Notes under the pieces: model-generated
The model's database searches: none
What the model saw: only the letters and a program-made list of their open reading frames with translations
What the model was told of the DNA's origin: nothing
DNA from: an uncultured bacterium
Lineage (GTDB): Bacteria; Chlamydiota; Chlamydiia; Chlamydiales; SM23-39
Direction: 5' to 3'
DNA: 64,000 nucleotides
NCBI GenBank assembly: GCA_963716985.1
Contig: OY970323.1
Span: 128,001 to 192,000 of the forward strand
Shown here: piece by piece, positions 1-64,000 of the stretch
Numbering within the stretch: the first letter of the stretch is position 1
How the letters are laid out: every line of letters starts with the position of its first letter
Program-made: the position numbers and the translations under genes

Positions 1-1
1 A

Positions 2-592
2 ATGTTTGACTACGGTTCAACAGCGCTTGAAAAGCGGCATATCTTTTATAAGCATCTCCTACCACTGCTTGAGTTCGGACGTGAACGCGAAGGAGTGGAT
101 CTCTCGAAGGTCGTGTTAACCCACCACAAATTGCAAGACGAAGGCAAGCTCAATTTACCGCTTGGAGAGGGGGAGCGGATAACTCTGGATCCTCTAACGG
201 AATTGGGGTCGGGAGCCGTACACACCAAGGAAAAAGCGGCGCTCGCCGAAATCATTGAACAAGTAAACCAACTTTTCGACGGCAACCTGTCAGACGATGA
301 CAAGCTGATCTATGTTAACCACGTGATCAAGGGAAAGCTTCTCGAGTCAGAAGTGCTGAAGGAACAAGCGATCAATAATACCAAGGAACAATTTGCAAGT
401 TCCTCCGATCTCATCAAGGGGATCGAGGGCGCCATTATGGATGCTCTCGAAGTGCACTCGTCGATGAGCAAACAAGCACTAGCCTCGGAACGACTGCGTC
501 AAGGCTTGAAGGACGTGCTGCTTGGTCCGGTGCAGCTCTATGAGGCCTTGCGGTCAAAAGCAACATCGGCTGCCAGGAGTCTGCATCCGTAA
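2..592 (+). CDS. hsdR: Type I restriction endonuclease subunit R, C-terminal part (5'-truncated by window edge)
   Basis: Motifs FDYGSTALEKR..F, LAEIIEQVNQLF and QAINNTKEQFASS..L resemble the C-terminus of type I HsdR proteins. ORF is open at the window start. Confidence 0.8.
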   Translation: MFDYGSTALEKRHIFYKHLLPLLEFGREREGVDLSKVVLTHHKLQDEGKLNLPLGEGERITLDPLTELGSGAVHTKEKAALAEIIEQVNQLFDGNLSDDDKLIYVNHVIKGKLLESEVLKEQAINNTKEQFASSSDLIKGIEGAIMDALEVHSSMSKQALASERLRQGLKDVLLGPVQLYEALRSKATSAARSLHP

Positions 593-602
593 GATTACGT
601 GA

Positions 603-1253
603 TCAGGAAAACATTCCTGCGATAATGGGTTGGAGCGTTTGCCATATCGAACGGAGAGAGGCGATCGCACTTACCGTTTCTTGCGCAGTTTGTAAGAGTG
701 CTTTCGCAACCGACGGACGGCGCTTCTCTTTCGGCTGGCGCGCCTCATCTGCGATCGCGCTCATCAATTCCAGAATAGCCCCCTTCTGTACATCGGACGC
801 TTCGGCCGATCTCAGTAGAGCCTCGGTAAAGCTCTTGAGGGATTCTTGAAAAGTTTGCATGGTGGGATCGGTTTTTAACACGGTGATAGAGGCATCGATA
901 TTTTGCAGGGAACCGGTGATCGATCCTGTGCTGAGAACGCCTATGGCACTTTGGTCAATTTTTATGTTATTCAAGACGAAATCTCCTATGACAGAGGTTC
1001 GCTTGGGAGAGGCGGCTGCGTATCTTTCATAAAATCCTCGGGGCATTCCGGTGCTATCCTCCATATTGCTCAGTTCAAAATTTATGCCACGAATATTTTG
1101 TTCTTCCATTTTCCAAAGGCGCTCCTGGTATAAATCCCAACACTTCAAGCAGAGCGGATGCCTAATTTCTTTCCACGTTCCGAAGAGAAAAAAGGCGCCT
1201 CCACATTGTGAGCATTTCAGATTAGCCCAAGGCGGGTCTTCAGGTTTATTCAT
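603..1253 (-). CDS. Hypothetical protein with two CxxC motifs (island cargo)
   Basis: Within ORF 603..1397. Likely start MNKPEDPPW (ATG 1253). CSQC...CLKC near the N-terminus, helical C-terminus. Confidence 0.6.
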   Translation of the reverse strand: MNKPEDPPWANLKCSQCGGAFFLFGTWKEIRHPLCLKCWDLYQERLWKMEEQNIRGINFELSNMEDSTGMPRGFYERYAAASPKRTSVIGDFVLNNIKIDQSAIGVLSTGSITGSLQNIDASITVLKTDPTMQTFQESLKSFTEALLRSAEASDVQKGAILELMSAIADEARQPKEKRRPSVAKALLQTAQETVSAIASLRSIWQTLQPIIAGMFS

Positions 1254-1387
1254 GTGAGGTTCCGTGGAGAGTTTGATTGTGTAATATAAATCGAGTCGGC
1301 ATTCCATCCCATATGAAAACTTGGATCGATCGGCTTCGACGTGAGTCGCTGCGAGATTGGATTTCGAACGATGGGCCATTTGTGCGT

Positions 1388-1464
1388 TACCTGCCACATA
1401 CCTGCCACATTTCAGATTTTTGTGGGTTGGTAGCTGACATCGATGTGATCATAACTCACTGATA
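1388..1464. promoter_or_regulatory. Probable att-site arm: tandem 11-bp repeat plus IHF-like site
   Basis: TACCTGCCACA x2 at 1388-1409. Minus-strand TATCAGTGAGTTA (1452-1464) fits WATCARNNNNTTR. Lies just beyond the tRNA 3' end. Confidence 0.5.
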
Positions 1465-1472
1465 AGAAAAAA

Positions 1473-1547
1473 TCTGGGTGAGAGGATTTGAACCTCCGAC
1501 CTCTTGCACCCCATGCAAGTGCGCTAGCCAAGCTGCGCTACACCCAG
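1473..1547 (-). tRNA. tRNA-Pro(GGG)
   Basis: Reverse complement CTGGGTGTAGCGCAGCTTGG...CTTGC-ATGGGGT-GCAAG...GGTTCAAATCC...CACCCAGA folds as a cloverleaf with anticodon GGG. Confidence 0.95.
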
Positions 1548-1726
1548 ACAAAAAAAGAAGACTTATAGTAGAATGCAGATCCTCTTTCTGTCAAATTCTT
1601 TCGCTGAAGAAACCGGGGTCTAAAAGTTTCTTGGTGAATGGCAAGAGAAGATGGCGATCTTCTTTCCTCTTTTCTTTTTTTTTGATAATTTCGTTTTGGC
1701 TTTCTAAAAAAATTGAGGTGGGTGCG

Positions 1727-2419
1727 ATGGCTGAAGATGCGTTTTATATGGAAAAGGGGTGGAAAGAGGTTCTTCGGGAAGAGTTTGATCAACCTTATAT
1801 GAAGCAGCTACAGGCGTTTCTTGCCCGGGAGATTCAGGAGGGGCACACCATATATCCGCCCGGGCACCTGATCTTCAACGCTCTTTGCCAAACGCCTTTT
1901 GACGAGGTGAAAGTAGTTATTGTAGGCCAAGATCCCTATCATGGGGAAGGTCAGGCGCACGGTCTTTCTTTTAGCGTTCCTAAAGGGGTGACCCCTCCCC
2001 CCTCTCTACAAAATATTTTTAAAGAGATCGTAGAAGACGTAAAGATCTCGATGGCCCAACAGGGCAATCTTCTCTCTTGGGCAAAACAGGGTATTCTTTT
2101 GCTGAATGCAACGCTTACGGTCAGAAAGGCAGAGCCCAAATCCCATTATGGAAAGGGTTGGGAAATTTTTACCGACCATATCATAGAAAAACTTGTTTTG
2201 AAAAAGGACCCCATTGTTTTTTTACTTTGGGGAAAATCGGCTCAAGAAAAGTGCGAACGCGTTTTTCAAAGAAAAAATCATCCGCATCTTGTTTGCTCAG
2301 CAGCACATCCATCTTTTTATTCGGCGAGCGGATTTTTTGGATGTAAACATTTTTCTAAAACAAATGAATTTTTAAAAACTGTTGGAAAAAGTCCCATTAA
2401 TTGGCAAATTAATGAGTAG
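1727..2419 (+). CDS. ung: Uracil-DNA glycosylase (family 1)
   Basis: GQDPYH, AHGLSFSV, PPSLQNIFKE, LLLNATLTV and HPS motifs. Start re-called at MAEDAF. Confidence 0.97.
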   Translation: MAEDAFYMEKGWKEVLREEFDQPYMKQLQAFLAREIQEGHTIYPPGHLIFNALCQTPFDEVKVVIVGQDPYHGEGQAHGLSFSVPKGVTPPPSLQNIFKEIVEDVKISMAQQGNLLSWAKQGILLLNATLTVRKAEPKSHYGKGWEIFTDHIIEKLVLKKDPIVFLLWGKSAQEKCERVFQRKNHPHLVCSAAHPSFYSASGFFGCKHFSKTNEFLKTVGKSPINWQINE

Positions 2420-2456
2420 AGAGTAATATAGTTTTTTTCCCCAGGCGGAGGTTTTA

Positions 2457-3683
2457 GTGGAGATTGTCAGAAAAAGAAGGGTGACTCTTTTCTCCATTTT
2501 TTTCACTTTTTTTGTAGATAATTTGGGATGGGCGATTATCTTTCCGATTTTCGCGCCCTTTTTCCTTGGCTCAAATAGCCAAATTTTCTCTTCCGAGTGG
2601 ACCATCGCCGGACGAACGACGCTTTTGGGCGTCTTTTTAGCTATCTATCCCCTCGCGCAATTTTTCGGATCGCCGATATTAGGAGAAATGGCCGATGTTT
2701 CAGGAAGGAAAAAAGCCTTTCTTTTTTCTCTGGTCTTAACGCTGATCGGATATGTGATAGGAGCGATTGCTCTTTCAAAAGGGAATTTGATCCTTCTCTT
2801 CTTTTCACGCCTTTGCTGCGGTTTTTTTTCCGGAAACCTTTCCATCTGTTTGGCAGCCCTTTCTGATTTGAGCACGAATGAAAAGATGAAGGAAAAATAT
2901 TTTGGCTATCTTTCGGCGGTTGTGGGATTTTCCTTCATCGCGGGTGCTTTTTTAGGAGGAAAACTTTCCGATGCTACGCTGAGTTCAACCTTTAATTTCT
3001 CCTTTCCCCTATGGGTGGCGGCAGGACTTAGTTTTTTGAATCTTCTCATTTTAAGTTTTGGTTTTTCAGAAACTCTTTTTGTTCCCAAACACATCAAGTT
3101 TGATTTTCTTGAGGGCGTGCATAACATCCAGGAAGCGCTGAAGACTCCAAAATTGAAGGTTTTTTATCTGATCTATTTTCTCTTTCTTTTTGCATGGAAC
3201 ATGCTCTTTCAGTTTACCCCAGTGCGCATGGTGAGCCTCTTTCATTTCTCTTCTTCCAATATCGGAAACGTCTCGGCATTCATGGGAGCCTGCTGGGTCT
3301 TGGGCGCTAGCTTGGGCAATAAATTAGCTCTGAAAAGATTTTCTTCTTTAAAAGTTCTCGAAATCGTTCTCATCTCTTTTACGACCTTCTGCCTGATCCT
3401 CTCTTTCCAAAAACAGCTGATCAGCGTCATTGCGATCGTGGGTGTATGCATTATCATCACGGGAATCGGCTGGCCTTCCTGTGCGACGGTGATTTCCAAT
3501 CTAGCTCCGAAAGGGATTCAGGGGAAAATTTTAGGAATGAGCCAATCGATGCAATCTCTTGCCATGGCGATGGCTCCTTTGCTCGGAGGCATCGGAGATA
3601 AGTTTTTTGTTCGCGCTCCTTTTCTCTTAGCGGCTTTTGCTAGTTTTATTGCATCACTCTTTTATTTTCGCATTAAGCTCTAA
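2457..3683 (+). CDS. MFS transporter (TetA/DHA1-like efflux)
   Basis: About 12 hydrophobic helices. YPLAQFFGSPILGEMADVSGRK is MFS motif A. Confidence 0.9.
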   Translation: MEIVRKRRVTLFSIFFTFFVDNLGWAIIFPIFAPFFLGSNSQIFSSEWTIAGRTTLLGVFLAIYPLAQFFGSPILGEMADVSGRKKAFLFSLVLTLIGYVIGAIALSKGNLILLFFSRLCCGFFSGNLSICLAALSDLSTNEKMKEKYFGYLSAVVGFSFIAGAFLGGKLSDATLSSTFNFSFPLWVAAGLSFLNLLILSFGFSETLFVPKHIKFDFLEGVHNIQEALKTPKLKVFYLIYFLFLFAWNMLFQFTPVRMVSLFHFSSSNIGNVSAFMGACWVLGASLGNKLALKRFSSLKVLEIVLISFTTFCLILSFQKQLISVIAIVGVCIIITGIGWPSCATVISNLAPKGIQGKILGMSQSMQSLAMAMAPLLGGIGDKFFVRAPFLLAAFASFIASLFYFRIKL

Positions 3684-3768
3684 TGTTGCAGAAGATTACG
3701 TAATGTTTTTTAAAACGAAGAGTCCTCTATGAAAAATCCTTTTTTTCCACTGTCATGCTTAGATCCAA

Positions 3769-4038
3769 CTAAACCTTTAAATTTTTAAAGAAACACCAAT
3801 AATAGAAAATTGGCAGATGAAAAAAATCAACAACGGCAACTGTCGCCAAAATGATAACACCTACCCCTTTTGCAAGGGCAAAATATTCAAAAAAAGCGGC
3901 GATCAAAAGAAGAACCACATTCGCAACTGCCAAGGTCTTCCAAACTGAGGAAGCCTCAGCCTTGACCTCTTTAAACTCTTTAAAAAAATAATACAAGTTT
4001 ACTCCCGGAATAAGGGGAAGAATTTTGTCTTTGATCAT
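3769..4038 (-). CDS. Small membrane hypothetical protein
   Basis: 89 aa, two closely spaced hydrophobic segments, AT-rich. Confidence 0.5.
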   Translation of the reverse strand: MIKDKILPLIPGVNLYYFFKEFKEVKAEASSVWKTLAVANVVLLLIAAFFEYFALAKGVGVIILATVAVVDFFHLPIFYYWCFFKNLKV

Positions 4039-4344
4039 TTTTGTTTTTCCTGGCTACAAATCCAACTAACCGTAATTGTGGCAAGGCAAAGAAACTCTAC
4101 TATATGAAATAGGGCTTTCTTGCGTGCTCATTTTGACCTTCGGATTAAAAATTCACAAGAAACACCTTGTGACAGAAAGTGATTATTTTCAAGATTTCTT
4201 GTTATCTACCTGCACGAGCAATGTTGAAAAGAATAAACTTCGACCTGCCTCAAAAAAAGAAAGTTTTTGGGATTAATCGCTGGTGTTGCAGAAAATTTTT
4301 TGAATAGTTAATGTGGAAGTTTCATTGATCATGAAAGGTTTTGC

Positions 4345-4566
4345 ATGTCTTTTTCCTCTGATGAAGGCCACAAATCTTTAAGTGAAATTCTTGACGAGCA
4401 TCTTTTGCAGAACCCTCCTTCTTCGCATACGGAAGCTCTTTTGTCGGAAGAGGTCAGCGGTAAAATGAACGACGCCTCTCTTTCGTTTGATTCGCTGATG
4501 AAGATGCAGAAAAGGCTGACGGAGGTCTATCACGATTTGATGAGTAAAAAGGTGCGTCCGAAATAA
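4345..4566 (+). CDS. Hypothetical protein with FliE-like C-terminus
   Basis: C-terminus MNDASLSFDSLMKMQKRLTEVYHDLMSKKV follows the FliE pattern M..AS.S......RNKL..AY.E.M.M.V. Confidence 0.5.
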   Translation: MSFSSDEGHKSLSEILDEHLLQNPPSSHTEALLSEEVSGKMNDASLSFDSLMKMQKRLTEVYHDLMSKKVRPK

Positions 4567-4709
4567 TCAACTGGCAGTCTTCAAAAAACGTTTATTACGA
4601 AATGTTCAAAACGAATTTTCTCAATAAAAACTAACATGTATAGACAATCTTTTCAGGTGCAAAGAAACGCTCTGTTTTTCTATACTAATTAAGTCGCCGG
4701 GAGAGAATT

Positions 4710-5066
4710 TTGTTCGAAAAGAATTTTTGCCAAGAGCTTTTTTTATCTTTAAATCAGAAGGGAAGTTTTCGTCTTTCTTCTCAGGGATTTTTGATCCGCC
4801 TCGAGAAAAATTTCTCCGATGGGTGTCTCACCCTTTCGACCCTTTTGTTTCAAAAGGATTTTTTGCCCCCATCCATTCAAAATTTAGCTGAAGGGACGCA
4901 GAAAAAAGAGAGTCTGTCCCCCTATTTGACCATCGACGAAAAAGGGATGGAAATTTTTTTAATTCAAAAAGTTCCTTTGTTTTTGCCAAGGCAGCTCGAA
5001 TGCCTCGTGCCCAAATTTCTTTTTTTCGCCAAAAGATGGTTCTCGCTTATTCAGGAGCTTTCTTAA
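4710..5066 (+). CDS. Hypothetical protein, possible CesT-like type III secretion chaperone
   Basis: 118 aa alpha/beta pattern ending in an F...A..W amphipathic helix, as in class I chaperones. Start codon uncertain (TTG). Confidence 0.4.
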   Translation: MFEKNFCQELFLSLNQKGSFRLSSQGFLIRLEKNFSDGCLTLSTLLFQKDFLPPSIQNLAEGTQKKESLSPYLTIDEKGMEIFLIQKVPLFLPRQLECLVPKFLFFAKRWFSLIQELS

Positions 5067-5073
5067 AACCTTC

Positions 5074-5823
5074 TTATTCTTTTGACAAAAGAACAGAGAG
5101 CTGTTTCAAAAGGGTTTTAATCTCTTTTGCTTCGTGTTCTTTGGGATGAAAGAGCGGATGGGAGAAGAGGTCGATCAGCCGCTTCAGAGAGATGGCTGCT
5201 TGCCCTGCAATGTTCGGCAGCCTCTTGTCATCTTTATCAAGAGGAAAGGCTTTTCGAATAAGGGTTAAAAGCTCCTGCTTGGTTTGTCCCTCCTGATAAT
5301 TTTTAACGATCTCCTCTTTTTGCGTCGCAGCACCCGATCGGCTTGCTAGGGTGTAGATGGCCTGCCTTGGCATTTGGTCGATGACGGGCTGTAGTTTTTC
5401 AGGCATGGAGGTGTAGAATTCATAGTATTGAAGAAAGTTGTAGGGCGTCTGTCTGTTGCCATAAGTAGCAAGCAGCCAGGCGGTGAAAGCGCCCTCTTTG
5501 TAATTTTTTAAAATATCTTGCGCCCTCTTAATTCTCTCTCCATGAAGCATGACGGCTTGATTGGTGATGGCCTTTACTTCGGAGGTAATTGCCGATAGTG
5601 ACTGAAAGTCTTGCTCTGTGCCTTCGTATTCTTCCTTTTTGAACTGCTGCAAAAGCTCTTGCAGAGAATTCTTTTCTCTTTGGTTCAAAGCGCTTACGCG
5701 AAAAATTCCCGAAAAACTGGATAGATTTCCCTCTGTCGCGCGCGCTCCCAGAGAGGCCATCTTGTCCTTTGGTGCTTCTTTTTGATGCAACCTGAGATTT
5801 AAAAGAGCCTGAAATTTTCCCAT
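5074..5823 (-). CDS. pGP6-D family protein (CT583-like)
   Basis: ITSEVKAITNQAVMLHGERIKRAQ, GAFTAWL..YGNRQTPYNFLQYYE and MPRQAIYTLASR. Directly downstream of parA. Confidence 0.9.
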   Translation of the reverse strand: MGKFQALLNLRLHQKEAPKDKMASLGARATEGNLSSFSGIFRVSALNQREKNSLQELLQQFKKEEYEGTEQDFQSLSAITSEVKAITNQAVMLHGERIKRAQDILKNYKEGAFTAWLLATYGNRQTPYNFLQYYEFYTSMPEKLQPVIDQMPRQAIYTLASRSGAATQKEEIVKNYQEGQTKQELLTLIRKAFPLDKDDKRLPNIAGQAAISLKRLIDLFSHPLFHPKEHEAKEIKTLLKQLSVLLSKE

Positions 5824-5853
5824 GGATTTTCCTCCCCTAGAGGTAAAGCGGCT

Positions 5854-6606
5854 TTACAGTCTATTGATCATTTCTTTTGTTAGCAATTGATAATCGTCCG
5901 CGGCCCGGCTGGCGGGAGAAGTGTCGAAGATCGGCTTTCCGTAAATAGTCGCTTCGGAGACAGCGATGTCTCTTCGAATTTTTGATTCTAAGAGTTTGCC
6001 GGGAAATGTCTCCTCAACAACCTTTTGAAATTCCCGATTATTTTTGCCGCGGGGATTCCAGAAAGACAAAGAGACTCCTAATACTTTCAAAGAGTGGCGC
6101 TCGGACATATTGTTTAAAAAAAGAGAAAGCCTTTGCAGGCCCTTCACGCTATAAAATTCGGGCGTGGCGCAGATGAGTGCATAGTGCGACGCAATGAGTG
6201 CGGACTCGGTGAGCCAGCAAAGAGAGGGAGGGGTGTCGATCAAAATAAAGTCATAATCGAGGGGGGAGAGGATTCTTTTTAAACGCTCGTGCGAATAACG
6301 GTCGGCAGCCAAAGGCCCGGTCACTTCAATTCTTTCTAGCCAGGTATCGGCAGGGATCAAGTCCATTCCCTTTTGGCAGGTAGAAACGATCACTTGTTCG
6401 ATTGTCTGGTTTCCCTGAAGAGGGGCGGCTAAGCTTTCCTGTTCATCGGGATTCAATCCGAGGCCGGCGGTAAGATTTGCCTGAGCGTCGAAATCGACCA
6501 GCAGCACGCGTTTTTTATGAAAACGATTGAGCGCGGCGCCTACATGCAGGGTCGTTGACGTCTTTGCTGTCCCCCCCTTGAAACTGCTCACTGTAATAAT
6601 AGTCAT
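5854..6606 (-). CDS. parA: ParA/MinD family ATPase
   Basis: Deviant Walker A FKGGTAKTST, plus VDFDAQANLT and IDTPPS. Confidence 0.93.
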   Translation of the reverse strand: MTIITVSSFKGGTAKTSTTLHVGAALNRFHKKRVLLVDFDAQANLTAGLGLNPDEQESLAAPLQGNQTIEQVIVSTCQKGMDLIPADTWLERIEVTGPLAADRYSHERLKRILSPLDYDFILIDTPPSLCWLTESALIASHYALICATPEFYSVKGLQRLSLFLNNMSERHSLKVLGVSLSFWNPRGKNNREFQKVVEETFPGKLLESKIRRDIAVSEATIYGKPIFDTSPASRAADDYQLLTKEMINRL

Positions 6607-6623
6607 CGCGCTCCTCAGCAACT

Positions 6624-8546
6624 CTAAGCAAGGGCGAAGATAGACACGAGGCTCTTTTCTCTTTTTTCGGTCGTGATTTTTTCAAGAAAATGAGGCAACT
6701 CTAAACCACCATGAATCACGTTGTCCCTTGTTCTCAAAGAAAGGGTCTGATTCTTCACTTCTTGATCGCCCACCGTAATCATATAATTGATTTTTAATAA
6801 TTGTGCATTACGAATTTTTTTGGACACCGACTCGTTCGAGTCATCCACGTCGCAACACACATCGGTCTCCTCTTCGATCTTGTTTGCCAACATACGGGCA
6901 TATTCCACATGGCGATCGGCGACGGGAATCATTCGTACTCCAAGAGGAGAGAGCCACAGGGGAAATTTTCCCGCAAAATGTTCGATCAGAACGCCGAAGA
7001 AGCGCTCGATTGAACCGAAAAGCGCGCGGTGGATCATCGCAGGTCTTTGGCGCGATCCGTCGGCAGCGATATATTCTAGGTCAAATTTCTCCGGAAGAGA
7101 AAAGTCTACTTGCACCGTTCCGCACTGCCAGCTTCTTTCCAAAGCATCGCGGATATGGATGTCGATTTTGGGGCCGTAAAAAGCGCCTCCTCCTTCATTG
7201 ATTCGATAGGGGTGGCCGATTTCATCGAGAGCAGCTTTGAGAGCAATCGTTGCATTTTCCCAATCCTGATCGGAGCCGATGGTTTTGGATTTTTCCGGCC
7301 TTGTGGAAAGCTCCATGCGGATCGGAAGGCCGAACGTATTATAGAGGTTTTGTGCAAAGGAGAGTATGAGGAGGATTTCTTCCTTGATTTTTGTTTTTTC
7401 CGTAAAGATGTGGGCATCGTCTTGATGAAAGCTGCGAACGCGGAAAAGACCGTTGAGAGCGCCGGAAGCTTCATATCGATGTACGTTGCCAAATTCGGCA
7501 ACGCGAAGCGGAAGCTCTCGATAGCTATGCGTGTTTGTTTTGTAGTAGAGCATGCAGCCGGGGCAGTTCATCGGCTTGATTGCAAATTCGCGATCTTCAA
7601 CAATCGTGGTATACATGTTCTCTTTATAGTAGAACCAGTGGCCCGAACGCTCCCAGAGCTCTTTCGTTAAAAGAATCGGGGTTTTGATTTCGATGTATCC
7701 CGCTTTTTTGAGACCTTTTCTTAAAAACTGGAGCAGATTGTCCCAGATGATCAATCCCTTTGGATAAATAAAGGGCATGCCGGGGGCCTCCTCTTTGAGG
7801 CCGAAGAGAGAGAGTTGCTGGCCAAGTATTTTGTGATCTCTCTTTTTCGCCTCTTCTAAAAGAGTTAAGTATTGCAAGAGCAGATCTTTTTCCGGATAGG
7901 AAATGGCGTAAATGCGGGTGAGCATTTCTTTAGTAGAGTCTCCCCTCCAATAGGCGCCGGAAGTTTTTAAAATTTTAAACGCCTTGATTTTTCCCACGTT
8001 GGGCAGATGGGGCCCTCGGCAGAGATCGAGAAATTCTTCAATTTGATAAGCGGTGAAAGGACCCTCGGGCAGATCTTGAATGAGCTCTTTTTTATAAGAA
8101 TTATGGGCAAAGGCGTGCAACGCTTCTTTTTTGTCCTTGAAAACCTTTTTTTGAATCGATGCGTTGTCCTTGATAATTTTTTTGACCTCTTCTTCAATGG
8201 CCCCGAAATCTTCTTCCGAGATTTTCAAATTTGCAAAATCATAATAAAAGCCCTTATCAATCGCGGGGCCGATCGTTGGAACTGCAGAAGGGTGAAGTCG
8301 TAAGATGGCAAGAGCCAGAACGTGGGACGAGGTATGCCAAAAGATTTCCTGTCCTTTCGGATCGTCAAAGGAGAGAAATTCGATTACGTCTCCATCTGTC
8401 AGCATCTGGCTGGCATCAAAAAGGTCCTCTCCGATTTTTACTGCAAGCGCCTGCTTGGGCTCTGTGAGCTTGAGTGTTTTTGCCAAATCGAGGGCAGAAC
8501 TTTTTTCCGGAAGAGAGATTTCTTTGCCTTGATATTTGATCTTCAT
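6624..8546 (-). CDS. thrS: Threonine--tRNA ligase
   Basis: FWHTSSH, DLCRGPH, KPMNCP, HQDDAHIF, AFYGPKID, WQCGT and HRALFGSIERF. Start re-called at MKIKY. Confidence 0.98.
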   Translation of the reverse strand: MKIKYQGKEISLPEKSSALDLAKTLKLTEPKQALAVKIGEDLFDASQMLTDGDVIEFLSFDDPKGQEIFWHTSSHVLALAILRLHPSAVPTIGPAIDKGFYYDFANLKISEEDFGAIEEEVKKIIKDNASIQKKVFKDKKEALHAFAHNSYKKELIQDLPEGPFTAYQIEEFLDLCRGPHLPNVGKIKAFKILKTSGAYWRGDSTKEMLTRIYAISYPEKDLLLQYLTLLEEAKKRDHKILGQQLSLFGLKEEAPGMPFIYPKGLIIWDNLLQFLRKGLKKAGYIEIKTPILLTKELWERSGHWFYYKENMYTTIVEDREFAIKPMNCPGCMLYYKTNTHSYRELPLRVAEFGNVHRYEASGALNGLFRVRSFHQDDAHIFTEKTKIKEEILLILSFAQNLYNTFGLPIRMELSTRPEKSKTIGSDQDWENATIALKAALDEIGHPYRINEGGGAFYGPKIDIHIRDALERSWQCGTVQVDFSLPEKFDLEYIAADGSRQRPAMIHRALFGSIERFFGVLIEHFAGKFPLWLSPLGVRMIPVADRHVEYARMLANKIEEETDVCCDVDDSNESVSKKIRNAQLLKINYMITVGDQEVKNQTLSLRTRDNVIHGGLELPHFLEKITTEKREKSLVSIFALA

Positions 8547-8704
8547 GGGGAACTCTTGTCTAAAATGGTTGTTCAAAATAGAACTGATGTTACTTGATTG
8601 TGATGAAAAACCAAATAAAAAAACAAGAGGGAGAAAAACTTTTTCTTTTTGTGATTTTTGTGGTATGAAGGAAACCATTCTTAAAAACTTTTTGAGGAAT
8701 TCTT

Positions 8705-9517
8705 ATGAAAAAGCTTCTTTTCTTCGCGCTTCTTCTCTCCGGGGGGACGCTCCAAGCGCTTGCTACGTACAATCCAAAATCTCCATCGATGATCCATGAA
8801 GGTTTTTTCTTTTCTCCTTCGAGTTTTATCGGCTGTCGTGCGGGCTATGAGGGAAGCTTTGTCTTTGATCGGAGAATGGAGCAAGAGGATCCCGAAGGTG
8901 GCCGTGTCGATGAGTGGAAAATGGACTCCCACCTTGGCCTTGCGGTTGTGAACTTATGGGATCGTCTCGACCTTTATGGCGGGGCCGGACAAGTGCGCAT
9001 TCGCTCTGCATGGCGCGTGGAACCGCTGGGGCAAGATATTTCCCGCATTGATCTCGAGACCCATTATGGCCTTACCTGGACCGTGGGGGCCAACGTGATC
9101 TGCTACGAATGGAAAGATTTTTGTTTTTCTGTGGGAGGAAGATATGAAGAGGGAGATCCCGCGCTTCTCTGGATATCCTCGAATGGCCAGCCGTTTGCCT
9201 TGGGAAAAAAGAGTGAAATGGAGTGGAAAGAATGGCAGGCCAACGCCTCCGTTTCTTATAAAATCGATTTTCTGATCCCTTATATCGGTGTGAAATATTC
9301 TGAAGCCGAGGCAACCGTTACAACCTTTCAGGATGAAATGGCGCTTCCTATTGCCATTGCTAGCGATGACGGATCTTCCTTAAAAATGGAGAGCAGAAAA
9401 ATTTGGGGCATGGTCTTGGGTTGCGGCCTTTCCAATTCCAAATACTTTCAGCTTAATATCGAAGCGCGCCTGTTTGATGAAGAGGGCGGCGTTATTTATG
9501 GAGATTTTCGTTTTTAA
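8705..9517 (+). CDS. MOMP-like outer membrane protein
   Basis: Signal peptide, NP..PS motif, FVFDR, EWQ...SYK..FLIPYIGVKYS and terminal FRF, all as in the chlamydial MOMP family. Confidence 0.8.
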   Translation: MKKLLFFALLLSGGTLQALATYNPKSPSMIHEGFFFSPSSFIGCRAGYEGSFVFDRRMEQEDPEGGRVDEWKMDSHLGLAVVNLWDRLDLYGGAGQVRIRSAWRVEPLGQDISRIDLETHYGLTWTVGANVICYEWKDFCFSVGGRYEEGDPALLWISSNGQPFALGKKSEMEWKEWQANASVSYKIDFLIPYIGVKYSEAEATVTTFQDEMALPIAIASDDGSSLKMESRKIWGMVLGCGLSNSKYFQLNIEARLFDEEGGVIYGDFRF

Positions 9518-9529
9518 AAATCAGGCTTG

Positions 9530-10330
9530 ATGAAAAAATTGGCCCCCTATTTTGCGACAAGAGAAAAGGTTTTTTGGCTTTTCTTCAGCCTTTTCTTTCC
9601 CGCACTCGGCTTTTCTCTGTTCGTGGACAATCCTTCCTCTCCCTCGATCTTGGAAGAGGGGATCTTTTCGAAGGATGCGCCTGTAAATCTTCGCGTGGGA
9701 TATCATACTAGCATTGTGGGGGATGAAAGGCTGCGCGTTTATAAAAGCGAGGAGGAAAAATTTGTCTCTCTTCGCGCACCCGCACGCATGCAGGTTTTTT
9801 CCCTTATTTTAAACGTGAAAGAAAGAGCGGACCTTTCTCTTTTTTCGGGAAGCGATCTGGTCTTCCTTCGTCTGCAAATGAAAAACCACGTTTATGATTT
9901 AAAGAGCAGAGAATCCTTCTTTGTTGCCGGAGGGGGGAAGATCCTTTTGATTGAAAATAAAGAGTTTTCTTTTGGCGTAGATGGGAAATATCTATTTTTT
10001 CGCACCCATGTATCAACATTTTATAAAGATGCCGCTCCCCTGCCTTTTTTTGGGAGTCTCATGCAGCTGAAAGAGTGGCAGATCACGCCGCTTATCTCCT
10101 ATAAAACGGGTTTTCTCATCCCCTATTTCGGCATTCCTTGCAGGTTTGCCAAGATGCATGTCAAACATCTGCCTTTTGTGGAATCGGCTCTCTTGCAGCT
10201 CAAATCTCTTCACAAAGCCGGCATTTGTCTTGGCGTAACCATCTCCCCTTGCCTTGGAACATTCGTGAATCTTGAGGGCGAGTGGCTTTCGGAAAATTCC
10301 TTTAACCTTTCTTCCGAAGTGCGATTTTAA
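9530..10330 (+). CDS. MOMP-like outer membrane protein (divergent paralogue)
   Basis: DNPSSPSILEEG, EWQ...SYK..FLIPYFG and terminal VRF. Confidence 0.7.
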   Translation: MKKLAPYFATREKVFWLFFSLFFPALGFSLFVDNPSSPSILEEGIFSKDAPVNLRVGYHTSIVGDERLRVYKSEEEKFVSLRAPARMQVFSLILNVKERADLSLFSGSDLVFLRLQMKNHVYDLKSRESFFVAGGGKILLIENKEFSFGVDGKYLFFRTHVSTFYKDAAPLPFFGSLMQLKEWQITPLISYKTGFLIPYFGIPCRFAKMHVKHLPFVESALLQLKSLHKAGICLGVTISPCLGTFVNLEGEWLSENSFNLSSEVRF

Positions 10331-10525
10331 CGCAGTGCGGCTTTGAATCGAATTTGTGAAAATAGAAGAGGGAACCTCTTTGAAAGGAGTCTATTGATAG
10401 CAAAAAGACTTTTCTTCGGCAACATTCACAATAAGAACCACTTTTGATATTCGTTTTGCGAAAAAAGAGAAGCTCCGATAATCTTTACCCCTAGATATTA
10501 GGTTTTTCAGACAGGATTTTTTTTT

Positions 10526-11755
10526 ATGACTTGCGGTTTTAAATTGTGGACGGCGTTTTTCGTGTTGGGCTTTTTCCTTTTTTCAAGCAAATCTTATGCA
10601 GATGAAAAAGAAGATGCTCAGATGAAGGAGCTGAAAGAATGGATTCGTCAAAAACGCTTGGTAACGATCAAAGAACTTGGCGGAGAGCTCGCAATTAGCG
10701 GCGAGACAAGGGTGGAAGGACAGTGGATTTCGGAAAAAAGCAACGGCATCAAACAGCGCGGAAGCCATGCGGCCACAAAAAAACCTGAATATGGTTGGGA
10801 CATTGAGGTCAACTTGATGTTCGACTATCGAACGGAAAATACCTGGACCTCGGTCAAGTTGGAATTTGATAATGATATGGGAGTTTCTTCCGGAGTCGGA
10901 GATCATTTGAATTTGGAAAGAGCCTATTTGGGAGGAAGAATTGTCCAGCGCGATACCTTTACTTTTGACGCAGAACTGGGCCGGCGTCCCATGAATAACG
11001 TTTTCGATTCAGACATCGAATTCAATTCTAGACTCGACGGTGTTGTTTTCAGGTTCAACAAGGCCTTTGAGCCGATCGGCAACATGTATTTCAACATTGC
11101 CCCCTTTATTGTCGATGATCGCATAGATCATTATAGCGTTGTAGGAGAGCTGGGCCTTTTGCAAGTCGCCCATACGGGTTTTTACGTGAAATATTCGCTT
11201 GTCGACTGGAAGAAACATTATGCAAACGAAGTGCGCAACCTTTTTTATAACTATCTGAATTCCCAAGGAATGGTCGGTTATCAATACGTCATTGCTCCTT
11301 GGCACAAGCTGGTCGATTTTTATGCGGCCGTTCTTTGCAACCATCTGGCCAAGAAGATTCCTCTGACCCATAACAAACGGGATAATTGGGCGGGCTATTT
11401 CGGCGTGGACATCGGACAGATCAAGAAGAAGGGAGACTGGGCTATTCTTCTTACTTTCCAATATGTAGAGCCTCAGGCAATACCCGACTTTGACGTTTCC
11501 GGCATCAAGCGCGGCAATGCCGCAGGCGTTGGACTGTACACAACAGATGTAAAGGAAAGCGAAGGAGATCCGACAACCCGAGCCGATGCTGTCGGCAATT
11601 GCAACTATAAGGGATTTGTTTTGGATCTTCTCTATGGCGTCACGAATAATTTGACCCTGTACCAGAGCTTGGAAATGTCGCAAAATATCAAAAAGACGTT
11701 AGGGCCATTGGTCTATTATAAGAAATATGAGCTCGAATTGATCTACACCTTCTAG
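10526..11755 (+). CDS. Outer membrane beta-barrel protein (chlamydial 76-kDa homologue/porin-like)
   Basis: Signal peptide, alternating beta-strand pattern and terminal YTF (BAM-type signal). Confidence 0.65.
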   Translation: MTCGFKLWTAFFVLGFFLFSSKSYADEKEDAQMKELKEWIRQKRLVTIKELGGELAISGETRVEGQWISEKSNGIKQRGSHAATKKPEYGWDIEVNLMFDYRTENTWTSVKLEFDNDMGVSSGVGDHLNLERAYLGGRIVQRDTFTFDAELGRRPMNNVFDSDIEFNSRLDGVVFRFNKAFEPIGNMYFNIAPFIVDDRIDHYSVVGELGLLQVAHTGFYVKYSLVDWKKHYANEVRNLFYNYLNSQGMVGYQYVIAPWHKLVDFYAAVLCNHLAKKIPLTHNKRDNWAGYFGVDIGQIKKKGDWAILLTFQYVEPQAIPDFDVSGIKRGNAAGVGLYTTDVKESEGDPTTRADAVGNCNYKGFVLDLLYGVTNNLTLYQSLEMSQNIKKTLGPLVYYKKYELELIYTF

Positions 11756-13401
11756 GCAATAAAGAAAGAGACTTTTTTTCGGGGAAGATAGCGGTGGAAA
11801 TGCCATTCTTCCCTTTGGTACCGGATGATTTTCCAATCGGAAAAGGGTCCGTGCTCTTTCGTCTCCCAAATTTTCTTAAACGGCTGCAAGAAAGAGCCTT
11901 TTTCCATGAAGAGGATGACAAAATCCCCATCTTTTTTGACCGCCTTTGCTTTCTCAAAAAGAGAGTCCATCGATCGGCAAATGAAAAGCGTGTTGAACAA
12001 TCCGTTCAAAAAAGGAAAACGGAGAGAGCTTTTTTTATAGACGATGATCTTCGCGTTCGGCAGAAAAGAAAAGAGCAGAAGGGGGATGATCCAAGAACAT
12101 TTTGATAGAAGCAGAAGAGTATCGAAAGAGGGCGCTTTTTTCACTTGAGGGAGGAAGAAGGTCTTCAGAATTTTTTGAGCGAAGAAGGAAAAGAAAAGAT
12201 GGGACATGCGTCCCGTGAGGGTAAGGTTGAAAAGGAATGCGATCAAGGAGATCCATCCAAAGCCGCTGGCTGCCGTAAAATGAAATACCTCGCTGAAAAA
12301 GTAGAGGGCAAAGGAGGCCAGAAGAACGCCGCAAAAACTCAAGAAGTTAGAGGAAGCGATGATCTGCCCGCGCTCGCTATCCTGGCTGTTGATTTGTAAG
12401 TAGGAGTCAAAAGGAATCAAATAGAGGCCTCCGGAAATTCCTAAAAGAATCAAAAGAGCAACCACGGGGAAGAAAAAATGGGAAAAAATAAATAATAGCA
12501 AAAGAAAAAGAGACATGAAGAAGCCGGCTAAACAGGAAAGGGCAAGCGGCGCATCTCCCTTGGCCCATTTGCCCGCAAGGAAAGAGCCGAAAGCAATTCC
12601 AATGGCGGTTGCGAGAAAAAGATAGCCTCCGTTTACCTCGCTCAAATGGAGCGATTGGATCGCAAAGGGGATGATGTTGAGCTGCACAAATCCGCCTATA
12701 AATAGGAAGAATGCGGAGCCGCATATGGCAGAAAGAAGATTCGGGGTTTGCGAGCTGATTTTTAAGGTTTTATAGATCTCGTAGAAAAAAAAAGGATTGA
12801 TGCGCCTGGAAGAGCCTTGCGGAGCTGTTCGTTGAATCTGGAAACAGCTAAGGAGGCCAAGAATGGAAAAAAAGCAGCAGGAAAAAGAGACCACATAGAA
12901 ATTTTTATGGGAAATGTCGGTAAGAAAGGAGGCCAAGAAAGTTCCAAAAATGATGGCTAGAAAGGTGAGAGAGGTCAAGGTTCCGTTGGCTTTCGAGACG
13001 TTTTTCGATTCGACGATTTCGGGAATGATCCCATATTTTGAAGGTCCAAAAATGGCACTATGCGTTGCCAGAAGAAAAAGAAGAAAATAGAGCCATGTGG
13101 TTGTTTGCAGATAGATGGCAAGAATGCTCAGGAGCATGATGAGCAGCTCGAAGCTTTTCATGGAGACGATGATGGTCCTTTTGCTCAAGCGGTCGGCCAA
13201 AATACCTGCCGCTGAAGAGAATAGAAGAAAAGGAATGACAAAGAGCGCTCCCGCTAAGGAGAGAATGGCAGGGGCCATCTCGACTCCCTCCTTGTCGATC
13301 AAAAAATAGACGACGAGAAGTTTAAAGATATTATCGTTAAGGGCTCCTAAAAATTGGGAGATATTTAAAAAAAGAAAAGAATTTTTAGGGTAAATCCGCA
13401 T
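11752..13401 (-). CDS. LplT/Aas-like MFS transporter with C-terminal extension
   Basis: QFLGALNDNIFK, AGILADRLSK and SAIFGPSKYGIIPE. Divergent from recC, as in chlamydial genomes. Confidence 0.85.
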   Translation of the reverse strand: MRIYPKNSFLFLNISQFLGALNDNIFKLLVVYFLIDKEGVEMAPAILSLAGALFVIPFLLFSSAAGILADRLSKRTIIVSMKSFELLIMLLSILAIYLQTTTWLYFLLFLLATHSAIFGPSKYGIIPEIVESKNVSKANGTLTSLTFLAIIFGTFLASFLTDISHKNFYVVSFSCCFFSILGLLSCFQIQRTAPQGSSRRINPFFFYEIYKTLKISSQTPNLLSAICGSAFFLFIGGFVQLNIIPFAIQSLHLSEVNGGYLFLATAIGIAFGSFLAGKWAKGDAPLALSCLAGFFMSLFLLLLFIFSHFFFPVVALLILLGISGGLYLIPFDSYLQINSQDSERGQIIASSNFLSFCGVLLASFALYFFSEVFHFTAASGFGWISLIAFLFNLTLTGRMSHLFFSFFAQKILKTFFLPQVKKAPSFDTLLLLSKCSWIIPLLLFSFLPNAKIIVYKKSSLRFPFLNGLFNTLFICRSMDSLFEKAKAVKKDGDFVILFMEKGSFLQPFKKIWETKEHGPFSDWKIIRYQREEWHFHRYLPRKKVSFFIA

Positions 13402-13518
13402 GCAACGACCTTAAAAAGAAGGGCTATGATGAAAGTGCCACCCTTCGCTATGATCAACTATATCATGTCTGTTTAGACAAAAAAAGAAACGCAAGAATTT
13501 TAAAAATTTGACTTTTTG

Positions 13519-16500
13519 ATGAAACGAGAGACGGTTTTTTTTAGCAACTACCTGGAAGCGCTCTTTGAAAAATTCAAGGAACATCTTTTTACCCACCTTT
13601 CTTTGTCCTCTCTTATTTATGTATTGGTTCCGGGCGATAAGGTCAAGCAATGGTTGATGAAACGGCTGGTCAAAGATGAAGGAATACTTGGAGCCGTCTC
13701 ATTTTATACCCTCTCCGACCTCATCCCCCTCCTCAAGAAGGAATCCTTTCCGGATCTTTTCGAGCTCGAGCTTTTGGTGCAAGAGCAGATTTTTTTGCAA
13801 ATATCGCAAAGGAAAAAGGAAGAGACTTTAGACGCTCTTTATAGCTTCTTGAGCGAGGGCGGAAAAACTTCTTCAAAAAGAGTTCTCGAGGTAAGCCGCC
13901 TCCTCTCCGAGCTTTTTTCTCTTTATGGGATTTACGGAAAAGAGATGCTTGCCTTTCTTGAAAAATCCCCGGGGTGGCAAGCGGCTCTTTGGCGCTCCAT
14001 TTTTATTGAGAAAAAATGGAAAACGCCCATGCGCGATCTTTTTTCTATGGAAGACAGATCTTTTGAGAAACGGGTAGAGATCCATCTCTTTGCCCCTTCC
14101 CACCTGCCCGCGCTTTATCGCGAAGAGCTCCACCGTCTATCATTTCACAGCGCCGTCTATTTCTATCTGCTCTCTCCAACGTTTTGTTTTTGGGAAGATC
14201 TTGTGTCTGACCGCGAGAGAAGATCCCTTCTTCAATTTTGGAAAAGAAAAGAGGTGTCAGCGGAAAAGAGGGAAGAGATGGACGTTTATTTACAGGATCG
14301 AAACGCTCTTCTTGCCAACTTGGGCAAAATAGGAAGAGAAACGTTGAAAATTTTGGACAGAGAAGAGCTGCAGATAGAAGAGTATTATGCCCCTTTCAAC
14401 AGAGATTCTCTTTTGCACTCGCTGCAAGAAGATCTACTCTCCCTGACCAATCCCCAAAGCGAAGAGAAAGAAGTTTTTTCTTCAGCTGATCGATCGCTGC
14501 AAATCCATGAAGCGCCTTCCCTTTTGCAGGAAGTGGATTGCCTCTATCAGTTTCTTTTAAAGGAGATAGGGGAAAAAAAACTTTCCTTCTCCGACATCAC
14601 GGTCGCATCTCCGGATATTTCTCTTTACGAGCCCTTCATTCATCGGGTTTTTGGGGAGGGACAAATCCCCTATCGAATCTTTGATTTGCCTCTTTGTGAA
14701 AAGAGCTCTTTTGCCAAAGGCCTTCGCGATTTTTTTCATCTGATGCATTCTCGATGGACAAAAGAAGATCTTTTTGCCCTGCTCGAAAACCCCTCGATTC
14801 AAAACAAGCATCCTCTTGATATAGAAGAGCTGAAGGGCTTGTTTTTGCGGGCACATATCAGCTGGGGCATCGATAGCGAGCATCGAACCGGTTTTTTGGA
14901 AACGAAAAATAGCGTGAGCGGGCAGGGAACGTGGCAAGGCGCAATCGAGAGCTTATTAGACGGGTTTGTTTTGTGCCAAGAAAAGAGAGATCCTCTGTCT
15001 CCTTCTTTCTTTTTTGAAAAAAGCGAGGCGCCTCTACTGGATCGTTTTCTTTTGCTGTTCGAACGGTTAAAAGAAGACATTGCTTTTTTAGAAAAAGCTC
15101 CTCTTCTATCCCTTGCGGAGGCAGCTGATTTTTTTGAGAGGATCGCATGTTATTATTTTGCAATCGACTCGGGAAAGGCGGAGGAGCAAAAAGCATTTTC
15201 ATTCTTCCAAGAAACGTTAAAAAAGATACGTTGTAGTGCAAAAAAATTGGAAGAAAAGAAGTTTTTGACCGACGGGCTTATTGCGCATTTACTGCAGAGA
15301 ATGCGAGGGACATTTGCCACTCCCTCCTCTTTATTGGAGACGGTTCATTTTCAGTCTATGAAGGAAGGGGCCTTTGTCCCTTCTAAGATCGTTTGTCTGA
15401 TGGGGTTGAATGAGGAGTTCCCAAGAAATGAGACAGTCTCTTCCTTGAACCTGCTTTTGAAAGAGAAGAAAAGAGAGTATGTCCCCTCTCAAAATGAGAA
15501 GGACCGCGCTCTTTTTTTAGAGGCCCTTCTCTCGGCAAGAAACATTCTTTACATCAGCACTGGCCAATCGAATCTGCAACATAGCCGACGCTCTCTCATC
15601 ATCGAAGAGCTGCTTGCCTATCTAGAGAGCAGATTTTTCTTTGAAAAGGATGTGCGCACACATATTGTGCGCGTGCATCCGCTTTTTTCTTTTGATCGAA
15701 TCTACTTTGAAAAAAACCCGGCCTTTGAAAATTTTTCGTCTCTTTCCTACCAGGCGGCTAAAAGCTATTATCGAGAAAAAAGGAAAGAAAAAAACATTTG
15801 GGAAGAGGAGATATGCTCTCCTCTAGAGGACGTCATCGAGAGCAAATCTTTAGAAAGGCTAGCCTCCCATCCGGTCAAATTTTTTTTCCAAAAGAGCTTG
15901 CAAATATTTTTGCATGAAGAGGAGAAAGAACATTTTTCCCTTTCTTCTCTGGACCGCCATCTTTTGCGCTCCTCGTTGTTGCAGCAAGAGAGAAGAGAGA
16001 TTCTTGCTGCCATCGAAAAAAACGGATCTTTTCCAGGAGGGTCCTTTCTTGAGATGATCAAGGAAGAGGCGGAAAAAGAGCTTCTTTCCTATGAAGAAAA
16101 TCTTCTCGCGCTTGGCGTGGATAAAAAAAAGATTTTTTCCGTCGACATGATCGAGGGATGCGAGGAGCCGGTCCAAAAAGAGAGCGGGGATTGGATTGCG
16201 CCTCCCTTAGAGCTGATGCGAAAGGGAAAAAAGGTTACAATCGTCGGACGGATCGATAGATTGTCCGAGAAGGGAATTTTGCACCATGGACATGGGAGCT
16301 TATGGGACTGGATTCGCATTTGGCCCCGCCTTTTGCTCTACCGGCATTTTCCCTTTCTGGAAAAAGGACACGTTCTCTTCACCAAGAGCGCGAAGATAAA
16401 AGAGATTGTTCTTGGCGATCTTGCGCCGCTTTTTGCTGCCTATTTAGATTATTATGAAAAAGCCAAGCAATCGCCCTCTCCTTTGTTAAGAGACTGGGCG

Positions 16501-16728
16501 GAGGGCTTTTTTTTGGGAGAAAAAGAGCTGGAAGAGGAAATTGTGCGCACAACCTTTATGAAAAGAGGCGATGATCCCTATCTGGAACGTCTTTTTTTCC
16601 TTTCCGAAAAACCCTCCGCTTCATTTTTGCAAGAGCGTTGGAAAAAGACTCTGATGAGCGCCCTTCAGCCCATCCTTTCCCCTTTCTTAGAAAAAAAGGA
16701 AAAGAAGGAGGAAGATGTCTGCCTTTAA
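13519..16728 (+). CDS. recC: Exodeoxyribonuclease V gamma subunit
   Basis: SPTFCFWED, NALLANLGK.GRE, LQEDLL, CLMGLNEEFPR and FLEALLSAR. Confidence 0.92.
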   Translation: MKRETVFFSNYLEALFEKFKEHLFTHLSLSSLIYVLVPGDKVKQWLMKRLVKDEGILGAVSFYTLSDLIPLLKKESFPDLFELELLVQEQIFLQISQRKKEETLDALYSFLSEGGKTSSKRVLEVSRLLSELFSLYGIYGKEMLAFLEKSPGWQAALWRSIFIEKKWKTPMRDLFSMEDRSFEKRVEIHLFAPSHLPALYREELHRLSFHSAVYFYLLSPTFCFWEDLVSDRERRSLLQFWKRKEVSAEKREEMDVYLQDRNALLANLGKIGRETLKILDREELQIEEYYAPFNRDSLLHSLQEDLLSLTNPQSEEKEVFSSADRSLQIHEAPSLLQEVDCLYQFLLKEIGEKKLSFSDITVASPDISLYEPFIHRVFGEGQIPYRIFDLPLCEKSSFAKGLRDFFHLMHSRWTKEDLFALLENPSIQNKHPLDIEELKGLFLRAHISWGIDSEHRTGFLETKNSVSGQGTWQGAIESLLDGFVLCQEKRDPLSPSFFFEKSEAPLLDRFLLLFERLKEDIAFLEKAPLLSLAEAADFFERIACYYFAIDSGKAEEQKAFSFFQETLKKIRCSAKKLEEKKFLTDGLIAHLLQRMRGTFATPSSLLETVHFQSMKEGAFVPSKIVCLMGLNEEFPRNETVSSLNLLLKEKKREYVPSQNEKDRALFLEALLSARNILYISTGQSNLQHSRRSLIIEELLAYLESRFFFEKDVRTHIVRVHPLFSFDRIYFEKNPAFENFSSLSYQAAKSYYREKRKEKNIWEEEICSPLEDVIESKSLERLASHPVKFFFQKSLQIFLHEEEKEHFSLSSLDRHLLRSSLLQQERREILAAIEKNGSFPGGSFLEMIKEEAEKELLSYEENLLALGVDKKKIFSVDMIEGCEEPVQKESGDWIAPPLELMRKGKKVTIVGRIDRLSEKGILHHGHGSLWDWIRIWPRLLLYRHFPFLEKGHVLFTKSAKIKEIVLGDLAPLFAAYLDYYEKAKQSPSPLLRDWAEGFFLGEKELEEEIVRTTFMKRGDDPYLERLFFLSEKPSASFLQERWKKTLMSALQPILSPFLEKKEKKEEDVCL

Positions 16729-19700
16729 TTGTTTGAGTAAGGAAGCGCCTCTCTTTGGAAGCTATCTTTTAGAAGCTTCGGCAGGAACGGGCAAGACCTT
16801 TGCCATCGAACAAATTGCAGTAAGGCTCCTGATAGAAAAAGAGGGACACCTCTTGCTCGAAGAGATCTTGATTGTGACCTTCACGCGCAGGGCAGCGGCT
16901 GATTTGAAAAAAAGAATTCTATCCAACATAGAAAAAACCATCCGCTCTCTGAGCGCCCCTCAAATCTCTTTCGACGATCTGCCCGAATATCTTTCCGATC
17001 TACTTTCCCGAAAGAAAAAAGAAGAAATTTTGCGCTCCTTGCAAGAAGCCTTGCTCTTTTTCGATCGATCGCAAATTTTCACGATTCACGGATTTTGCTC
17101 GCGCATGCTGCAGGAGTTTGCTTTTGAGGCAAGGGAGGCGAGTGTTTTTTCTTGTCCCGAGGGAGAGGATGAAGAGGAGCTGAGGAGGGAGTCTTTTTTC
17201 GATCTTCTTTATTATGAAGATGTTCAGGCAAGGATGACCTCCTCTCAGTTGGGGCTTTTGCTCAAGAAATTCCAAGAGCCGAAAAGACTCTTCCGCACAC
17301 TGCAAAACGCGAAGATACAAGAGGGGCTTTCTGCCAAAGAGCTTTTGGAGAAAATGCAAGAAACGCTTTCCCTATCTCCTCTTTCGGCAAAGGAGCTTTT
17401 GGACTCTTTTGAAACGCTTTTTCCCCACTTTAAGATCTCTTCTTTCAAAAAAGAAGATCTATTCCAAGAGGCGCAGATTTACGCAAGGCTCGTAGAAAAA
17501 AAACAAGCAACTTTTGCCGATTTGGATGAGCTGTTGAAGACGAGGATTACCCTTTCTTCCTTTCTCGCATCCGAAAACAAGAAAGTCAAAGGGCCCTCTT
17601 TTGAAGAACTTGTTTCTCTCCATTCCGCTCTCTTTGTTTTTCAAGAGAAGCTCTCTTTGTTTTTGAAAAAGGCCACATCCTCCTCCCACCTGCTGTCCCA
17701 GCTGGCGCAGATGGTCGATGAAAAAATGGAAAAAAAACTCGAACAAAGCGATCGGTTTACTTTTGACCGGATCTTGAAAAAAATGAAAAAGGCCCTGGAC
17801 TATCAAGAGTTTGCGGCAGCCGTTCGCGGCAAATATCGTGCGGTGATGATCGATGAATTTCAAGATACGGATCCCCTTCAGTGGGAGATTTTTCGCCGCC
17901 TTTTTCTCGAAGAGCACACACTTGGCGAGCGTTCGGTCGGCTCTTTTTTCCTCGTAGGAGATCCCAAACAATCCATCTACCGTTTTCGAAAAGCAGATCT
18001 ATATACCTATTATGAAGCTGCTGCATTTTTGGGAAAGGAGGCCCACTTTTTTTTAGATACAAACTACCGATCCACCCCCCAGTTGGTCGCATCGATCAAT
18101 GCTCTTTTTTCGCATCAGATTTCCTCTTCCTGGCTCTTTTTGCCCGAGCTCAAAAAAGATCTTCCCTATCATTCGGTAAAATCGGGTCTGATAGAAAAAG
18201 AAGGATGGCCCGACGGAAAAAGGGCGATTCATTTTTTTATTGCTCAATGCCAAGAAACACTGTCTGCAGAACCGCTCTTTTTCTCCTATCTGTCTCGAGA
18301 GATCTACGATCTTCATACCCGCTATCGGGTGGACTTAAAAAAAATGGCCATCCTGGTGAAGGATCGCTATCAACAAGAAAGGCTCAAAGGGCATTTGCTA
18401 GAAAAAGGGATTGCTTTTGTCTCGAAAAATCAACAATCCATCGCGGAATCCGACGCAGCCTGGGCTCTTCTGGAATTTTTTCAGGCCCTTTTCTCCGTTG
18501 AAGACCACTCCTCTATTCGCAGAGCTCTCATTGGCCCTTTGATGAACTGGTCTTTTCAGGAAATGCTCTTAGATTTTGAAGAAAGTCTGGGTTATATTCT
18601 CTCTAAGCTCGCATCTCTTAGAGATCTTTTGGAAAAAGAGGGCGTTTCGCATTTTTTCCGCGCACTTCTTTCTTCCGTTTGGAGGAAAGATCAGCCCGCT
18701 CTTTTAGAAACACTGGTCTCTAGAAAGGATCTTTCCTTTTATACGGATATGGAAATGGTTTTTGATCTTTTGCAGAATCATGAAAGGCAAAGTGGATCGT
18801 CGGAAAGCTCCATTCTCTCTTTTTTTGAAGAGTTGAGAAAAGATTTTCCGCCCGAAGAGGAAAGAAACGCCCCCCCAGAGGGCGTTCAAATCATGACCCT
18901 TCATGCAGCCAAAGGGTTGGAATTCGACGTTGTGTTTGCTCTTGGCCTTGCCTCTTCTTCTCCTTTTTTTGAAGAGGAAGAGAGCGCTCTTGAAGAGGAT
19001 GCGGAAAAGATGCGGCAGTTTTACGTGGCGCTGACGCGAGCGAAGATAAGAAGCTATGTTCCGTTTATTTGGGAAGAAGATGGGCAAATAAAGAGGGGCA
19101 AAGCATCTGCCTCCGATCTTTTCTGTTCTCATGTGTTGACGGATTCCGGCCGCGAGGGCAAAATTTCTTTTTCCGCTTTTTTACAAAAGATGCAGCCTTT
19201 GAAGGAAGAGGGACAGCTGAGTTATGAAATAGTTGAGAAGATCCTTCACACGGATCCCCCCAAAGTCGAAGAGGCGGAGCTTTTCCCTCCGCCGCATATT
19301 TTCTTACAAAAATCTTCTTTGCGCGCCTATTCTTTTTCCAGCCTATCTCCGTTTGAAATCGAAAGGAAAGAGGATCTTTTTTTCGATGAAAACTATCTGT
19401 TCTCTCCCCACGTGTTTCCGCAAGGAAGAGAGATGGGCGTATGGATGCATCGTATTTTTGAAAAGGTTTTTTCTTCAGAAAGAGGAAAATCAATCGGTGC
19501 AATCATCGATGACGAGCTGCTCGGAGATCCTCTTGGCAAATATAGCAAGAAGGCGAAGGAGATGGTGGAATGCGCGCTTGGAACGCCTCTGGAAATACAG
19601 GGATCTTCTTTTTCCTTGCAGGAGGTGGAGAGAAAAAATCTTTTTGCAGAAATGGAATTTCTCTTCACGTTAGATCCTTCTTTAGACCTCATGAAAGGAT

Positions 19701-20029
19701 CGATCGATCTTCTTTTTTTCCACAGGGGAAAATATTATTTTGTGGACTGGAAGACCCATTGGCTAGGAGATAGTTTGGAGTTTTATCAAACCTCCCACTT
19801 ACAAAAAGCGATGGAGGAGCACCATTATTTTCTTCAGGCGGCCATCTACAAGCAAGCAGCGATGCGTCTTGTGGAAAAGATGAAATCTCCCGTTTCTTTT
19901 GGAGGCGCTTTTTATATTTTTTTGCGAGGACTTACCCCGGAAAAGAAAAAAAACCAGGGGGTTTTTGCTTTTTTTCCCGAACATTTGAACAGGGACTCTT
20001 CTTTATGCCTACAGCCGCTTCTTGTTTAG
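16715..20029 (+). CDS. recB: Exodeoxyribonuclease V beta subunit
   Basis: EASAGTGKT, TIHGFC, IDEFQDTD, VGDPKQSIYRFR, KGLEF, YVALTRAK and nuclease motif GSIDL...VDWKT. Confidence 0.96.
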   Translation: MSAFNCLSKEAPLFGSYLLEASAGTGKTFAIEQIAVRLLIEKEGHLLLEEILIVTFTRRAAADLKKRILSNIEKTIRSLSAPQISFDDLPEYLSDLLSRKKKEEILRSLQEALLFFDRSQIFTIHGFCSRMLQEFAFEAREASVFSCPEGEDEEELRRESFFDLLYYEDVQARMTSSQLGLLLKKFQEPKRLFRTLQNAKIQEGLSAKELLEKMQETLSLSPLSAKELLDSFETLFPHFKISSFKKEDLFQEAQIYARLVEKKQATFADLDELLKTRITLSSFLASENKKVKGPSFEELVSLHSALFVFQEKLSLFLKKATSSSHLLSQLAQMVDEKMEKKLEQSDRFTFDRILKKMKKALDYQEFAAAVRGKYRAVMIDEFQDTDPLQWEIFRRLFLEEHTLGERSVGSFFLVGDPKQSIYRFRKADLYTYYEAAAFLGKEAHFFLDTNYRSTPQLVASINALFSHQISSSWLFLPELKKDLPYHSVKSGLIEKEGWPDGKRAIHFFIAQCQETLSAEPLFFSYLSREIYDLHTRYRVDLKKMAILVKDRYQQERLKGHLLEKGIAFVSKNQQSIAESDAAWALLEFFQALFSVEDHSSIRRALIGPLMNWSFQEMLLDFEESLGYILSKLASLRDLLEKEGVSHFFRALLSSVWRKDQPALLETLVSRKDLSFYTDMEMVFDLLQNHERQSGSSESSILSFFEELRKDFPPEEERNAPPEGVQIMTLHAAKGLEFDVVFALGLASSSPFFEEEESALEEDAEKMRQFYVALTRAKIRSYVPFIWEEDGQIKRGKASASDLFCSHVLTDSGREGKISFSAFLQKMQPLKEEGQLSYEIVEKILHTDPPKVEEAELFPPPHIFLQKSSLRAYSFSSLSPFEIERKEDLFFDENYLFSPHVFPQGREMGVWMHRIFEKVFSSERGKSIGAIIDDELLGDPLGKYSKKAKEMVECALGTPLEIQGSSFSLQEVERKNLFAEMEFLFTLDPSLDLMKGSIDLLFFHRGKYYFVDWKTHWLGDSLEFYQTSHLQKAMEEHHYFLQAAIYKQAAMRLVEKMKSPVSFGGAFYIFLRGLTPEKKKNQGVFAFFPEHLNRDSSLCLQPLLV

Positions 20030-21768
20030 AAATGAAGATCTTTTCTCCTTTAGAAATTGCTTTTGCGAAAAAGATTCTGACATCGATTGAAAAAGAAAAT
20101 GAAGAGGAGGCTCTTTTTCTCTCCTATCTATTCGCTGCATCAATTGAGGGCCATCTCTGCGTTGCGTACAAAGAAAAACTTGTCCCAAGCCCCTCTTTCT
20201 TGTGGGACAGGCCCTCTTGTGAAGAGGTCAGAGTGACGGAAAGCTGTCTGGAGGAAAAAATCATTCGGGGATTGCACAAGATCCTCTCGAAAAAAGAAGG
20301 GCAGAACGGCGCTCTTTCTGATGCCATTTGCGTCGAAGAGTCTCGAGTCTATTTGCAGAGAAATCATTTTTTTGAAACCAAAATTGCGAGCAGCTTTGCT
20401 CGTCTGTTGCAAGCAAAGCCGGCAGATCTTTTTCTTCGTGAAAAATTCTTATATGAGCTGCAGCAAAGACAAGAACGCGGTTTTCTTTTAGAAGAGCAAA
20501 GAGAGTCGATCGAAAAAAGTCTGACCCTTTCCCTCTCGTTGATTGTGGGAGGTCCGGGAACGGGAAAGACCTATACGGCAGCAGAAATGATCTCTCTTTT
20601 TTCCGCCTGTTTCAACAGGGAAAAAAAGAAGAAGCTGCGCATCGCCCTTGCAGCGCCCACGGGGCGGGCCGCGGAGCATTTGAAACAGGCGGTAGGGAAG
20701 CGCTGTGCTCTCGATTGCGCAGAAGCTATTTTTTTGACCCTTCACTCTCTTTTGAAAATACATGAGGGACATGCATGGCCCTTGGAACAAAGGCCCCAAA
20801 TGGCCGATCTGATCATCGTCGATGAAGCTTCGATGATCGATCCCAGGCTCATGGCCTGTTTGCTGGACTCCCTTCCTTCTTCATCAAGGCTTGTTCTCAT
20901 GGGAGATGCCCATCAGCTTCCCGCAGTGGAGGGGGGCAGTATTTTTGCCGAAATGGCCAAGAAAAAATCCTTCCGAGGCAGATCTTTTTCTACGCTTTTA
21001 AAGCATGCTGTGCGTTTTGAAAATGAGGCGATTGTCCGGTTTTCTCAAGACATTCTGGAAGGAAGGAGCGAAGAGGCTTTTGTGGAGAATCAAAAGGGGG
21101 TCTCTTTTCATTTTGTAGAAGAAGAAAGAAAGATGCGCGAAGAATTTTTTGATCTCGGAGGGGGATTTTTTATGCCCCCTTTTGTTGGTAAGGTGGACGT
21201 GGAGGGGTGCTTTGCGTTTTTGCACCGATTTCGACTCCTCTGTCCCTTAAGGAACTCTTTGCTCGGAACGCATGTGCTCAACCGGATGTTTTTTCAAGAG
21301 CTCATGAAAAGGCTCTCTTTTGGGGAAGAGGCTTTTTTCCCTATCTTGATGACGCGCAATGATCCCGACAATAAAATTTCCAATGGCACGCTCGGAATGG
21401 TCCATTTTGTTTTTCGAGGGGAAAAAAACCCATTTCTTCCGACAGACCCTGTCTATTTTTGGGATGGGGAGGGAAACAAATTGCGCACACTTCCCCTTTG
21501 TGCACTTGGCCCCTTTGAAGCCGGGTTTTGCCTCTCCGTTCACAAAAGCCAAGGGAGCGAATTTTCCGAAGTGTTTCTTCTTCTCCCTCCCGGATGCGAG
21601 AGGTTCGGAAAAGAAATGCTCTATACGGCAGCAACGCGTGCAAAGAAAACCCTTTTCATGATCGGAAGAAAGAAAACAATAGAAGAGCTCTTTAAGAGAG
21701 GATCTCTAAAGAGCTCGGGCTTATTGAAAAAACTGCAAGATTGCGAACATTTAAGCGTTCCTCTGTAA
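20005..21768 (+). CDS. recD: Exodeoxyribonuclease V alpha subunit
   Basis: GGPGTGKT, APTGRAA, VDEASM, GDAHQLP, HKSQGSEF and YTAATRAK. Confidence 0.95.
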   Translation: MPTAASCLEMKIFSPLEIAFAKKILTSIEKENEEEALFLSYLFAASIEGHLCVAYKEKLVPSPSFLWDRPSCEEVRVTESCLEEKIIRGLHKILSKKEGQNGALSDAICVEESRVYLQRNHFFETKIASSFARLLQAKPADLFLREKFLYELQQRQERGFLLEEQRESIEKSLTLSLSLIVGGPGTGKTYTAAEMISLFSACFNREKKKKLRIALAAPTGRAAEHLKQAVGKRCALDCAEAIFLTLHSLLKIHEGHAWPLEQRPQMADLIIVDEASMIDPRLMACLLDSLPSSSRLVLMGDAHQLPAVEGGSIFAEMAKKKSFRGRSFSTLLKHAVRFENEAIVRFSQDILEGRSEEAFVENQKGVSFHFVEEERKMREEFFDLGGGFFMPPFVGKVDVEGCFAFLHRFRLLCPLRNSLLGTHVLNRMFFQELMKRLSFGEEAFFPILMTRNDPDNKISNGTLGMVHFVFRGEKNPFLPTDPVYFWDGEGNKLRTLPLCALGPFEAGFCLSVHKSQGSEFSEVFLLLPPGCERFGKEMLYTAATRAKKTLFMIGRKKTIEELFKRGSLKSSGLLKKLQDCEHLSVPL

Positions 21769-22134
21769 GAGCGTTGCCAATCTTGATTTGTTACGGGAAG
21801 CGAAATTGGATTCTAAAATGCCCTTTTTCACCCCTTTGTCAAGAAGACTGTGAATGACCGAAAGTTTCGCCCGGAGTTTCGAATCCTCCTCTTTCTTTTG
21901 AACGGATGTTCGCAGGCTGCGAATGGCATTTTTTGTTTTTGACTGGAAAGACTTATTGATCAAACGTCTTTTGTTATTTTGCATTTCGCGTTTTTGTGCA
22001 GTAGGTCTTCGTACGTTCCCTTCTTTTTTTTCTTTTCCTGCTTCGGCAGGGGCGGCAGCCTTGGCCTTTTGTTCTTTAGGCTCTTGTGACTTAGCGGGTT
22101 CTGCTGCTTTTTGCTCTTCTACTTTTTTTTCCAT
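21751..22134 (-). CDS. rpsT: 30S ribosomal protein S20 with N-terminal extension
   Basis: AQKREMQNNKRRLINK...LDKGVKKGI...FASRNKSRL. Confidence 0.92.
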   Translation of the reverse strand: MEKKVEEQKAAEPAKSQEPKEQKAKAAAPAEAGKEKKEGNVRRPTAQKREMQNNKRRLINKSFQSKTKNAIRSLRTSVQKKEEDSKLRAKLSVIHSLLDKGVKKGILESNFASRNKSRLATLLQRNA

Positions 22135-22399
22135 TTCTCCTCGCGGGGTTATAGAAATTTTCAGAAATGCGTCTACTATAAACAGGGGCGATTAATCCGT
22201 CAAAGGTTCTTTCATCAGTTCGCGGGGAAAATAGTAAATACAAGAAAGCGTGAAAAATTCTCTTTAATTCTGTATATTGAATTTTTTGAAAAAAGCAGAA
22301 GTTTTTATCATGGATTTTTGGGGGATCTTTGTTGACTTAAAGACGGGGAATTCTCCAAAATGGGCTGGGCTTTTTTCAAGAGTTTACCCATAGGATCAC

Positions 22400-24064
22400 A
22401 TGGCACATACTGCATCATTTCCTGAGTTTACCGCTCCTCAGCAGCAAAAAATCGATGAACTTGTCACCATTGCGAAAGAGCAGGGCTTTATCACCTTTGA
22501 GGAGATGAATGAAATCCTTCCTATGACCTTCGATTCTCCCGAGCAGATCGATCAGGTCTTGATTTTCCTCTCAGGTATGGATATTCAGGTTCTCAACCTT
22601 GCAGAGGTGGAAAGGCAGAAAGAGAGAAAGAAAGAAGCGAAAGAGCTAGAAGCCCTTCCCAAAAGGATGGAGGGATCGTCCGACGATCCCGTGCGCATGT
22701 ATTTGAAAGAGATGGGGTCGGTTCCCCTGCTTTCTCGCGAAGAAGAAGTGGAAATTTCCAAAAGGATCGAAAAGGCGCAGGTCCAGGTGGAAAAAATCAT
22801 CATGAGGTTTCGCTTTTCCACACGCGAGGCCATTTCCATTGCCCACTACCTTACCTCTTCGAAAGAAAGATTTGATAAAATCATTACGGAAAAAGAAGTT
22901 CCGGACAAACAAAAATATTTGCAGCTGCTTCCCAAATTATGCTCTTTGCTCAAAGAAGAGGACAGTTTTTTAGAAGAGTTTCTCGTCCAACTGATCAATC
23001 CCTCTTTGAAGAAAGATTTGCGCATGAAGAACATGGAAGAGAGCGAAAAATGCCGCATACGCACGCAGGCCTACCTTCGAAGATTTTATTTTCGCCATAA
23101 TGTGATCGAAGATTTTGGCGAAGTGATTCTGTCGGGATATGATCGCTTTTTGCAGCTGGAAAAAGAGATGCAGGAGCTAGGGCCGAGGGCCGAGAAGAAT
23201 AAGTTTGCTTTGGCCAGGCTCGCTGCCGTGAAAAGAAAACTTTATAAGCGCGAGCTTGCGGCCGGACGTTCTCTTGAAGAGTTCAAGAAGGATGTCAAGA
23301 TGCTGCAGCGCTGGATGGACAAGAGCCAAGAAGCCAAAAGAGAGATGGTGGAGTCCAATTTGCGGCTCGTGATTTCGATTGCGAAGAAATATACGAACCG
23401 CGGCCTTTCCTTTTTGGATTTGATTCAAGAAGGCAACATGGGCCTTATGAAGGCGGTAGAGAAATTTGAGTATCGCCGCGGATATAAATTTTCCACTTAT
23501 GCTACCTGGTGGATTCGTCAAGCGGTGACACGCGCGATTGCAGATCAGGCCCGCACGATTCGCATTCCCGTGCACATGATCGAAACTATTAATAAGGTGC
23601 TCAGAGGAGCGAAAAAGCTGATGATGGAGACGGGCAAAGAACCCACTCCGGAAGAGCTTGCAAAAGAGCTTGCAATGACCCCCGAGCGTGTCCGAGAAAT
23701 TTATAAAATTGCACAGCACCCCATCTCTTTGCAAGCGGAAGTGGGAGACGGCGGAGAGAGCCAATTTGGAGATTTTCTTGAAGATACCGTCATTGAATCC
23801 CCTGCCGAGGCGACCGGTTATTCCATTTTAAAAGACAAGATGAATGAAGTATTAGCGACGCTCACCGATCGAGAAAGAACCGTTCTCATTGAACGTTTCG
23901 GCCTCCTCGACGGCAAGCCCAAAACTTTGGAGGAAGTGGGCATCCGATTCAAAGTAACAAGAGAGCGCGTTCGTCAAATCGAAGCCAAGGCCCTTCGCAA
24001 AATGCGCCACCCTACACGGGCCAAGCAGTTGCAAGCCTTCTTGGATCTTCTCGAAGGGGAATAG
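22400..24064 (+). CDS. rpoD: Primary sigma factor (sigma66/RpoD)
   Basis: [35 protein letters not shown] and [15 protein letters not shown]. Confidence 0.98.
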
Positions 24065-24163
24065 AAGCTTTGATTTTCCATGATAAAAACCAATGGGAAT
24101 TGGTTTGCCTTATGCAAAAAAATCCCCGCGTCAAGCAGCTTTACATTCATGATTTTGGGAGAT

Positions 24164-24236
24164 TGGAGTGTATCGGGATCGAACCGACGACCTCAACAAT
24201 GCCATTGTTGCGCTCTACCAACTGAGCTAACACCCC
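24164..24236 (-). tRNA. tRNA-Ala(GGC)
   Basis: Reverse complement GGGGTGTTAGCTCAGTTGGTAGAGCG-CAACA-ATGGCAT-TGTTG...GGTTCGATCCC...CACTCCA, with a G3:U70 pair. Confidence 0.95.
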
Positions 24237-24306
24237 GAAAAAAGCTTTTTTAGCTTACCTGCTTTTCCATTTTGTGAAAAGAGTGCAACTTTTTTTAACA
24301 GTAAAC

Positions 24307-24341
24307 GAGTAGTCTAGAGGGATTTCACCTCTAGACTACTC
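24307..24341. repeat. Perfect 14-bp inverted repeat at the intron 5' flank
   Basis: GAGTAGTCTAGAGG-gatttca-CCTCTAGACTACTC. Confidence 0.9.
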
Positions 24342-24342
24342 A

Positions 24343-26383
24343 TTGTGCCTGGCATGAATAAGACCTAATCGGTGAAAGTCCGATCGTAACCCAGAAAGGA
24401 GGGAATACGTAGACGAAGAGGCAAGGGTGTCCAAAGAAACCTTTACGAGCTGCTGAGAAACCAGACAAAACAGAATCGAAAAAGGCCAATGCGAAATCTG
24501 AAAGAAGCCTAATCAAATTTGCCACCTAAACGAAAGTGAACCTTCGTAAGGCAGGAGAAGAGGGTGAGATAGCTGACAGTATCAAAACCCAAAATCCTTT
24601 ACGTATCCTTCTCAAGTAGTGAAGGTGGGTGGGCAAAGAAAGGGATTATTCTTACCCAGGGAGAATCCGTTGGGAAACCGGAGACATGTAACTACGACAT
24701 AGATCTCCTAAGCACTACAGCGATGTGGATGTTACGGACCAAAGGATTTCGGATTCGGTCATAGTAGTCGTAAAACTGTGAGCCTAAGAGGGTGTGGTGA
24801 CACACCTGAGGATAAAACTCATAGAAAGAGACGCGAGTCGAGGCGAAGGACCGAACATGTTAATGTGCAAACTCTAACATCTGAAGCTATTGTTCTGAGA
24901 TTTGAAGAAACCACCTCAATCCAAAAGAACATCGTAATGTTCCCGGAGGAAAGAGGAATCGACGAAAGAACAATACAAAAGGAGAAGCGAAATGAACAAG
25001 AGCAAGCAACTTGAATTTCAATTTCAAACAGATCTCTTCGAGCAGATCTGCGCACTTGAAACTCTCATGGAAGCTTTTAAATCCGTAAAACGGAATAAAG
25101 GGGCCCCTGGGATAGATGGAATTACCATCGAAAAGTACGAAGAAAATCTCGAAGAGAACCTGAAACAGCTCAAGGCAGAAGTTTTGAGTTGGATATATAA
25201 ACCAACACCCGTAAAACGAGTGGAAATACCAAAACCAGGAGAAAAAGGGATCAGATTGCTCGGAATTCCTATCGTAAAAGATAGAGTTCTCCACATGGCA
25301 ATAAAGATGGTTTTAGAGCCCATCATAGATCCCACATTCTCAGAAAACAGTTTTGGATTTCGTCCTGGAAGGAACCAACAACAAGCGGTTCAACAAGCTC
25401 AGAAAATCGTGCTATCAGGAAAAGAGTATGTAGCGGACATAGATCTTTCGAAATTCTTCGATAGGATCAACCACGACAGGCTCATCTACAGACTGAAAGG
25501 ACACGTAAAAGACCCAAGAATTTTAAAGCTAATCGGAATGATCTTGCGCGGAGGAGTCATGATAGATGGGGTTAAAACTCCATCAGAAGAAGGATCTGTA
25601 CAAGGCAGTCCATTAAGCCCGCTCTTGAGTAACGTTGTCTTGGATGAATTAGATAAAGAACTGGAAAAGCGCAACCTGGAGTTCTGCCGTTTCGCTGATG
25701 ATTGCAACATATTTGCAAAATCACAGAGAGCAGCAGAGAGAATCATGCAATCGATAAAGAAATTTATCGAAAAGAAACTCAAACTCAAGGTCAATGAAGA
25801 AAAGAGCAAAACCAGAAAATCGAAAGAAGTAAAATTTCTAGGCATGACGATCATCGAAGGAACAATAACCATCGCCAAAGCCGCTTATGATAAGGCAATG
25901 GAGAAGGTGAGAAGTATGATTCCTAGAGGATCCCACCTACCCATTGAGAAAGCCATGAAAGAAGTAAACACATGGTATCAGGGATGGGCATCTTACTTCA
26001 AGATGACCCAATACCCTTCTCAACTGAGGGGGATAGAGGCTCATATCAGGAGAAGATTTAGAGCCCGAATCATTTATCAGCAAAAGAAGAAAAGAAATCT
26101 TCTTTCGTTGCTGCTGAAAAGAGGAATAGAGAAGAAAAGGGCAGGTAAAACGGTATACTCCAACCGAGGCACTTGGAATCTGTCTCATACAGCAGTCCTA
26201 GATAAAGCTTTTTCGGTAAGATGGTTTATAGAACAAGCAGGACAAATAATAATTTCCAACGTAACAATGAGACATTGGTTCGAGATTGAGAAATGGGTAA
26301 AATTAACATGAAGAGCCGTGTACGGACCCGTACGCACGGTTCTGTGAGAGGACGGAGCCCAAAGAGGGCTCCTCCTACTCGGC
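24343..26383 (+). mobile_element. Group II intron with intron-encoded RT/maturase
   Basis: 5' (TT)GTGCCTGGCATG. Domain V GAGCCGTGTACGGACCCGTACGCACGGTTC directly follows the ORF stop. Domain VI has a bulged A at 26377 and ends CTACTCGGC. 5' boundary is 24343 or 24345. Confidence 0.9.
24992..26311 (+). CDS. ltrA: Group II intron reverse transcriptase/maturase (no endonuclease domain)
   Basis: NKGAPGIDG, RLLGIP..DR, SFGFRPGR, DLSKFFDRINH, QGSPLSPLLSN, RFADD and X-domain GWASYF. Confidence 0.95.
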   Translation: MNKSKQLEFQFQTDLFEQICALETLMEAFKSVKRNKGAPGIDGITIEKYEENLEENLKQLKAEVLSWIYKPTPVKRVEIPKPGEKGIRLLGIPIVKDRVLHMAIKMVLEPIIDPTFSENSFGFRPGRNQQQAVQQAQKIVLSGKEYVADIDLSKFFDRINHDRLIYRLKGHVKDPRILKLIGMILRGGVMIDGVKTPSEEGSVQGSPLSPLLSNVVLDELDKELEKRNLEFCRFADDCNIFAKSQRAAERIMQSIKKFIEKKLKLKVNEEKSKTRKSKEVKFLGMTIIEGTITIAKAAYDKAMEKVRSMIPRGSHLPIEKAMKEVNTWYQGWASYFKMTQYPSQLRGIEAHIRRRFRARIIYQQKKKRNLLSLLLKRGIEKKRAGKTVYSNRGTWNLSHTAVLDKAFSVRWFIEQAGQIIISNVTMRHWFEIEKWVKLT

Positions 26384-26480
26384 CTTTAATTTGCGCAGGG
26401 TGCAGTTTGAATTCCTGAGATAGGTCTGCCAAGGTTTTGTTTTCCTTCAGCGCCTCGAGAGCTGGGGTGTGACAAACTCA

Positions 26481-27812
26481 CTAAAACCCCGCCGCTTCCA
26501 TCAATGAACTTCCAGCATGTTCATGTATAACATTTTTAGCTCGATTTTTTTTCCTCCACGATCCGAGAGCTTTTCTTCTCTTGGAGAGTAATGTTGATCC
26601 TATCTGCTCTTTTGCCCAAGCGTCGACGTCTGCCGTGCTGACCTGTTTCATGGCTGCACTGACTATATCAGCGTCCACTTTGCCAACACATGCAGCGGTT
26701 CCCAGGATAAGCGATGTAAAACCCCCCTTGCTTTGATCTTGCTCAAGACTCTTTAATTTTCCAAATAATGATTCAATGATCTCACTCGATCCTACCCAGA
26801 CCCGACCAACAGGAACAATTTTCGATTGCTCCTGGTAAAAATCTATCAACATCCCAGCGTATTCGCATGCCTGTTCGTTAAAATTCAATAGTTCCATTGC
26901 ATTTTCTAGCACCGTATTAATTTGATCGCCTGTGGTGGTGCAAATGCCATGCTCACGAATATACTGCCTAACTTTCTGGCTGATGAGAGTCATTTGTTTC
27001 AGACGCTCAAGGAGTTCTTTATGTTGGCGTATCCAGCCACAGTATTTCTCGAGCAGTGCTTTGTCAGGGTGCTTTGGGTTTTCCAGAGCTATTATAATGT
27101 CGATTCCCCAAAGCACAAGAATCTCAATATTAAGAAATCGGGATTTTGTCCTCTGATTTGGAGGAGCAAGGTGGGCTGCTTGTGTCTGCTGCATCTTTCT
27201 TTTCGCTTCTGCTGCTGCAGAAGTAAATGCTTGCCATTCCGGATCTTTTTCCAAAAGCTTCTTCAAAAATGTACCGATTTTGTGAGTGGCATCAAAAATT
27301 CGACCTACATTGTGTTTTTTACAAAAAAGAACAATTCCTCCTCGTAGATCTGGACCGTCATCAGCACATACCATCGCGACAGTTCCCACTCTTTTTTGCG
27401 CCTTTTCCAGAGCCTTGCAAACGATTTTTGCATCAGATTTTTCGTGGATCTCCATAATCAGCGTTTCCATATCTTCGAATGTGAGCGCTTTTCCTTGGAG
27501 CTTGCTAAGTCTTACCCCCAAAATCACAAGAAATTTATGCGAACCAATCTGGACTGAGTTGTCGATGATTAGCGCCCAGTCGTCTGCCTGTTCTTTCAAG
27601 CAATTTAATTTATAGAGGCCGACCTGAGTAAGCCATCTGCTAATGCTTTTATATGTAGGAATTGCCTGATTTTTCACAGCGGCGAATTGAGAAAACGCGA
27701 TATGGATGGATTTGGGAGCTGCCCGGAATGAAATGGCTGCTTGCAAAACAAGCTTAATACACATGACAATCATTAAGATGGGGTACCAGCGACGAGGCGC
27801 TTTCTTTCCCAT
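26481..27812 (-). CDS. Putative DDE transposase (orfB)
   Basis: Inside the TIRs. Acidic motifs IIDNS, ADDGPDL and SSEIIESLFGK, plus a DATH (D-x2-H) motif. Confidence 0.8.
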   Translation of the reverse strand: MGKKAPRRWYPILMIVMCIKLVLQAAISFRAAPKSIHIAFSQFAAVKNQAIPTYKSISRWLTQVGLYKLNCLKEQADDWALIIDNSVQIGSHKFLVILGVRLSKLQGKALTFEDMETLIMEIHEKSDAKIVCKALEKAQKRVGTVAMVCADDGPDLRGGIVLFCKKHNVGRIFDATHKIGTFLKKLLEKDPEWQAFTSAAAEAKRKMQQTQAAHLAPPNQRTKSRFLNIEILVLWGIDIIIALENPKHPDKALLEKYCGWIRQHKELLERLKQMTLISQKVRQYIREHGICTTTGDQINTVLENAMELLNFNEQACEYAGMLIDFYQEQSKIVPVGRVWVGSSEIIESLFGKLKSLEQDQSKGGFTSLILGTAACVGKVDADIVSAAMKQVSTADVDAWAKEQIGSTLLSKRRKALGSWRKKNRAKNVIHEHAGSSLMEAAGF

Positions 27813-27828
27813 TTGCGGGATTAGATTT

Positions 27829-28137
27829 TCAAGTTCTCGATTTTTTTTCCCTCATCGTCTCAATCTCAGTCTGAAGTTGACCTACCCTCTCGCGTTCTTT
27901 GTCTGCTCGCATTCGTTCGCGTTCTATCTCTTCTTGGGCTGCTTGTAGCTGACAATCAAGCTCTTTGCTGCGGGATTTCCATTGGTCGCGATTCTCAGCG
28001 AGCTCTACGTTTCTATCTTTAAGTTTTTTGTTCGTTGCAGCTTTTTCGCGATTGATGTTTTTTAGATTGTCTCTAGAATTTCGCACACGATTCATCTGCT
28101 GACGCAAATCACCTGGTGGGGCTTTTTTCTTTTTCAT
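27829..28137 (-). CDS. IS orfA, coiled-coil protein
   Basis: GGAG RBS, then MKKKKAPP. Charged coiled coil ending at an A8 run. Confidence 0.7.
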   Translation of the reverse strand: MKKKKAPPGDLRQQMNRVRNSRDNLKNINREKAATNKKLKDRNVELAENRDQWKSRSKELDCQLQAAQEEIERERMRADKERERVGQLQTEIETMREKKSRT

Positions 28138-28463
28138 TATGATTTCTCCATGGAAAAAACGTAATTTTTTAGCACTTTTTCCTTTAGAAATCAAAATTTT
28201 TATGATTTGTAGTTAAAAATTTATGTTGTGAAGTTGTGCAAAAAAATGGGGGGAGATTTCAGGCGACATTTTAAGTTCTTATCGAAAGTTTGTCACACCC
28301 CACTCGAGAGCTACTCTGCCTTTAAATTGAGCTTGATATGAAACTCGCCTAGCCATAATGTTTTTCTCCTTTTTTGTTTTTTTGGAGAAAATCTTACACA
28401 TGACTTTATTGCTTATTCAAGTGTCCAGTTTTTGGGGGGCAGCGCATTTTTTAAAAAAATTTA

Positions 28464-28492
28464 TTGACACCAAGCCTCCAAAAAAGCATTCT
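28464..28492 (+). promoter_or_regulatory. Putative sigma66 promoter
   Basis: TTGACA-17 bp-CATTCT upstream of the 28564 gene. Confidence 0.4.
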
Positions 28493-28563
28493 CTTTTACG
28501 GTTTTCACAAAAAAATGCTCTTTGGTCTTCAATCGATCGGAGCTCTCAAAAAAGGAGGTTTTT

Positions 28564-28881
28564 ATGACAATATTAAGTGCAGCAGGAGCTGCAGGAGTTA
28601 CGGGTATTGCTGGGGCAGTTTGGGCTTATAACAGCATTTCGGATTGGTTAGGCCATCATCCGGGCGACCGCGTTAGAACACTCGCAGGAATCGATGTGAT
28701 AGTGCGAGAACAGGCGTTAAATTGGAATGCTCACAAATTAAGACTGACTATTATTTGGTCTCCAGAAGGTAGGGTGAATGATGGATTTGCTGAGAAGCAT
28801 ACGTGGCACGCCCGCTCTTCGCGTAAAGAGTGTCTACGGGAGCTGGAGACAGTAGTGGCAGAGGCCTATCCGAAAAAGTAA
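28564..28881 (+). CDS. Hypothetical protein (paralogue 1)
   Basis: AGGAGG RBS. Shares RLTxxxSPEGRxN with the next gene. Confidence 0.75.
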   Translation: MTILSAAGAAGVTGIAGAVWAYNSISDWLGHHPGDRVRTLAGIDVIVREQALNWNAHKLRLTIIWSPEGRVNDGFAEKHTWHARSSRKECLRELETVVAEAYPKK

Positions 28882-28948
28882 TGCCGAATAGAATTTCTAA
28901 AGGTCATGTTTTTTAAAACAAAACCATTTTCGAAAAAAGGAGTTTTTC

Positions 28949-29320
28949 ATGTCATTAATCGCAGACGCTGTTACAGCAGGTGCAATAAAAGATTTTGTGG
29001 TTGCAGAAATCGGGAAACCTGTTTTTGATCAGTTTGGAAGATTAGCTGTTGATACTGCCGGAAAATTAGAAGCGTTTTTTAGAACCAAATTAGATAATCA
29101 CCATCATCTTCATATAAGGAAGTTTTTTGGAAGAGAGTTTGCAATTGACGAGTTTGCTCCCGATGTGGGCGGACGTCGCGTTCGATTAACCGTTGCAGTG
29201 TCGCCAGAGGGAAGGATGAACGGTCAATCTTTTGAAAATTCTGGCAAGACTGCTAAAAAAGCACGTGAGGGTGCCCTAAAGTGTCTTGAGTTGTTGGCAA
29301 AATATACTTACAATTACTAA
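28949..29320 (+). CDS. Hypothetical protein (paralogue 2), possible dsRBD-like C-terminus
   Basis: AGGAG RBS. RLTVAVSPEGRMN and SGKTAKKAREGALKCLELL. Confidence 0.75.
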   Translation: MSLIADAVTAGAIKDFVVAEIGKPVFDQFGRLAVDTAGKLEAFFRTKLDNHHHLHIRKFFGREFAIDEFAPDVGGRRVRLTVAVSPEGRMNGQSFENSGKTAKKAREGALKCLELLAKYTYNY

Positions 29321-29343
29321 GACACCAAAAAACCCACACAATT

Positions 29344-29381
29344 ATTGATAGCCTCTTATCTCATTTAGGAGGTTATCAATA
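29344..29381 (+). terminator. Stem-loop after the paralogue pair
   Basis: ATTGATAGCCTCTTA...TAGGAGGTTATCAAT. Confidence 0.55.
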
Positions 29382-29578
29382 TGTGAAAAAAACGTCCCTT
29401 CGTGATTGAAAATCAGTGAATTTTTCAAGAAACCCCTAAGCCCTCAAGAAATTTTTTAGAATGAAGGTGAGAGAAATTTTTTAGAAAAAACAGCGCCAAA
29501 AATTTCCAAGAGCCTTGAAAGAAAAACTCTTTTGTAAAAACCACTGCTTTCGACATGATGAGCTAAAAAAGCATCCTT

Positions 29579-30697
29579 ATGAGAAGAGTTGCCTACTATC
29601 CTTTTCTTTTGCTCATAGCTACCCTTTTTCTTTTTTTAACGCTCCCCTCTTCTTTTACCGGTAAGATCCGCCGCTCTGCGATTGGCCTGGCATCTCCCGT
29701 CTGGTCGCTCTTGCATAAAAGCCAAAAAAAATCTGCGGATGCCCTGCAATTATCTTTGGAAAATCAGAGGCTTCACGAAGTTTTGGAAGAGGTGTTTGAA
29801 TGGGTGCTGGCAGAGGAAAATATTCAAGATCAAGTGGAAGCGCTAGGATCGCTTGCTGAAAAGGCAAAAGAAAAAACGGAGAGACAAGATTTTTTTATCC
29901 GAAGAAAAAACGAGCTGCAAGCGCGCGTCGATCTGCAGCTGCAATCCATTCCTGCAAAAATCATTTTTCGCGATCCGCTTTCCTGCAATCACTTTGTTTG
30001 GATCAATGTAGGCGAGAAGGAAAATGAAGCTCTTGGTCGAACAATCATCGCTGTCGATAGCCCTGTTGTCGTGGGAGATTCTCTTGTTGGCGTTGTGGAA
30101 GAGGTGGAGAGGAGCCGATCGAAGGTGCGGCTCATTACCGATTCGGGTTTGGGGATTTCCGTGCGCACTGTTCGCGGATCGTCGCAAGAGAGCATGCTCT
30201 ATCGAATGATTGCCGCCCTTGTCCCTATTTTCAAGGAGAAGGAAAATCTATTTGCGATCGAACAAGAAAAAGAAACTTTTTTGCATATGCTTTCGCAAGT
30301 CCAAGAAAAATTCTTACAGGAAAAAAAGGAGTGGTTTTTGGCAAAGGGTGTTTTGCAGGGGACCAATCTTCCCCTCTGGCCTTTTAGCTCGCAAAAACTT
30401 GAGGGACACGGCTTTAATTATGATTGCGCAGATAGCGAAGGGGAGAGATGCGACTTGAAAAGGGGAAGCGTTTCAGGAAAAGAGGATGCGACGCCTCTCA
30501 TTGCCACGGGCGATCTTTTGATTACGAGCGGCATGGATGGTATTTTTCCATCCGGCCTTTCTGTGGCAATCGTCACCCATGTCTCTCCTTTAAAGGAGGC
30601 AGCCTATGCTTATGATTTAGAGGCTCTGCCGGTTGTCGCAAATTTGTCAGATCTATCTGTCGTCTTTGTCATGCCGCCGCTTTTTGAAAAAGAATAA
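29579..30697 (+). CDS. mreC: Rod shape-determining protein MreC
   Basis: N-terminal TM and coiled coil, LVGVVEEV..SKVRLITD and GDLLITSGMDGIFPSGL. Confidence 0.9.
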   Translation: MRRVAYYPFLLLIATLFLFLTLPSSFTGKIRRSAIGLASPVWSLLHKSQKKSADALQLSLENQRLHEVLEEVFEWVLAEENIQDQVEALGSLAEKAKEKTERQDFFIRRKNELQARVDLQLQSIPAKIIFRDPLSCNHFVWINVGEKENEALGRTIIAVDSPVVVGDSLVGVVEEVERSRSKVRLITDSGLGISVRTVRGSSQESMLYRMIAALVPIFKEKENLFAIEQEKETFLHMLSQVQEKFLQEKKEWFLAKGVLQGTNLPLWPFSSQKLEGHGFNYDCADSEGERCDLKRGSVSGKEDATPLIATGDLLITSGMDGIFPSGLSVAIVTHVSPLKEAAYAYDLEALPVVANLSDLSVVFVMPPLFEKE

Positions 30698-30718
30698 TAT
30701 TTCACGGAACTGACCTAT

Positions 30719-31786
30719 ATGAAAAATATCTCTTGCGCAGCAGTCAATTTTGGCTTGGATGAGCGGCTTTTGGATCATATTGCCCCCTTTGCCGCCCTTC
30801 TAGACATCCCCCTTCACGTGACCGAGGAAAAAAATTTTGCACTCTTAAAACGATATTACCCCTTTGTAAAGGCGATCTTGCACAAACCGTCTGAAGTGAG
30901 TGCATCTTTTTTTGAAGATGTGGATGTTTTGTTTCAATCCACCTTTTGGCGAGAGGAAGAAAAGTCTTTTTTTTCCTACAAGAGGAAAAAAAAACTCCTC
31001 TTTGCCTATCTTCCCCATGGGAATTCCGATAAGGGATATCATGCGCCTATGATGGAGCTGGCGCGAGAGCAAGATTTCCTGCTGGTCTATGGAAACCAGA
31101 TGATCGAGCGCCTTCAAAAACAGGGAATTTGGAAGGGAGTCAAACAATGGGCAGCCCTTGGTAATTATCGAGAAGCATTGTATCGAAGACATCAAACTTT
31201 TTACGATGAGATCGTGGAAAAAGAGATCTTTTCCTCCTTGAACAATAAAAAAAAGACCTGTCTTTATGCGCCGACCTGGCAGGATCCGGAACGCTCTTCC
31301 TCTTTTTTTTCAGAAACTAGGCGTTTGGCTGAGGAAGTGAGCGATTCGTTCAATCTGCTCATTAAGCCCCATCCTCTTTTAGAGGAAAGAGATCCCTCTC
31401 TTTATCATGCGATGCTCGGCCTTTGTGAAAGAAAAAAAAATTGTACAATTGTGGAAGGAATGCCCCTGATCTACCCGCTTCTGGCTAGGTCGGATCTTTA
31501 TTTGGGAGATTTTTCTTCGATCGGATATGACTTTCTTACATTTCAAAGACCGATGTTTTTCTTTGCTACAAAAGAAAGAAGGGACGAAAATAGTTTGCAG
31601 CTTAGGACATGCGGTTTTGAAATTCCTGCAAATGAAGAGATCTTTCCTTTCATCGAAAAAAATCTTTGCCTATTTGATGAATCGATGAGAGAAAAGCAGA
31701 GGCAGATGGAATTCTTTTCCTTTGGAGAAAAAAGAGATCCTTTGCAAATTAAAGAGGATATTGTTCATCGTTTACAACAAGTTTGA
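30719..31786 (+). CDS. CDP-glycerol glycerophosphotransferase (TagF-like) family protein
   Basis: PHGNSDKG, YAPTW, KPHP and GDFSSIGYDF. Confidence 0.8.
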   Translation: MKNISCAAVNFGLDERLLDHIAPFAALLDIPLHVTEEKNFALLKRYYPFVKAILHKPSEVSASFFEDVDVLFQSTFWREEEKSFFSYKRKKKLLFAYLPHGNSDKGYHAPMMELAREQDFLLVYGNQMIERLQKQGIWKGVKQWAALGNYREALYRRHQTFYDEIVEKEIFSSLNNKKKTCLYAPTWQDPERSSSFFSETRRLAEEVSDSFNLLIKPHPLLEERDPSLYHAMLGLCERKKNCTIVEGMPLIYPLLARSDLYLGDFSSIGYDFLTFQRPMFFFATKERRDENSLQLRTCGFEIPANEEIFPFIEKNLCLFDESMREKQRQMEFFSFGEKRDPLQIKEDIVHRLQQV

Positions 31787-32810
31787 GATGCTCGATTTGC
31801 GAACGCTCAGAAAAGGTCTCATTGTAAATTTTCTTTTGAATCGCACAAAAAGAATCTTCTTTTTTATCGAGGAAGGCTTTGATTTTTTTCAGAAAATCGA
31901 CGGCATTTTCTTTAGAAAAAACATGGCCGCACCGGTGGAGTTGCAGACTATTTTCATCCCTCCTCTCTTCTGCGGCAAAGAAAAACATGGGCTTTTGAAA
32001 GGTCAGAAAATCATATCCGATCGAAGAGGCGTCTCCGAGATAGGCATCTACAAAATGTAAAAGCGGGTAGATGACGGGCAGATCTTTTAAGAGAACTAAA
32101 CTTTTTGTTTTTCGCACTCTTTGATCGATCTTCTCCATTTCTAGAGGATGAGAGGAAAAGAGATGGGGATGGGGTTTGATTATGAGGTTTACCTCTTCGT
32201 TAAAAGAGTCTATGAGGGGATCTAACAATTGCTCGAAGGAAGAGTTTTTTTCGGAATCGCTCCAGGTCGGTGCATAAAGAATGGTTTTTTTGGGGGACAA
32301 AGAAGAAAAAATCTCTTTTCGTAAAAGTTTCTCGTAAAAGGCTTTGTTTTCAAGAAAATAGCGGAAGCGATAGTTGCCGACTATGAGCTGTTTGTTAACG
32401 ACTCCTTTTTCCTTCAAAAACTCTTCCATCCGTTTCCCATAGACCAGTAAAAGTTCTTCTTGGGAGAGTCCTTCCATGAAAAAAGAAGACCTTCCCTTGT
32501 CGGAGTTGCCATGAGGACACCAGATGGTATGAAGCTTTTTCTCTAGAAGCAGCTGCGGAAGAAAAAAGTCGCTATCGAAGAGCGGCCTTGGCATGCAGGT
32601 GATAAGTTGATCGAAATTTTGAGATGCATAAAAATAGACCTCTTGAGGATCGCAGCCGATCACATGGATCTTGGGGTAGAATTTTTTTGCCAGGGAATAG
32701 AGACTCTCGTCATCCACGATCAGAGGAATGTTCAAAAGAGAAGATAGGGGCGCCAAATGGTCCAAGTGGTGAAGCGAGTGTCCATAAAGGATGGCGGCAG
32801 ACCGCTGCAT
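31749..32810 (-). CDS. CDP-glycerol glycerophosphotransferase family protein (convergent paralogue)
   Basis: PHGNSDKG, YAPTW, KPHP and GDASSIGYDF. Start re-called at MQRSAA. Confidence 0.8.
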   Translation of the reverse strand: MQRSAAILYGHSLHHLDHLAPLSSLLNIPLIVDDESLYSLAKKFYPKIHVIGCDPQEVYFYASQNFDQLITCMPRPLFDSDFFLPQLLLEKKLHTIWCPHGNSDKGRSSFFMEGLSQEELLLVYGKRMEEFLKEKGVVNKQLIVGNYRFRYFLENKAFYEKLLRKEIFSSLSPKKTILYAPTWSDSEKNSSFEQLLDPLIDSFNEEVNLIIKPHPHLFSSHPLEMEKIDQRVRKTKSLVLLKDLPVIYPLLHFVDAYLGDASSIGYDFLTFQKPMFFFAAEERRDENSLQLHRCGHVFSKENAVDFLKKIKAFLDKKEDSFCAIQKKIYNETFSERSQIEHLKLVVNDEQYPL

Positions 32811-32899
32811 AAGAGAGGCATCTTTTTTTGTTATAACGAAAAAAGAAAGATAGAGACAATAGAGGTTTTGCAGCAAGAGGAACTCTCAATGTTGTCAAT

Positions 32900-33013
32900 T
32901 TAAGGGGCTTTGCCCCTTAACCCCACCAAAGGACACGGTCCTTTGGAAATTTAAGACATTGGGTTTCCAAAGGGCATGCCCTTTGGGGAGAGCTCGAGAG
33001 CGAGAGCTCTCGA
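32900..33013. repeat. Multi-hairpin palindromic (REP/MITE-like) element
   Basis: TTAAGGGGC-ttt-GCCCCTTAA; CCAAAGGAC-acg-GTCCTTTGG; CCAAAGGGCATGCCCTTTGG; TCGAGAGC-gaga-GCTCTCGA. Confidence 0.75.
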
Positions 33014-33077
33014 ATCCTGGACAGCATGGGAGGCGCTCTCTTCCACAGAAAAAAACAGGTAGAAAAAGTTCACGATT

Positions 33078-34145
33078 ATGAACGAAAAAAATCTAAAAGA
33101 TGTTCCAAATGAAAGTCTGAAGGAGTGGTTTTTGAAAAACCGAAGGGACTTTCCTTGGAGAAGAGATCCTTCACCTTATAGAGTGTGGATATCCGAGGTG
33201 ATGCTCCAACAGACAAGGGCCAGTGTTGTTGTCTCCTATTTTGAGCGATGGATGACTCTTTTCCCCAATATAAAGGCCTTAGCTCAAGCTCCTTTTGAAG
33301 TGCTGCTCAAGGCTTGGGAGGGTCTGGGCTATTACCAACGTTTGCGCAATATCCATGCGTCTGCAAAGCTGGTCTGTGAAAAATTTCAGGGCATTATTCC
33401 GCAAAATGAGGAGGATCTCCAATCCTTGCCGGGAGTTGGCCCTTATACAAGAGGGGCTATTTTGGCTTTTGCTTTTCAAAAAAGAGCTGCGGCCGTTGAT
33501 GCCAATGCCATGAGAGCTTTGGTCAGATATTTTCAAATAGAGGAAGATGTTGCAAAAGCGAGTGTGAAAAAAAGACTTTTTGATCTCCAAGAAAACATCT
33601 TACCCTTCAAAGATCCCCATCTTCTTGTCGAGGCGTGGATTGAGATAGGCGCCACGATCTGCCAGCCAAAAGCGCGCTGCGCCATCTGTCCTTTGGCAAG
33701 CGATTGTCTTGCGCATCGGATGAAAAAAGAGCTGCTTTTGCCTTTTGTTTCGAAGAAAAAAGAGGAGAGGGCTCTGCATCGAGCCGTATTGGTGGTGGAG
33801 AAAGAAGGGGCTCTCTTCCTTCGAAAAGCAAGGAGGGGCGAGATCATGGAAGATCTTTTCGAATTTCCCTATTTTGATTGTGAAAGGAAAAAAGTTTCAA
33901 GGAGGCGTGTTGTCTTGTGGGCTTGGAGCGATTTGGGTCTTTCCCTTCAGGAGATCTCTTCGCTGCCCTTGGAAAAACAGAGCTTTACCTCTTTTCGCGT
34001 GACGCTATTTCCCTTTTTGGCTTTTTGCGATCAAGACTTAAAAAAAAACCATTCCTATGAATGGATCTCTAAATCAAAACTCGAACAGTTGAGCTTTTCT
34101 TCCGGACATCGTAGAATTTTGCAAAGAATCATGGGAAAAAGATGA
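33078..34145 (+). CDS. mutY: A/G-specific adenine glycosylase
   Basis: PYRVWISEVMLQQT, WEGLGYY, HhH LPGVGPYT and Fe-S cysteines CQPKARCAICPLASDC. Confidence 0.96.
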   Translation: MNEKNLKDVPNESLKEWFLKNRRDFPWRRDPSPYRVWISEVMLQQTRASVVVSYFERWMTLFPNIKALAQAPFEVLLKAWEGLGYYQRLRNIHASAKLVCEKFQGIIPQNEEDLQSLPGVGPYTRGAILAFAFQKRAAAVDANAMRALVRYFQIEEDVAKASVKKRLFDLQENILPFKDPHLLVEAWIEIGATICQPKARCAICPLASDCLAHRMKKELLLPFVSKKKEERALHRAVLVVEKEGALFLRKARRGEIMEDLFEFPYFDCERKKVSRRRVVLWAWSDLGLSLQEISSLPLEKQSFTSFRVTLFPFLAFCDQDLKKNHSYEWISKSKLEQLSFSSGHRRILQRIMGKR

Positions 34146-35257
34146 GAATCATTCATTTAGAGGCCTCCACAGGGTGGGGAGGGCAGGAAATGCGCATTTT
34201 GTCGGAAGCCAAGGGCATGCGGCAAAGAGGCCATGAAATTTTTTTTGTCGTGGAAAAAGAAGCCAAACTTGCAAAAAAAGCAAGAGACGCGGGTTTTGTC
34301 GTTCATGAACTCTCCTTTAAAAAACCCTTTTGGCCTCTTTCCTTTCTTTATCTTGTCTATCTTTTTTGTAAATTTCATATAGACCTTGTCAATACCCACT
34401 CTTCTTTAGATGCATGGCTTGGAGGGATGGCGGCCCGTTTTGCACGAAGGCCGATCCTTCGCACGCGCCATTTATCAACGCCGATCAGAAAGGGATGGAA
34501 CAGTCGCTGGCTGTATCAAAAACTTGCCGATTTTGTGGTGACCACCTGTGCAAAAATCGTTCCGATGGTTTGCGAACAGTCGGGTCAGTCCTCTCGCTGT
34601 TGCAGGTCCATTCCGACAGGGATGGATCCGCTTCTCATCCGATATGCATCGGATGCGCCCAAACGGTTTCGAGAAAAGATGGGGATTTCTTCAAGTGATT
34701 TTCTCGTCGGAACGGTTTGCATGGTCAGATCCTGGAAGGGGATTGAAGATTTCCTTCAGGCAGCCCATCTTCTTCGCAAGGAAAAAAATATTCGATGGGT
34801 GATCATCGGCGGCGGATATTTGGACTCTTACCAAAAAAAAGCCATCACAATGCAGCTGGATTCTTTGGTGGCCTTTACCGGTCATCTGGAATCTCCCTTT
34901 GGAGCGATTGCCGCTTTAGACGCATTTGCGCTTCTCAGTACCAATCATGAGGGAGTCTCGCAAGCAAGTTTGCAGGCCGCCTATTTAGCAAAGCCTTTGA
35001 TTACGACTCCGACGGGAGGACTGAAAGAGGTTTGCATTCCCCATATTACAGGTTTGCAAGTGCCCGTCTTTTCTCCTCAAAAGGTTGCAGATGCGGTCTT
35101 GGATCTACAAAAAAATCCGGAGCTTTGCCGGCGTCTTGGGAAAAAAGCCAGAGAGCATGTGGAAAAGCATTTTATGTTTGCTGATATGCTCGATCAGATG
35201 GAAACAATCTATTGGAAGCTTTGTCCTTCCAAAAAAGCAAAGAACCTTTCACATTAA
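34142..35257 (+). CDS. Glycosyltransferase family 4
   Basis: GWGGQE, HSSLD, RTRH, KG..DFL and EGVSQASLQA. Confidence 0.9.
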   Translation: MRIIHLEASTGWGGQEMRILSEAKGMRQRGHEIFFVVEKEAKLAKKARDAGFVVHELSFKKPFWPLSFLYLVYLFCKFHIDLVNTHSSLDAWLGGMAARFARRPILRTRHLSTPIRKGWNSRWLYQKLADFVVTTCAKIVPMVCEQSGQSSRCCRSIPTGMDPLLIRYASDAPKRFREKMGISSSDFLVGTVCMVRSWKGIEDFLQAAHLLRKEKNIRWVIIGGGYLDSYQKKAITMQLDSLVAFTGHLESPFGAIAALDAFALLSTNHEGVSQASLQAAYLAKPLITTPTGGLKEVCIPHITGLQVPVFSPQKVADAVLDLQKNPELCRRLGKKAREHVEKHFMFADMLDQMETIYWKLCPSKKAKNLSH

Positions 35258-35479
35258 TGAACGCTCAACCTCATTTCTAGAATGGCCTCAATGCCCTGGT
35301 TTTCAAATGATTTTTTTGCCGGACTTGCCGTAATGACCTTGGAATTACGGCGCTTCAAGGAGGGGGATGAAATTTTTTTCGCGATGCACTCCTTTGTGAT
35401 ACGAAGGGGGAAATAAAAAATTTCAGGAGGAAATATTCTTCTTTTCCTAGTATAATGTAGTTGTTTTTCTATCGAAAAA

Positions 35480-36223
35480 ATGGAGAGAGCTATGGAAGCA
35501 ATTCCGCCGCAAGAGTCTTTTGTGCACCGCAAAATTCTACCGCTGACCTTTTGGATTTTGGAGAGAAAAAGTGCCATTTTTTATGGCTTTTTTTCTCTTA
35601 TCGTCTTGATTTTTCTCGCAAGCCGCTATCTGCCTTTTTTTCAAAAAGAAGAGGAGCTGCTATCTTCGGAAACTATCTATCGGACATGGCTAGAGAACCA
35701 GGAGGAGGTAAACTCTTGGAAAAAGCTTCATGGGCAGCTTCAAAAAAATAACTTTTTAAAGACCAAATATGCAAGCGATATTGCGCAAAGATGGATTTGC
35801 AAAGAGGATCTTACAAAAGCAAGGCCGCTGGTCGAGGACTCCTTTCAGAAACTAGGGGATGATCTGGATTATTATGCTGTTTTTTCACAAACAAGCTGGA
35901 ACATTGCACGAGGAGAGATCGAACAGGCGCTCGAAGAGGCCGGAGCATTGAAGAAAAAGATGTCCGCGGACGGTAGCTTTTCAAAAGGATCCCTTCTCTA
36001 TGGACATAACCTGATGAGGATTCTCTTTTTAGAAAAGAGTTTGAAAAATGCCAAAGGAGTTGCGGTTGCAAGAGGCGCTCTCGAGGAGTATCTGCAGAAA
36101 AATCAAACGACGCTGCTTTGCGAAAAAGAAGAAAAAACCTTTTTCAAAAATATCCGCAAGAACAAACAAGTTGGCCTTGCGGATTTTCTGGCTGATCAGA
36201 AAAACTTAACTTGTGGAAATTAG
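35480..36223 (+). CDS. Membrane-anchored helical hypothetical protein
   Basis: Single N-terminal TM followed by a TPR-like helical region. Confidence 0.7.
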   Translation: MERAMEAIPPQESFVHRKILPLTFWILERKSAIFYGFFSLIVLIFLASRYLPFFQKEEELLSSETIYRTWLENQEEVNSWKKLHGQLQKNNFLKTKYASDIAQRWICKEDLTKARPLVEDSFQKLGDDLDYYAVFSQTSWNIARGEIEQALEEAGALKKKMSADGSFSKGSLLYGHNLMRILFLEKSLKNAKGVAVARGALEEYLQKNQTTLLCEKEEKTFFKNIRKNKQVGLADFLADQKNLTCGN

Positions 36224-36684
36224 ATATTTTCACCTTCTCTAAATCCCGACTCTTTCTTTGGATAGCTTCCCATATCCTTAAGCAGGTATTTTGGAATCAT
36301 GTGGAATCCGACACCGGCCAATACTCCAAGCTCAATAAAAAGAACAAAAGGAAGAAATAGAGCAAAGACAATCCGGACCGATCCGATGATGATCTGAATG
36401 GTCTTTTCCTGCTTGTGGTAGAAATGGTAGAAGCCTTTGAGCATTTTGGAACTTTGATCGGGAAAAGCAATGCTGATCATACTCGCCAGCCCGAGGCAGG
36501 TCAGCGTCCACATGGGACCTATGAAAAAATCAAAAATGCTGGAAATGCTTGCAATGAAAATGGCCAAAATAAAAAGCATTTCATGCAGATATTTTCTTGC
36601 AAGGCTCTCTAGCTCTTGAATGGAAATGCCCTCTTTGAGCTTATTGCCAAGAGACTCTTTTTTATCTTCGTCTGCCATGTTCAT
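36220..36684 (-). CDS. Membrane hypothetical protein
   Basis: GGAGG RBS and about 4 hydrophobic segments. Confidence 0.75.
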   Translation of the reverse strand: MNMADEDKKESLGNKLKEGISIQELESLARKYLHEMLFILAIFIASISSIFDFFIGPMWTLTCLGLASMISIAFPDQSSKMLKGFYHFYHKQEKTIQIIIGSVRIVFALFLPFVLFIELGVLAGVGFHMIPKYLLKDMGSYPKKESGFREGENI

Positions 36685-36908
36685 CCTCCAATTTATCCTT
36701 CTTTCAAGGAGCTAATTTTTTTTTCGTGAGAAATTTTTGCTCCTGGCATGGTGAACCAGAAAAATTCCCACTACCTTTTGTTCTTAATTTAAATGATTAA
36801 AGTAATTTTTTGCAATATTTGAAGAAGCGCTAAGGTTTGTGTTTTTTTCTTCGATCTTCTAAAATAAGATCTTTCATTTTTCACTTCCTAAAAAATGGCG
36901 TTTTTTTT

Positions 36909-38159
36909 ATGGGGCTTTTCACCAATAGCTTTCAAGATGTGCAGAAGAGGATTTTGCTGTTTTTTTCTCTTATTTTTTTGTCAAGTCTTGGCATTTTTGG
37001 TCTTTGGATCCTTTTTCTGCCCAACGCCTCTCATCTCGCGCTTTCTTTTGCGCCAACGCATCTTTCGAACGAAAGTAGGCCGGGGAGTATTTTAGGAGGG
37101 GCTTTGTTCCTGCGCGCTTCCTCTTACACTCCTCAATTGCCCGATCTTTCCCGAGAAATGACAGTGACATGGGTCTTAGACCGTCCGGATCGAAAAGGGG
37201 CAAAAAGAGGGGAGGTTTTTTTATTGCGAAGCGGAGAAAAAAAGAGGGTGGAATTTTCCGAGCGGATCTTCTTCTTTTTTGGTGAAAATGATCTGCTGCA
37301 ATTTTCAAAAGAGCCCTCTCTTTTTTGGATGGAGATGCAAATCGCAGGAAAAGAAAAAGTCGAATGTAGAGCCGGAATTGGGGAAGAGGGAAAGTGGAGA
37401 GGCCTTCCTCTTATTACTACTTTTCAGATGCCGATGGCGGAAGAGAGGGCAAGTCAGGAAAAAAGCGAGGGGGTTTGTTTTCAAAAGATTGCAAAGGCCA
37501 AATGGCTCGGGGAAGATTTTCGCTCTTTTTATCAGCAGAAAAGCGGGGGCGAAAAGAAAAAGGAGCATCGATTAGAAATGGACGCGACATCGCTTCTTGT
37601 GAGCGAGGGGGACTGGCTCTCCTTTCAAGAGCAGAGCTGGAAAAAAATTTCTCAAAACGAGCCGACCGAAAACGATCCGCTTGGGGTCGTCGGGATGATC
37701 AAAGAGCAGCAGATGGAAATCGAGGTTTTTGATGAGACGGGGCACCGAGAAAATGTTCTCTTAAACAGGCAGGCTCCTCCCCTGTTCAAGACCAATCCAG
37801 ATGAGTGGATTGTTTCCGTTCGAGAAAGAGGCAAAGCATCTATTTCTCTTGGCCTTGAAAAGCAGCATTTTCTTTTTCACAAAGGAAGTTGGGCGGCGCG
37901 CAAAGAGGGACGTTGGAGAGTTGTGAAAGGAATCGCTTTGCAAAGGATTGCAGCGGAGGCCTTTTTTTTCTTTGAGGGCATGGAAGAGAGAGAGGGGCAA
38001 AAATGGATGAAGGGGGTTTTCTTCAATGGCAATGGCGTTGTGAAATGCCCTGTAGAAAAAAAATTCGTTTCCAAGAAAAAAAGAGTGCTTGGAGCAAAGA
38101 CATTGATCAGGGAAGAACTTACTAAAAAAGAAGAAAAAAAGTCAACCACCCCTCCCTAA
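36909..38159 (+). CDS. Membrane-anchored protein heading the chlamydial T2SS operon (CT573-like position)
   Basis: N-terminal TM and position upstream of gspD. The last residues STTPP* are supplied by the IscB element left end. Confidence 0.7.
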   Translation: MGLFTNSFQDVQKRILLFFSLIFLSSLGIFGLWILFLPNASHLALSFAPTHLSNESRPGSILGGALFLRASSYTPQLPDLSREMTVTWVLDRPDRKGAKRGEVFLLRSGEKKRVEFSERIFFFFGENDLLQFSKEPSLFWMEMQIAGKEKVECRAGIGEEGKWRGLPLITTFQMPMAEERASQEKSEGVCFQKIAKAKWLGEDFRSFYQQKSGGEKKKEHRLEMDATSLLVSEGDWLSFQEQSWKKISQNEPTENDPLGVVGMIKEQQMEIEVFDETGHRENVLLNRQAPPLFKTNPDEWIVSVRERGKASISLGLEKQHFLFHKGSWAARKEGRWRVVKGIALQRIAAEAFFFFEGMEEREGQKWMKGVFFNGNGVVKCPVEKKFVSKKKRVLGAKTLIREELTKKEEKKSTTPP

Positions 38160-38400
38160 AGGGAGAGACTTGAGAATCAAGCCTGAAGTTGACCAGCCTT
38201 AGTCTTAAGGCAACTTGAGACTACGTTAGGAGCGAATATATAGGCGCCTTGGAATGCCGCCCCAGTTCCAAGCTCTGCGGTTAGCAGTTAAACCAAGCGT
38301 ACGGGTTAAACCAGTGCTGTTAACATGTAAAACCGCTCCATAACTTTGGCGAGGGGAACTTTACCCGGGAAACCGGAGATTGCAGGTAACTGCTATTAGA
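38141..38400 (+). ncRNA. omegaRNA (HEARO-type) scaffold of IscB
   Basis: GTCAAC...GTTGACCAGCC, CTACGTT, TTGGAATGC..CCCAGTTCCAAGCTCTGCG and TTGGCGAGG motifs directly upstream of iscB. 3' end approximate. Confidence 0.85.
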
Positions 38401-38409
38401 AATTTGTAT

Positions 38410-39738
38410 ATGCAAAAAATATTTGTATTAGACAAAAACAGAAAACCACTCATGCCCTGCTCGGCACAGAGAGCAAGGATGCTTTTGTCTTCAGGAAAAG
38501 CCGCTGTTTTAAAACGCTATCCTTTTACCATTATTCTTAAGGATAGAGAGTGTGGCGATGTACAAGATCTTGAGGTTAAAATTGATCCCGGAAGCAAAAC
38601 TTCCGGAATTGTTCTTGTTGGAAATTTTCTAAAAGGGAGAAAAGTTCTATGGGCAGCAAACCTTCAACATAGGGGAAATGCAATCTCATTATCACTTACC
38701 TCTAGAAGAGCATTGAGACGAAGCCGCCGTCATAGAAAAACACCCTATCGCGCCCCTCGATTTGATAATCGAAAACGAACAGATGGTTGGATTGCGCCTT
38801 CTTTGCAATCGAGAGTGGATCATATTCACACTTGGGTCTCCAGATTGCAGAGATGCTCTCCCATATCTTCCATCGCTGTAGAGACTGTACGTTTTGATAC
38901 GCAAAAATTGCAAAATCCGGAGATCTCCGGCATTCTCTATCAACAGGGAGAGTGCCTCGGCTACGAGATCAGGGAGTATCTTCTTGAAAAATGGGGGCGG
39001 AAATGCGCTTATTGCGGAAAAGAAAACACGCGATTAGAAATCGACCATATTGTTCCCAAAAGCCACGGCGGAAGCGATAGAGTCTCAAATCTCATCATCT
39101 CCTGCAAAGAATGCAATAGCAAAAAAGCAAACGGGGACATACAGGAGTTTTTAGAAAACAAGCCCGCTATTCTATCCAAAATTCTCACAAAGTCAAAAGT
39201 TTCACTAAGCGATGCTGCCGTAGTCAATGCGACGAGGGTAGCAATAGGCCGCGATCTTCGTTCCTTTAACCTTCCCCTCACATTTTGGAGCGGCGGTAGG
39301 ACAAAATTCAATAGAGTCAAACAATCGTACGAAAAAGACCACTGGATAGATGCTGCTTGTGTTGGAGAAACAGGAGAGTTCGTTCACATTGACAAAACAT
39401 TCTCCCCGCAAGTGATCAGGGAAACGGGAAAAGGCTGCCGCCAATTCTGCCTAATGGACCGATATGGATTTCCAAGGACGAGCGCCAAAAAGCAGAAAAG
39501 TGTCTATGGCTTCAAAACGGGAGACCTTGCCAGAGCCATTGTAACGAAAGGCAAAAAATCAGGGTGTTATCTTGGAAGGGTAGCCGTGAGGCTTTCGGGA
39601 AATTTTTGTTTTGACACCGCCGTCGGAAAAGTTGATGGCATTAACTATAGATACTGCCAAAATATACAGATGGCAGATGGTTACATTTATTCAATCAAGA
39701 AACCAAACAAAAGGAGCAGCGCTTCCTCCCACCCCTAA
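38410..39738 (+). CDS. iscB: RNA-guided endonuclease IscB
   Basis: PLMP domain, RuvC-I IDPGSK, bridge helix RRALRRSRR, RuvC-II VETVRFD, HNH (CAYC...DHIVPK...N...CKECN) and RuvC-III HWIDA. Confidence 0.96.
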   Translation: MQKIFVLDKNRKPLMPCSAQRARMLLSSGKAAVLKRYPFTIILKDRECGDVQDLEVKIDPGSKTSGIVLVGNFLKGRKVLWAANLQHRGNAISLSLTSRRALRRSRRHRKTPYRAPRFDNRKRTDGWIAPSLQSRVDHIHTWVSRLQRCSPISSIAVETVRFDTQKLQNPEISGILYQQGECLGYEIREYLLEKWGRKCAYCGKENTRLEIDHIVPKSHGGSDRVSNLIISCKECNSKKANGDIQEFLENKPAILSKILTKSKVSLSDAAVVNATRVAIGRDLRSFNLPLTFWSGGRTKFNRVKQSYEKDHWIDAACVGETGEFVHIDKTFSPQVIRETGKGCRQFCLMDRYGFPRTSAKKQKSVYGFKTGDLARAIVTKGKKSGCYLGRVAVRLSGNFCFDTAVGKVDGINYRYCQNIQMADGYIYSIKKPNKRSSASSHP

Positions 39739-39768
39739 AGGGATGGGTTTCCGCGCTGTCAAATTAGG

Positions 39769-41997
39769 ATGAAAAAGCTACTTTTTGCTCTAGTTTTCTT
39801 GGCCGCAGCTCTTTTTGCAAGTGAAGAGAACAATGCCCTTTTCGAAGAAAAAGCAGGCGTTTTGAATCAAGAATTGATGCAGCTTCGCTTTGAGCTGAAA
39901 GGGCATTATCAAAAAGCTGCACAACTTTTTGACAAGCACGCGGAAGAAAAGGAATATAAAGCTCTTCTTGAAACAATCAAAGAGACCAGGTCCAAGATCG
40001 AGGAAAAAGAAAAGTTGTGGCGCTCTTCTTTTATCGGAGGCAAGGAGAATAATGAGGAGGAGCCTTATGGCTTTTGGGATCAGGGAGAGACGACTCTTTC
40101 TCAGCTGATCATGGAATATGGGTCCTGCGATTTTCTCTACATTATCCCCTTGGAGATAGGTTCGATCAAAATTCATATGTGCTCGAATATTCCGATCCCT
40201 AAAGAGAGCTGGAATGAGATGATCGAGCTGATTCTTCTCCACAATGGAATCGGAATAAAAAAATTGGGCTCTTACTTGCGCCAGGTTTTTATTCTCAAAC
40301 ATGATCTGATGAATATTGAAGCGGTGGCCAAGTCGTTGGATGATTTGAAGCATCTCTCCGGCCTCTCTTCTGTTTTTTATGTCTTTTCCGCACCGTTGGA
40401 ACAGCTGCGCTCCGTGCAGGCTTTTTTTGAACGCTTTGCAGATCCCAAACAAACGACGATTCAGGTAGTAGGAAGCAAAATCGTTCTCATTGCCACGAAA
40501 GAATCCATTGAAAAATTATTGGAAATTTATAGCGTCATTTGGGGCAAAGAACAGGAAAAGATTGTGCGGATTTTTCCTTTAAAAAAGATCCAGGGAGCAG
40601 AGGCGGAAAAAATTTTGAAAACCTTTTTCCAAGAATCTGCAAGCAAAAACCGCCCTTCGTTTTACAATGCCCAGATCGAGGAGCTTACCATCATCTCTCT
40701 TCCTCCCGGCTCATCGCTTGTCTTGGTGGGCACGTTCGCTCTGGTAGAAAAAGCAGAAAAAATTTTGAAGGAGCTGGAGGAGGGGTTGCAAGAAAGCAGC
40801 GAGATGACCATTTTTTGGTATGCATGCAAACATTCGGCGCCTGAAGATTTGGCCCATATTTTGGAAGGGCTTTATTCCTCCATGAGCAAGAGCCCGTTTG
40901 CGGATGAAGAAAGGCCGTCTTCGGCCGAGGTTGGAGCGAATGCTCCCGATCTTCCCGTCTCCACTTCCTTCGTTCAACCGACAAAAATGGAGCAGCGCAA
41001 GGGTTTAGTAAAAGGAAATATCGTGGTCGACTCGAAGACGGGCTCTCTTTTTATGGCGGTGCGGAAAGAAGAATTGCCGAAAATACAGATGCTCTTGGAA
41101 AAGCTGGATGTCCCCAAAAAGATGGTGCAGATCGATGTGATGCTCATCGAAAAAAAACTTCTGGACCATAGCCAAACGGGCATTAATCTGCTCAAAATTG
41201 GATCCTCGCACAACGTAAAAGAAACCGCTCTTTCTTTTGACGGCTCTTCCAAAGCGAGCAAAAAGGGGATTTTAGATTTCATTCTCTCGCGCCCCAAGGG
41301 AACTCTTCCCTCGTTTGATCTTTTGGCAAGTTTTTTGATGGCGCAAGAAGATTTGCGCATCAATGCAAACCCCTCTGTTTTGGCCGTAAATCAAACCCCT
41401 GCCACGATTTCTATCGTAGAGGAAATCTCGATCAACAACGGCGCAATTCCCGTGGAGGCAGGGCAAAATAATTCCTATAAAAATTCTTATACGCGCGCCC
41501 AATATGGAATCCAGATTTCTCTTTTACCGATTATCCATCTATCCGAAGAAGAGGGAGAAAGGGGATTCATCACGATTCAGACCAAAGTGTCGTTTGACAC
41601 AACTCATGCATCTGAAGAGGATCGCCCGCCCGTGACGCGGCGTCAAATTGAAAATGAAGTTTGCGTCTCCGACGGGGAGACGATTATCCTTGGAGGGTTG
41701 AAAAGAAATTCGATCGAGGAGAATCGAGAAAAAATTCCATTTTTAGGAGACATTCCCGGCATCGGAAAGCTTTTTGGAACGAATAAAAGAAACAATAGCA
41801 CGACGGAAATGTTCATCTTCATCACGCCTCACATCGTGGGGGATACCAAAGAGGAGCAAAAAAAACTCAGGCAAGAGTCGCTGCAAAAAAGACCGGGAGA
41901 TCTTCCCGAGTTTCTCGAAAAACTCTACGAGGCAAAGGATTTGCAAAAGAAAAAGCTTTTTGAAAAAAGCTTAAGGCTCCTATGGGATCGAACCTAA
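39769..41997 (+). CDS. gspD: Type II secretion secretin
   Basis: LDVPKKMVQIDV, NPSVLAVNQTPA, GETIILGGL, KIPFLGDIPGIGKLF and FITPHIV. Confidence 0.93.
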   Translation: MKKLLFALVFLAAALFASEENNALFEEKAGVLNQELMQLRFELKGHYQKAAQLFDKHAEEKEYKALLETIKETRSKIEEKEKLWRSSFIGGKENNEEEPYGFWDQGETTLSQLIMEYGSCDFLYIIPLEIGSIKIHMCSNIPIPKESWNEMIELILLHNGIGIKKLGSYLRQVFILKHDLMNIEAVAKSLDDLKHLSGLSSVFYVFSAPLEQLRSVQAFFERFADPKQTTIQVVGSKIVLIATKESIEKLLEIYSVIWGKEQEKIVRIFPLKKIQGAEAEKILKTFFQESASKNRPSFYNAQIEELTIISLPPGSSLVLVGTFALVEKAEKILKELEEGLQESSEMTIFWYACKHSAPEDLAHILEGLYSSMSKSPFADEERPSSAEVGANAPDLPVSTSFVQPTKMEQRKGLVKGNIVVDSKTGSLFMAVRKEELPKIQMLLEKLDVPKKMVQIDVMLIEKKLLDHSQTGINLLKIGSSHNVKETALSFDGSSKASKKGILDFILSRPKGTLPSFDLLASFLMAQEDLRINANPSVLAVNQTPATISIVEEISINNGAIPVEAGQNNSYKNSYTRAQYGIQISLLPIIHLSEEEGERGFITIQTKVSFDTTHASEEDRPPVTRRQIENEVCVSDGETIILGGLKRNSIEENREKIPFLGDIPGIGKLFGTNKRNNSTTEMFIFITPHIVGDTKEEQKKLRQESLQKRPGDLPEFLEKLYEAKDLQKKKLFEKSLRLLWDRT

Positions 41998-43547
41998 AAA
42001 CCAGAGAATCTATCGGCGCATTTTTCGGAATGGACGCTGCGAAGGATCTCTTTGACTTTCCCTTCGTAAAAGAGCGCGTTTTCAAGATCGAGTATGCCTT
42101 TGCAAAAGAATACCAAGTGCTGCCTTTGCAAGAGGATGAAAAGAAGATCTGGGTTGCTGTTGTGGATCCTTTTCATTTGGAGCCGCTCGATGAACTTCGC
42201 CTCCTTTTAAAAAAGGAGATCAAGCCCGTTCTTACTTCCAAGAGCTCTTTAGAACAGGCCCTACAGCAGTGTTATCATCAAAATGAGGAAGAGACGAAAC
42301 GACTCTTGTCCCCCTTGGTGAAAAACAGGGAGGAAAAAACGGATGGAAGCGAGGGGTATGATCTTTTGGAAAAAAAAGAGGAAGGCTCCGTCATTCGCAT
42401 GCTCAACGCGATTCTCATTGAGGCTATTCAGGAAGGAGCGTCCGATATCCATTTTGAGCCCCAAGCAGAAGGGATGCACGTGCGCTATCGCATCGATGGA
42501 ATGCTTCTAAAAAGACATGAATTTCCGAAAGAGCATCAGTCTCAAATTCTGACGCGCATCAAAGTTTTATCTCAGCTCGATATTGCAGAACATCGCCTGC
42601 CTCAAGATGGAAGGGTCAAGTTGAAGATGGGGGGAAGAGAGATCGATTTTCGCGTGAGCACCATTCCCGTCATTTACGGAGAGCGGGCCGTGCTGCGTAT
42701 CCACGACCGCAGCCAAGCTCTTTTTGGCCTTGAGCATCTTGGCATGGGGGAAAAAATCTTAAACTCCTTTCGGAGACAGATTCGCTTTTCTGAAGGGATT
42801 GTCCTTGTCACAGGTCCGACCGGAAGCGGAAAAACAACGACGCTTTACAGCGCTCTTCACGAGATCCATTCTTCAGAAAAAAACATCATGACGATCGAAG
42901 ATCCCGTAGAGTTTAAAATCCCTCGCATCGCACAGATCGGAGTTAACCCTAAGATTTCGCTCACCTTTGGAATGGGACTTCGCCATATTTTGCGGCAAGA
43001 TCCCGATGTGATCATGATTGGAGAAATTCGCGATCGAGAAACTGCAGAAATCGCCATCCAGGCGGCTTTGACGGGCCATCTGGTTTTGAGCACTCTGCAT
43101 ACCAACGACGCTCCCTCGGCAATCGTGCGTCTGGTCGACATGGGAATCGAGCCCTATCTTCTCACCTCCTCCATCGTGGCTGTTTTGGCGCAAAGATTAG
43201 TTCGAAAAATTTGTCCCTCTTGCCGCACGAAATACACACCGACGGCCGAGGAATTAAAAAAATTGGGAATAAAAAAAGAAAACGCAAGAGAGATGCAGTT
43301 TTTTTACGGCAAGGGGTGCGAGGAGTGTTTTCAAACCGGATTTAAGGGAAGGCATGGAATTTATGAGCTCATGGAGATGAGCGCCTCTATGAAGAAGCAG
43401 GTCCTCAAAGGGCCCCAAGCAGAAGAGATCAAAGCCATCGCGCTTTCTGAAGAGATGGTCGATCTTTTTCACTCGGGTGTTGCGCTTGTTTGCCTTGGGA
43501 TAACCACATTGAGCGAAGTGCTTCGCGTTACGCAGATGCAAAGATGA
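41982..43547 (+). CDS. gspE: Type II secretion ATPase
   Basis: ASDIHFEP, PQDGR, GPTGSGKTTT, LRQDPD, TGHLVLSTLHTN and a CxxC pair. Confidence 0.95.
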   Translation: MGSNLKTRESIGAFFGMDAAKDLFDFPFVKERVFKIEYAFAKEYQVLPLQEDEKKIWVAVVDPFHLEPLDELRLLLKKEIKPVLTSKSSLEQALQQCYHQNEEETKRLLSPLVKNREEKTDGSEGYDLLEKKEEGSVIRMLNAILIEAIQEGASDIHFEPQAEGMHVRYRIDGMLLKRHEFPKEHQSQILTRIKVLSQLDIAEHRLPQDGRVKLKMGGREIDFRVSTIPVIYGERAVLRIHDRSQALFGLEHLGMGEKILNSFRRQIRFSEGIVLVTGPTGSGKTTTLYSALHEIHSSEKNIMTIEDPVEFKIPRIAQIGVNPKISLTFGMGLRHILRQDPDVIMIGEIRDRETAEIAIQAALTGHLVLSTLHTNDAPSAIVRLVDMGIEPYLLTSSIVAVLAQRLVRKICPSCRTKYTPTAEELKKLGIKKENAREMQFFYGKGCEECFQTGFKGRHGIYELMEMSASMKKQVLKGPQAEEIKAIALSEEMVDLFHSGVALVCLGITTLSEVLRVTQMQR

Positions 43548-43553
43548 GGATCG

Positions 43554-44738
43554 ATGGCTCTTTTTTCTTATAAAACTATAAATGAAAACGGAAAAAAAAC
43601 AACAGGCATGCTCCATGCGGAAAGCATCGGACACGCCCGCTCTCTTTTATTGCAGCGGAAAATATTGGTGACATCCCTGCAGATTTTGCCGGAAAGAAAA
43701 AGAGAGCGGGTGTTGCAAAAAAAGGATCTGCTCTCTTTCACGCGGCAAACGGCAAAGCTCTTAAAAGCGGGACTGCCCCTTTATGAAACGATTCTTTCTT
43801 TAGAAGAAAAATATCGCACTTCCCATCTGCAATCCTTTCTTCTCGATCTTACCGAAAAGCTCAAGGCGGGCCGTTCTTTTTCCGAAGCTCTTGCAATGCA
43901 TCCGAAAAATTTTGATTTTCTCTATTGTGCGATGGTAGCCAATGCGGAAAAAACGGGCTCTCTGGAACAAACTCTTGAAGAGATTGCCAATCTCCTCGAG
44001 AGAGGGGAAAAGCTGAAAGGCCAGCTTGTTTCTACTCTTATCTACCCCTCTTTTCTCTTAGGCTTTAGTCTGATGGTGGTTTGCTCTCTGCTTTTTTACA
44101 TCATTCCCTCTCTTTTTGAATTATTCGAGGGCAGGGCCCTGCATCCGCTCACGCAATGCATCCTTTCTTGCAGCCATTTTGCGATTTCCCATAAATTAGC
44201 GATCCTATCGGTTTTTGTTGTATCTCTCGCTTCATTGAGCCTCTGCTTTTTTTCCCAAAAAATAAAAGAGAGATTCGGGCGCATTTTCTTGCGCCTGCCC
44301 TTTGTGAAAAGCCTGATGCTTAAAGTGGGTTTTGTTCGTTACTTTCGCTCATTATCCGCCCTGCTCCAAGGCGGCGTTCCTCTTTTAGATGCACTCAAGC
44401 TTTCGCGAAGCGTGATGCTTCATTCTCTTTTAGACCGGCAGATGAAGGAAGCGGAAAGGCGCGTGAGAGAAGGGTGGCTTTTGAGCGTTCATTTGGAAAA
44501 AAGTTCTCTCGTTCCTCAGTGGGTCTGCCGGATGGTCGGTGTTGCTGAAAAGACGGGAGATTTGCAGAACATGCTGCGCCACATTGCCGACATTTATGAG
44601 GAGGAGCTGGAAAAAAGTCTTGCACAAATATCAACGTTTCTTCAGCCTCTTCTCCTACTCATATTAGGAGTGATCGTGGGAGTCGTTGTTTTATCCGTTC
44701 TCATTCCTTTAACTGACGTAAGTTCATTTTCAGGTTAA
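43554..44738 (+). CDS. gspF: Type II secretion inner-membrane platform protein
   Basis: AGLPL, EKTGSL, YP, GVPLLDAL and EKTGDL repeats. Confidence 0.93.
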   Translation: MALFSYKTINENGKKTTGMLHAESIGHARSLLLQRKILVTSLQILPERKRERVLQKKDLLSFTRQTAKLLKAGLPLYETILSLEEKYRTSHLQSFLLDLTEKLKAGRSFSEALAMHPKNFDFLYCAMVANAEKTGSLEQTLEEIANLLERGEKLKGQLVSTLIYPSFLLGFSLMVVCSLLFYIIPSLFELFEGRALHPLTQCILSCSHFAISHKLAILSVFVVSLASLSLCFFSQKIKERFGRIFLRLPFVKSLMLKVGFVRYFRSLSALLQGGVPLLDALKLSRSVMLHSLLDRQMKEAERRVREGWLLSVHLEKSSLVPQWVCRMVGVAEKTGDLQNMLRHIADIYEEELEKSLAQISTFLQPLLLLILGVIVGVVVLSVLIPLTDVSSFSG

Positions 44739-44753
44739 AAATAGGAGAATCTT

Positions 44754-45176
44754 ATGATCTATCAAAGAGAAAAAAGAGCGTTCTCTCTTTCCATTTTGGA
44801 AATCATGATTGTCATTCTTTTGATTTCTATCATAGGGGGCGCCATTGGGTATAATCTAAAAGGCAGTCTTGACAAGGGAAAAGCGTTTAAAACCGTACAA
44901 GCGAAAGAGCAGCTTCGAGATCTTCTTCTTCTCTGTGTGGCGGAAGGGAAAGCAACCATGGAAAGAGCCGCCAAAGAACCTGAGCAATGTTTGAAACAGA
45001 TGGACCTTGCAAAGAAACCAGACGAGCTGGTCAAAGATGGATGGGGCGTTCTTTTTGAAATTAAAGTGGAAAGCGGGAATGCCGATTTTAAAATTACATC
45101 CAAGGCGCATGAGAAATATATCAAAGATCATGAGGAGAAAAAAGAAAAGAGCGCACCTAAAGACGATCAGACATGA
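44754..45176 (+). CDS. Major pseudopilin-like protein (GspG-like)
   Basis: Prepilin-type N-terminus SILEIMIVILLI and DGWG motif. Confidence 0.8.
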   Translation: MIYQREKRAFSLSILEIMIVILLISIIGGAIGYNLKGSLDKGKAFKTVQAKEQLRDLLLLCVAEGKATMERAAKEPEQCLKQMDLAKKPDELVKDGWGVLFEIKVESGNADFKITSKAHEKYIKDHEEKKEKSAPKDDQT

Positions 45177-45703
45177 TCCTCTTTCGGAAGATCGCTTTTT
45201 TCTCCCTGATGGAAATCCTCATCGTCCTCTCGCTGATCCTTCTTGTGGGCAGCGTTTCCACCTTTTATATGCATGATGCTTTGCGCCTGCGCCGTTTTGA
45301 AGCCAATCGCAAAAGCCTCCAATATATGATCTGCTTTTGTCGCGAGATGGCGATGACTCACCAAGTGGATATCCAATGGGTCATCGAACAGGATCTTCGC
45401 GTCCCTAATCTGGTTTGTCGGATTTTTTGTGAAGAGGATCAAAAAGCCCTTTTGTATTTTGCAAATAAAAAGAGTTCCTTTGCGCCTCTTTTTTTTGCCG
45501 GACCAAACAGTTCGCCTTCCTATGCGTGCACGTTTTATTCTTCCGGTTTTGTGGAAGCCAATATGCAGATTTCAGATGGGAAAAGAACATGTGCTCTTTC
45601 TTTTCCGTTTTTTATCAAACCAATCGATGGGTCCAAACCACCGCATCCTTTCTCATTTAAAAAAAAGAGAGAGGTTTTTTTTGTGCCCAATCGGGGATCC
45701 TAA
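45173..45703 (+). CDS. Minor pseudopilin-like protein
   Basis: FSLMEILIVLSLI prepilin motif and ATGA overlap with the previous gene. Confidence 0.75.
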   Translation: MILFRKIAFFSLMEILIVLSLILLVGSVSTFYMHDALRLRRFEANRKSLQYMICFCREMAMTHQVDIQWVIEQDLRVPNLVCRIFCEEDQKALLYFANKKSSFAPLFFAGPNSSPSYACTFYSSGFVEANMQISDGKRTCALSFPFFIKPIDGSKPPHPFSFKKKREVFFVPNRGS

Positions 45704-46161
45704 AAATCCCCTTGTTAAAAAAAAATGTTTTTTATATACTAAACACACTTTTTTATTTACGAAGGAGGTTGAGAATATGTTTAAGCTTGTTGAAAGTGAT
45801 CGTCCGCCGTCAAATGTTACGGGGCTTCCCGGTATTGGTATTAGAGGAGAAATGGTGGTCTTTGGAGTTTTGGCGTGTGTTGGTATTGGCGCCATAGGAG
45901 CTCCGGCTGTAAGTGCTATAGGCGCCGGGGTTGGGATCCTTTACGCGGTTGGCAATGTGTACGACCGTATTATCGCAAAATGGGATGCGGACAGGACTGC
46001 GCAAAAAAAGGGTCGAACAAGTCCTTTGGGCATTTGTGCAATTTGTGTGATCGTTGCTGCCGGAACTACAGCTATTGTGAATTTTGTGAGTTTGAAAATT
46101 TTTGGGAATGGGTCTGATTCTCGAAAATCGTAGTCAATAACCGTTGTTTGTGTTTGAAGGA
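45517..46161 (+). repeat. Direct repeat copy 1 (pseudopilin 3' end plus small membrane gene)
   Basis: Near-identical to 47348-47988. Confidence 0.92.
45777..46133 (+). CDS. Small glycine-zipper membrane protein, copy A
   Basis: AAGGAGG RBS, 118 aa, Gly/Ala-rich hydrophobic segments. Confidence 0.75.
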   Translation: MFKLVESDRPPSNVTGLPGIGIRGEMVVFGVLACVGIGAIGAPAVSAIGAGVGILYAVGNVYDRIIAKWDADRTAQKKGRTSPLGICAICVIVAAGTTAIVNFVSLKIFGNGSDSRKS

Positions 46162-46191
46162 TTAAAGTCTTTTTACAAAGGAGATTGTCTT

Positions 46192-46506
46192 ATGTGCTTT
46201 GTTGATGGTGAGTATCGGTTTTCGCATGAAAGACATCGCGGGAGATTTTCGCCAGACGATGGATTTATCTTTGGCGGCATAGTGGCGCAGCTTGTTGATG
46301 TTGCTGTATTTATATTCACTAGCCCGGGAACGTGGTTCGCTACTCAGGCTCCTGCTCCTAAAGCATCTTTTGCTAAAAGAGTTCTTCTTTCTATGCGTGC
46401 ACGTTTTACTCTTCCGGTTTTGTGGAAGACAAAATGCAAATCTCAGATGAGAGAAGGGAATGATTTCTTTCTTTTCCGTTTTTTATCAAACCAATTGATG
46501 TTATAA
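46192..46506 (+). pseudogene. Chimeric/truncated paralogue of the CaaX gene
   Basis: N-terminus (DGEYR...VDVAVFIFTSPGTWFA) matches the 46520 gene, then runs into a degenerate copy (46389-46500) of the pseudopilin-derived repeat. Confidence 0.6.
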
Positions 46507-46519
46507 AGGAGGTTGTCTT

Positions 46520-47020
46520 ATGGGCTTTTTTATTGATGGTGAGTATCGGTTGCCTCATAATAAATATCGCAGGGGATCTTCAGACGATGGATTTGGCTTG
46601 GGCGGTATGGTGGCGCTGATTGTTGACGTTGCTGTATTTATATTCACTAGCCCGGGAACGTGGTTCGCTCCTTCTCCTGCGCCGCCACCGAGTCAAGGAT
46701 GGCTTTCGTCAATCTTTTTTTCTCGTCCTGCACCGCCACCGAGTAGAGGATGGTTTTCTTGGATTTTTTCTTCTGCACCGCCGCCTCCTCCCAAGGGATG
46801 GTGGGCCCGCCTCACTGCTTCGGCTCCCGAAGAGACGGGGGGATTAGATGGAGGTGGAAACAGACATCCAGATAACTACTATCCGGGATATCATTACCCC
46901 CTACCTACAAAGAAAGAGCGTCAGATACATCAGCCAAGAAATGAGCCGGGGCCCGTAGATGTTCTCCCTCCGCCGTTGGATCTGCCAGATGACGGCCTAA
47001 CATCTTGCTCGGTCATGTGA
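46520..47020 (+). CDS. Proline-rich membrane protein with C-terminal CaaX box (CSVM)
   Basis: AAGGAGG RBS, one hydrophobic segment, three APPP-x-GW repeats, ends TSCSVM*. Confidence 0.75.
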   Translation: MGFFIDGEYRLPHNKYRRGSSDDGFGLGGMVALIVDVAVFIFTSPGTWFAPSPAPPPSQGWLSSIFFSRPAPPPSRGWFSWIFSSAPPPPPKGWWARLTASAPEETGGLDGGGNRHPDNYYPGYHYPLPTKKERQIHQPRNEPGPVDVLPPPLDLPDDGLTSCSVM

Positions 47021-47050
47021 TAGTTTTGGATTTTTTTTCTTGCGTAAATT

Positions 47051-47088
47051 AAGATAGGCTTCTTATGGGATAGCCTATCTTTTTTTTT
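47051..47088 (+). terminator. Rho-independent terminator (copy 1)
   Basis: AAGATAGGCT...AGCCTATCTT plus T-run. Confidence 0.8.
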
Positions 47089-47347
47089 AAGTAGATGGCT
47101 TTTTGAAATTTTTCTTATCTCGATTTATGAGGGCAGTGCGATTGCACAAGAAGTGGATTTGATTCAGGTAGAAAAAGATTCTCCGGCTTATCAAAAATGG
47201 CCCTCCCCGCCAAAACTTCTGAGGTTGTCTTCAGAAAATCAATCTGCCCAAAACACAACAAATGTAGTGCCGCAAACCATTTAATTTTTTTGCAACACGC
47301 TTATCTATAGCAACATGCGTTTTTTTGGTGTCAAGCTCGGGAAAGAG

Positions 47348-47988
47348 TTCCTATGCGTGCACGTTTTACTCTTCCGGTTTTGTGGAAGCCAATATGCAGA
47401 TTTCAGATGGGAAAAGAACATGTGCTCTTTCTTTTCCGTTTTTTATCAAACCAATCGATGGGTCCAAACCACCGCATCCTTTCTCATTTAAAAAAAAGAG
47501 AAGTTTTTTTGTGCCGGATCGGGGATCCTAAAAATCCCCTTGTTAAAAAAAATGTTTTTTATATACTGAACCCGCTTTTTTATTTACAAAGGAGAGTGAG
47601 AGTATGTTTGTGTCTGTTGAGAGTGATCGTCCGCCGTCAAATGTTACGGGGCTTCCCGGTATTGGTATTAGAGGAGAAATGGTGGTCTTTGGGGTTTTGG
47701 CGGCTGTTGGTATTGGTGCCATAGGAGCTCCAGCTGTGAGTGCTATAGGAGTCGGGGCTGGGATCATTTATGCGGTTGGCAATGTATACAGCCGTATTAT
47801 CAAAAAATGGGATATGGAGAGGACTGCGCAAAAAAAGGGTCAAACAAGTCCTTTGGGCATTTGTGCAATTTGTGTGATCATTGCTGCCGGAACTGCAGCT
47901 GTTGTGAATTTTGTGAGTTTGAAAATTTTTGGGAACGGATCTGATTCTCGAAAATCGTAGTCAATAGCCGTTGTTTGTGTTTGAAGGA
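47348..47988 (+). repeat. Direct repeat copy 2
   Basis: Near-identical to 45517-46161. Confidence 0.92.
47604..47960 (+). CDS. Small glycine-zipper membrane protein, copy B
   Basis: AAGGAG RBS, 118 aa, paralogue of 45777..46133. Confidence 0.75.
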   Translation: MFVSVESDRPPSNVTGLPGIGIRGEMVVFGVLAAVGIGAIGAPAVSAIGVGAGIIYAVGNVYSRIIKKWDMERTAQKKGQTSPLGICAICVIIAAGTAAVVNFVSLKIFGNGSDSRKS

Positions 47989-48053
47989 AAGAGAGGAGCG
48001 GGAAAGATCGCGCCGGATACGGCGAAATTACTCCAGTTTGCGTAATCCAGTGA
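47985..48053 (+). pseudogene. Startless 3' gene remnant ending in CaaX (CVIQ)
   Basis: Reads RKERSGKDRAGYGEITPVCVIQ*. The stop is followed by the same TAGTTTTGG 3' UTR as the CSVM gene. Confidence 0.55.
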
Positions 48054-48083
48054 TAGTTTTGGATTTTTTTTCTTGCGTAAATT

Positions 48084-48121
48084 AAGATAGGCTTCTTAAG
48101 AGATAGCCTATCTTTTTTTTT
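48084..48121 (+). terminator. Rho-independent terminator (copy 2)
   Basis: AAGATAGGCT...AGCCTATCTT plus T-run. Confidence 0.8.
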
Positions 48122-48168
48122 AAGTAGATGGCTTTTTGAAATTTTTCTTATCTCGATTTGGAGGGCTC

Positions 48169-50766
48169 ATGAAGAAGTTGATGATCTTTACTTTTCTTTT
48201 TTTTCTTTCACAGTTTCTCTTCGCTGAAGATCTAGCGGGATTAAAACCAAGACAGCCCAATTGGCGGTCCGACACGGTTTCGATTCATCCGAATGGAAAT
48301 CCCAAAGAGGTTATTTTTTATGAACCAACTCTTGAGGGAAAGGAAATTCCCGTAAAAAAGGTCACGTTTTATGAGGGGAGTGCGATTGCACAAGAAGTGG
48401 ATTTGATTCAGGTAGAAAAAGATTCTCCGGCTTATCAAAAATGGTCCTTTCCATTGGTCCCAAACGGAAGATGCGTGGATCTCTTTGAATCCGGCAAAGT
48501 GCAAAAGGTTTCTTTCTATGACAAAGGGTTTTTGGAAGGAGAAGTGATTGGCTATCATTCGAATGGAAACATCGCTTCCAAGTTTTTCTATCAATCAGGA
48601 GAACTTTCGGGACATTATGAGACTTGCTATGAAGAGGGGGGAAAAAAGGAGGAGGGGAGTTATAGCAGAGGGAAGCTTGTCTCGGAAAAGGTGGCCTACA
48701 CTCCCGCGCAGGAAAAAGTCTCGCTTTATACCTATGTGGATGGTCTTTTGGAGGGAAAGGGAACCGAGTGGTATCCCAACGGAGGCGTCAAAAACGAATC
48801 CTACTATCATCAAGGATTGTTGCATGGAAATGAGAAGAATCCCGCCTTCATTTTTTATGATGAGAAGCACGCGATCTTAGAAGTGCTCGATTTTAGGGAA
48901 GGAAAAGCTACGGGCCTTCATATCAAATACCATCCTAACGGCAAAGAGAGTTATCGCGTCCTTTATAAAGAAGGGAAGAAAGAGGGAAAAGAGTACTTTT
49001 TTTCTCCCGAGGGAAAGATTATTGGTGCGGGAGAATTTCAATCGGGCAAAGCGATCGGGAAGCATGATCTTCACCATCCGAATGGAAAGCTTTTCTATGA
49101 AAAGGTCTATGACTCTTCGGGAAATCTCCTTCGTCCCATTGTGGAATATGATGCGGAAGGAAATAAGGTAAGAGAATACTCCCTTAAAGAAGAGCGTCTT
49201 GAAGGGAAATATTGGGAATATCAAGAAAAAGGAGCGCTCCGTTTGGAGCATTTTTATTCAGAGGGACAATTGCAAGGGGAGCAAAAGGAGTTTTTTCCCT
49301 CCGGGCAGATAAAAATTCGCTGTTTTTACAAAGACAATAAACGAGACGGTCTTTATGAAGAATGGCATGAAAATGGAACGTTGATCGCAAAAATGAACTT
49401 CAAAGATGACCGGATGGATGGAGTTTCTCAAGAATGGTTTGCTTCCGGCAAGCGCAAAAGAGAGTCCTGTTTTTCTAAAGGAAGCCCCACCGAAAGATTT
49501 TCTGAATGGTTTGAAAATGAAAAAGAAAAGCTTGTGATGGAATGGAAAGAGGGAAAGAAATTGGGAATACATAAGATTTGGGATGAACAGGGAGACTTGC
49601 TCTTGGATGCTCAATATAAGGAGGATCTGTTGGACGGAGATTGTTTTTCTTGGTTCTCCAAGGGAAAGCCAAAAGAAAAACTTCATTATGAAATGGGCAA
49701 GATGCATGGAAAACAAGAGTGGTTCTACCCGAACGGAAACAAACAGAGGGTTGCTTTTTACGACCATGACCTTTTCGATCAGAGACTGCAGGCATGGTAT
49801 GAGGATGGGTCGGAACATCTCGATCAGACCTTTTCTAAAGGCCGGCCTATCGGAGATCAGCATGACTATTATCCCCCCTCTTTTTGCGAACATTCACAGA
49901 GCAAACAGCACGTTCGATGGTTTCACTATGATGACGAGGGAAAAATGCAGGGAGAGCAGAAGACCTTTTTCCCCAACGGAAAGGTCGAAGCGCTTGTGAC
50001 CTACGAGCATGGAGAGCTTCACGGAGTGAAATCCCTTTGGGACCGCGAAGGCAATCTTCTCGAACAGGCGACTTACGCAAAAGGAAAGCTTGAAGGAGAG
50101 TTTTTTCAAAAGCTTCCTGACGGAAGAGAGGTCTATTTCACCTATAAAAACAATTTCAAAAACGGCCCGCATCGTATTTTTTATCCGCAGCAAAAAGAAA
50201 AGGAGAGAATCAAGGCAATCCAGGCAAATTATAAAGATGATCTCTTGGACGGAAAGGTAGAAGAGTATAATCCAGAGGGAGTTTTGATGGCCGAATCCCT
50301 CTATTGCAAGGGAAAAAGGGAGGGGCTCACAACGCTTTTCTCTCCCCAGGGAAAGAAATGGATGACGGTCGCATTCAAAGGGGATGTAAAAGAGGGGCCA
50401 TGCACGGAGTATTCTCCCGAGGGAAAAATTCTCAAAGAGGTTACTTTTGTCAACGACCTGAAAGAGGGCGAGGAAAAATCTTTCTTCCCTAGCGGGTCTA
50501 AAGCCTCTCTCTCCATTTATAAAAAGGGACTTTTGGAGGACAAAAGCTTCTATTGGAACGAAAAGGGAGTCCTTGTTTTCGAAGGAGCCTACCAAGCCGG
50601 CAAGCGTCATGGGAAGATGATGAAATATAATGAAGAGGGAAAGCCTATTCTGGAACAAAATTTCTTGAACGACGAGCTCCATGGAGTCAAAAAGAAATAT
50701 GAGAAATCGGGAGAGGTTTTTCAGGTTTTCTATGACCATGGAAATAAGGTAGAAAAGAAGAAATAA
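48169..50766 (+). CDS. Exported MORN-variant repeat protein (YwqK-like repeats)
   Basis: Signal peptide MKKLMIF...LFA and many G..(H/E)G....(Y/W)(Y/H).NG repeats throughout. Confidence 0.88.
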   Translation: MKKLMIFTFLFFLSQFLFAEDLAGLKPRQPNWRSDTVSIHPNGNPKEVIFYEPTLEGKEIPVKKVTFYEGSAIAQEVDLIQVEKDSPAYQKWSFPLVPNGRCVDLFESGKVQKVSFYDKGFLEGEVIGYHSNGNIASKFFYQSGELSGHYETCYEEGGKKEEGSYSRGKLVSEKVAYTPAQEKVSLYTYVDGLLEGKGTEWYPNGGVKNESYYHQGLLHGNEKNPAFIFYDEKHAILEVLDFREGKATGLHIKYHPNGKESYRVLYKEGKKEGKEYFFSPEGKIIGAGEFQSGKAIGKHDLHHPNGKLFYEKVYDSSGNLLRPIVEYDAEGNKVREYSLKEERLEGKYWEYQEKGALRLEHFYSEGQLQGEQKEFFPSGQIKIRCFYKDNKRDGLYEEWHENGTLIAKMNFKDDRMDGVSQEWFASGKRKRESCFSKGSPTERFSEWFENEKEKLVMEWKEGKKLGIHKIWDEQGDLLLDAQYKEDLLDGDCFSWFSKGKPKEKLHYEMGKMHGKQEWFYPNGNKQRVAFYDHDLFDQRLQAWYEDGSEHLDQTFSKGRPIGDQHDYYPPSFCEHSQSKQHVRWFHYDDEGKMQGEQKTFFPNGKVEALVTYEHGELHGVKSLWDREGNLLEQATYAKGKLEGEFFQKLPDGREVYFTYKNNFKNGPHRIFYPQQKEKERIKAIQANYKDDLLDGKVEEYNPEGVLMAESLYCKGKREGLTTLFSPQGKKWMTVAFKGDVKEGPCTEYSPEGKILKEVTFVNDLKEGEEKSFFPSGSKASLSIYKKGLLEDKSFYWNEKGVLVFEGAYQAGKRHGKMMKYNEEGKPILEQNFLNDELHGVKKKYEKSGEVFQVFYDHGNKVEKKK

Positions 50767-50822
50767 TCGAGCGCCCGAGGAGACTTTCTTTCGTGCACCT
50801 TAAGAGATGCGATCGGGCCTTT

Positions 50823-51596
50823 CTAAAGAGAGAAGAACGAGAGGGCGTTGGCTTTTGTGGCGTCTGCGATCTTCTCGAGGGAATCATTTCGCAAGCGCGC
50901 AAGGGCTTTTGCCACCTCGGGAAGAAACGAGGGTTCATTTCTCTTGCCTCGATGGGGAGTTGGCGCAAGATAAGGGGCATCGGTCTCGATGAGCATTCTT
51001 TCTAGAGGAACGTAAGCGGCCACTTCGTGCAACGAGGGGTTTTTTGCGAAAGAAACAATCCCGCTAAAAGAAATCATCCAGCCCAAATCGAGCGCTTCTT
51101 TTGCTTCGAGGAGCGTTCCCGTAAAACAGTGAAGAAGAGCTCTTGGGCTCTTATATTCGCTTTTTGCAAGTGCAAAAAGGTCTTCAAAGGCCTCTCGGCA
51201 GTGAATGATAACGGGAAGATCAGAGCTTAAAGCGAGCTGAAAGTATTGGACTAAGAGTTTTTTTTGACTCTCTTTGCTCGATGGGTGGTAATGGTAATCG
51301 AGTCCTGTCTCTCCGATCGCTTGGATCTTTTTTTCTTTTGCGGCTTTGGAAAAAAACGGAAAATGGAGATCTCCTTCTTTTGCAGCATCGTGGGGAGTTG
51401 TGGCGGCAGCGAGCGAAATCCAAGGATATTGCTCGCAGAGTCTCAACCCTTGCCCTAATGCGGAAGGGTCGATGCAAACGTTGATGATTCTTTCGATGTT
51501 TTTTTGCTTTGCACGTGATAGAATTTCTCCTAATTCCTCTTCGGGGAAAAGAGAGAGGTGTGCATGAGAGTCGATGAAAGAGAGTTTTTGTTGCAT
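50823..51596 (-). CDS. tatD: TatD family DNase
   Basis: DSHAHL, IGETGLDY, IHCREA, HCFTG and ETDAPYLAP. Confidence 0.95.
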   Translation of the reverse strand: MQQKLSFIDSHAHLSLFPEEELGEILSRAKQKNIERIINVCIDPSALGQGLRLCEQYPWISLAAATTPHDAAKEGDLHFPFFSKAAKEKKIQAIGETGLDYHYHPSSKESQKKLLVQYFQLALSSDLPVIIHCREAFEDLFALAKSEYKSPRALLHCFTGTLLEAKEALDLGWMISFSGIVSFAKNPSLHEVAAYVPLERMLIETDAPYLAPTPHRGKRNEPSFLPEVAKALARLRNDSLEKIADATKANALSFFSL

Positions 51597-51709
51597 GAGA
51601 TGAAGTGGCTTTTTGCCAAAGGATAATGCGATCGGCCAACTTTGGCAAATGCTTCTTTTCCTCAAATGAAAAAAATGCAAAAATGGATAGGGAACATTAG
51701 AGGAAGTGT

Positions 51710-52426
51710 GTGAAAGAGATTATTGCTGTTGCCCCTTTTTTTTCTGCTTATACTCAATCGGACCTTTTTGGAAAGCTGGTCTTTTTGGGACTTTTTTTTC
51801 TATCGTTTATCTCCTGGATGGTGCTTCTCCACAAGCTGTTTTTGATGCGCAAATTGAGGCGCATGGGCCAACAATTTGAGTATATTCTTTCCCAGCACTC
51901 CGGCCATTTTTTAGGCTTTAGTGAAGGAACTCTTGCGATGACGTCCCATCCCCATTTCGAGGTGTTTCGCATTCTGAAACAGAAAACGATCGAGCTTCTC
52001 AATAAGAATCGCGAATATGCGCAAAATAAAGAAGAGGTGACCCTTTCTCAATATGATATCGAGTGGATTGAAACGCATCTGGAAACAACGCTCTCTTCTC
52101 AAGTCAAGGAAATGGAAAAAAATCTCTTCATCCTCTCCACGGTAGTGACGCTTGCTCCTTTTTTGGGGCTTTTGGGAACCGTATGGGGAATCTCGATTAC
52201 CTTTGCAAATTTGCATGGGTCGGCCATGGCCATGGGAAACTCAGCGGTTCTCTCGGGCCTTGCGATGGCGCTTGGAACAACGGTTGTGGGACTGGTGGTT
52301 GCGATTCCCGCTTTGGTTGCCTATAACTATCTGAAAAACAGCGTCCGTGATTTTGCCAAGGACCTGGAGATTTTTTCTCATCGAATGCTTTCTATGGTTG
52401 AGATCCAATATCGTAAGGTAGACTGA
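51710..52426 (+). CDS. tolQ: TolQ/ExbB proton channel
   Basis: APFLGLLGTVWGI and ALGTTVVGLVVAIPA. Confidence 0.92.
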   Translation: MKEIIAVAPFFSAYTQSDLFGKLVFLGLFFLSFISWMVLLHKLFLMRKLRRMGQQFEYILSQHSGHFLGFSEGTLAMTSHPHFEVFRILKQKTIELLNKNREYAQNKEEVTLSQYDIEWIETHLETTLSSQVKEMEKNLFILSTVVTLAPFLGLLGTVWGISITFANLHGSAMAMGNSAVLSGLAMALGTTVVGLVVAIPALVAYNYLKNSVRDFAKDLEIFSHRMLSMVEIQYRKVD

Positions 52427-52845
52427 TGCGAAAAAAACGAAGTTTTTCAGATTCTTCCGTCCTTGACGAGACACTCATCAACTTGACGCCTTTGATCGAC
52501 GTTGTTTTTGTCGTACTCGTTGCTTTCATACTCATAGCGCCTCTTTTGGAGATGGATCAGATTGATTTAGCGGCAGGCGGAAAAACGTCTCAAAGAGATC
52601 TCTCCGGGAGGGGAGCTATTTGCATTTACGTGAAGGCGGATGATTCGATCTGGATGCGCAATCGTCCGGTGAGCTTGCAAGAACTGAGCGGTATTTTGAA
52701 AGAAGCGCATGAGCGCTCCCCTCAAGAAATCCCGCAAGTCTTTCATGACCGCAAAGCCTGTTTCGGCACCTATCAAACCCTCAAAAGTTGCGTGGAAGAG
52801 GCGGGATTTGAGCAGATGCATGTCTTTTTGAAGTCAAATAATTAA
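52426..52845 (+). CDS. tolR: TolR/ExbD
   Basis: INLTPLIDVVFVVL. Confidence 0.92.
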   Translation: MRKKRSFSDSSVLDETLINLTPLIDVVFVVLVAFILIAPLLEMDQIDLAAGGKTSQRDLSGRGAICIYVKADDSIWMRNRPVSLQELSGILKEAHERSPQEIPQVFHDRKACFGTYQTLKSCVEEAGFEQMHVFLKSNN

Positions 52846-52849
52846 ACCC

Positions 52850-53740
52850 ATGCAAAATCTCTATCGCATAGGATTTCGGACGATTTTTCTGGTGGGAGTT
52901 AGCCACTTGCTTCTGGTTGTTTTCTTTTTGATCGCCAAAACTCCTTTGCGCCCCGCCCACAAAACCATCCTTGTGAAAAGTTTTTCTGCGCCCTCTGTTT
53001 TTCAAGAGCGCACACCTCTTGCCAAACCTACAAAAGAGACCCAAAAGCCTACTCTAGAATCGATCGTTCCGAAAGAGAGGATGTCTGCGGCAGTGAAGGA
53101 AATGCCCAAAAAAGAGATCATTGAAAAGAAAGAAAACACTATCCCTTCAGAAAAAAAAACCACCTCTTTGAAAAAATACAGCCCGAAATTGGCGTCGGAG
53201 TCCTTCAAAAAGAGCGGTTTGGTTCAGAAAAAAAATCTCCAAGAAAAGGTTTCTCGATCGGGGGAAAGGCCGAAAGTGCGGCCGAAAGAGGAGGGCAGTC
53301 GGCCCCCTCTGCAAAGAGAGTATGCAGAGTCTTTGGTCAAGGAGATAGAAAAAAATATTGCTTTTCTTGCTCATCCCTCGGGAAAGCAGAGTTCGTGGGC
53401 GGAAATCAAAGTGCCCTCTTATGTCCAGCCCTCCTCCCTTGAAGCAAAGGTGGAAAATGCGCCTTTTTCCTCGAACGAATCCTCAGTTTATCAAGATCGG
53501 CTCATTCAGGATTTGAAAAATAATCTCAAGCTGCCCGAATATGGAGAGGTAAAATTGCTCGTGAGAATTTCTTCTAAAGGAGATGTGATAAAAGCCGAGG
53601 TTCTCTCTTCTAGAAGCGAAAGGAACAAAGGTTATTTGCAAAAAGAACTCTTGCGATTACAATTTGCCTGGTTCCCCCAGGTTCTGTCAGAGGCTCCTTT
53701 TTATGATTTTGTTATTACATTTCAAAACGAGAACCCGTAA
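52850..53740 (+). CDS. TolA/TonB-like protein
   Basis: N-terminal TM with SH, Lys/Glu/Pro-rich linker, C-terminal LP..G.V domain. Lies between tolR and tolB. Confidence 0.75.
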   Translation: MQNLYRIGFRTIFLVGVSHLLLVVFFLIAKTPLRPAHKTILVKSFSAPSVFQERTPLAKPTKETQKPTLESIVPKERMSAAVKEMPKKEIIEKKENTIPSEKKTTSLKKYSPKLASESFKKSGLVQKKNLQEKVSRSGERPKVRPKEEGSRPPLQREYAESLVKEIEKNIAFLAHPSGKQSSWAEIKVPSYVQPSSLEAKVENAPFSSNESSVYQDRLIQDLKNNLKLPEYGEVKLLVRISSKGDVIKAEVLSSRSERNKGYLQKELLRLQFAWFPQVLSEAPFYDFVITFQNENP

Positions 53741-53749
53741 AGGTAAAAA

Positions 53750-55111
53750 ATGTTTGATAAAATAAAAAATCTTTTGTTCGATCTTCTGCTCTTTTCCCCT
53801 TTTCTTTTGCAAGCGGAAGAAGAGCTTCATGTGGTTTTGCCGACGCAATCACAGCTTGCCTTTCTTTATCGATCCCCCATCTACTGCCAAGAATCGAGTT
53901 TTGAAAGGATCTACGTACAAGAGCTGCAGAGGATCTATCATCAGGATCTGGACCAAAGCGGCGTTTTTCTCGTGGCAAAAGAGCAGGAAGAGAAGAATCT
54001 TCTTTTAAGTAAATCAAATCCCGAAGAAGCGTTTGATGCAAAGGTTTGGAAAAAGGAAAAAATTTCCTATGTGATCAAAGCCGTTTCTTCTCAAAAGGAA
54101 GTGGAGGTGCAGGTCTATAATCCCCATGAATCGAAACTTTGGAAATTCAAGGCCGACTTGACGGGGCGCTTTGCGGAAGATCGGCAGAAAATGCACCGGC
54201 TTTGCGATTATCTCATTGAAAGGCTGACGGGGAAAAAAGGCGTTGCCAGCGGCAGAATCCTCTATACTGTAAGAGTTCCCAACCCCGCATCCAACGGGCC
54301 CAAATGGATTTCTGAGGTTTGGATCTGCGATCGAGACGGCTCGAATGCCCATGCGGTCACGGCGGAGAAGAGTTATGCGATGCATCCTCTCTTCATGTCC
54401 ATGAGAAATCCGGGAGATTTTATCTATGTTTCCTATAAAGACGGCCAGCCCAAGATCTACCACTTTTGGGCAGAAAAAAAAGATTCCACGCCCCTCATTT
54501 CTTTGCGAGGCAATCAGATTTTGCCCGCTTTTTCGGCCGCAAAAGATTGTCTTGCCTTTATTTGCGACGCTGCCGGACGGCCCGATCTTTTCTTGCAAAG
54601 GTTGGACGCAAGAGGAGAGGCGATAGGCAAGCCCTTGCAGCTTTTTTCCTTTCCAAGGGCCACGCAAGCCTCGCCGACCTTTTCTCCCGATGGGAGAAAC
54701 ATTGCTTTTGTCTCCGACAAAGATGGCCCCCCTAGAATTTATGTGGTCCGGATTCCGGAAGATATTTCTTTTCATAAACGGCCGGAGGCAGCGCTCATAA
54801 CGAAGAAGAATCGGGAAAACGTTTCTCCTGCATGGTCTCCCGACGGGACAAAAATTGCTTACAGCGCCAAAACCGATGGGGTGCGGCAGATATGGATCTA
54901 TGATTTTCAAACAAATGACGAGTGGCAATTAACAAAAAGCTCCGGCAATAAAGAGAATCCTTCTTGGGCAAAAGATAGTTTGCACCTTATTTATAATACC
55001 GATGATCAAAATTCGGGCGAGCTTTATGTTATTGATTTAAATTTACAAACACCTGTTAAAATAACAAATGGGTTTGGAAAAAAACGATTTCCATGTTGGG
55101 AGCCTTTCTGA
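53750..55111 (+). CDS. tolB: Tol-Pal beta-propeller protein
   Basis: PD40 repeats SPTFSPDG, SPAWSPDG and NPSW. Confidence 0.93.
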   Translation: MFDKIKNLLFDLLLFSPFLLQAEEELHVVLPTQSQLAFLYRSPIYCQESSFERIYVQELQRIYHQDLDQSGVFLVAKEQEEKNLLLSKSNPEEAFDAKVWKKEKISYVIKAVSSQKEVEVQVYNPHESKLWKFKADLTGRFAEDRQKMHRLCDYLIERLTGKKGVASGRILYTVRVPNPASNGPKWISEVWICDRDGSNAHAVTAEKSYAMHPLFMSMRNPGDFIYVSYKDGQPKIYHFWAEKKDSTPLISLRGNQILPAFSAAKDCLAFICDAAGRPDLFLQRLDARGEAIGKPLQLFSFPRATQASPTFSPDGRNIAFVSDKDGPPRIYVVRIPEDISFHKRPEAALITKKNRENVSPAWSPDGTKIAYSAKTDGVRQIWIYDFQTNDEWQLTKSSGNKENPSWAKDSLHLIYNTDDQNSGELYVIDLNLQTPVKITNGFGKKRFPCWEPF

Positions 55112-55149
55112 TATCTTGGAAATTATGAAAAACATTTCATGAGGTCAAT

Positions 55150-55836
55150 ATGAAAAAATATTTCTTTGCCTTTCTATGCGCTTGCATGGTTTTGAGCCTT
55201 GCAAGTTGTCAAAAAGGTAAAAAAAATGGGTGGGATGATATTAAAACCGCTGGCCGTTATATGAATCGAGGAATCGATACGATGTTTGGCAAGCCTTATG
55301 ATTCTCGTTTGATTGATAAAGAAGGTGATTTTGCAGGTCCTAATAAAGAACAGTTTGTTGCTTTGAGAGATAAGGATCTTCATACGCAATTTGCATCCAC
55401 TGATATGGCGCTCTCTCAGCCGTCGGTCTTCCCCGGAGAAAAGGGAAGCGGACTTCCCGGATTGCAAAGTTTTTACGCGCCTCCTGCAGAACTGGTCGCG
55501 GTCTTTCAAATGATTCATTTCGACACCAATGATTCTCAGGTGCGCTCGACTCGAGATTTCGAGGCGATTCGTCAGATTGCCGATTACGTGAAGGCCCATT
55601 CTTCCGTCTATCTTTGCCTGGAAGGGCATTGTGATGAAAGAGCGTCTGCTGCTTTCAACATGGCACTTGGAACGAGAAGAGCCAATCAGGTACGATCTTT
55701 GCTTATTAAGCAGGGAGTGGACATCAACCACCTCTTCCCGGTTTCCTATGGAAAGGAAAAGCCTTTGGCTTCGGGTCATGAGGAGAGTGATTGGCGGCAG
55801 AATCGAAGAGTTGAATTTAAGCTGTATCAAAAATGA
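55150..55836 (+). CDS. pal: Peptidoglycan-associated lipoprotein
   Basis: Lipobox LASC, IHFD, EGHCDER, SYGKEKP and NRRVEF. Confidence 0.93.
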   Translation: MKKYFFAFLCACMVLSLASCQKGKKNGWDDIKTAGRYMNRGIDTMFGKPYDSRLIDKEGDFAGPNKEQFVALRDKDLHTQFASTDMALSQPSVFPGEKGSGLPGLQSFYAPPAELVAVFQMIHFDTNDSQVRSTRDFEAIRQIADYVKAHSSVYLCLEGHCDERASAAFNMALGTRRANQVRSLLIKQGVDINHLFPVSYGKEKPLASGHEESDWRQNRRVEFKLYQK

Positions 55837-56453
55837 TCAAGAAAAAACAGTTGTTCCTTTTATGCATCCTCTCATCTTTTGGGTTGGGAGGATGTTTTTT
55901 TGCTAGTAGCCGCTCGAGCGGGGAGACTCCCGCTGCAGATGTTGCCTTGCAGCAAGTGCAGACGCGTCTTGATGATTCCCACCATGATTTGCACTGCATG
56001 CAGGCGGATTTTCAGATCATCGAATCGCGCATCAAACAGTTGGAAATTTCGATTGCGAACCTGAAAAATCTATCGCGACAACTCCAATCGCTGGAGATGA
56101 GGCAGCAAGAGATTCTCAAGGATATCAAACAGCTCTCTTCTCATGCCAATGAAACGACAGCTTCTTTTTCTCAGTATAAAAATCGTTTGGGCGAGCTGGA
56201 GAAAGAGATCTCTTCCCAGCATCAGAAACTCAATGAAGTGCATCAGCTCAAAGGTTCTTTAGAGTCCGTTGCGGAGTCGATCAAACAGATTTCCTCGCAA
56301 GATGCAACCTATCGGGTGCGCACCGGGGATTCATTGGAAAAAATCGCGCGCAAGTACAGGGTCTCTCTGGAGTCGCTCAGAAAGGCCAACGGTTTGGATC
56401 AGGATCGTATCATGGTGGGGCAGGAATTAAAGATTCCGCCGATTCATCCATAA
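55833..56453 (+). CDS. Coiled-coil plus LysM lipoprotein
   Basis: Lipobox LGGC and C-terminal YRVRTGDSLEKIARKY...GQELKIP. Confidence 0.88.
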   Translation: MIKKKQLFLLCILSSFGLGGCFFASSRSSGETPAADVALQQVQTRLDDSHHDLHCMQADFQIIESRIKQLEISIANLKNLSRQLQSLEMRQQEILKDIKQLSSHANETTASFSQYKNRLGELEKEISSQHQKLNEVHQLKGSLESVAESIKQISSQDATYRVRTGDSLEKIARKYRVSLESLRKANGLDQDRIMVGQELKIPPIHP

Positions 56454-57262
56454 TGTCTGAGAGTTTTATCGCTATTTTTGATTCAGGACTCGGAGGGCTT
56501 ACCATCCTGCGCGAGGTGATGCGCATCCTTCCTTCTGAAAATCTTCTCTATTTTGGCGACATGGCGCGCGTTCCCTATGGGGGAAGAAGCCCAAAGACAA
56601 TCGTGCGCTATGCAATGGAGAACATTCGTTTTTTAATGCAGCGGCGCATCAAGTGTCTTGTCATTGCTTGCCATACCGTATCTGCCTATGCTTTGCCGGA
56701 TCTGCAAAGAGAATTTTCCCTTCCGATCCTTGGCGTCATCGAGCCTGCCGTTGAAGAAGTTCTCAAAAATAAGAGCGCGCGCCACATCCTCATTTTAGCA
56801 ACTGCGGCAACGATTGCGTCAAACATCTATCCAAAGCTGATTTTGGAAAAAAGGCCGCATATGAAGATTACTTCGATTGCAGCCCCTCTTTTTGTCCCGC
56901 TTGTGGAAGAAGGGGTGATTGCGCATCCTGCGACCGATCTCATCGTAAAAGAGTATTTACGAGCGGTCGAAGGACAAAAAATAGATGCGGCCCTTCTCGG
57001 CTGCACCCATTACCCATTAATCAAAGAAGCGATACAGAAAGGATTAGGTCCCGGCGTTTCCTTGATTGAGGCAGGCCCATTGACTGCAAAGAGTCTTTTC
57101 GATCTCCTTGATGCACGGGGGCTTCTTTCGCCATCCAAAAAAAGAAAACTCTCTTTTATCGTCACGGATCATCGGGAAAAATTTTGCAGGATGGCCTCTT
57201 CCTTTTTGGGACAAGCAATTGATCCTAAAGATGTTGAGGAAGTGGACGTCACTTCCTTATAA
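56453..57262 (+). CDS. murI: Glutamate racemase
   Basis: FDSGLGGL, PYG, ACHT and LGCTHYP. Confidence 0.95.
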   Translation: MSESFIAIFDSGLGGLTILREVMRILPSENLLYFGDMARVPYGGRSPKTIVRYAMENIRFLMQRRIKCLVIACHTVSAYALPDLQREFSLPILGVIEPAVEEVLKNKSARHILILATAATIASNIYPKLILEKRPHMKITSIAAPLFVPLVEEGVIAHPATDLIVKEYLRAVEGQKIDAALLGCTHYPLIKEAIQKGLGPGVSLIEAGPLTAKSLFDLLDARGLLSPSKKRKLSFIVTDHREKFCRMASSFLGQAIDPKDVEEVDVTSL

Positions 57263-57468
57263 TAGAGCCGCCTTTTCTGTGGGTCCGCTTCGTTGCAAAA
57301 ACCCACCGATCTGCCCATAGAGGATCGTATAGGAAGAGAAAATCGACCTTTTCCCGAAAACTCCTCGCATCAAAAAGGGAGATACAACTCTTTTTTAAAA
57401 GAATCTTTCAAATAAAAATTTATCAGATTATTCTATTTTATGTGGTTGCACTCAAACGCGGGGAGAAT

Positions 57469-58209
57469 ATGGCTTCCAAAAAACGCATTTTGCTCATTGA
57501 GGATGAAGAAGATATCGCTTCTCTTATCAAGCTTCATGCAGAGATCTTCGGTTATAGGCTTTACGTGGAAGTAGATGGGGTCAATGGCTTTCGCGCTATT
57601 GAAAGAGAAAAGCCGGATCTGGTCCTTTTGGATATCATGCTCCCCGGAGAAAATGGATTTGATATTTGCCGCAAAATGAAAAGCTCTGCATCTTTTCGAA
57701 AAATCCCGATCATTATTATATCTGCTAAAACGCAGGAAATCGACATGATTTTAGGGCTGGAGCTTGGAGCAGATGATTACATGCCCAAGCCTTTTTCTTT
57801 GCAACTGCTTTTTTCTAAGATCAAGGCCCTGCTCAGACGCACCCAGGAAAAGGGGAAAGAAAAAAAGATCTTTGCTTTTGGAGATTTTCTTCTGGACACC
57901 GATCGATTCCTTTTCAAAAAAGAGAACAAGAATATTGCGCTGACTCTATCGGAATTTGGTATTTTGCGGCGCCTTTTGAGCAATCGGGGAGAGGTTCTTT
58001 CGCGAAGCCAGCTGCTCGACGATGTCAATAACGATGAGGATTTTATCATCGATCGCAACATTGACGTGCACATCGCATCTTTAAGAAAAAAACTGGGCCT
58101 TCATTCCGAGTGGATCGAAACGGTTCGCGGGATCGGCTATCGCTTTACGGAAGAGGAGAGGCCAAGCCCGAGGAAAACAAAGGCCGCAAAAGAAGATGCA
58201 AATCATTGA
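57469..58209 (+). CDS. OmpR/PhoB-family response regulator
   Basis: IEDE, DLVLLDIMLPG, GADDYMPKPF, IDVHIASLRKKL and ETVRGIGY. Confidence 0.93.
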   Translation: MASKKRILLIEDEEDIASLIKLHAEIFGYRLYVEVDGVNGFRAIEREKPDLVLLDIMLPGENGFDICRKMKSSASFRKIPIIIISAKTQEIDMILGLELGADDYMPKPFSLQLLFSKIKALLRRTQEKGKEKKIFAFGDFLLDTDRFLFKKENKNIALTLSEFGILRRLLSNRGEVLSRSQLLDDVNNDEDFIIDRNIDVHIASLRKKLGLHSEWIETVRGIGYRFTEEERPSPRKTKAAKEDANH

Positions 58210-58210
58210 T

Positions 58211-59563
58211 TTAATCCTGCGCCTCAAGCAGTGCCTTCTTGAGGCGCTCAATGCGCGAGAGGTCCAGACGAATCAATATTTTTCTGTGTTTGGACATCTG
58301 GACATGTCCGCGTTTGCCTTTGATGCGGCTTAAGAATTTTCGCTCGACGATGAAGATGTGCGACTCTTTTTGCTCTTTTGCCTTGCTATAGAAGAGGGCA
58401 AGGTGCGCTGCGTCGAGAATCGACTCTTCATCCATTGCGCTGTTTTTTTTTGTCTTTAGAATCACATGGGATCCCGGATCATCGGCGACATGAAGCCAAA
58501 GATCGGAGCCCTTGGCAAGAGAAAATGTTAAGCGGTCATTTTCCTCGTCGTTGCGGCCGACGAAAATCTTTTGGCCGGATGCAGAGGTAAATTCTAAAAA
58601 CTCTCTTTTTGCTTTTTCTTTTTGCGGGAAGAAAGAGGGGTGTTCTTTTCGGAAGGAGACAAGTGCATGCAAGGTAGGGATTTGTTCGACTTTTTTTAAA
58701 AGATTTGCACACTCCAGAAGAGCATGTCTTATTTTTTCTTTTTTTTCGCAGAGGAGCTCCTCTTCTTTTTTTAAACGAGAGGCCTTTCGAAAGAAAGCGG
58801 CCACCTGCTCCGACGGGGAGAGGGAGGGATCGAGCAGCAGGGTCTGTTTGGTATGCGTCTGCCAATCTTCAAGCTCGATTTTTTTGCATCCTTTTTGCAG
58901 CAGATGAAAATGGCTTTTTAAGAGATGGGCGTCTTTAAGCGTTTGTTCAAAAAGAGGCGTTTTTTTCTCCAGCTTTTGTAGTTCTTTTTCCCATCTTTTT
59001 TTTCGGGAAACAAGAATTTTGACTGTCTCTTCTTTTTCCTGTTCAAATGAAAGAATCTCCTCCGCCTGCTGATAAAGAGATTCTAGGTTGGAGAGGAAAG
59101 AGGGGTCGACTTCGCTTAAGAGATGTTCTTTGGGCTTTGGAGGAGGTTCGTATACTTTCTTGTCCATCGGGACATAGCTTAAAAAAATGAGATTTTCCTT
59201 ACCCGCGAGATAGAGATTTGCTCCTCTTGAAAAGAGCTCGAAAATCAAGGAAAATCCATTTTCAAAACGCAATTGAAGAATGCGATCTTCGTTCAGAAGA
59301 GCGAGGGAGGTAATCTTTTGATTCTTGAGATACGATTCGATCTTTTTGCAAAAAGGAGTGGAGCGGGAAGGAACTTTTTTTTCTTGGAGATGAAAACGAA
59401 CAAAGGGATGCTTTAAGCAGACCAAAAGAGAAATTTTTTGGGAAAAATGGAGCAGCCATTTGGCGGGGCCGATTTCTCCGATAGAAGAGAGGTTGTTCCC
59501 TTGCAGTTTTGGGCCGATTGTTTTTGCAAGATAGAAAATTTGGCTATAAGAGAGATCTTTCAT
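58211..59563 (-). CDS. NFACT (RqcH/FbpA-like) protein
   Basis: DRILQL, FELF..GAN, VGRNDEENDRLT and WLHVADDPGSHV. Confidence 0.88.
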   Translation of the reverse strand: MKDLSYSQIFYLAKTIGPKLQGNNLSSIGEIGPAKWLLHFSQKISLLVCLKHPFVRFHLQEKKVPSRSTPFCKKIESYLKNQKITSLALLNEDRILQLRFENGFSLIFELFSRGANLYLAGKENLIFLSYVPMDKKVYEPPPKPKEHLLSEVDPSFLSNLESLYQQAEEILSFEQEKEETVKILVSRKKRWEKELQKLEKKTPLFEQTLKDAHLLKSHFHLLQKGCKKIELEDWQTHTKQTLLLDPSLSPSEQVAAFFRKASRLKKEEELLCEKKEKIRHALLECANLLKKVEQIPTLHALVSFRKEHPSFFPQKEKAKREFLEFTSASGQKIFVGRNDEENDRLTFSLAKGSDLWLHVADDPGSHVILKTKKNSAMDEESILDAAHLALFYSKAKEQKESHIFIVERKFLSRIKGKRGHVQMSKHRKILIRLDLSRIERLKKALLEAQD

Positions 59564-59686
59564 AACTGGGATTTTTCTTGAATTTTACGGTAGAGGAGGT
59601 TAAAAATCGATGAAGTTCGAAATGGACTTTTTTCTTTTGAGTCGTTATGTGTACTATAGATTACTAACAGGCGGGAGGGATTCTTC

Positions 59687-60126
59687 ATGAAAAAATGTCT
59701 TTTTGCGATTTTGTTTTTAGGGTTCATTGTGTGCGGCTGCGAAACAAAAACGGGAACGGGCGCCCTTGCCGGAGGCGGAATTGGCGCGCTGACAGGGGGT
59801 CTCATTGGGGGGGGCAGGGAGCTCTCATTGGAGGCGCCGTGGGTGCGATCGGGGGAGGATTGGTAGGCGCTGCTCTTGACGAACAGGATCGAAAGATGAT
59901 GGAACAGTCGAGCCCGCGCACGGTAGAAAGAATGGATCATGGCGAGCCTTTGACGATTAGCGATGTGATCAAGCTATCTCAAGGCGGCGTGAGCGATGAG
60001 ACGATCATCCGTTACATCAAACGCAGCGAGACCACTTATAACTTAAGCCAAGCGCAAATCGATCGATTAAAAGAAGCGGGCGTGAACCAGCGAGTGATTA
60101 ATTACATGGTCAATACCGGAGATTAA
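59687..60126 (+). pseudogene. Glycine-zipper lipoprotein, frameshifted at a G8 tract
   Basis: MKKCLFAILFLGFIVCGCETKTGTGALAGG...IGG, then G8 (59807-59814), then QGALIGGAVGAIGGG...DEQDR in the next frame. Confidence 0.85.
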
Positions 60127-60137
60127 TCAGGGGATTT

Positions 60138-61178
60138 ATGTCTTGTCAGATGGGGCGCGGAGATACGTTAGATTCCAGTTATTTTCAAAAGGTAGCTAGG
60201 CGCTCTCACCTAAGCACTCTGAAGCAGTTTAAAAAGACGATGGCCTTTTTTGCCTGGTTCAAATTGGGCTTTCTTTTTCTTTTTATCGTGGAAGTTCTTT
60301 TCCTCATGTGGTTTTTTGTCTTTTTTGCCCAATCGTCTCTTTTTGCCATCTTCTTAGGGGTGATTTTTTTGACGGTCTTTACCTATCTCGTGCTCTTTTT
60401 TTATTTCCAGACCAAAAAACCCGAACAGCTGGAAAAGCTGAAAGAACGCTTTATGCAATCCTGCCGGCAAGTTTCTAATATTCCTGCCGATGCCGCGGAA
60501 CATCATTTAATGCTGGCCCAATCCGCCTTAAAACTTGTTGCCCAAATGCAGGGGTTTGAAGAAAAGTATTACAAGGCTCCAAACAGCCTTCATTTTTTCT
60601 CTTCGCTTTTTTCAAAGCTGGGAACCTTTCTTCATCAGGAGGATGTTTTTCTTATGAAGGAAGAGCTTCTTTTCGGCGCGATTGACGAGCATGTGGCGCA
60701 AATCCAGATGACTCCTTGCGATTTAGAAGTCCACGCTTCTTTAGCCCATACCTACGTAGTGCTTTCCCGTCTTTATTTGGAAGCGCAAAATCGGACGAGC
60801 AGCGGGCTTGCCAAAAGCGTGGAAGCCAGGCTGGAAAAAAAATTCGAGACGGCGTCATTAAGGGCGATTGAAGAGCTCAAGATCCTCAATGACTACGCTC
60901 CTAACGATCCTTGGGTTCATGCCCAATTGGCCCAAAGCTACCAAACGCTGCAAATGCCCAATGAAGAGGCGGCAGAGTATGAAATTCTTTTGAAGCTCAG
61001 CCCCAATGACAAAGAGATTCTTTTTCGTTTGGGAAGGCTCTATTTGGAGTTGGGCCAAAACGCAAGGGGTCTTCGTATTTATGAAGACTTGAAAGGAATG
61101 TCTTATAAAAAGGCAGAAGATCTCATTGCTTTTTATGGTACCGGCAGATCGTTAGATCTTCAGGAAGATATTCATTGA
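60138..61178 (+). CDS. Membrane-anchored TPR protein
   Basis: Two TMs and TPRs (PNDPWVHAQLA, EILFRLGRLYLELG). Confidence 0.82.
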   Translation: MSCQMGRGDTLDSSYFQKVARRSHLSTLKQFKKTMAFFAWFKLGFLFLFIVEVLFLMWFFVFFAQSSLFAIFLGVIFLTVFTYLVLFFYFQTKKPEQLEKLKERFMQSCRQVSNIPADAAEHHLMLAQSALKLVAQMQGFEEKYYKAPNSLHFFSSLFSKLGTFLHQEDVFLMKEELLFGAIDEHVAQIQMTPCDLEVHASLAHTYVVLSRLYLEAQNRTSSGLAKSVEARLEKKFETASLRAIEELKILNDYAPNDPWVHAQLAQSYQTLQMPNEEAAEYEILLKLSPNDKEILFRLGRLYLELGQNARGLRIYEDLKGMSYKKAEDLIAFYGTGRSLDLQEDIH

Positions 61179-61274
61179 ATTTCTTCCCCCAAAAGACCGT
61201 TTTTTTTGGTTAAATTTTGATGATTCTTAATGAACCATGGATATAATCACAAAATAGGAAAAAAAGGTGAAAAA

Positions 61275-64000
61275 ATGCGTCAAGTAAATCTTTTTCATTT
61301 CACGCGCAGTTTTCTGATCGGCGTGGCTCTTTTCTTTTGCGCATCACCCCTTCTTTCGGAAGACGCGCACGAGCCTCCTTGTCAGAATTTACAGGAAGAT
61401 GCAGAAGCAATGTTTTTGCGAAGGATCGTCGAATTTTGGGAATCCGGCCAGTATTCGGTAGCCAAGGAAGAAATCGGAAAGTATTTAGAGGAGCATCCCG
61501 GGACTCATCTGACAAACGATCTATTGGTTTTTTTAGGCGACGTTTATTTGAAGGAAGGAAAGTTTGAAGAGGCGATTGTAACCTATAAAAAAATCAAGGA
61601 CAATTCGGTCAAGCTTTCCGTCTATTTGAACTATCTTCAATGCCTCTTGGAGCTCAAAAAATACCAAAATCTGATCAGCGAGTGCAGTTTTTATTTGCAT
61701 AACTACAGCTCCTTTCTGGCGGAAACGACCCAGCAGGTGAAGGTCTATTTGGGATATGCCTACTATGAAAGCGCAATGAATGCCCAAGGAGATGCTGCTC
61801 AAGCCTTTGCCCGGATGGCAAAACCCTATTTTGAAGATCTTCTGAAGACAAATTTTTGCGAAGAATCCCTGCAAATTTTGACCTCTTTGCACCAGATTTT
61901 GCAAGATTATCGGTCGGCCGGCAATCTCTATCTATCGCTTAGCGAAAAATATCCGGAGAGAAAAGAGGAGTTTCTTTTCGAGGCCGCCAATTGCGCACTT
62001 GAATTTGACAGAGATCTTGCCCTGCAGACATTTTCCACCATTTGCCGCACCGGAAAAGCAAAGGTGCATGAGGCAGCCGATCAGAGGATGCGGCTTCTTT
62101 ATGAAATGAAAAAATACTCCGACCTCATTCTTTTAGCCGACGCGCTTGCGGATCTTTGTTCGAAGGAAAATCTGCCCTTTTTTCATTTTCTTTTGGGAAG
62201 CAGTTATTTCGAGCTGAAGGATTATAAACATGCCGCTCTTGAAATGAAAAAATATATTGATAGAGAAGAGGTGAAGGATGAGAAAATGAGAGACGCCCTC
62301 GCTCTCATCATGAGTGCTGCGCACCAGATGAAAGATCGAGAGCTTTTTGAGGAGAGCTTTGCCTCTTTTGAAAAGAATTTCCCCAAGGACGAAGAGCTGC
62401 CCAAAGCACTTCTGGCAAAGGCTCTGTTAAATAAAAAAGATTCTCGGCCGGTAGAGGCGGAAAAAGATTTTTCTCAGCTAGTTCCTATCTTTTCTACTCT
62501 CGAAGATAGTGAAACTTTTCTCTATGAGTATGCCGACCTTCTCTTGCAGATGAAGGAGGCGTCAAAGAGCAAAGAGTATTTCTCAAAACTTTTGCAAATC
62601 ACAAAAAACGAGGCCCAAAAAAGAGAGGCTCTTCGCGGGCTTATCCATGCTTCCGTAGTCGTTGCTTTTGAAGAGAAAGACACAGAAAAGGCAATCGCTT
62701 TGAAGAAAGATCTCGTCGTTAGCTTGCAAACGATGCTCTCAGAAAAAGAAGCTCTTTCCGATCAAGAGAGAGACGAGTATCTCTATCTTTTGGGACAGTG
62801 TCAATTCGAATGCAAAGAGTTCGCCTCTGCCCTTGAAGTTTTAGAGCCTTTAACGGAAAAATCTAAAAATTGTCCCCATCTGGCGCAAGTCCATCTCTTT
62901 TTAGCCCAATGTGCCGATAGGATCAACAAGGATAAAAAGAGCTATTGCCGGCATGTGGAGACAGCGCTTGCTTTGAAAGATCCCTCTTTAAAGGAATCTT
63001 CGCTGCATCTTCTTCTTTTTAATGGATATTTTGAACTGGGACAGGAGAATCAAGAAATGCTCTCGATGGCTGCCGAACATCTTTTTTTAGCGCAGCTGGA
63101 TGAGACGATCCGGATCCAAGAGGATAATCAGCTTTGGCTTGCGCAATACTATTACCAAAGAAGCGATCGCTTCATGCAGATAAGCCAGTGGAGGGCCAAA
63201 GAGGAAGAAAAGCTGCGCATGCAAGAAGAGAGACGGCGAGCGATTTCTCTGATCGAAAAAAACGTGACGCTTCCTCCCAAAGAAACGATCACTCCTCAAG
63301 AAGAAGAGGCACTATTCAAGCTTGCCAACCTATTCCAATGGGATCAAAACCGGGAGAAATCCTTAGAACTGTTCACGCTTTTGCAGGATCAGTATAAAAA
63401 AGATCCAACCACTTGTTGGAATAGGAAAGAACCGGCCCTTCTCTCTCTTTCCAAAAGCTTGAGAGAAAAAGGAGATCAGGGAAAAGCAATGGATCTTCTC
63501 GACGAGGTCATCTCGTTGAAAAGAGACCCTTTTGCCGTCATGAAAGCATCTTTTGAAAAGTGTCTTCTTCGCATATCTCTCTTGACGGAAGAGGAAAAGA
63601 GCCTTTCCTCTCCTCAGGTGGTCAGCATCATAGCCGAGCTCAAGCAGATCAAGCTGCAGAGAAAGCTGGCGTATGAGCCTCTTCATTTTGAAGCAGCGCT
63701 TGCGCTTGTCGAGCTTGAGTCATCTCTTGAAAAAGAGGCCCCTTTTTTTGAAAAAAAACTCGCAAAGCTCCTCGCTTTGAAAGAAGAGTTTTTTTCGAGC
63801 GAAGATGTTCTTTCCAAGGATTATCACGAACTGAGAAAAAAAATGATCGACAAAGAGCTTTTGATTCAGAGCTATTTGGCGATGATCGATGAGGAAGTGC
63901 TCATTTGCAAAATGAGAAGCGAAAAAGAGAAGAGCGAAGATGTTGCAAGATATTATCAAGAAGCCAATCGATTGATCCACGCTCTTCTGGAAGAAAATTT
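61275..64000 (+). CDS. Large exported TPR-repeat protein (runs off window end)
   Basis: ATG 61275 MRQVNLFHFTRSFLIGVALFFCASPLLSED... with TPR LGDVYLKEGKFEEAIVTYKK. Missing from the ORF track, consistent with no stop before the window end. Confidence 0.8.
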   Translation, partial: MRQVNLFHFTRSFLIGVALFFCASPLLSEDAHEPPCQNLQEDAEAMFLRRIVEFWESGQYSVAKEEIGKYLEEHPGTHLTNDLLVFLGDVYLKEGKFEEAIVTYKKIKDNSVKLSVYLNYLQCLLELKKYQNLISECSFYLHNYSSFLAETTQQVKVYLGYAYYESAMNAQGDAAQAFARMAKPYFEDLLKTNFCEESLQILTSLHQILQDYRSAGNLYLSLSEKYPERKEEFLFEAANCALEFDRDLALQTFSTICRTGKAKVHEAADQRMRLLYEMKKYSDLILLADALADLCSKENLPFFHFLLGSSYFELKDYKHAALEMKKYIDREEVKDEKMRDALALIMSAAHQMKDRELFEESFASFEKNFPKDEELPKALLAKALLNKKDSRPVEAEKDFSQLVPIFSTLEDSETFLYEYADLLLQMKEASKSKEYFSKLLQITKNEAQKREALRGLIHASVVVAFEEKDTEKAIALKKDLVVSLQTMLSEKEALSDQERDEYLYLLGQCQFECKEFASALEVLEPLTEKSKNCPHLAQVHLFLAQCADRINKDKKSYCRHVETALALKDPSLKESSLHLLLFNGYFELGQENQEMLSMAAEHLFLAQLDETIRIQEDNQLWLAQYYYQRSDRFMQISQWRAKEEEKLRMQEERRRAISLIEKNVTLPPKETITPQEEEALFKLANLFQWDQNREKSLELFTLLQDQYKKDPTTCWNRKEPALLSLSKSLREKGDQGKAMDLLDEVISLKRDPFAVMKASFEKCLLRISLLTEEEKSLSSPQVVSIIAELKQIKLQRKLAYEPLHFEAALALVELESSLEKEAPFFEKKLAKLLALKEEFFSSEDVLSKDYHELRKKMIDKELLIQSYLAMIDEEVLICKMRSEKEKSEDVARYYQEANRLIHALLEEN

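Follow-up and report, generated by a model that had tools for sequence, protein, structure and literature searches.

Host prenylation of injected bacterial proteins is established in Legionella and Salmonella (PMC2916131, PMC13081727, PMC4951486). The Pel/CMP effectors and AnkB of Legionella are described as host-prenylated substrates of the Dot/Icm system (PMC2916131, PMC13081727), AnkB being processed by host FTase, RCE1 and ICMT (PMC2916131), while SifA and GtgE of Salmonella are host-prenylated effectors of a T3SS (type III secretion system; PMC4951486, PMC13423502). A comparison of AnkB between Paris and AA100 describes a C-terminal label (a CaaX box or another motif) that is swapped on a kept body (PMC5506055). 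Two tetrapeptides relevant to the present work have been characterised in other proteins: CSVM is the farnesylation box of Rheb, where farnesyl alone gives weak membrane binding (PMC7255682), and with Arabidopsis PFT, CVIQ outdid three other boxes in kcat/Km (PMC3017772). For environmental chlamydiae, we found no description of host prenylation in our literature searches; two in-silico surveys may list chlamydial candidates. PMC2916131 includes a survey of 20 pathogens and an endosymbiont, and the terms CaaX, prenyl and farnesyl have zero occurrences in the main text of PMC4209131.

Here we examine a window (the whole stretch of DNA analysed) of 64,000 nucleotides from an uncultured member of the Chlamydiales, whose genome we refer to as G000 (assembly GCA_963716985.1, contig OY970323.1, positions 128,001 to 192,000). 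Between a gspH-like gene and a gene for a MORN-repeat protein, it carries an orphan gene ending in CSVM and a short open frame ending in CVIQ. Like Legionella Pel effectors and AnkB, the CaaX proteins of this genome have CaaX ends, number a handful per genome, have unrelated bodies (including F-box and ankyrin proteins) and come from a producer with an injection system. They differ in that the producer is a chlamydia with a T3SS, that the orphan is a low-complexity protein with its own hydrophobic helix, that no sequence similarity to the Legionella proteins was found, and that secretion and prenylation are here putative. SifA and GtgE offer a precedent for T3SS substrates with a free C-terminal CaaX box; unlike the orphan, they are folded and characterised proteins, and no homology was detected. 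The label exchange between AnkB alleles has a counterpart in the Ank and LRR families of G000, although the AnkB swap is a frameshift between alleles whereas that in G000 lies between paralogues. With human Rheb, the orphan shares an identical CSVM and the lack of a polybasic or palmitoyl second signal (PMC7255682), but Rheb is a GTPase and the tetrapeptide is the only sequence in common. Finally, like the environmental chlamydiae with expanded F-box, LRR and Ank families (PMC4209131), G000 has such paralogue families.

Genome and organisation of the gspH-MORN slot

G000 is a single 2.07-Mb contig and is 99.5% complete. The chlamydial origin proposed in a preliminary description of this DNA is borne out by the best gspG matches, which are mostly to Chlamydiae, Chlamydiales, Parachlamydiales, Anoxychlamydiales, Rhabdochlamydiaceae and Simkaniaceae, with some to entries named 'bacterium' or Verrucomicrobia. 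The T3SS genes sctV and sctN score over cut-off (TIGR01399, TIGR02546), so that the producer has a system that injects proteins into the eukaryotic cytosol. The features of the slot are as follows.

45173..45703, plus strand: gspH-like pseudopilin gene, last of the gspD-E-F-G cluster and left anchor of the slot (ORF; present in 21 of 41 genomes)
45777..46133, plus strand: first copy of the small membrane protein (118 aa), which has two hydrophobic stretches and resembles Inc proteins by hydropathy only
46192..46506, plus strand: 5' paralogue of the CSVM gene, truncated to about 60 codons, which continues out of frame into a gspH 3' copy and lacks CaaX (82% nucleotide identity over 189 nt; 57% amino acid identity)
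46376..46500, plus strand: older gspH 3' fragment (copy a), with in-frame stop (85.6% to 45505-45629)
46505..46512, plus strand: Shine-Dalgarno sequence AAAGGAGG, 7 nt 5' of the ATG of 46520-47020
46520..47020, plus strand: gene of the 166-aa orphan, with a hydrophobic helix (27-43), three Pro/GW repeats that bear short aromatic helices, a disordered Pro-rich acidic tail and CSVM before the stop
47006..47017, plus strand: CaaX codons C-S-V-M, with the sole Cys of the protein (tetrapeptide identical to human Rheb)
47017..47134, plus strand: first copy of the duplicated block of stop, hairpin (terminator-like, with U-run) and MORN upstream region (96.6% to 48050-48166)
47118..47204, plus strand: internal MORN gene fragment, corresponding to 48362-48448 (95.4%)
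47207..47341, plus strand: filler DNA copied from G000:C1:293549-293684 (87.6%)
47348..47531, plus strand: gspH 3' fragment, copy b (nucleotide comparison)
47604..47960, plus strand: small membrane protein, copy 2 (88% amino acid identity to copy 1)
47989..48053, plus strand: CVIQ remnant, an open frame that has no start codon and finishes in GEITPVCVIQ (CaaX codons 48039-48050)
48050..48166, plus strand: stop, hairpin and MORN upstream region, copy 2 (96.6% to 47017-47134)
48169..50766, plus strand: MORN-repeat protein gene, right anchor of the slot (PF07661, E 3.6e-49; synteny)

Profile matches for gspD, gspE and gspF fall below curated cut-offs, and we infer the name gspH from the position and N-terminus of the gene, which has no family match in Pfam or NCBIfam. 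Duplicated blocks pair 45517-46161 with 47348-47988 (93.0% identical) and 47017-47134 with 48050-48166 (96.6%), and 47989-48049 is the sole non-duplicated part between them. The hairpin after the stop has -13.6 kcal/mol in both copies. The DNA 3' of both stops, hairpin included, aligns to the MORN upstream region of G001, a genome of the same genus, and is therefore not a cassette-specific UTR. Thus, of the preliminary claim that the CVIQ stop falls exactly at a shared 3' UTR, the position of the stop in duplicated DNA stands, but the supposed UTR is the ancestral upstream region of the MORN gene. Similarly, the picture of a cassette in two pieces overlooked a third, the truncated 5' paralogue at 46192. 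The two gspH 3' fragments have start points no more than 12 nt apart and two alleles in common that differ from gspH, a pattern that points to tandem amplification later eroded by deletions. An integron-like cassette was rejected, as no integrase or att-like repeat was seen. The gspH-MORN region is an insertion hot spot that was locally amplified and eroded.

Chlamydial Inc proteins are encoded by lineage-specific small hydrophobic genes in tandem clusters and have a bilobed hydrophobic domain. The 118-aa neighbours of the orphan resemble them by hydropathy, with two hydrophobic stretches, whereas the 166-aa orphan has one helix (27-43, in a low-confidence model) and hence not the bilobed form. 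Among 301 genomes, the 118-aa protein was found only in G000, and it has no Pfam or NCBIfam match; its two copies, both intact, give a dN/dS of 0.67, not significantly below 1.

Several repeats and elements were seen alongside these features. The source of the filler stops precisely at the start of a dispersed element bearing 124-bp inverted repeats (G000:C1:293549-294417), and these inverted repeats occur at more than ten places in G000. An Rhs/YD-repeat-like ORF, its translation judged by eye, lies near the filler source (L042:4854-7868, minus strand). Elsewhere in the window, 31499-31602 and 31939-32042 form a 104-nt inverted repeat, 81% complementary and 336 nt apart, which may be a small non-autonomous element.

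The CSVM gene

The hydrophobic segment, three Pro/GW repeats, Pro-rich tail and CSVM end first described for 46520-47020 are all present, the C-terminus reading TSCSVM before the stop. The 166-aa product has 28 Pro and 19 Gly and a single Cys, which stands at -4, and its hydropathy peaks at residues 24-42 (KD 2.2). Two of the repeats are APPP-xx-GW (51-nt units, 78% alike) and one is a shorter APPPPPK-GW. A single-sequence AlphaFold model, of low confidence (pLDDT 57, pTM 0.20), places helices at 27-43, 59-67, 76-82 and 94-97 with the rest disordered; the single 17-residue helix contains an Asp.

The ribosome-binding site (AAAGGAGG, 7 nt upstream) is graded strong, and together with the in-frame repeats, the paralogue and the terminator it makes 46520-47020 very probably a real gene. 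Its codon (hexamer) score is -7.3 and it was not called by the hexamer gene caller, while the dN/dS between its head and the 5' paralogue at 46192 is 0.69, not significantly below 1 (P 0.37). Counts in a promoter and terminator scan equalled those of shuffles, and the scan missed the hairpin after the orphan stop.

Searches for relatives returned little beyond the locus itself. Both the protein search of 1,746 candidates and that of 1.84 billion representative proteins gave two matches, the orphan itself and its 5' paralogue (57% amino acid identity), and there were zero homologues among 5,404 longer candidates. The gene was present in 1 of 41 and in 1 of 401 genomes, both times G000, the source genome, and without a match in Pfam, NCBIfam, PDB, Atlas or plasmids. 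Conservation of Cys at -4 could thus be compared in zero full-length homologues. We regard the orphan as probably functional and as carrying a credible putative farnesylation box: CSVM and CVIQ are, as the preliminary description held, farnesyltransferase signals, both being documented prenyltransferase substrates in other protein contexts only (PMC7255682, PMC3017772).

The CVIQ remnant

The frame 47985-48050 reads RKERSGKDRAGYGEITPVCVIQ, with the stop TGA at 48051 followed by TAG, which confirms the reading GEITPVCVIQ before the duplicated stop. It contains no ATG, GTG or TTG, and two stops lie between it and the upstream gene, so that the frame is untranslatable as present and the remnant does not share the translatable gene of host-prenylated effectors; read-through from 47604-47960 is ruled out by the same two stops. 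Because the stop lies inside duplicated DNA, its position is inherited and not independent evidence. What is independent is only the four codons before the stop and the homology ending there: that between the duplicated copies breaks at the last base of the last CVIQ codon.

As a chance estimate, 131,182 genomic 60-mers ending in G were read for C-terminal boxes. Cys at -4 occurred in 3,586, a loose CaaX in 314, a classical one in 159 and a strict one in 38, which puts the chance of a CaaX at the position of the remnant at 0.03-0.24% (strict to loose) and that of a classical box at about 1 in 800. This is a fair figure because the first gene singles out the position in advance, although it is softened by the box having been noticed post hoc. 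By codon score, the CVIQ frame is the best of the plus-strand frames (+1.4 versus -7.9 and -9.4), and one minus-strand frame scores +1.7.

The preliminary description had noted no obvious similarity between 47989-48049 and 46520-47020, and alignment upholds this (P 0.09 when 3'-anchored with 3,000 shuffles, 0.32 for local DNA and 0.19 for protein). Without the last four codons, P is 0.11-0.29, though the flanks are 93-97% identical; with these codons, against 800 other gene tails, P is 0.03-0.05. Its suggestion of two paralogous slots that both end in CaaX boxes therefore holds for the boxes, both of which are present, but the remnant has no detectable homology to the orphan. Nor does the remnant have a second genomic place in G000, where the best matches are 18 nt. 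Pattern searches of metagenome, genome and viral contigs, both exact and degenerate, were negative, and a DNA search of 103 genomes gave only short weak matches, all except one outside the remnant. A full-length gene ending in the CVIQ peptide, as might be looked for in relatives, was not found in G000, the 103 genomes or the metagenome, genome and viral contigs. We consider the CVIQ remnant probably the former tail of a deleted CaaX gene rather than a diverged copy of the orphan's tail.

The slot in relatives and support for the assembly

Among 80 related gspH-MORN loci, gspH adjoins MORN in 25, 35 have an insert, the flank of 10 shows no MORN, and the other 10 are too short. The slot of G001 contains two genes unrelated to the orphan, and Cys at -4 occurs in 0 of 102 slot ORFs across the 80 loci: it is a hot spot for insertions rather than a slot for CaaX genes. 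Its cargo is very varied in loci L053-L132 (insert in 35 of 60 loci with both anchors), and a pair of genes of about 153 aa and about 126 aa recurs in the slot of more distant families. Near the 5' end of the G001 MORN gene, there is a frameshift (L137:627-824), which is either a break in the gene or an error of assembly.

Peat and soil runs from four studies, one of which may be the source sample, contain near-identical contigs, 37 of 40 being at least 99% alike to the region. Short-read contigs bridge 46500/46501, the junctions of the MORN fragment and the filler, and 48049/48050; 47341/47348 and 47988/47989 were not bridged by 31 bases among the records listed. Sampled reads of four studies, with low and patchy cover, gave no alternative alleles at the locus. 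One low-depth contig joins 48101 to 47069, most simply as a chimera through 58 shared bases.

CaaX boxes across the genome

The genome-wide scan for C-terminal CaaX boxes proposed at the outset drew on the hexamer caller's 1,825 non-shadowed ORFs (80 aa or longer), with expectations from 40 shifted positions. A first classical pattern matched 8 ORF ends against 1.25 expected (987 shadow ORFs gave 2 against 0.95); as it had been written after seeing the hit list, the count was repeated under other definitions. Under C.[VILM][MQSACL], 9 of 1,825 ORF ends matched against 2.1 expected (P 4e-4), or 9 of the 32 Cys at -4 against 85 of 1,085 internal Cys (Fisher P 8e-4). A PROSITE-like pattern gave 13 against 5.7 (P 0.006), with one shifted position also at 13, whereas the counts were 5 against 2.6 (P 0.12) for two strictly aliphatic residues and 32 against 27 (P 0.2) for any Cys at -4. 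The enrichment thus appears under C.[VILM][MQSACL] but not under the last two definitions, and is definition-dependent. The carriers include Ank, F-box-like/LRR, LRR and Sel1 proteins, CIIS and CRVS proteins without Pfam match, the orphan, and two of the nine (TnpB and a 98-aa protein) that probably reflect chance. Five are located as follows.

G000:C1:1254210-1255313: ankyrin protein, CVVQ
G000:C1:1600835-1601629: F-box-like/LRR protein, CKIQ
G000:C1:1814973-1816616: LRR protein, CSLQ
G000:C1:267265-267687: 140-aa protein without Pfam match, GGGCIIS
G000:C1:2010279-2011829, minus strand: Sel1-repeat protein, KKKSKCCCSIL

The 98-aa protein presumably resembles a DNA-repair methyltransferase. 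TnpB ends CLVQ, probably by chance (G000:C1:55438-56574 plus, 56556-58214 minus and 1926728-1927222 plus, as a set of regions). Two otherwise unrelated genes end QSTTYCTRQ, one of them overlapping the TnpB end, which suggests that the element end supplies their C-termini.

The Sel1 protein has an orthologue in G001 (L135, G001:C51:34315-35931) that is 36% identical, with a diverged linker, and ends KKSSGCCTIL. This CSIL/CTIL pair is the sole case among the G000 CaaX proteins in which a predicted box passed a conservation test. Its tails, with basic residues, extra Cys and CaaL, bear what we take to be a typical geranylgeranyl and palmitoyl signature, and the pair is the best candidate for prenylation, ahead of the Ank, F-box and LRR proteins and the orphan. 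In the G001 homologue of the CIIS protein, the box is absent, as is CaaX in all six weaker Ank, LRR and Sel1 homologues in relatives (including L136). Within G000, 1 of 6 Ank paralogues and 1 of 5 LRR paralogues have CaaX, most of the others having basic-aromatic ends (LPKMWHW, RIISKFW); with the bodies kept, the box thus acts as one of several exchangeable tails. In other words, these families show the reverse of the earlier wording: the body is kept and the tail varied. The better evidence for host prenylation is the genome-wide set, not the gspH-MORN locus.

In two other genera (L143, L144), Sel1 proteins have NLS-like tails (PPCKRTRTDS, RPSKKARFKVPN) in place of CaaX. A lineage family of 18 members with an N-terminal NPW/NPF motif forms tandem clusters (G000:C1 12546-21255, 777444-779092, 1071830-1078264 and other sites), and two of its members end CPKV.

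Discussion

The explanation we favour, at about even confidence overall, is that of an amplified and eroded slot whose surviving orphan is a host-farnesylated secreted adaptor, with CVIQ as a lost CaaX tail. The gspH-MORN slot would have taken up a species-specific unit of a small membrane protein and a Pro-rich gene, with tandem amplification of the unit and erosion through deletions to follow; copies and breakpoints are visible, and their order is the part that we infer. The gene at 46520-47020 would be the single intact member left, and the truncated gene at 46192 shows that a divergent paralogue once existed. The CVIQ stretch is probably the 3' end, now untranslated, of a second CaaX gene that had the same stop and terminator and whose start was lost by deletion. 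The orphan product would most likely be a secreted, mostly disordered membrane adaptor, delivered by the T3SS and held on the inclusion or another host membrane by helix 27-43 and the aromatic GW helices. Lipidation of CSVM by host farnesyltransferase would be followed by aaX trimming and methylation, and the Pro-rich linkers could offer docking sites of the SH3, WW or EVH1 type. The acidic tail has neither a polybasic nor a palmitoyl second signal, so farnesyl would anchor it weakly, much as in Rheb, and a requirement for the extra helices would be consistent with this. That the orphan is secreted and host-prenylated seems to us, on balance, slightly the better bet. The favoured explanation as a whole draws on the RBS, in-frame 51-nt repeats, downstream hairpin and sole Cys at -4 of the orphan and on the T3SS genes of the genome; against it, the box would be inaccessible should the single helix be transmembrane and place the tail on the lumenal side.

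Other readings of the same evidence need to be weighed. The orphan might be a bacterial or inclusion-membrane protein with an incidental CSVM that is never prenylated, the duplication mattering only for membrane-protein dosage. About 2 of 1,825 ORFs are expected to end so by chance, as TnpB does, and the orphan already has membrane segments and no homologue for a conservation test; however, its only Cys stands at -4, a second box occurs at the sister position and most other G000 boxes are on eukaryote-like or orphan proteins, and we consider this reading unlikely. Distinctly unlikely, in our view, is a variant in which the orphan is a real CaaX protein and the CVIQ stretch is filler at a rearrangement junction, with a box by chance before an inherited stop. 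While the chance is only 0.03-0.24% at a position singled out by the first gene, homology stops at the final base of the last codon and the CVIQ frame is the best of the three plus frames, this variant can draw on the proven filler (47207-47341) and scrambled fragments of the locus, on the lack of a start codon, of homology to the orphan and of a source gene, and on a box noticed post hoc.

The preliminary description had proposed a diversifying family that keeps the CaaX box while the rest turns over; its strong form would be an actively diversifying cassette family, in which selection keeps the box while the coding body is exchanged at the slot. Two different tails on one stop and terminator, and two related heads behind one RBS, are in keeping with such a family, but a single intact gene is present, neither a recombinase nor a cassette bounded by repeats was seen, what the copies share downstream is the ancestral region upstream of the MORN gene, and no alternative allele appeared in the reads sampled from four studies at low, patchy cover. 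With an orphan that has no outside homologue, a remnant that cannot be aligned and Cys at -4 in 0 of 102 slot proteins from 80 related loci, a conserved CaaX cassette family is not supported, and we judge this reading improbable. Finally, the repeat structure could be an assembly artefact, as no listed contig spans the region, 47341/47348 is unbridged by the listed records and one contig joins 48101 to 47069. Against this, the copies differ by 3-18%, 37 of 40 contigs from four studies agree at 99% or better and contigs bridge several of the junctions, all of which makes an artefact extremely improbable.

The weight of the locus is limited because it offers a species-level orphan and a pseudogene fragment. 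More broadly, we see a tentative possibility, which we hold to be rather doubtful, of host prenylation at genome scale in this chlamydial genus, in which C-termini would be exchanged like address labels (a CaaX box, a basic-aromatic helix or an NLS-like tail) and the gspH-MORN sisters would combine a shared membrane-anchoring head with unrelated farnesylation-box tails, one alive and one just lost. The CaaX proteins of G000 are probably new candidates for host-prenylated effectors of the Legionella Pel/AnkB kind, judging from their sequences, and they form a short testable list: the Sel1 CSIL/CTIL pair first, then the Ank, F-box and LRR proteins and the orphan. If true, host prenylation would give chlamydiae a second route, besides Inc-type hydrophobic domains, to decorate host membranes.
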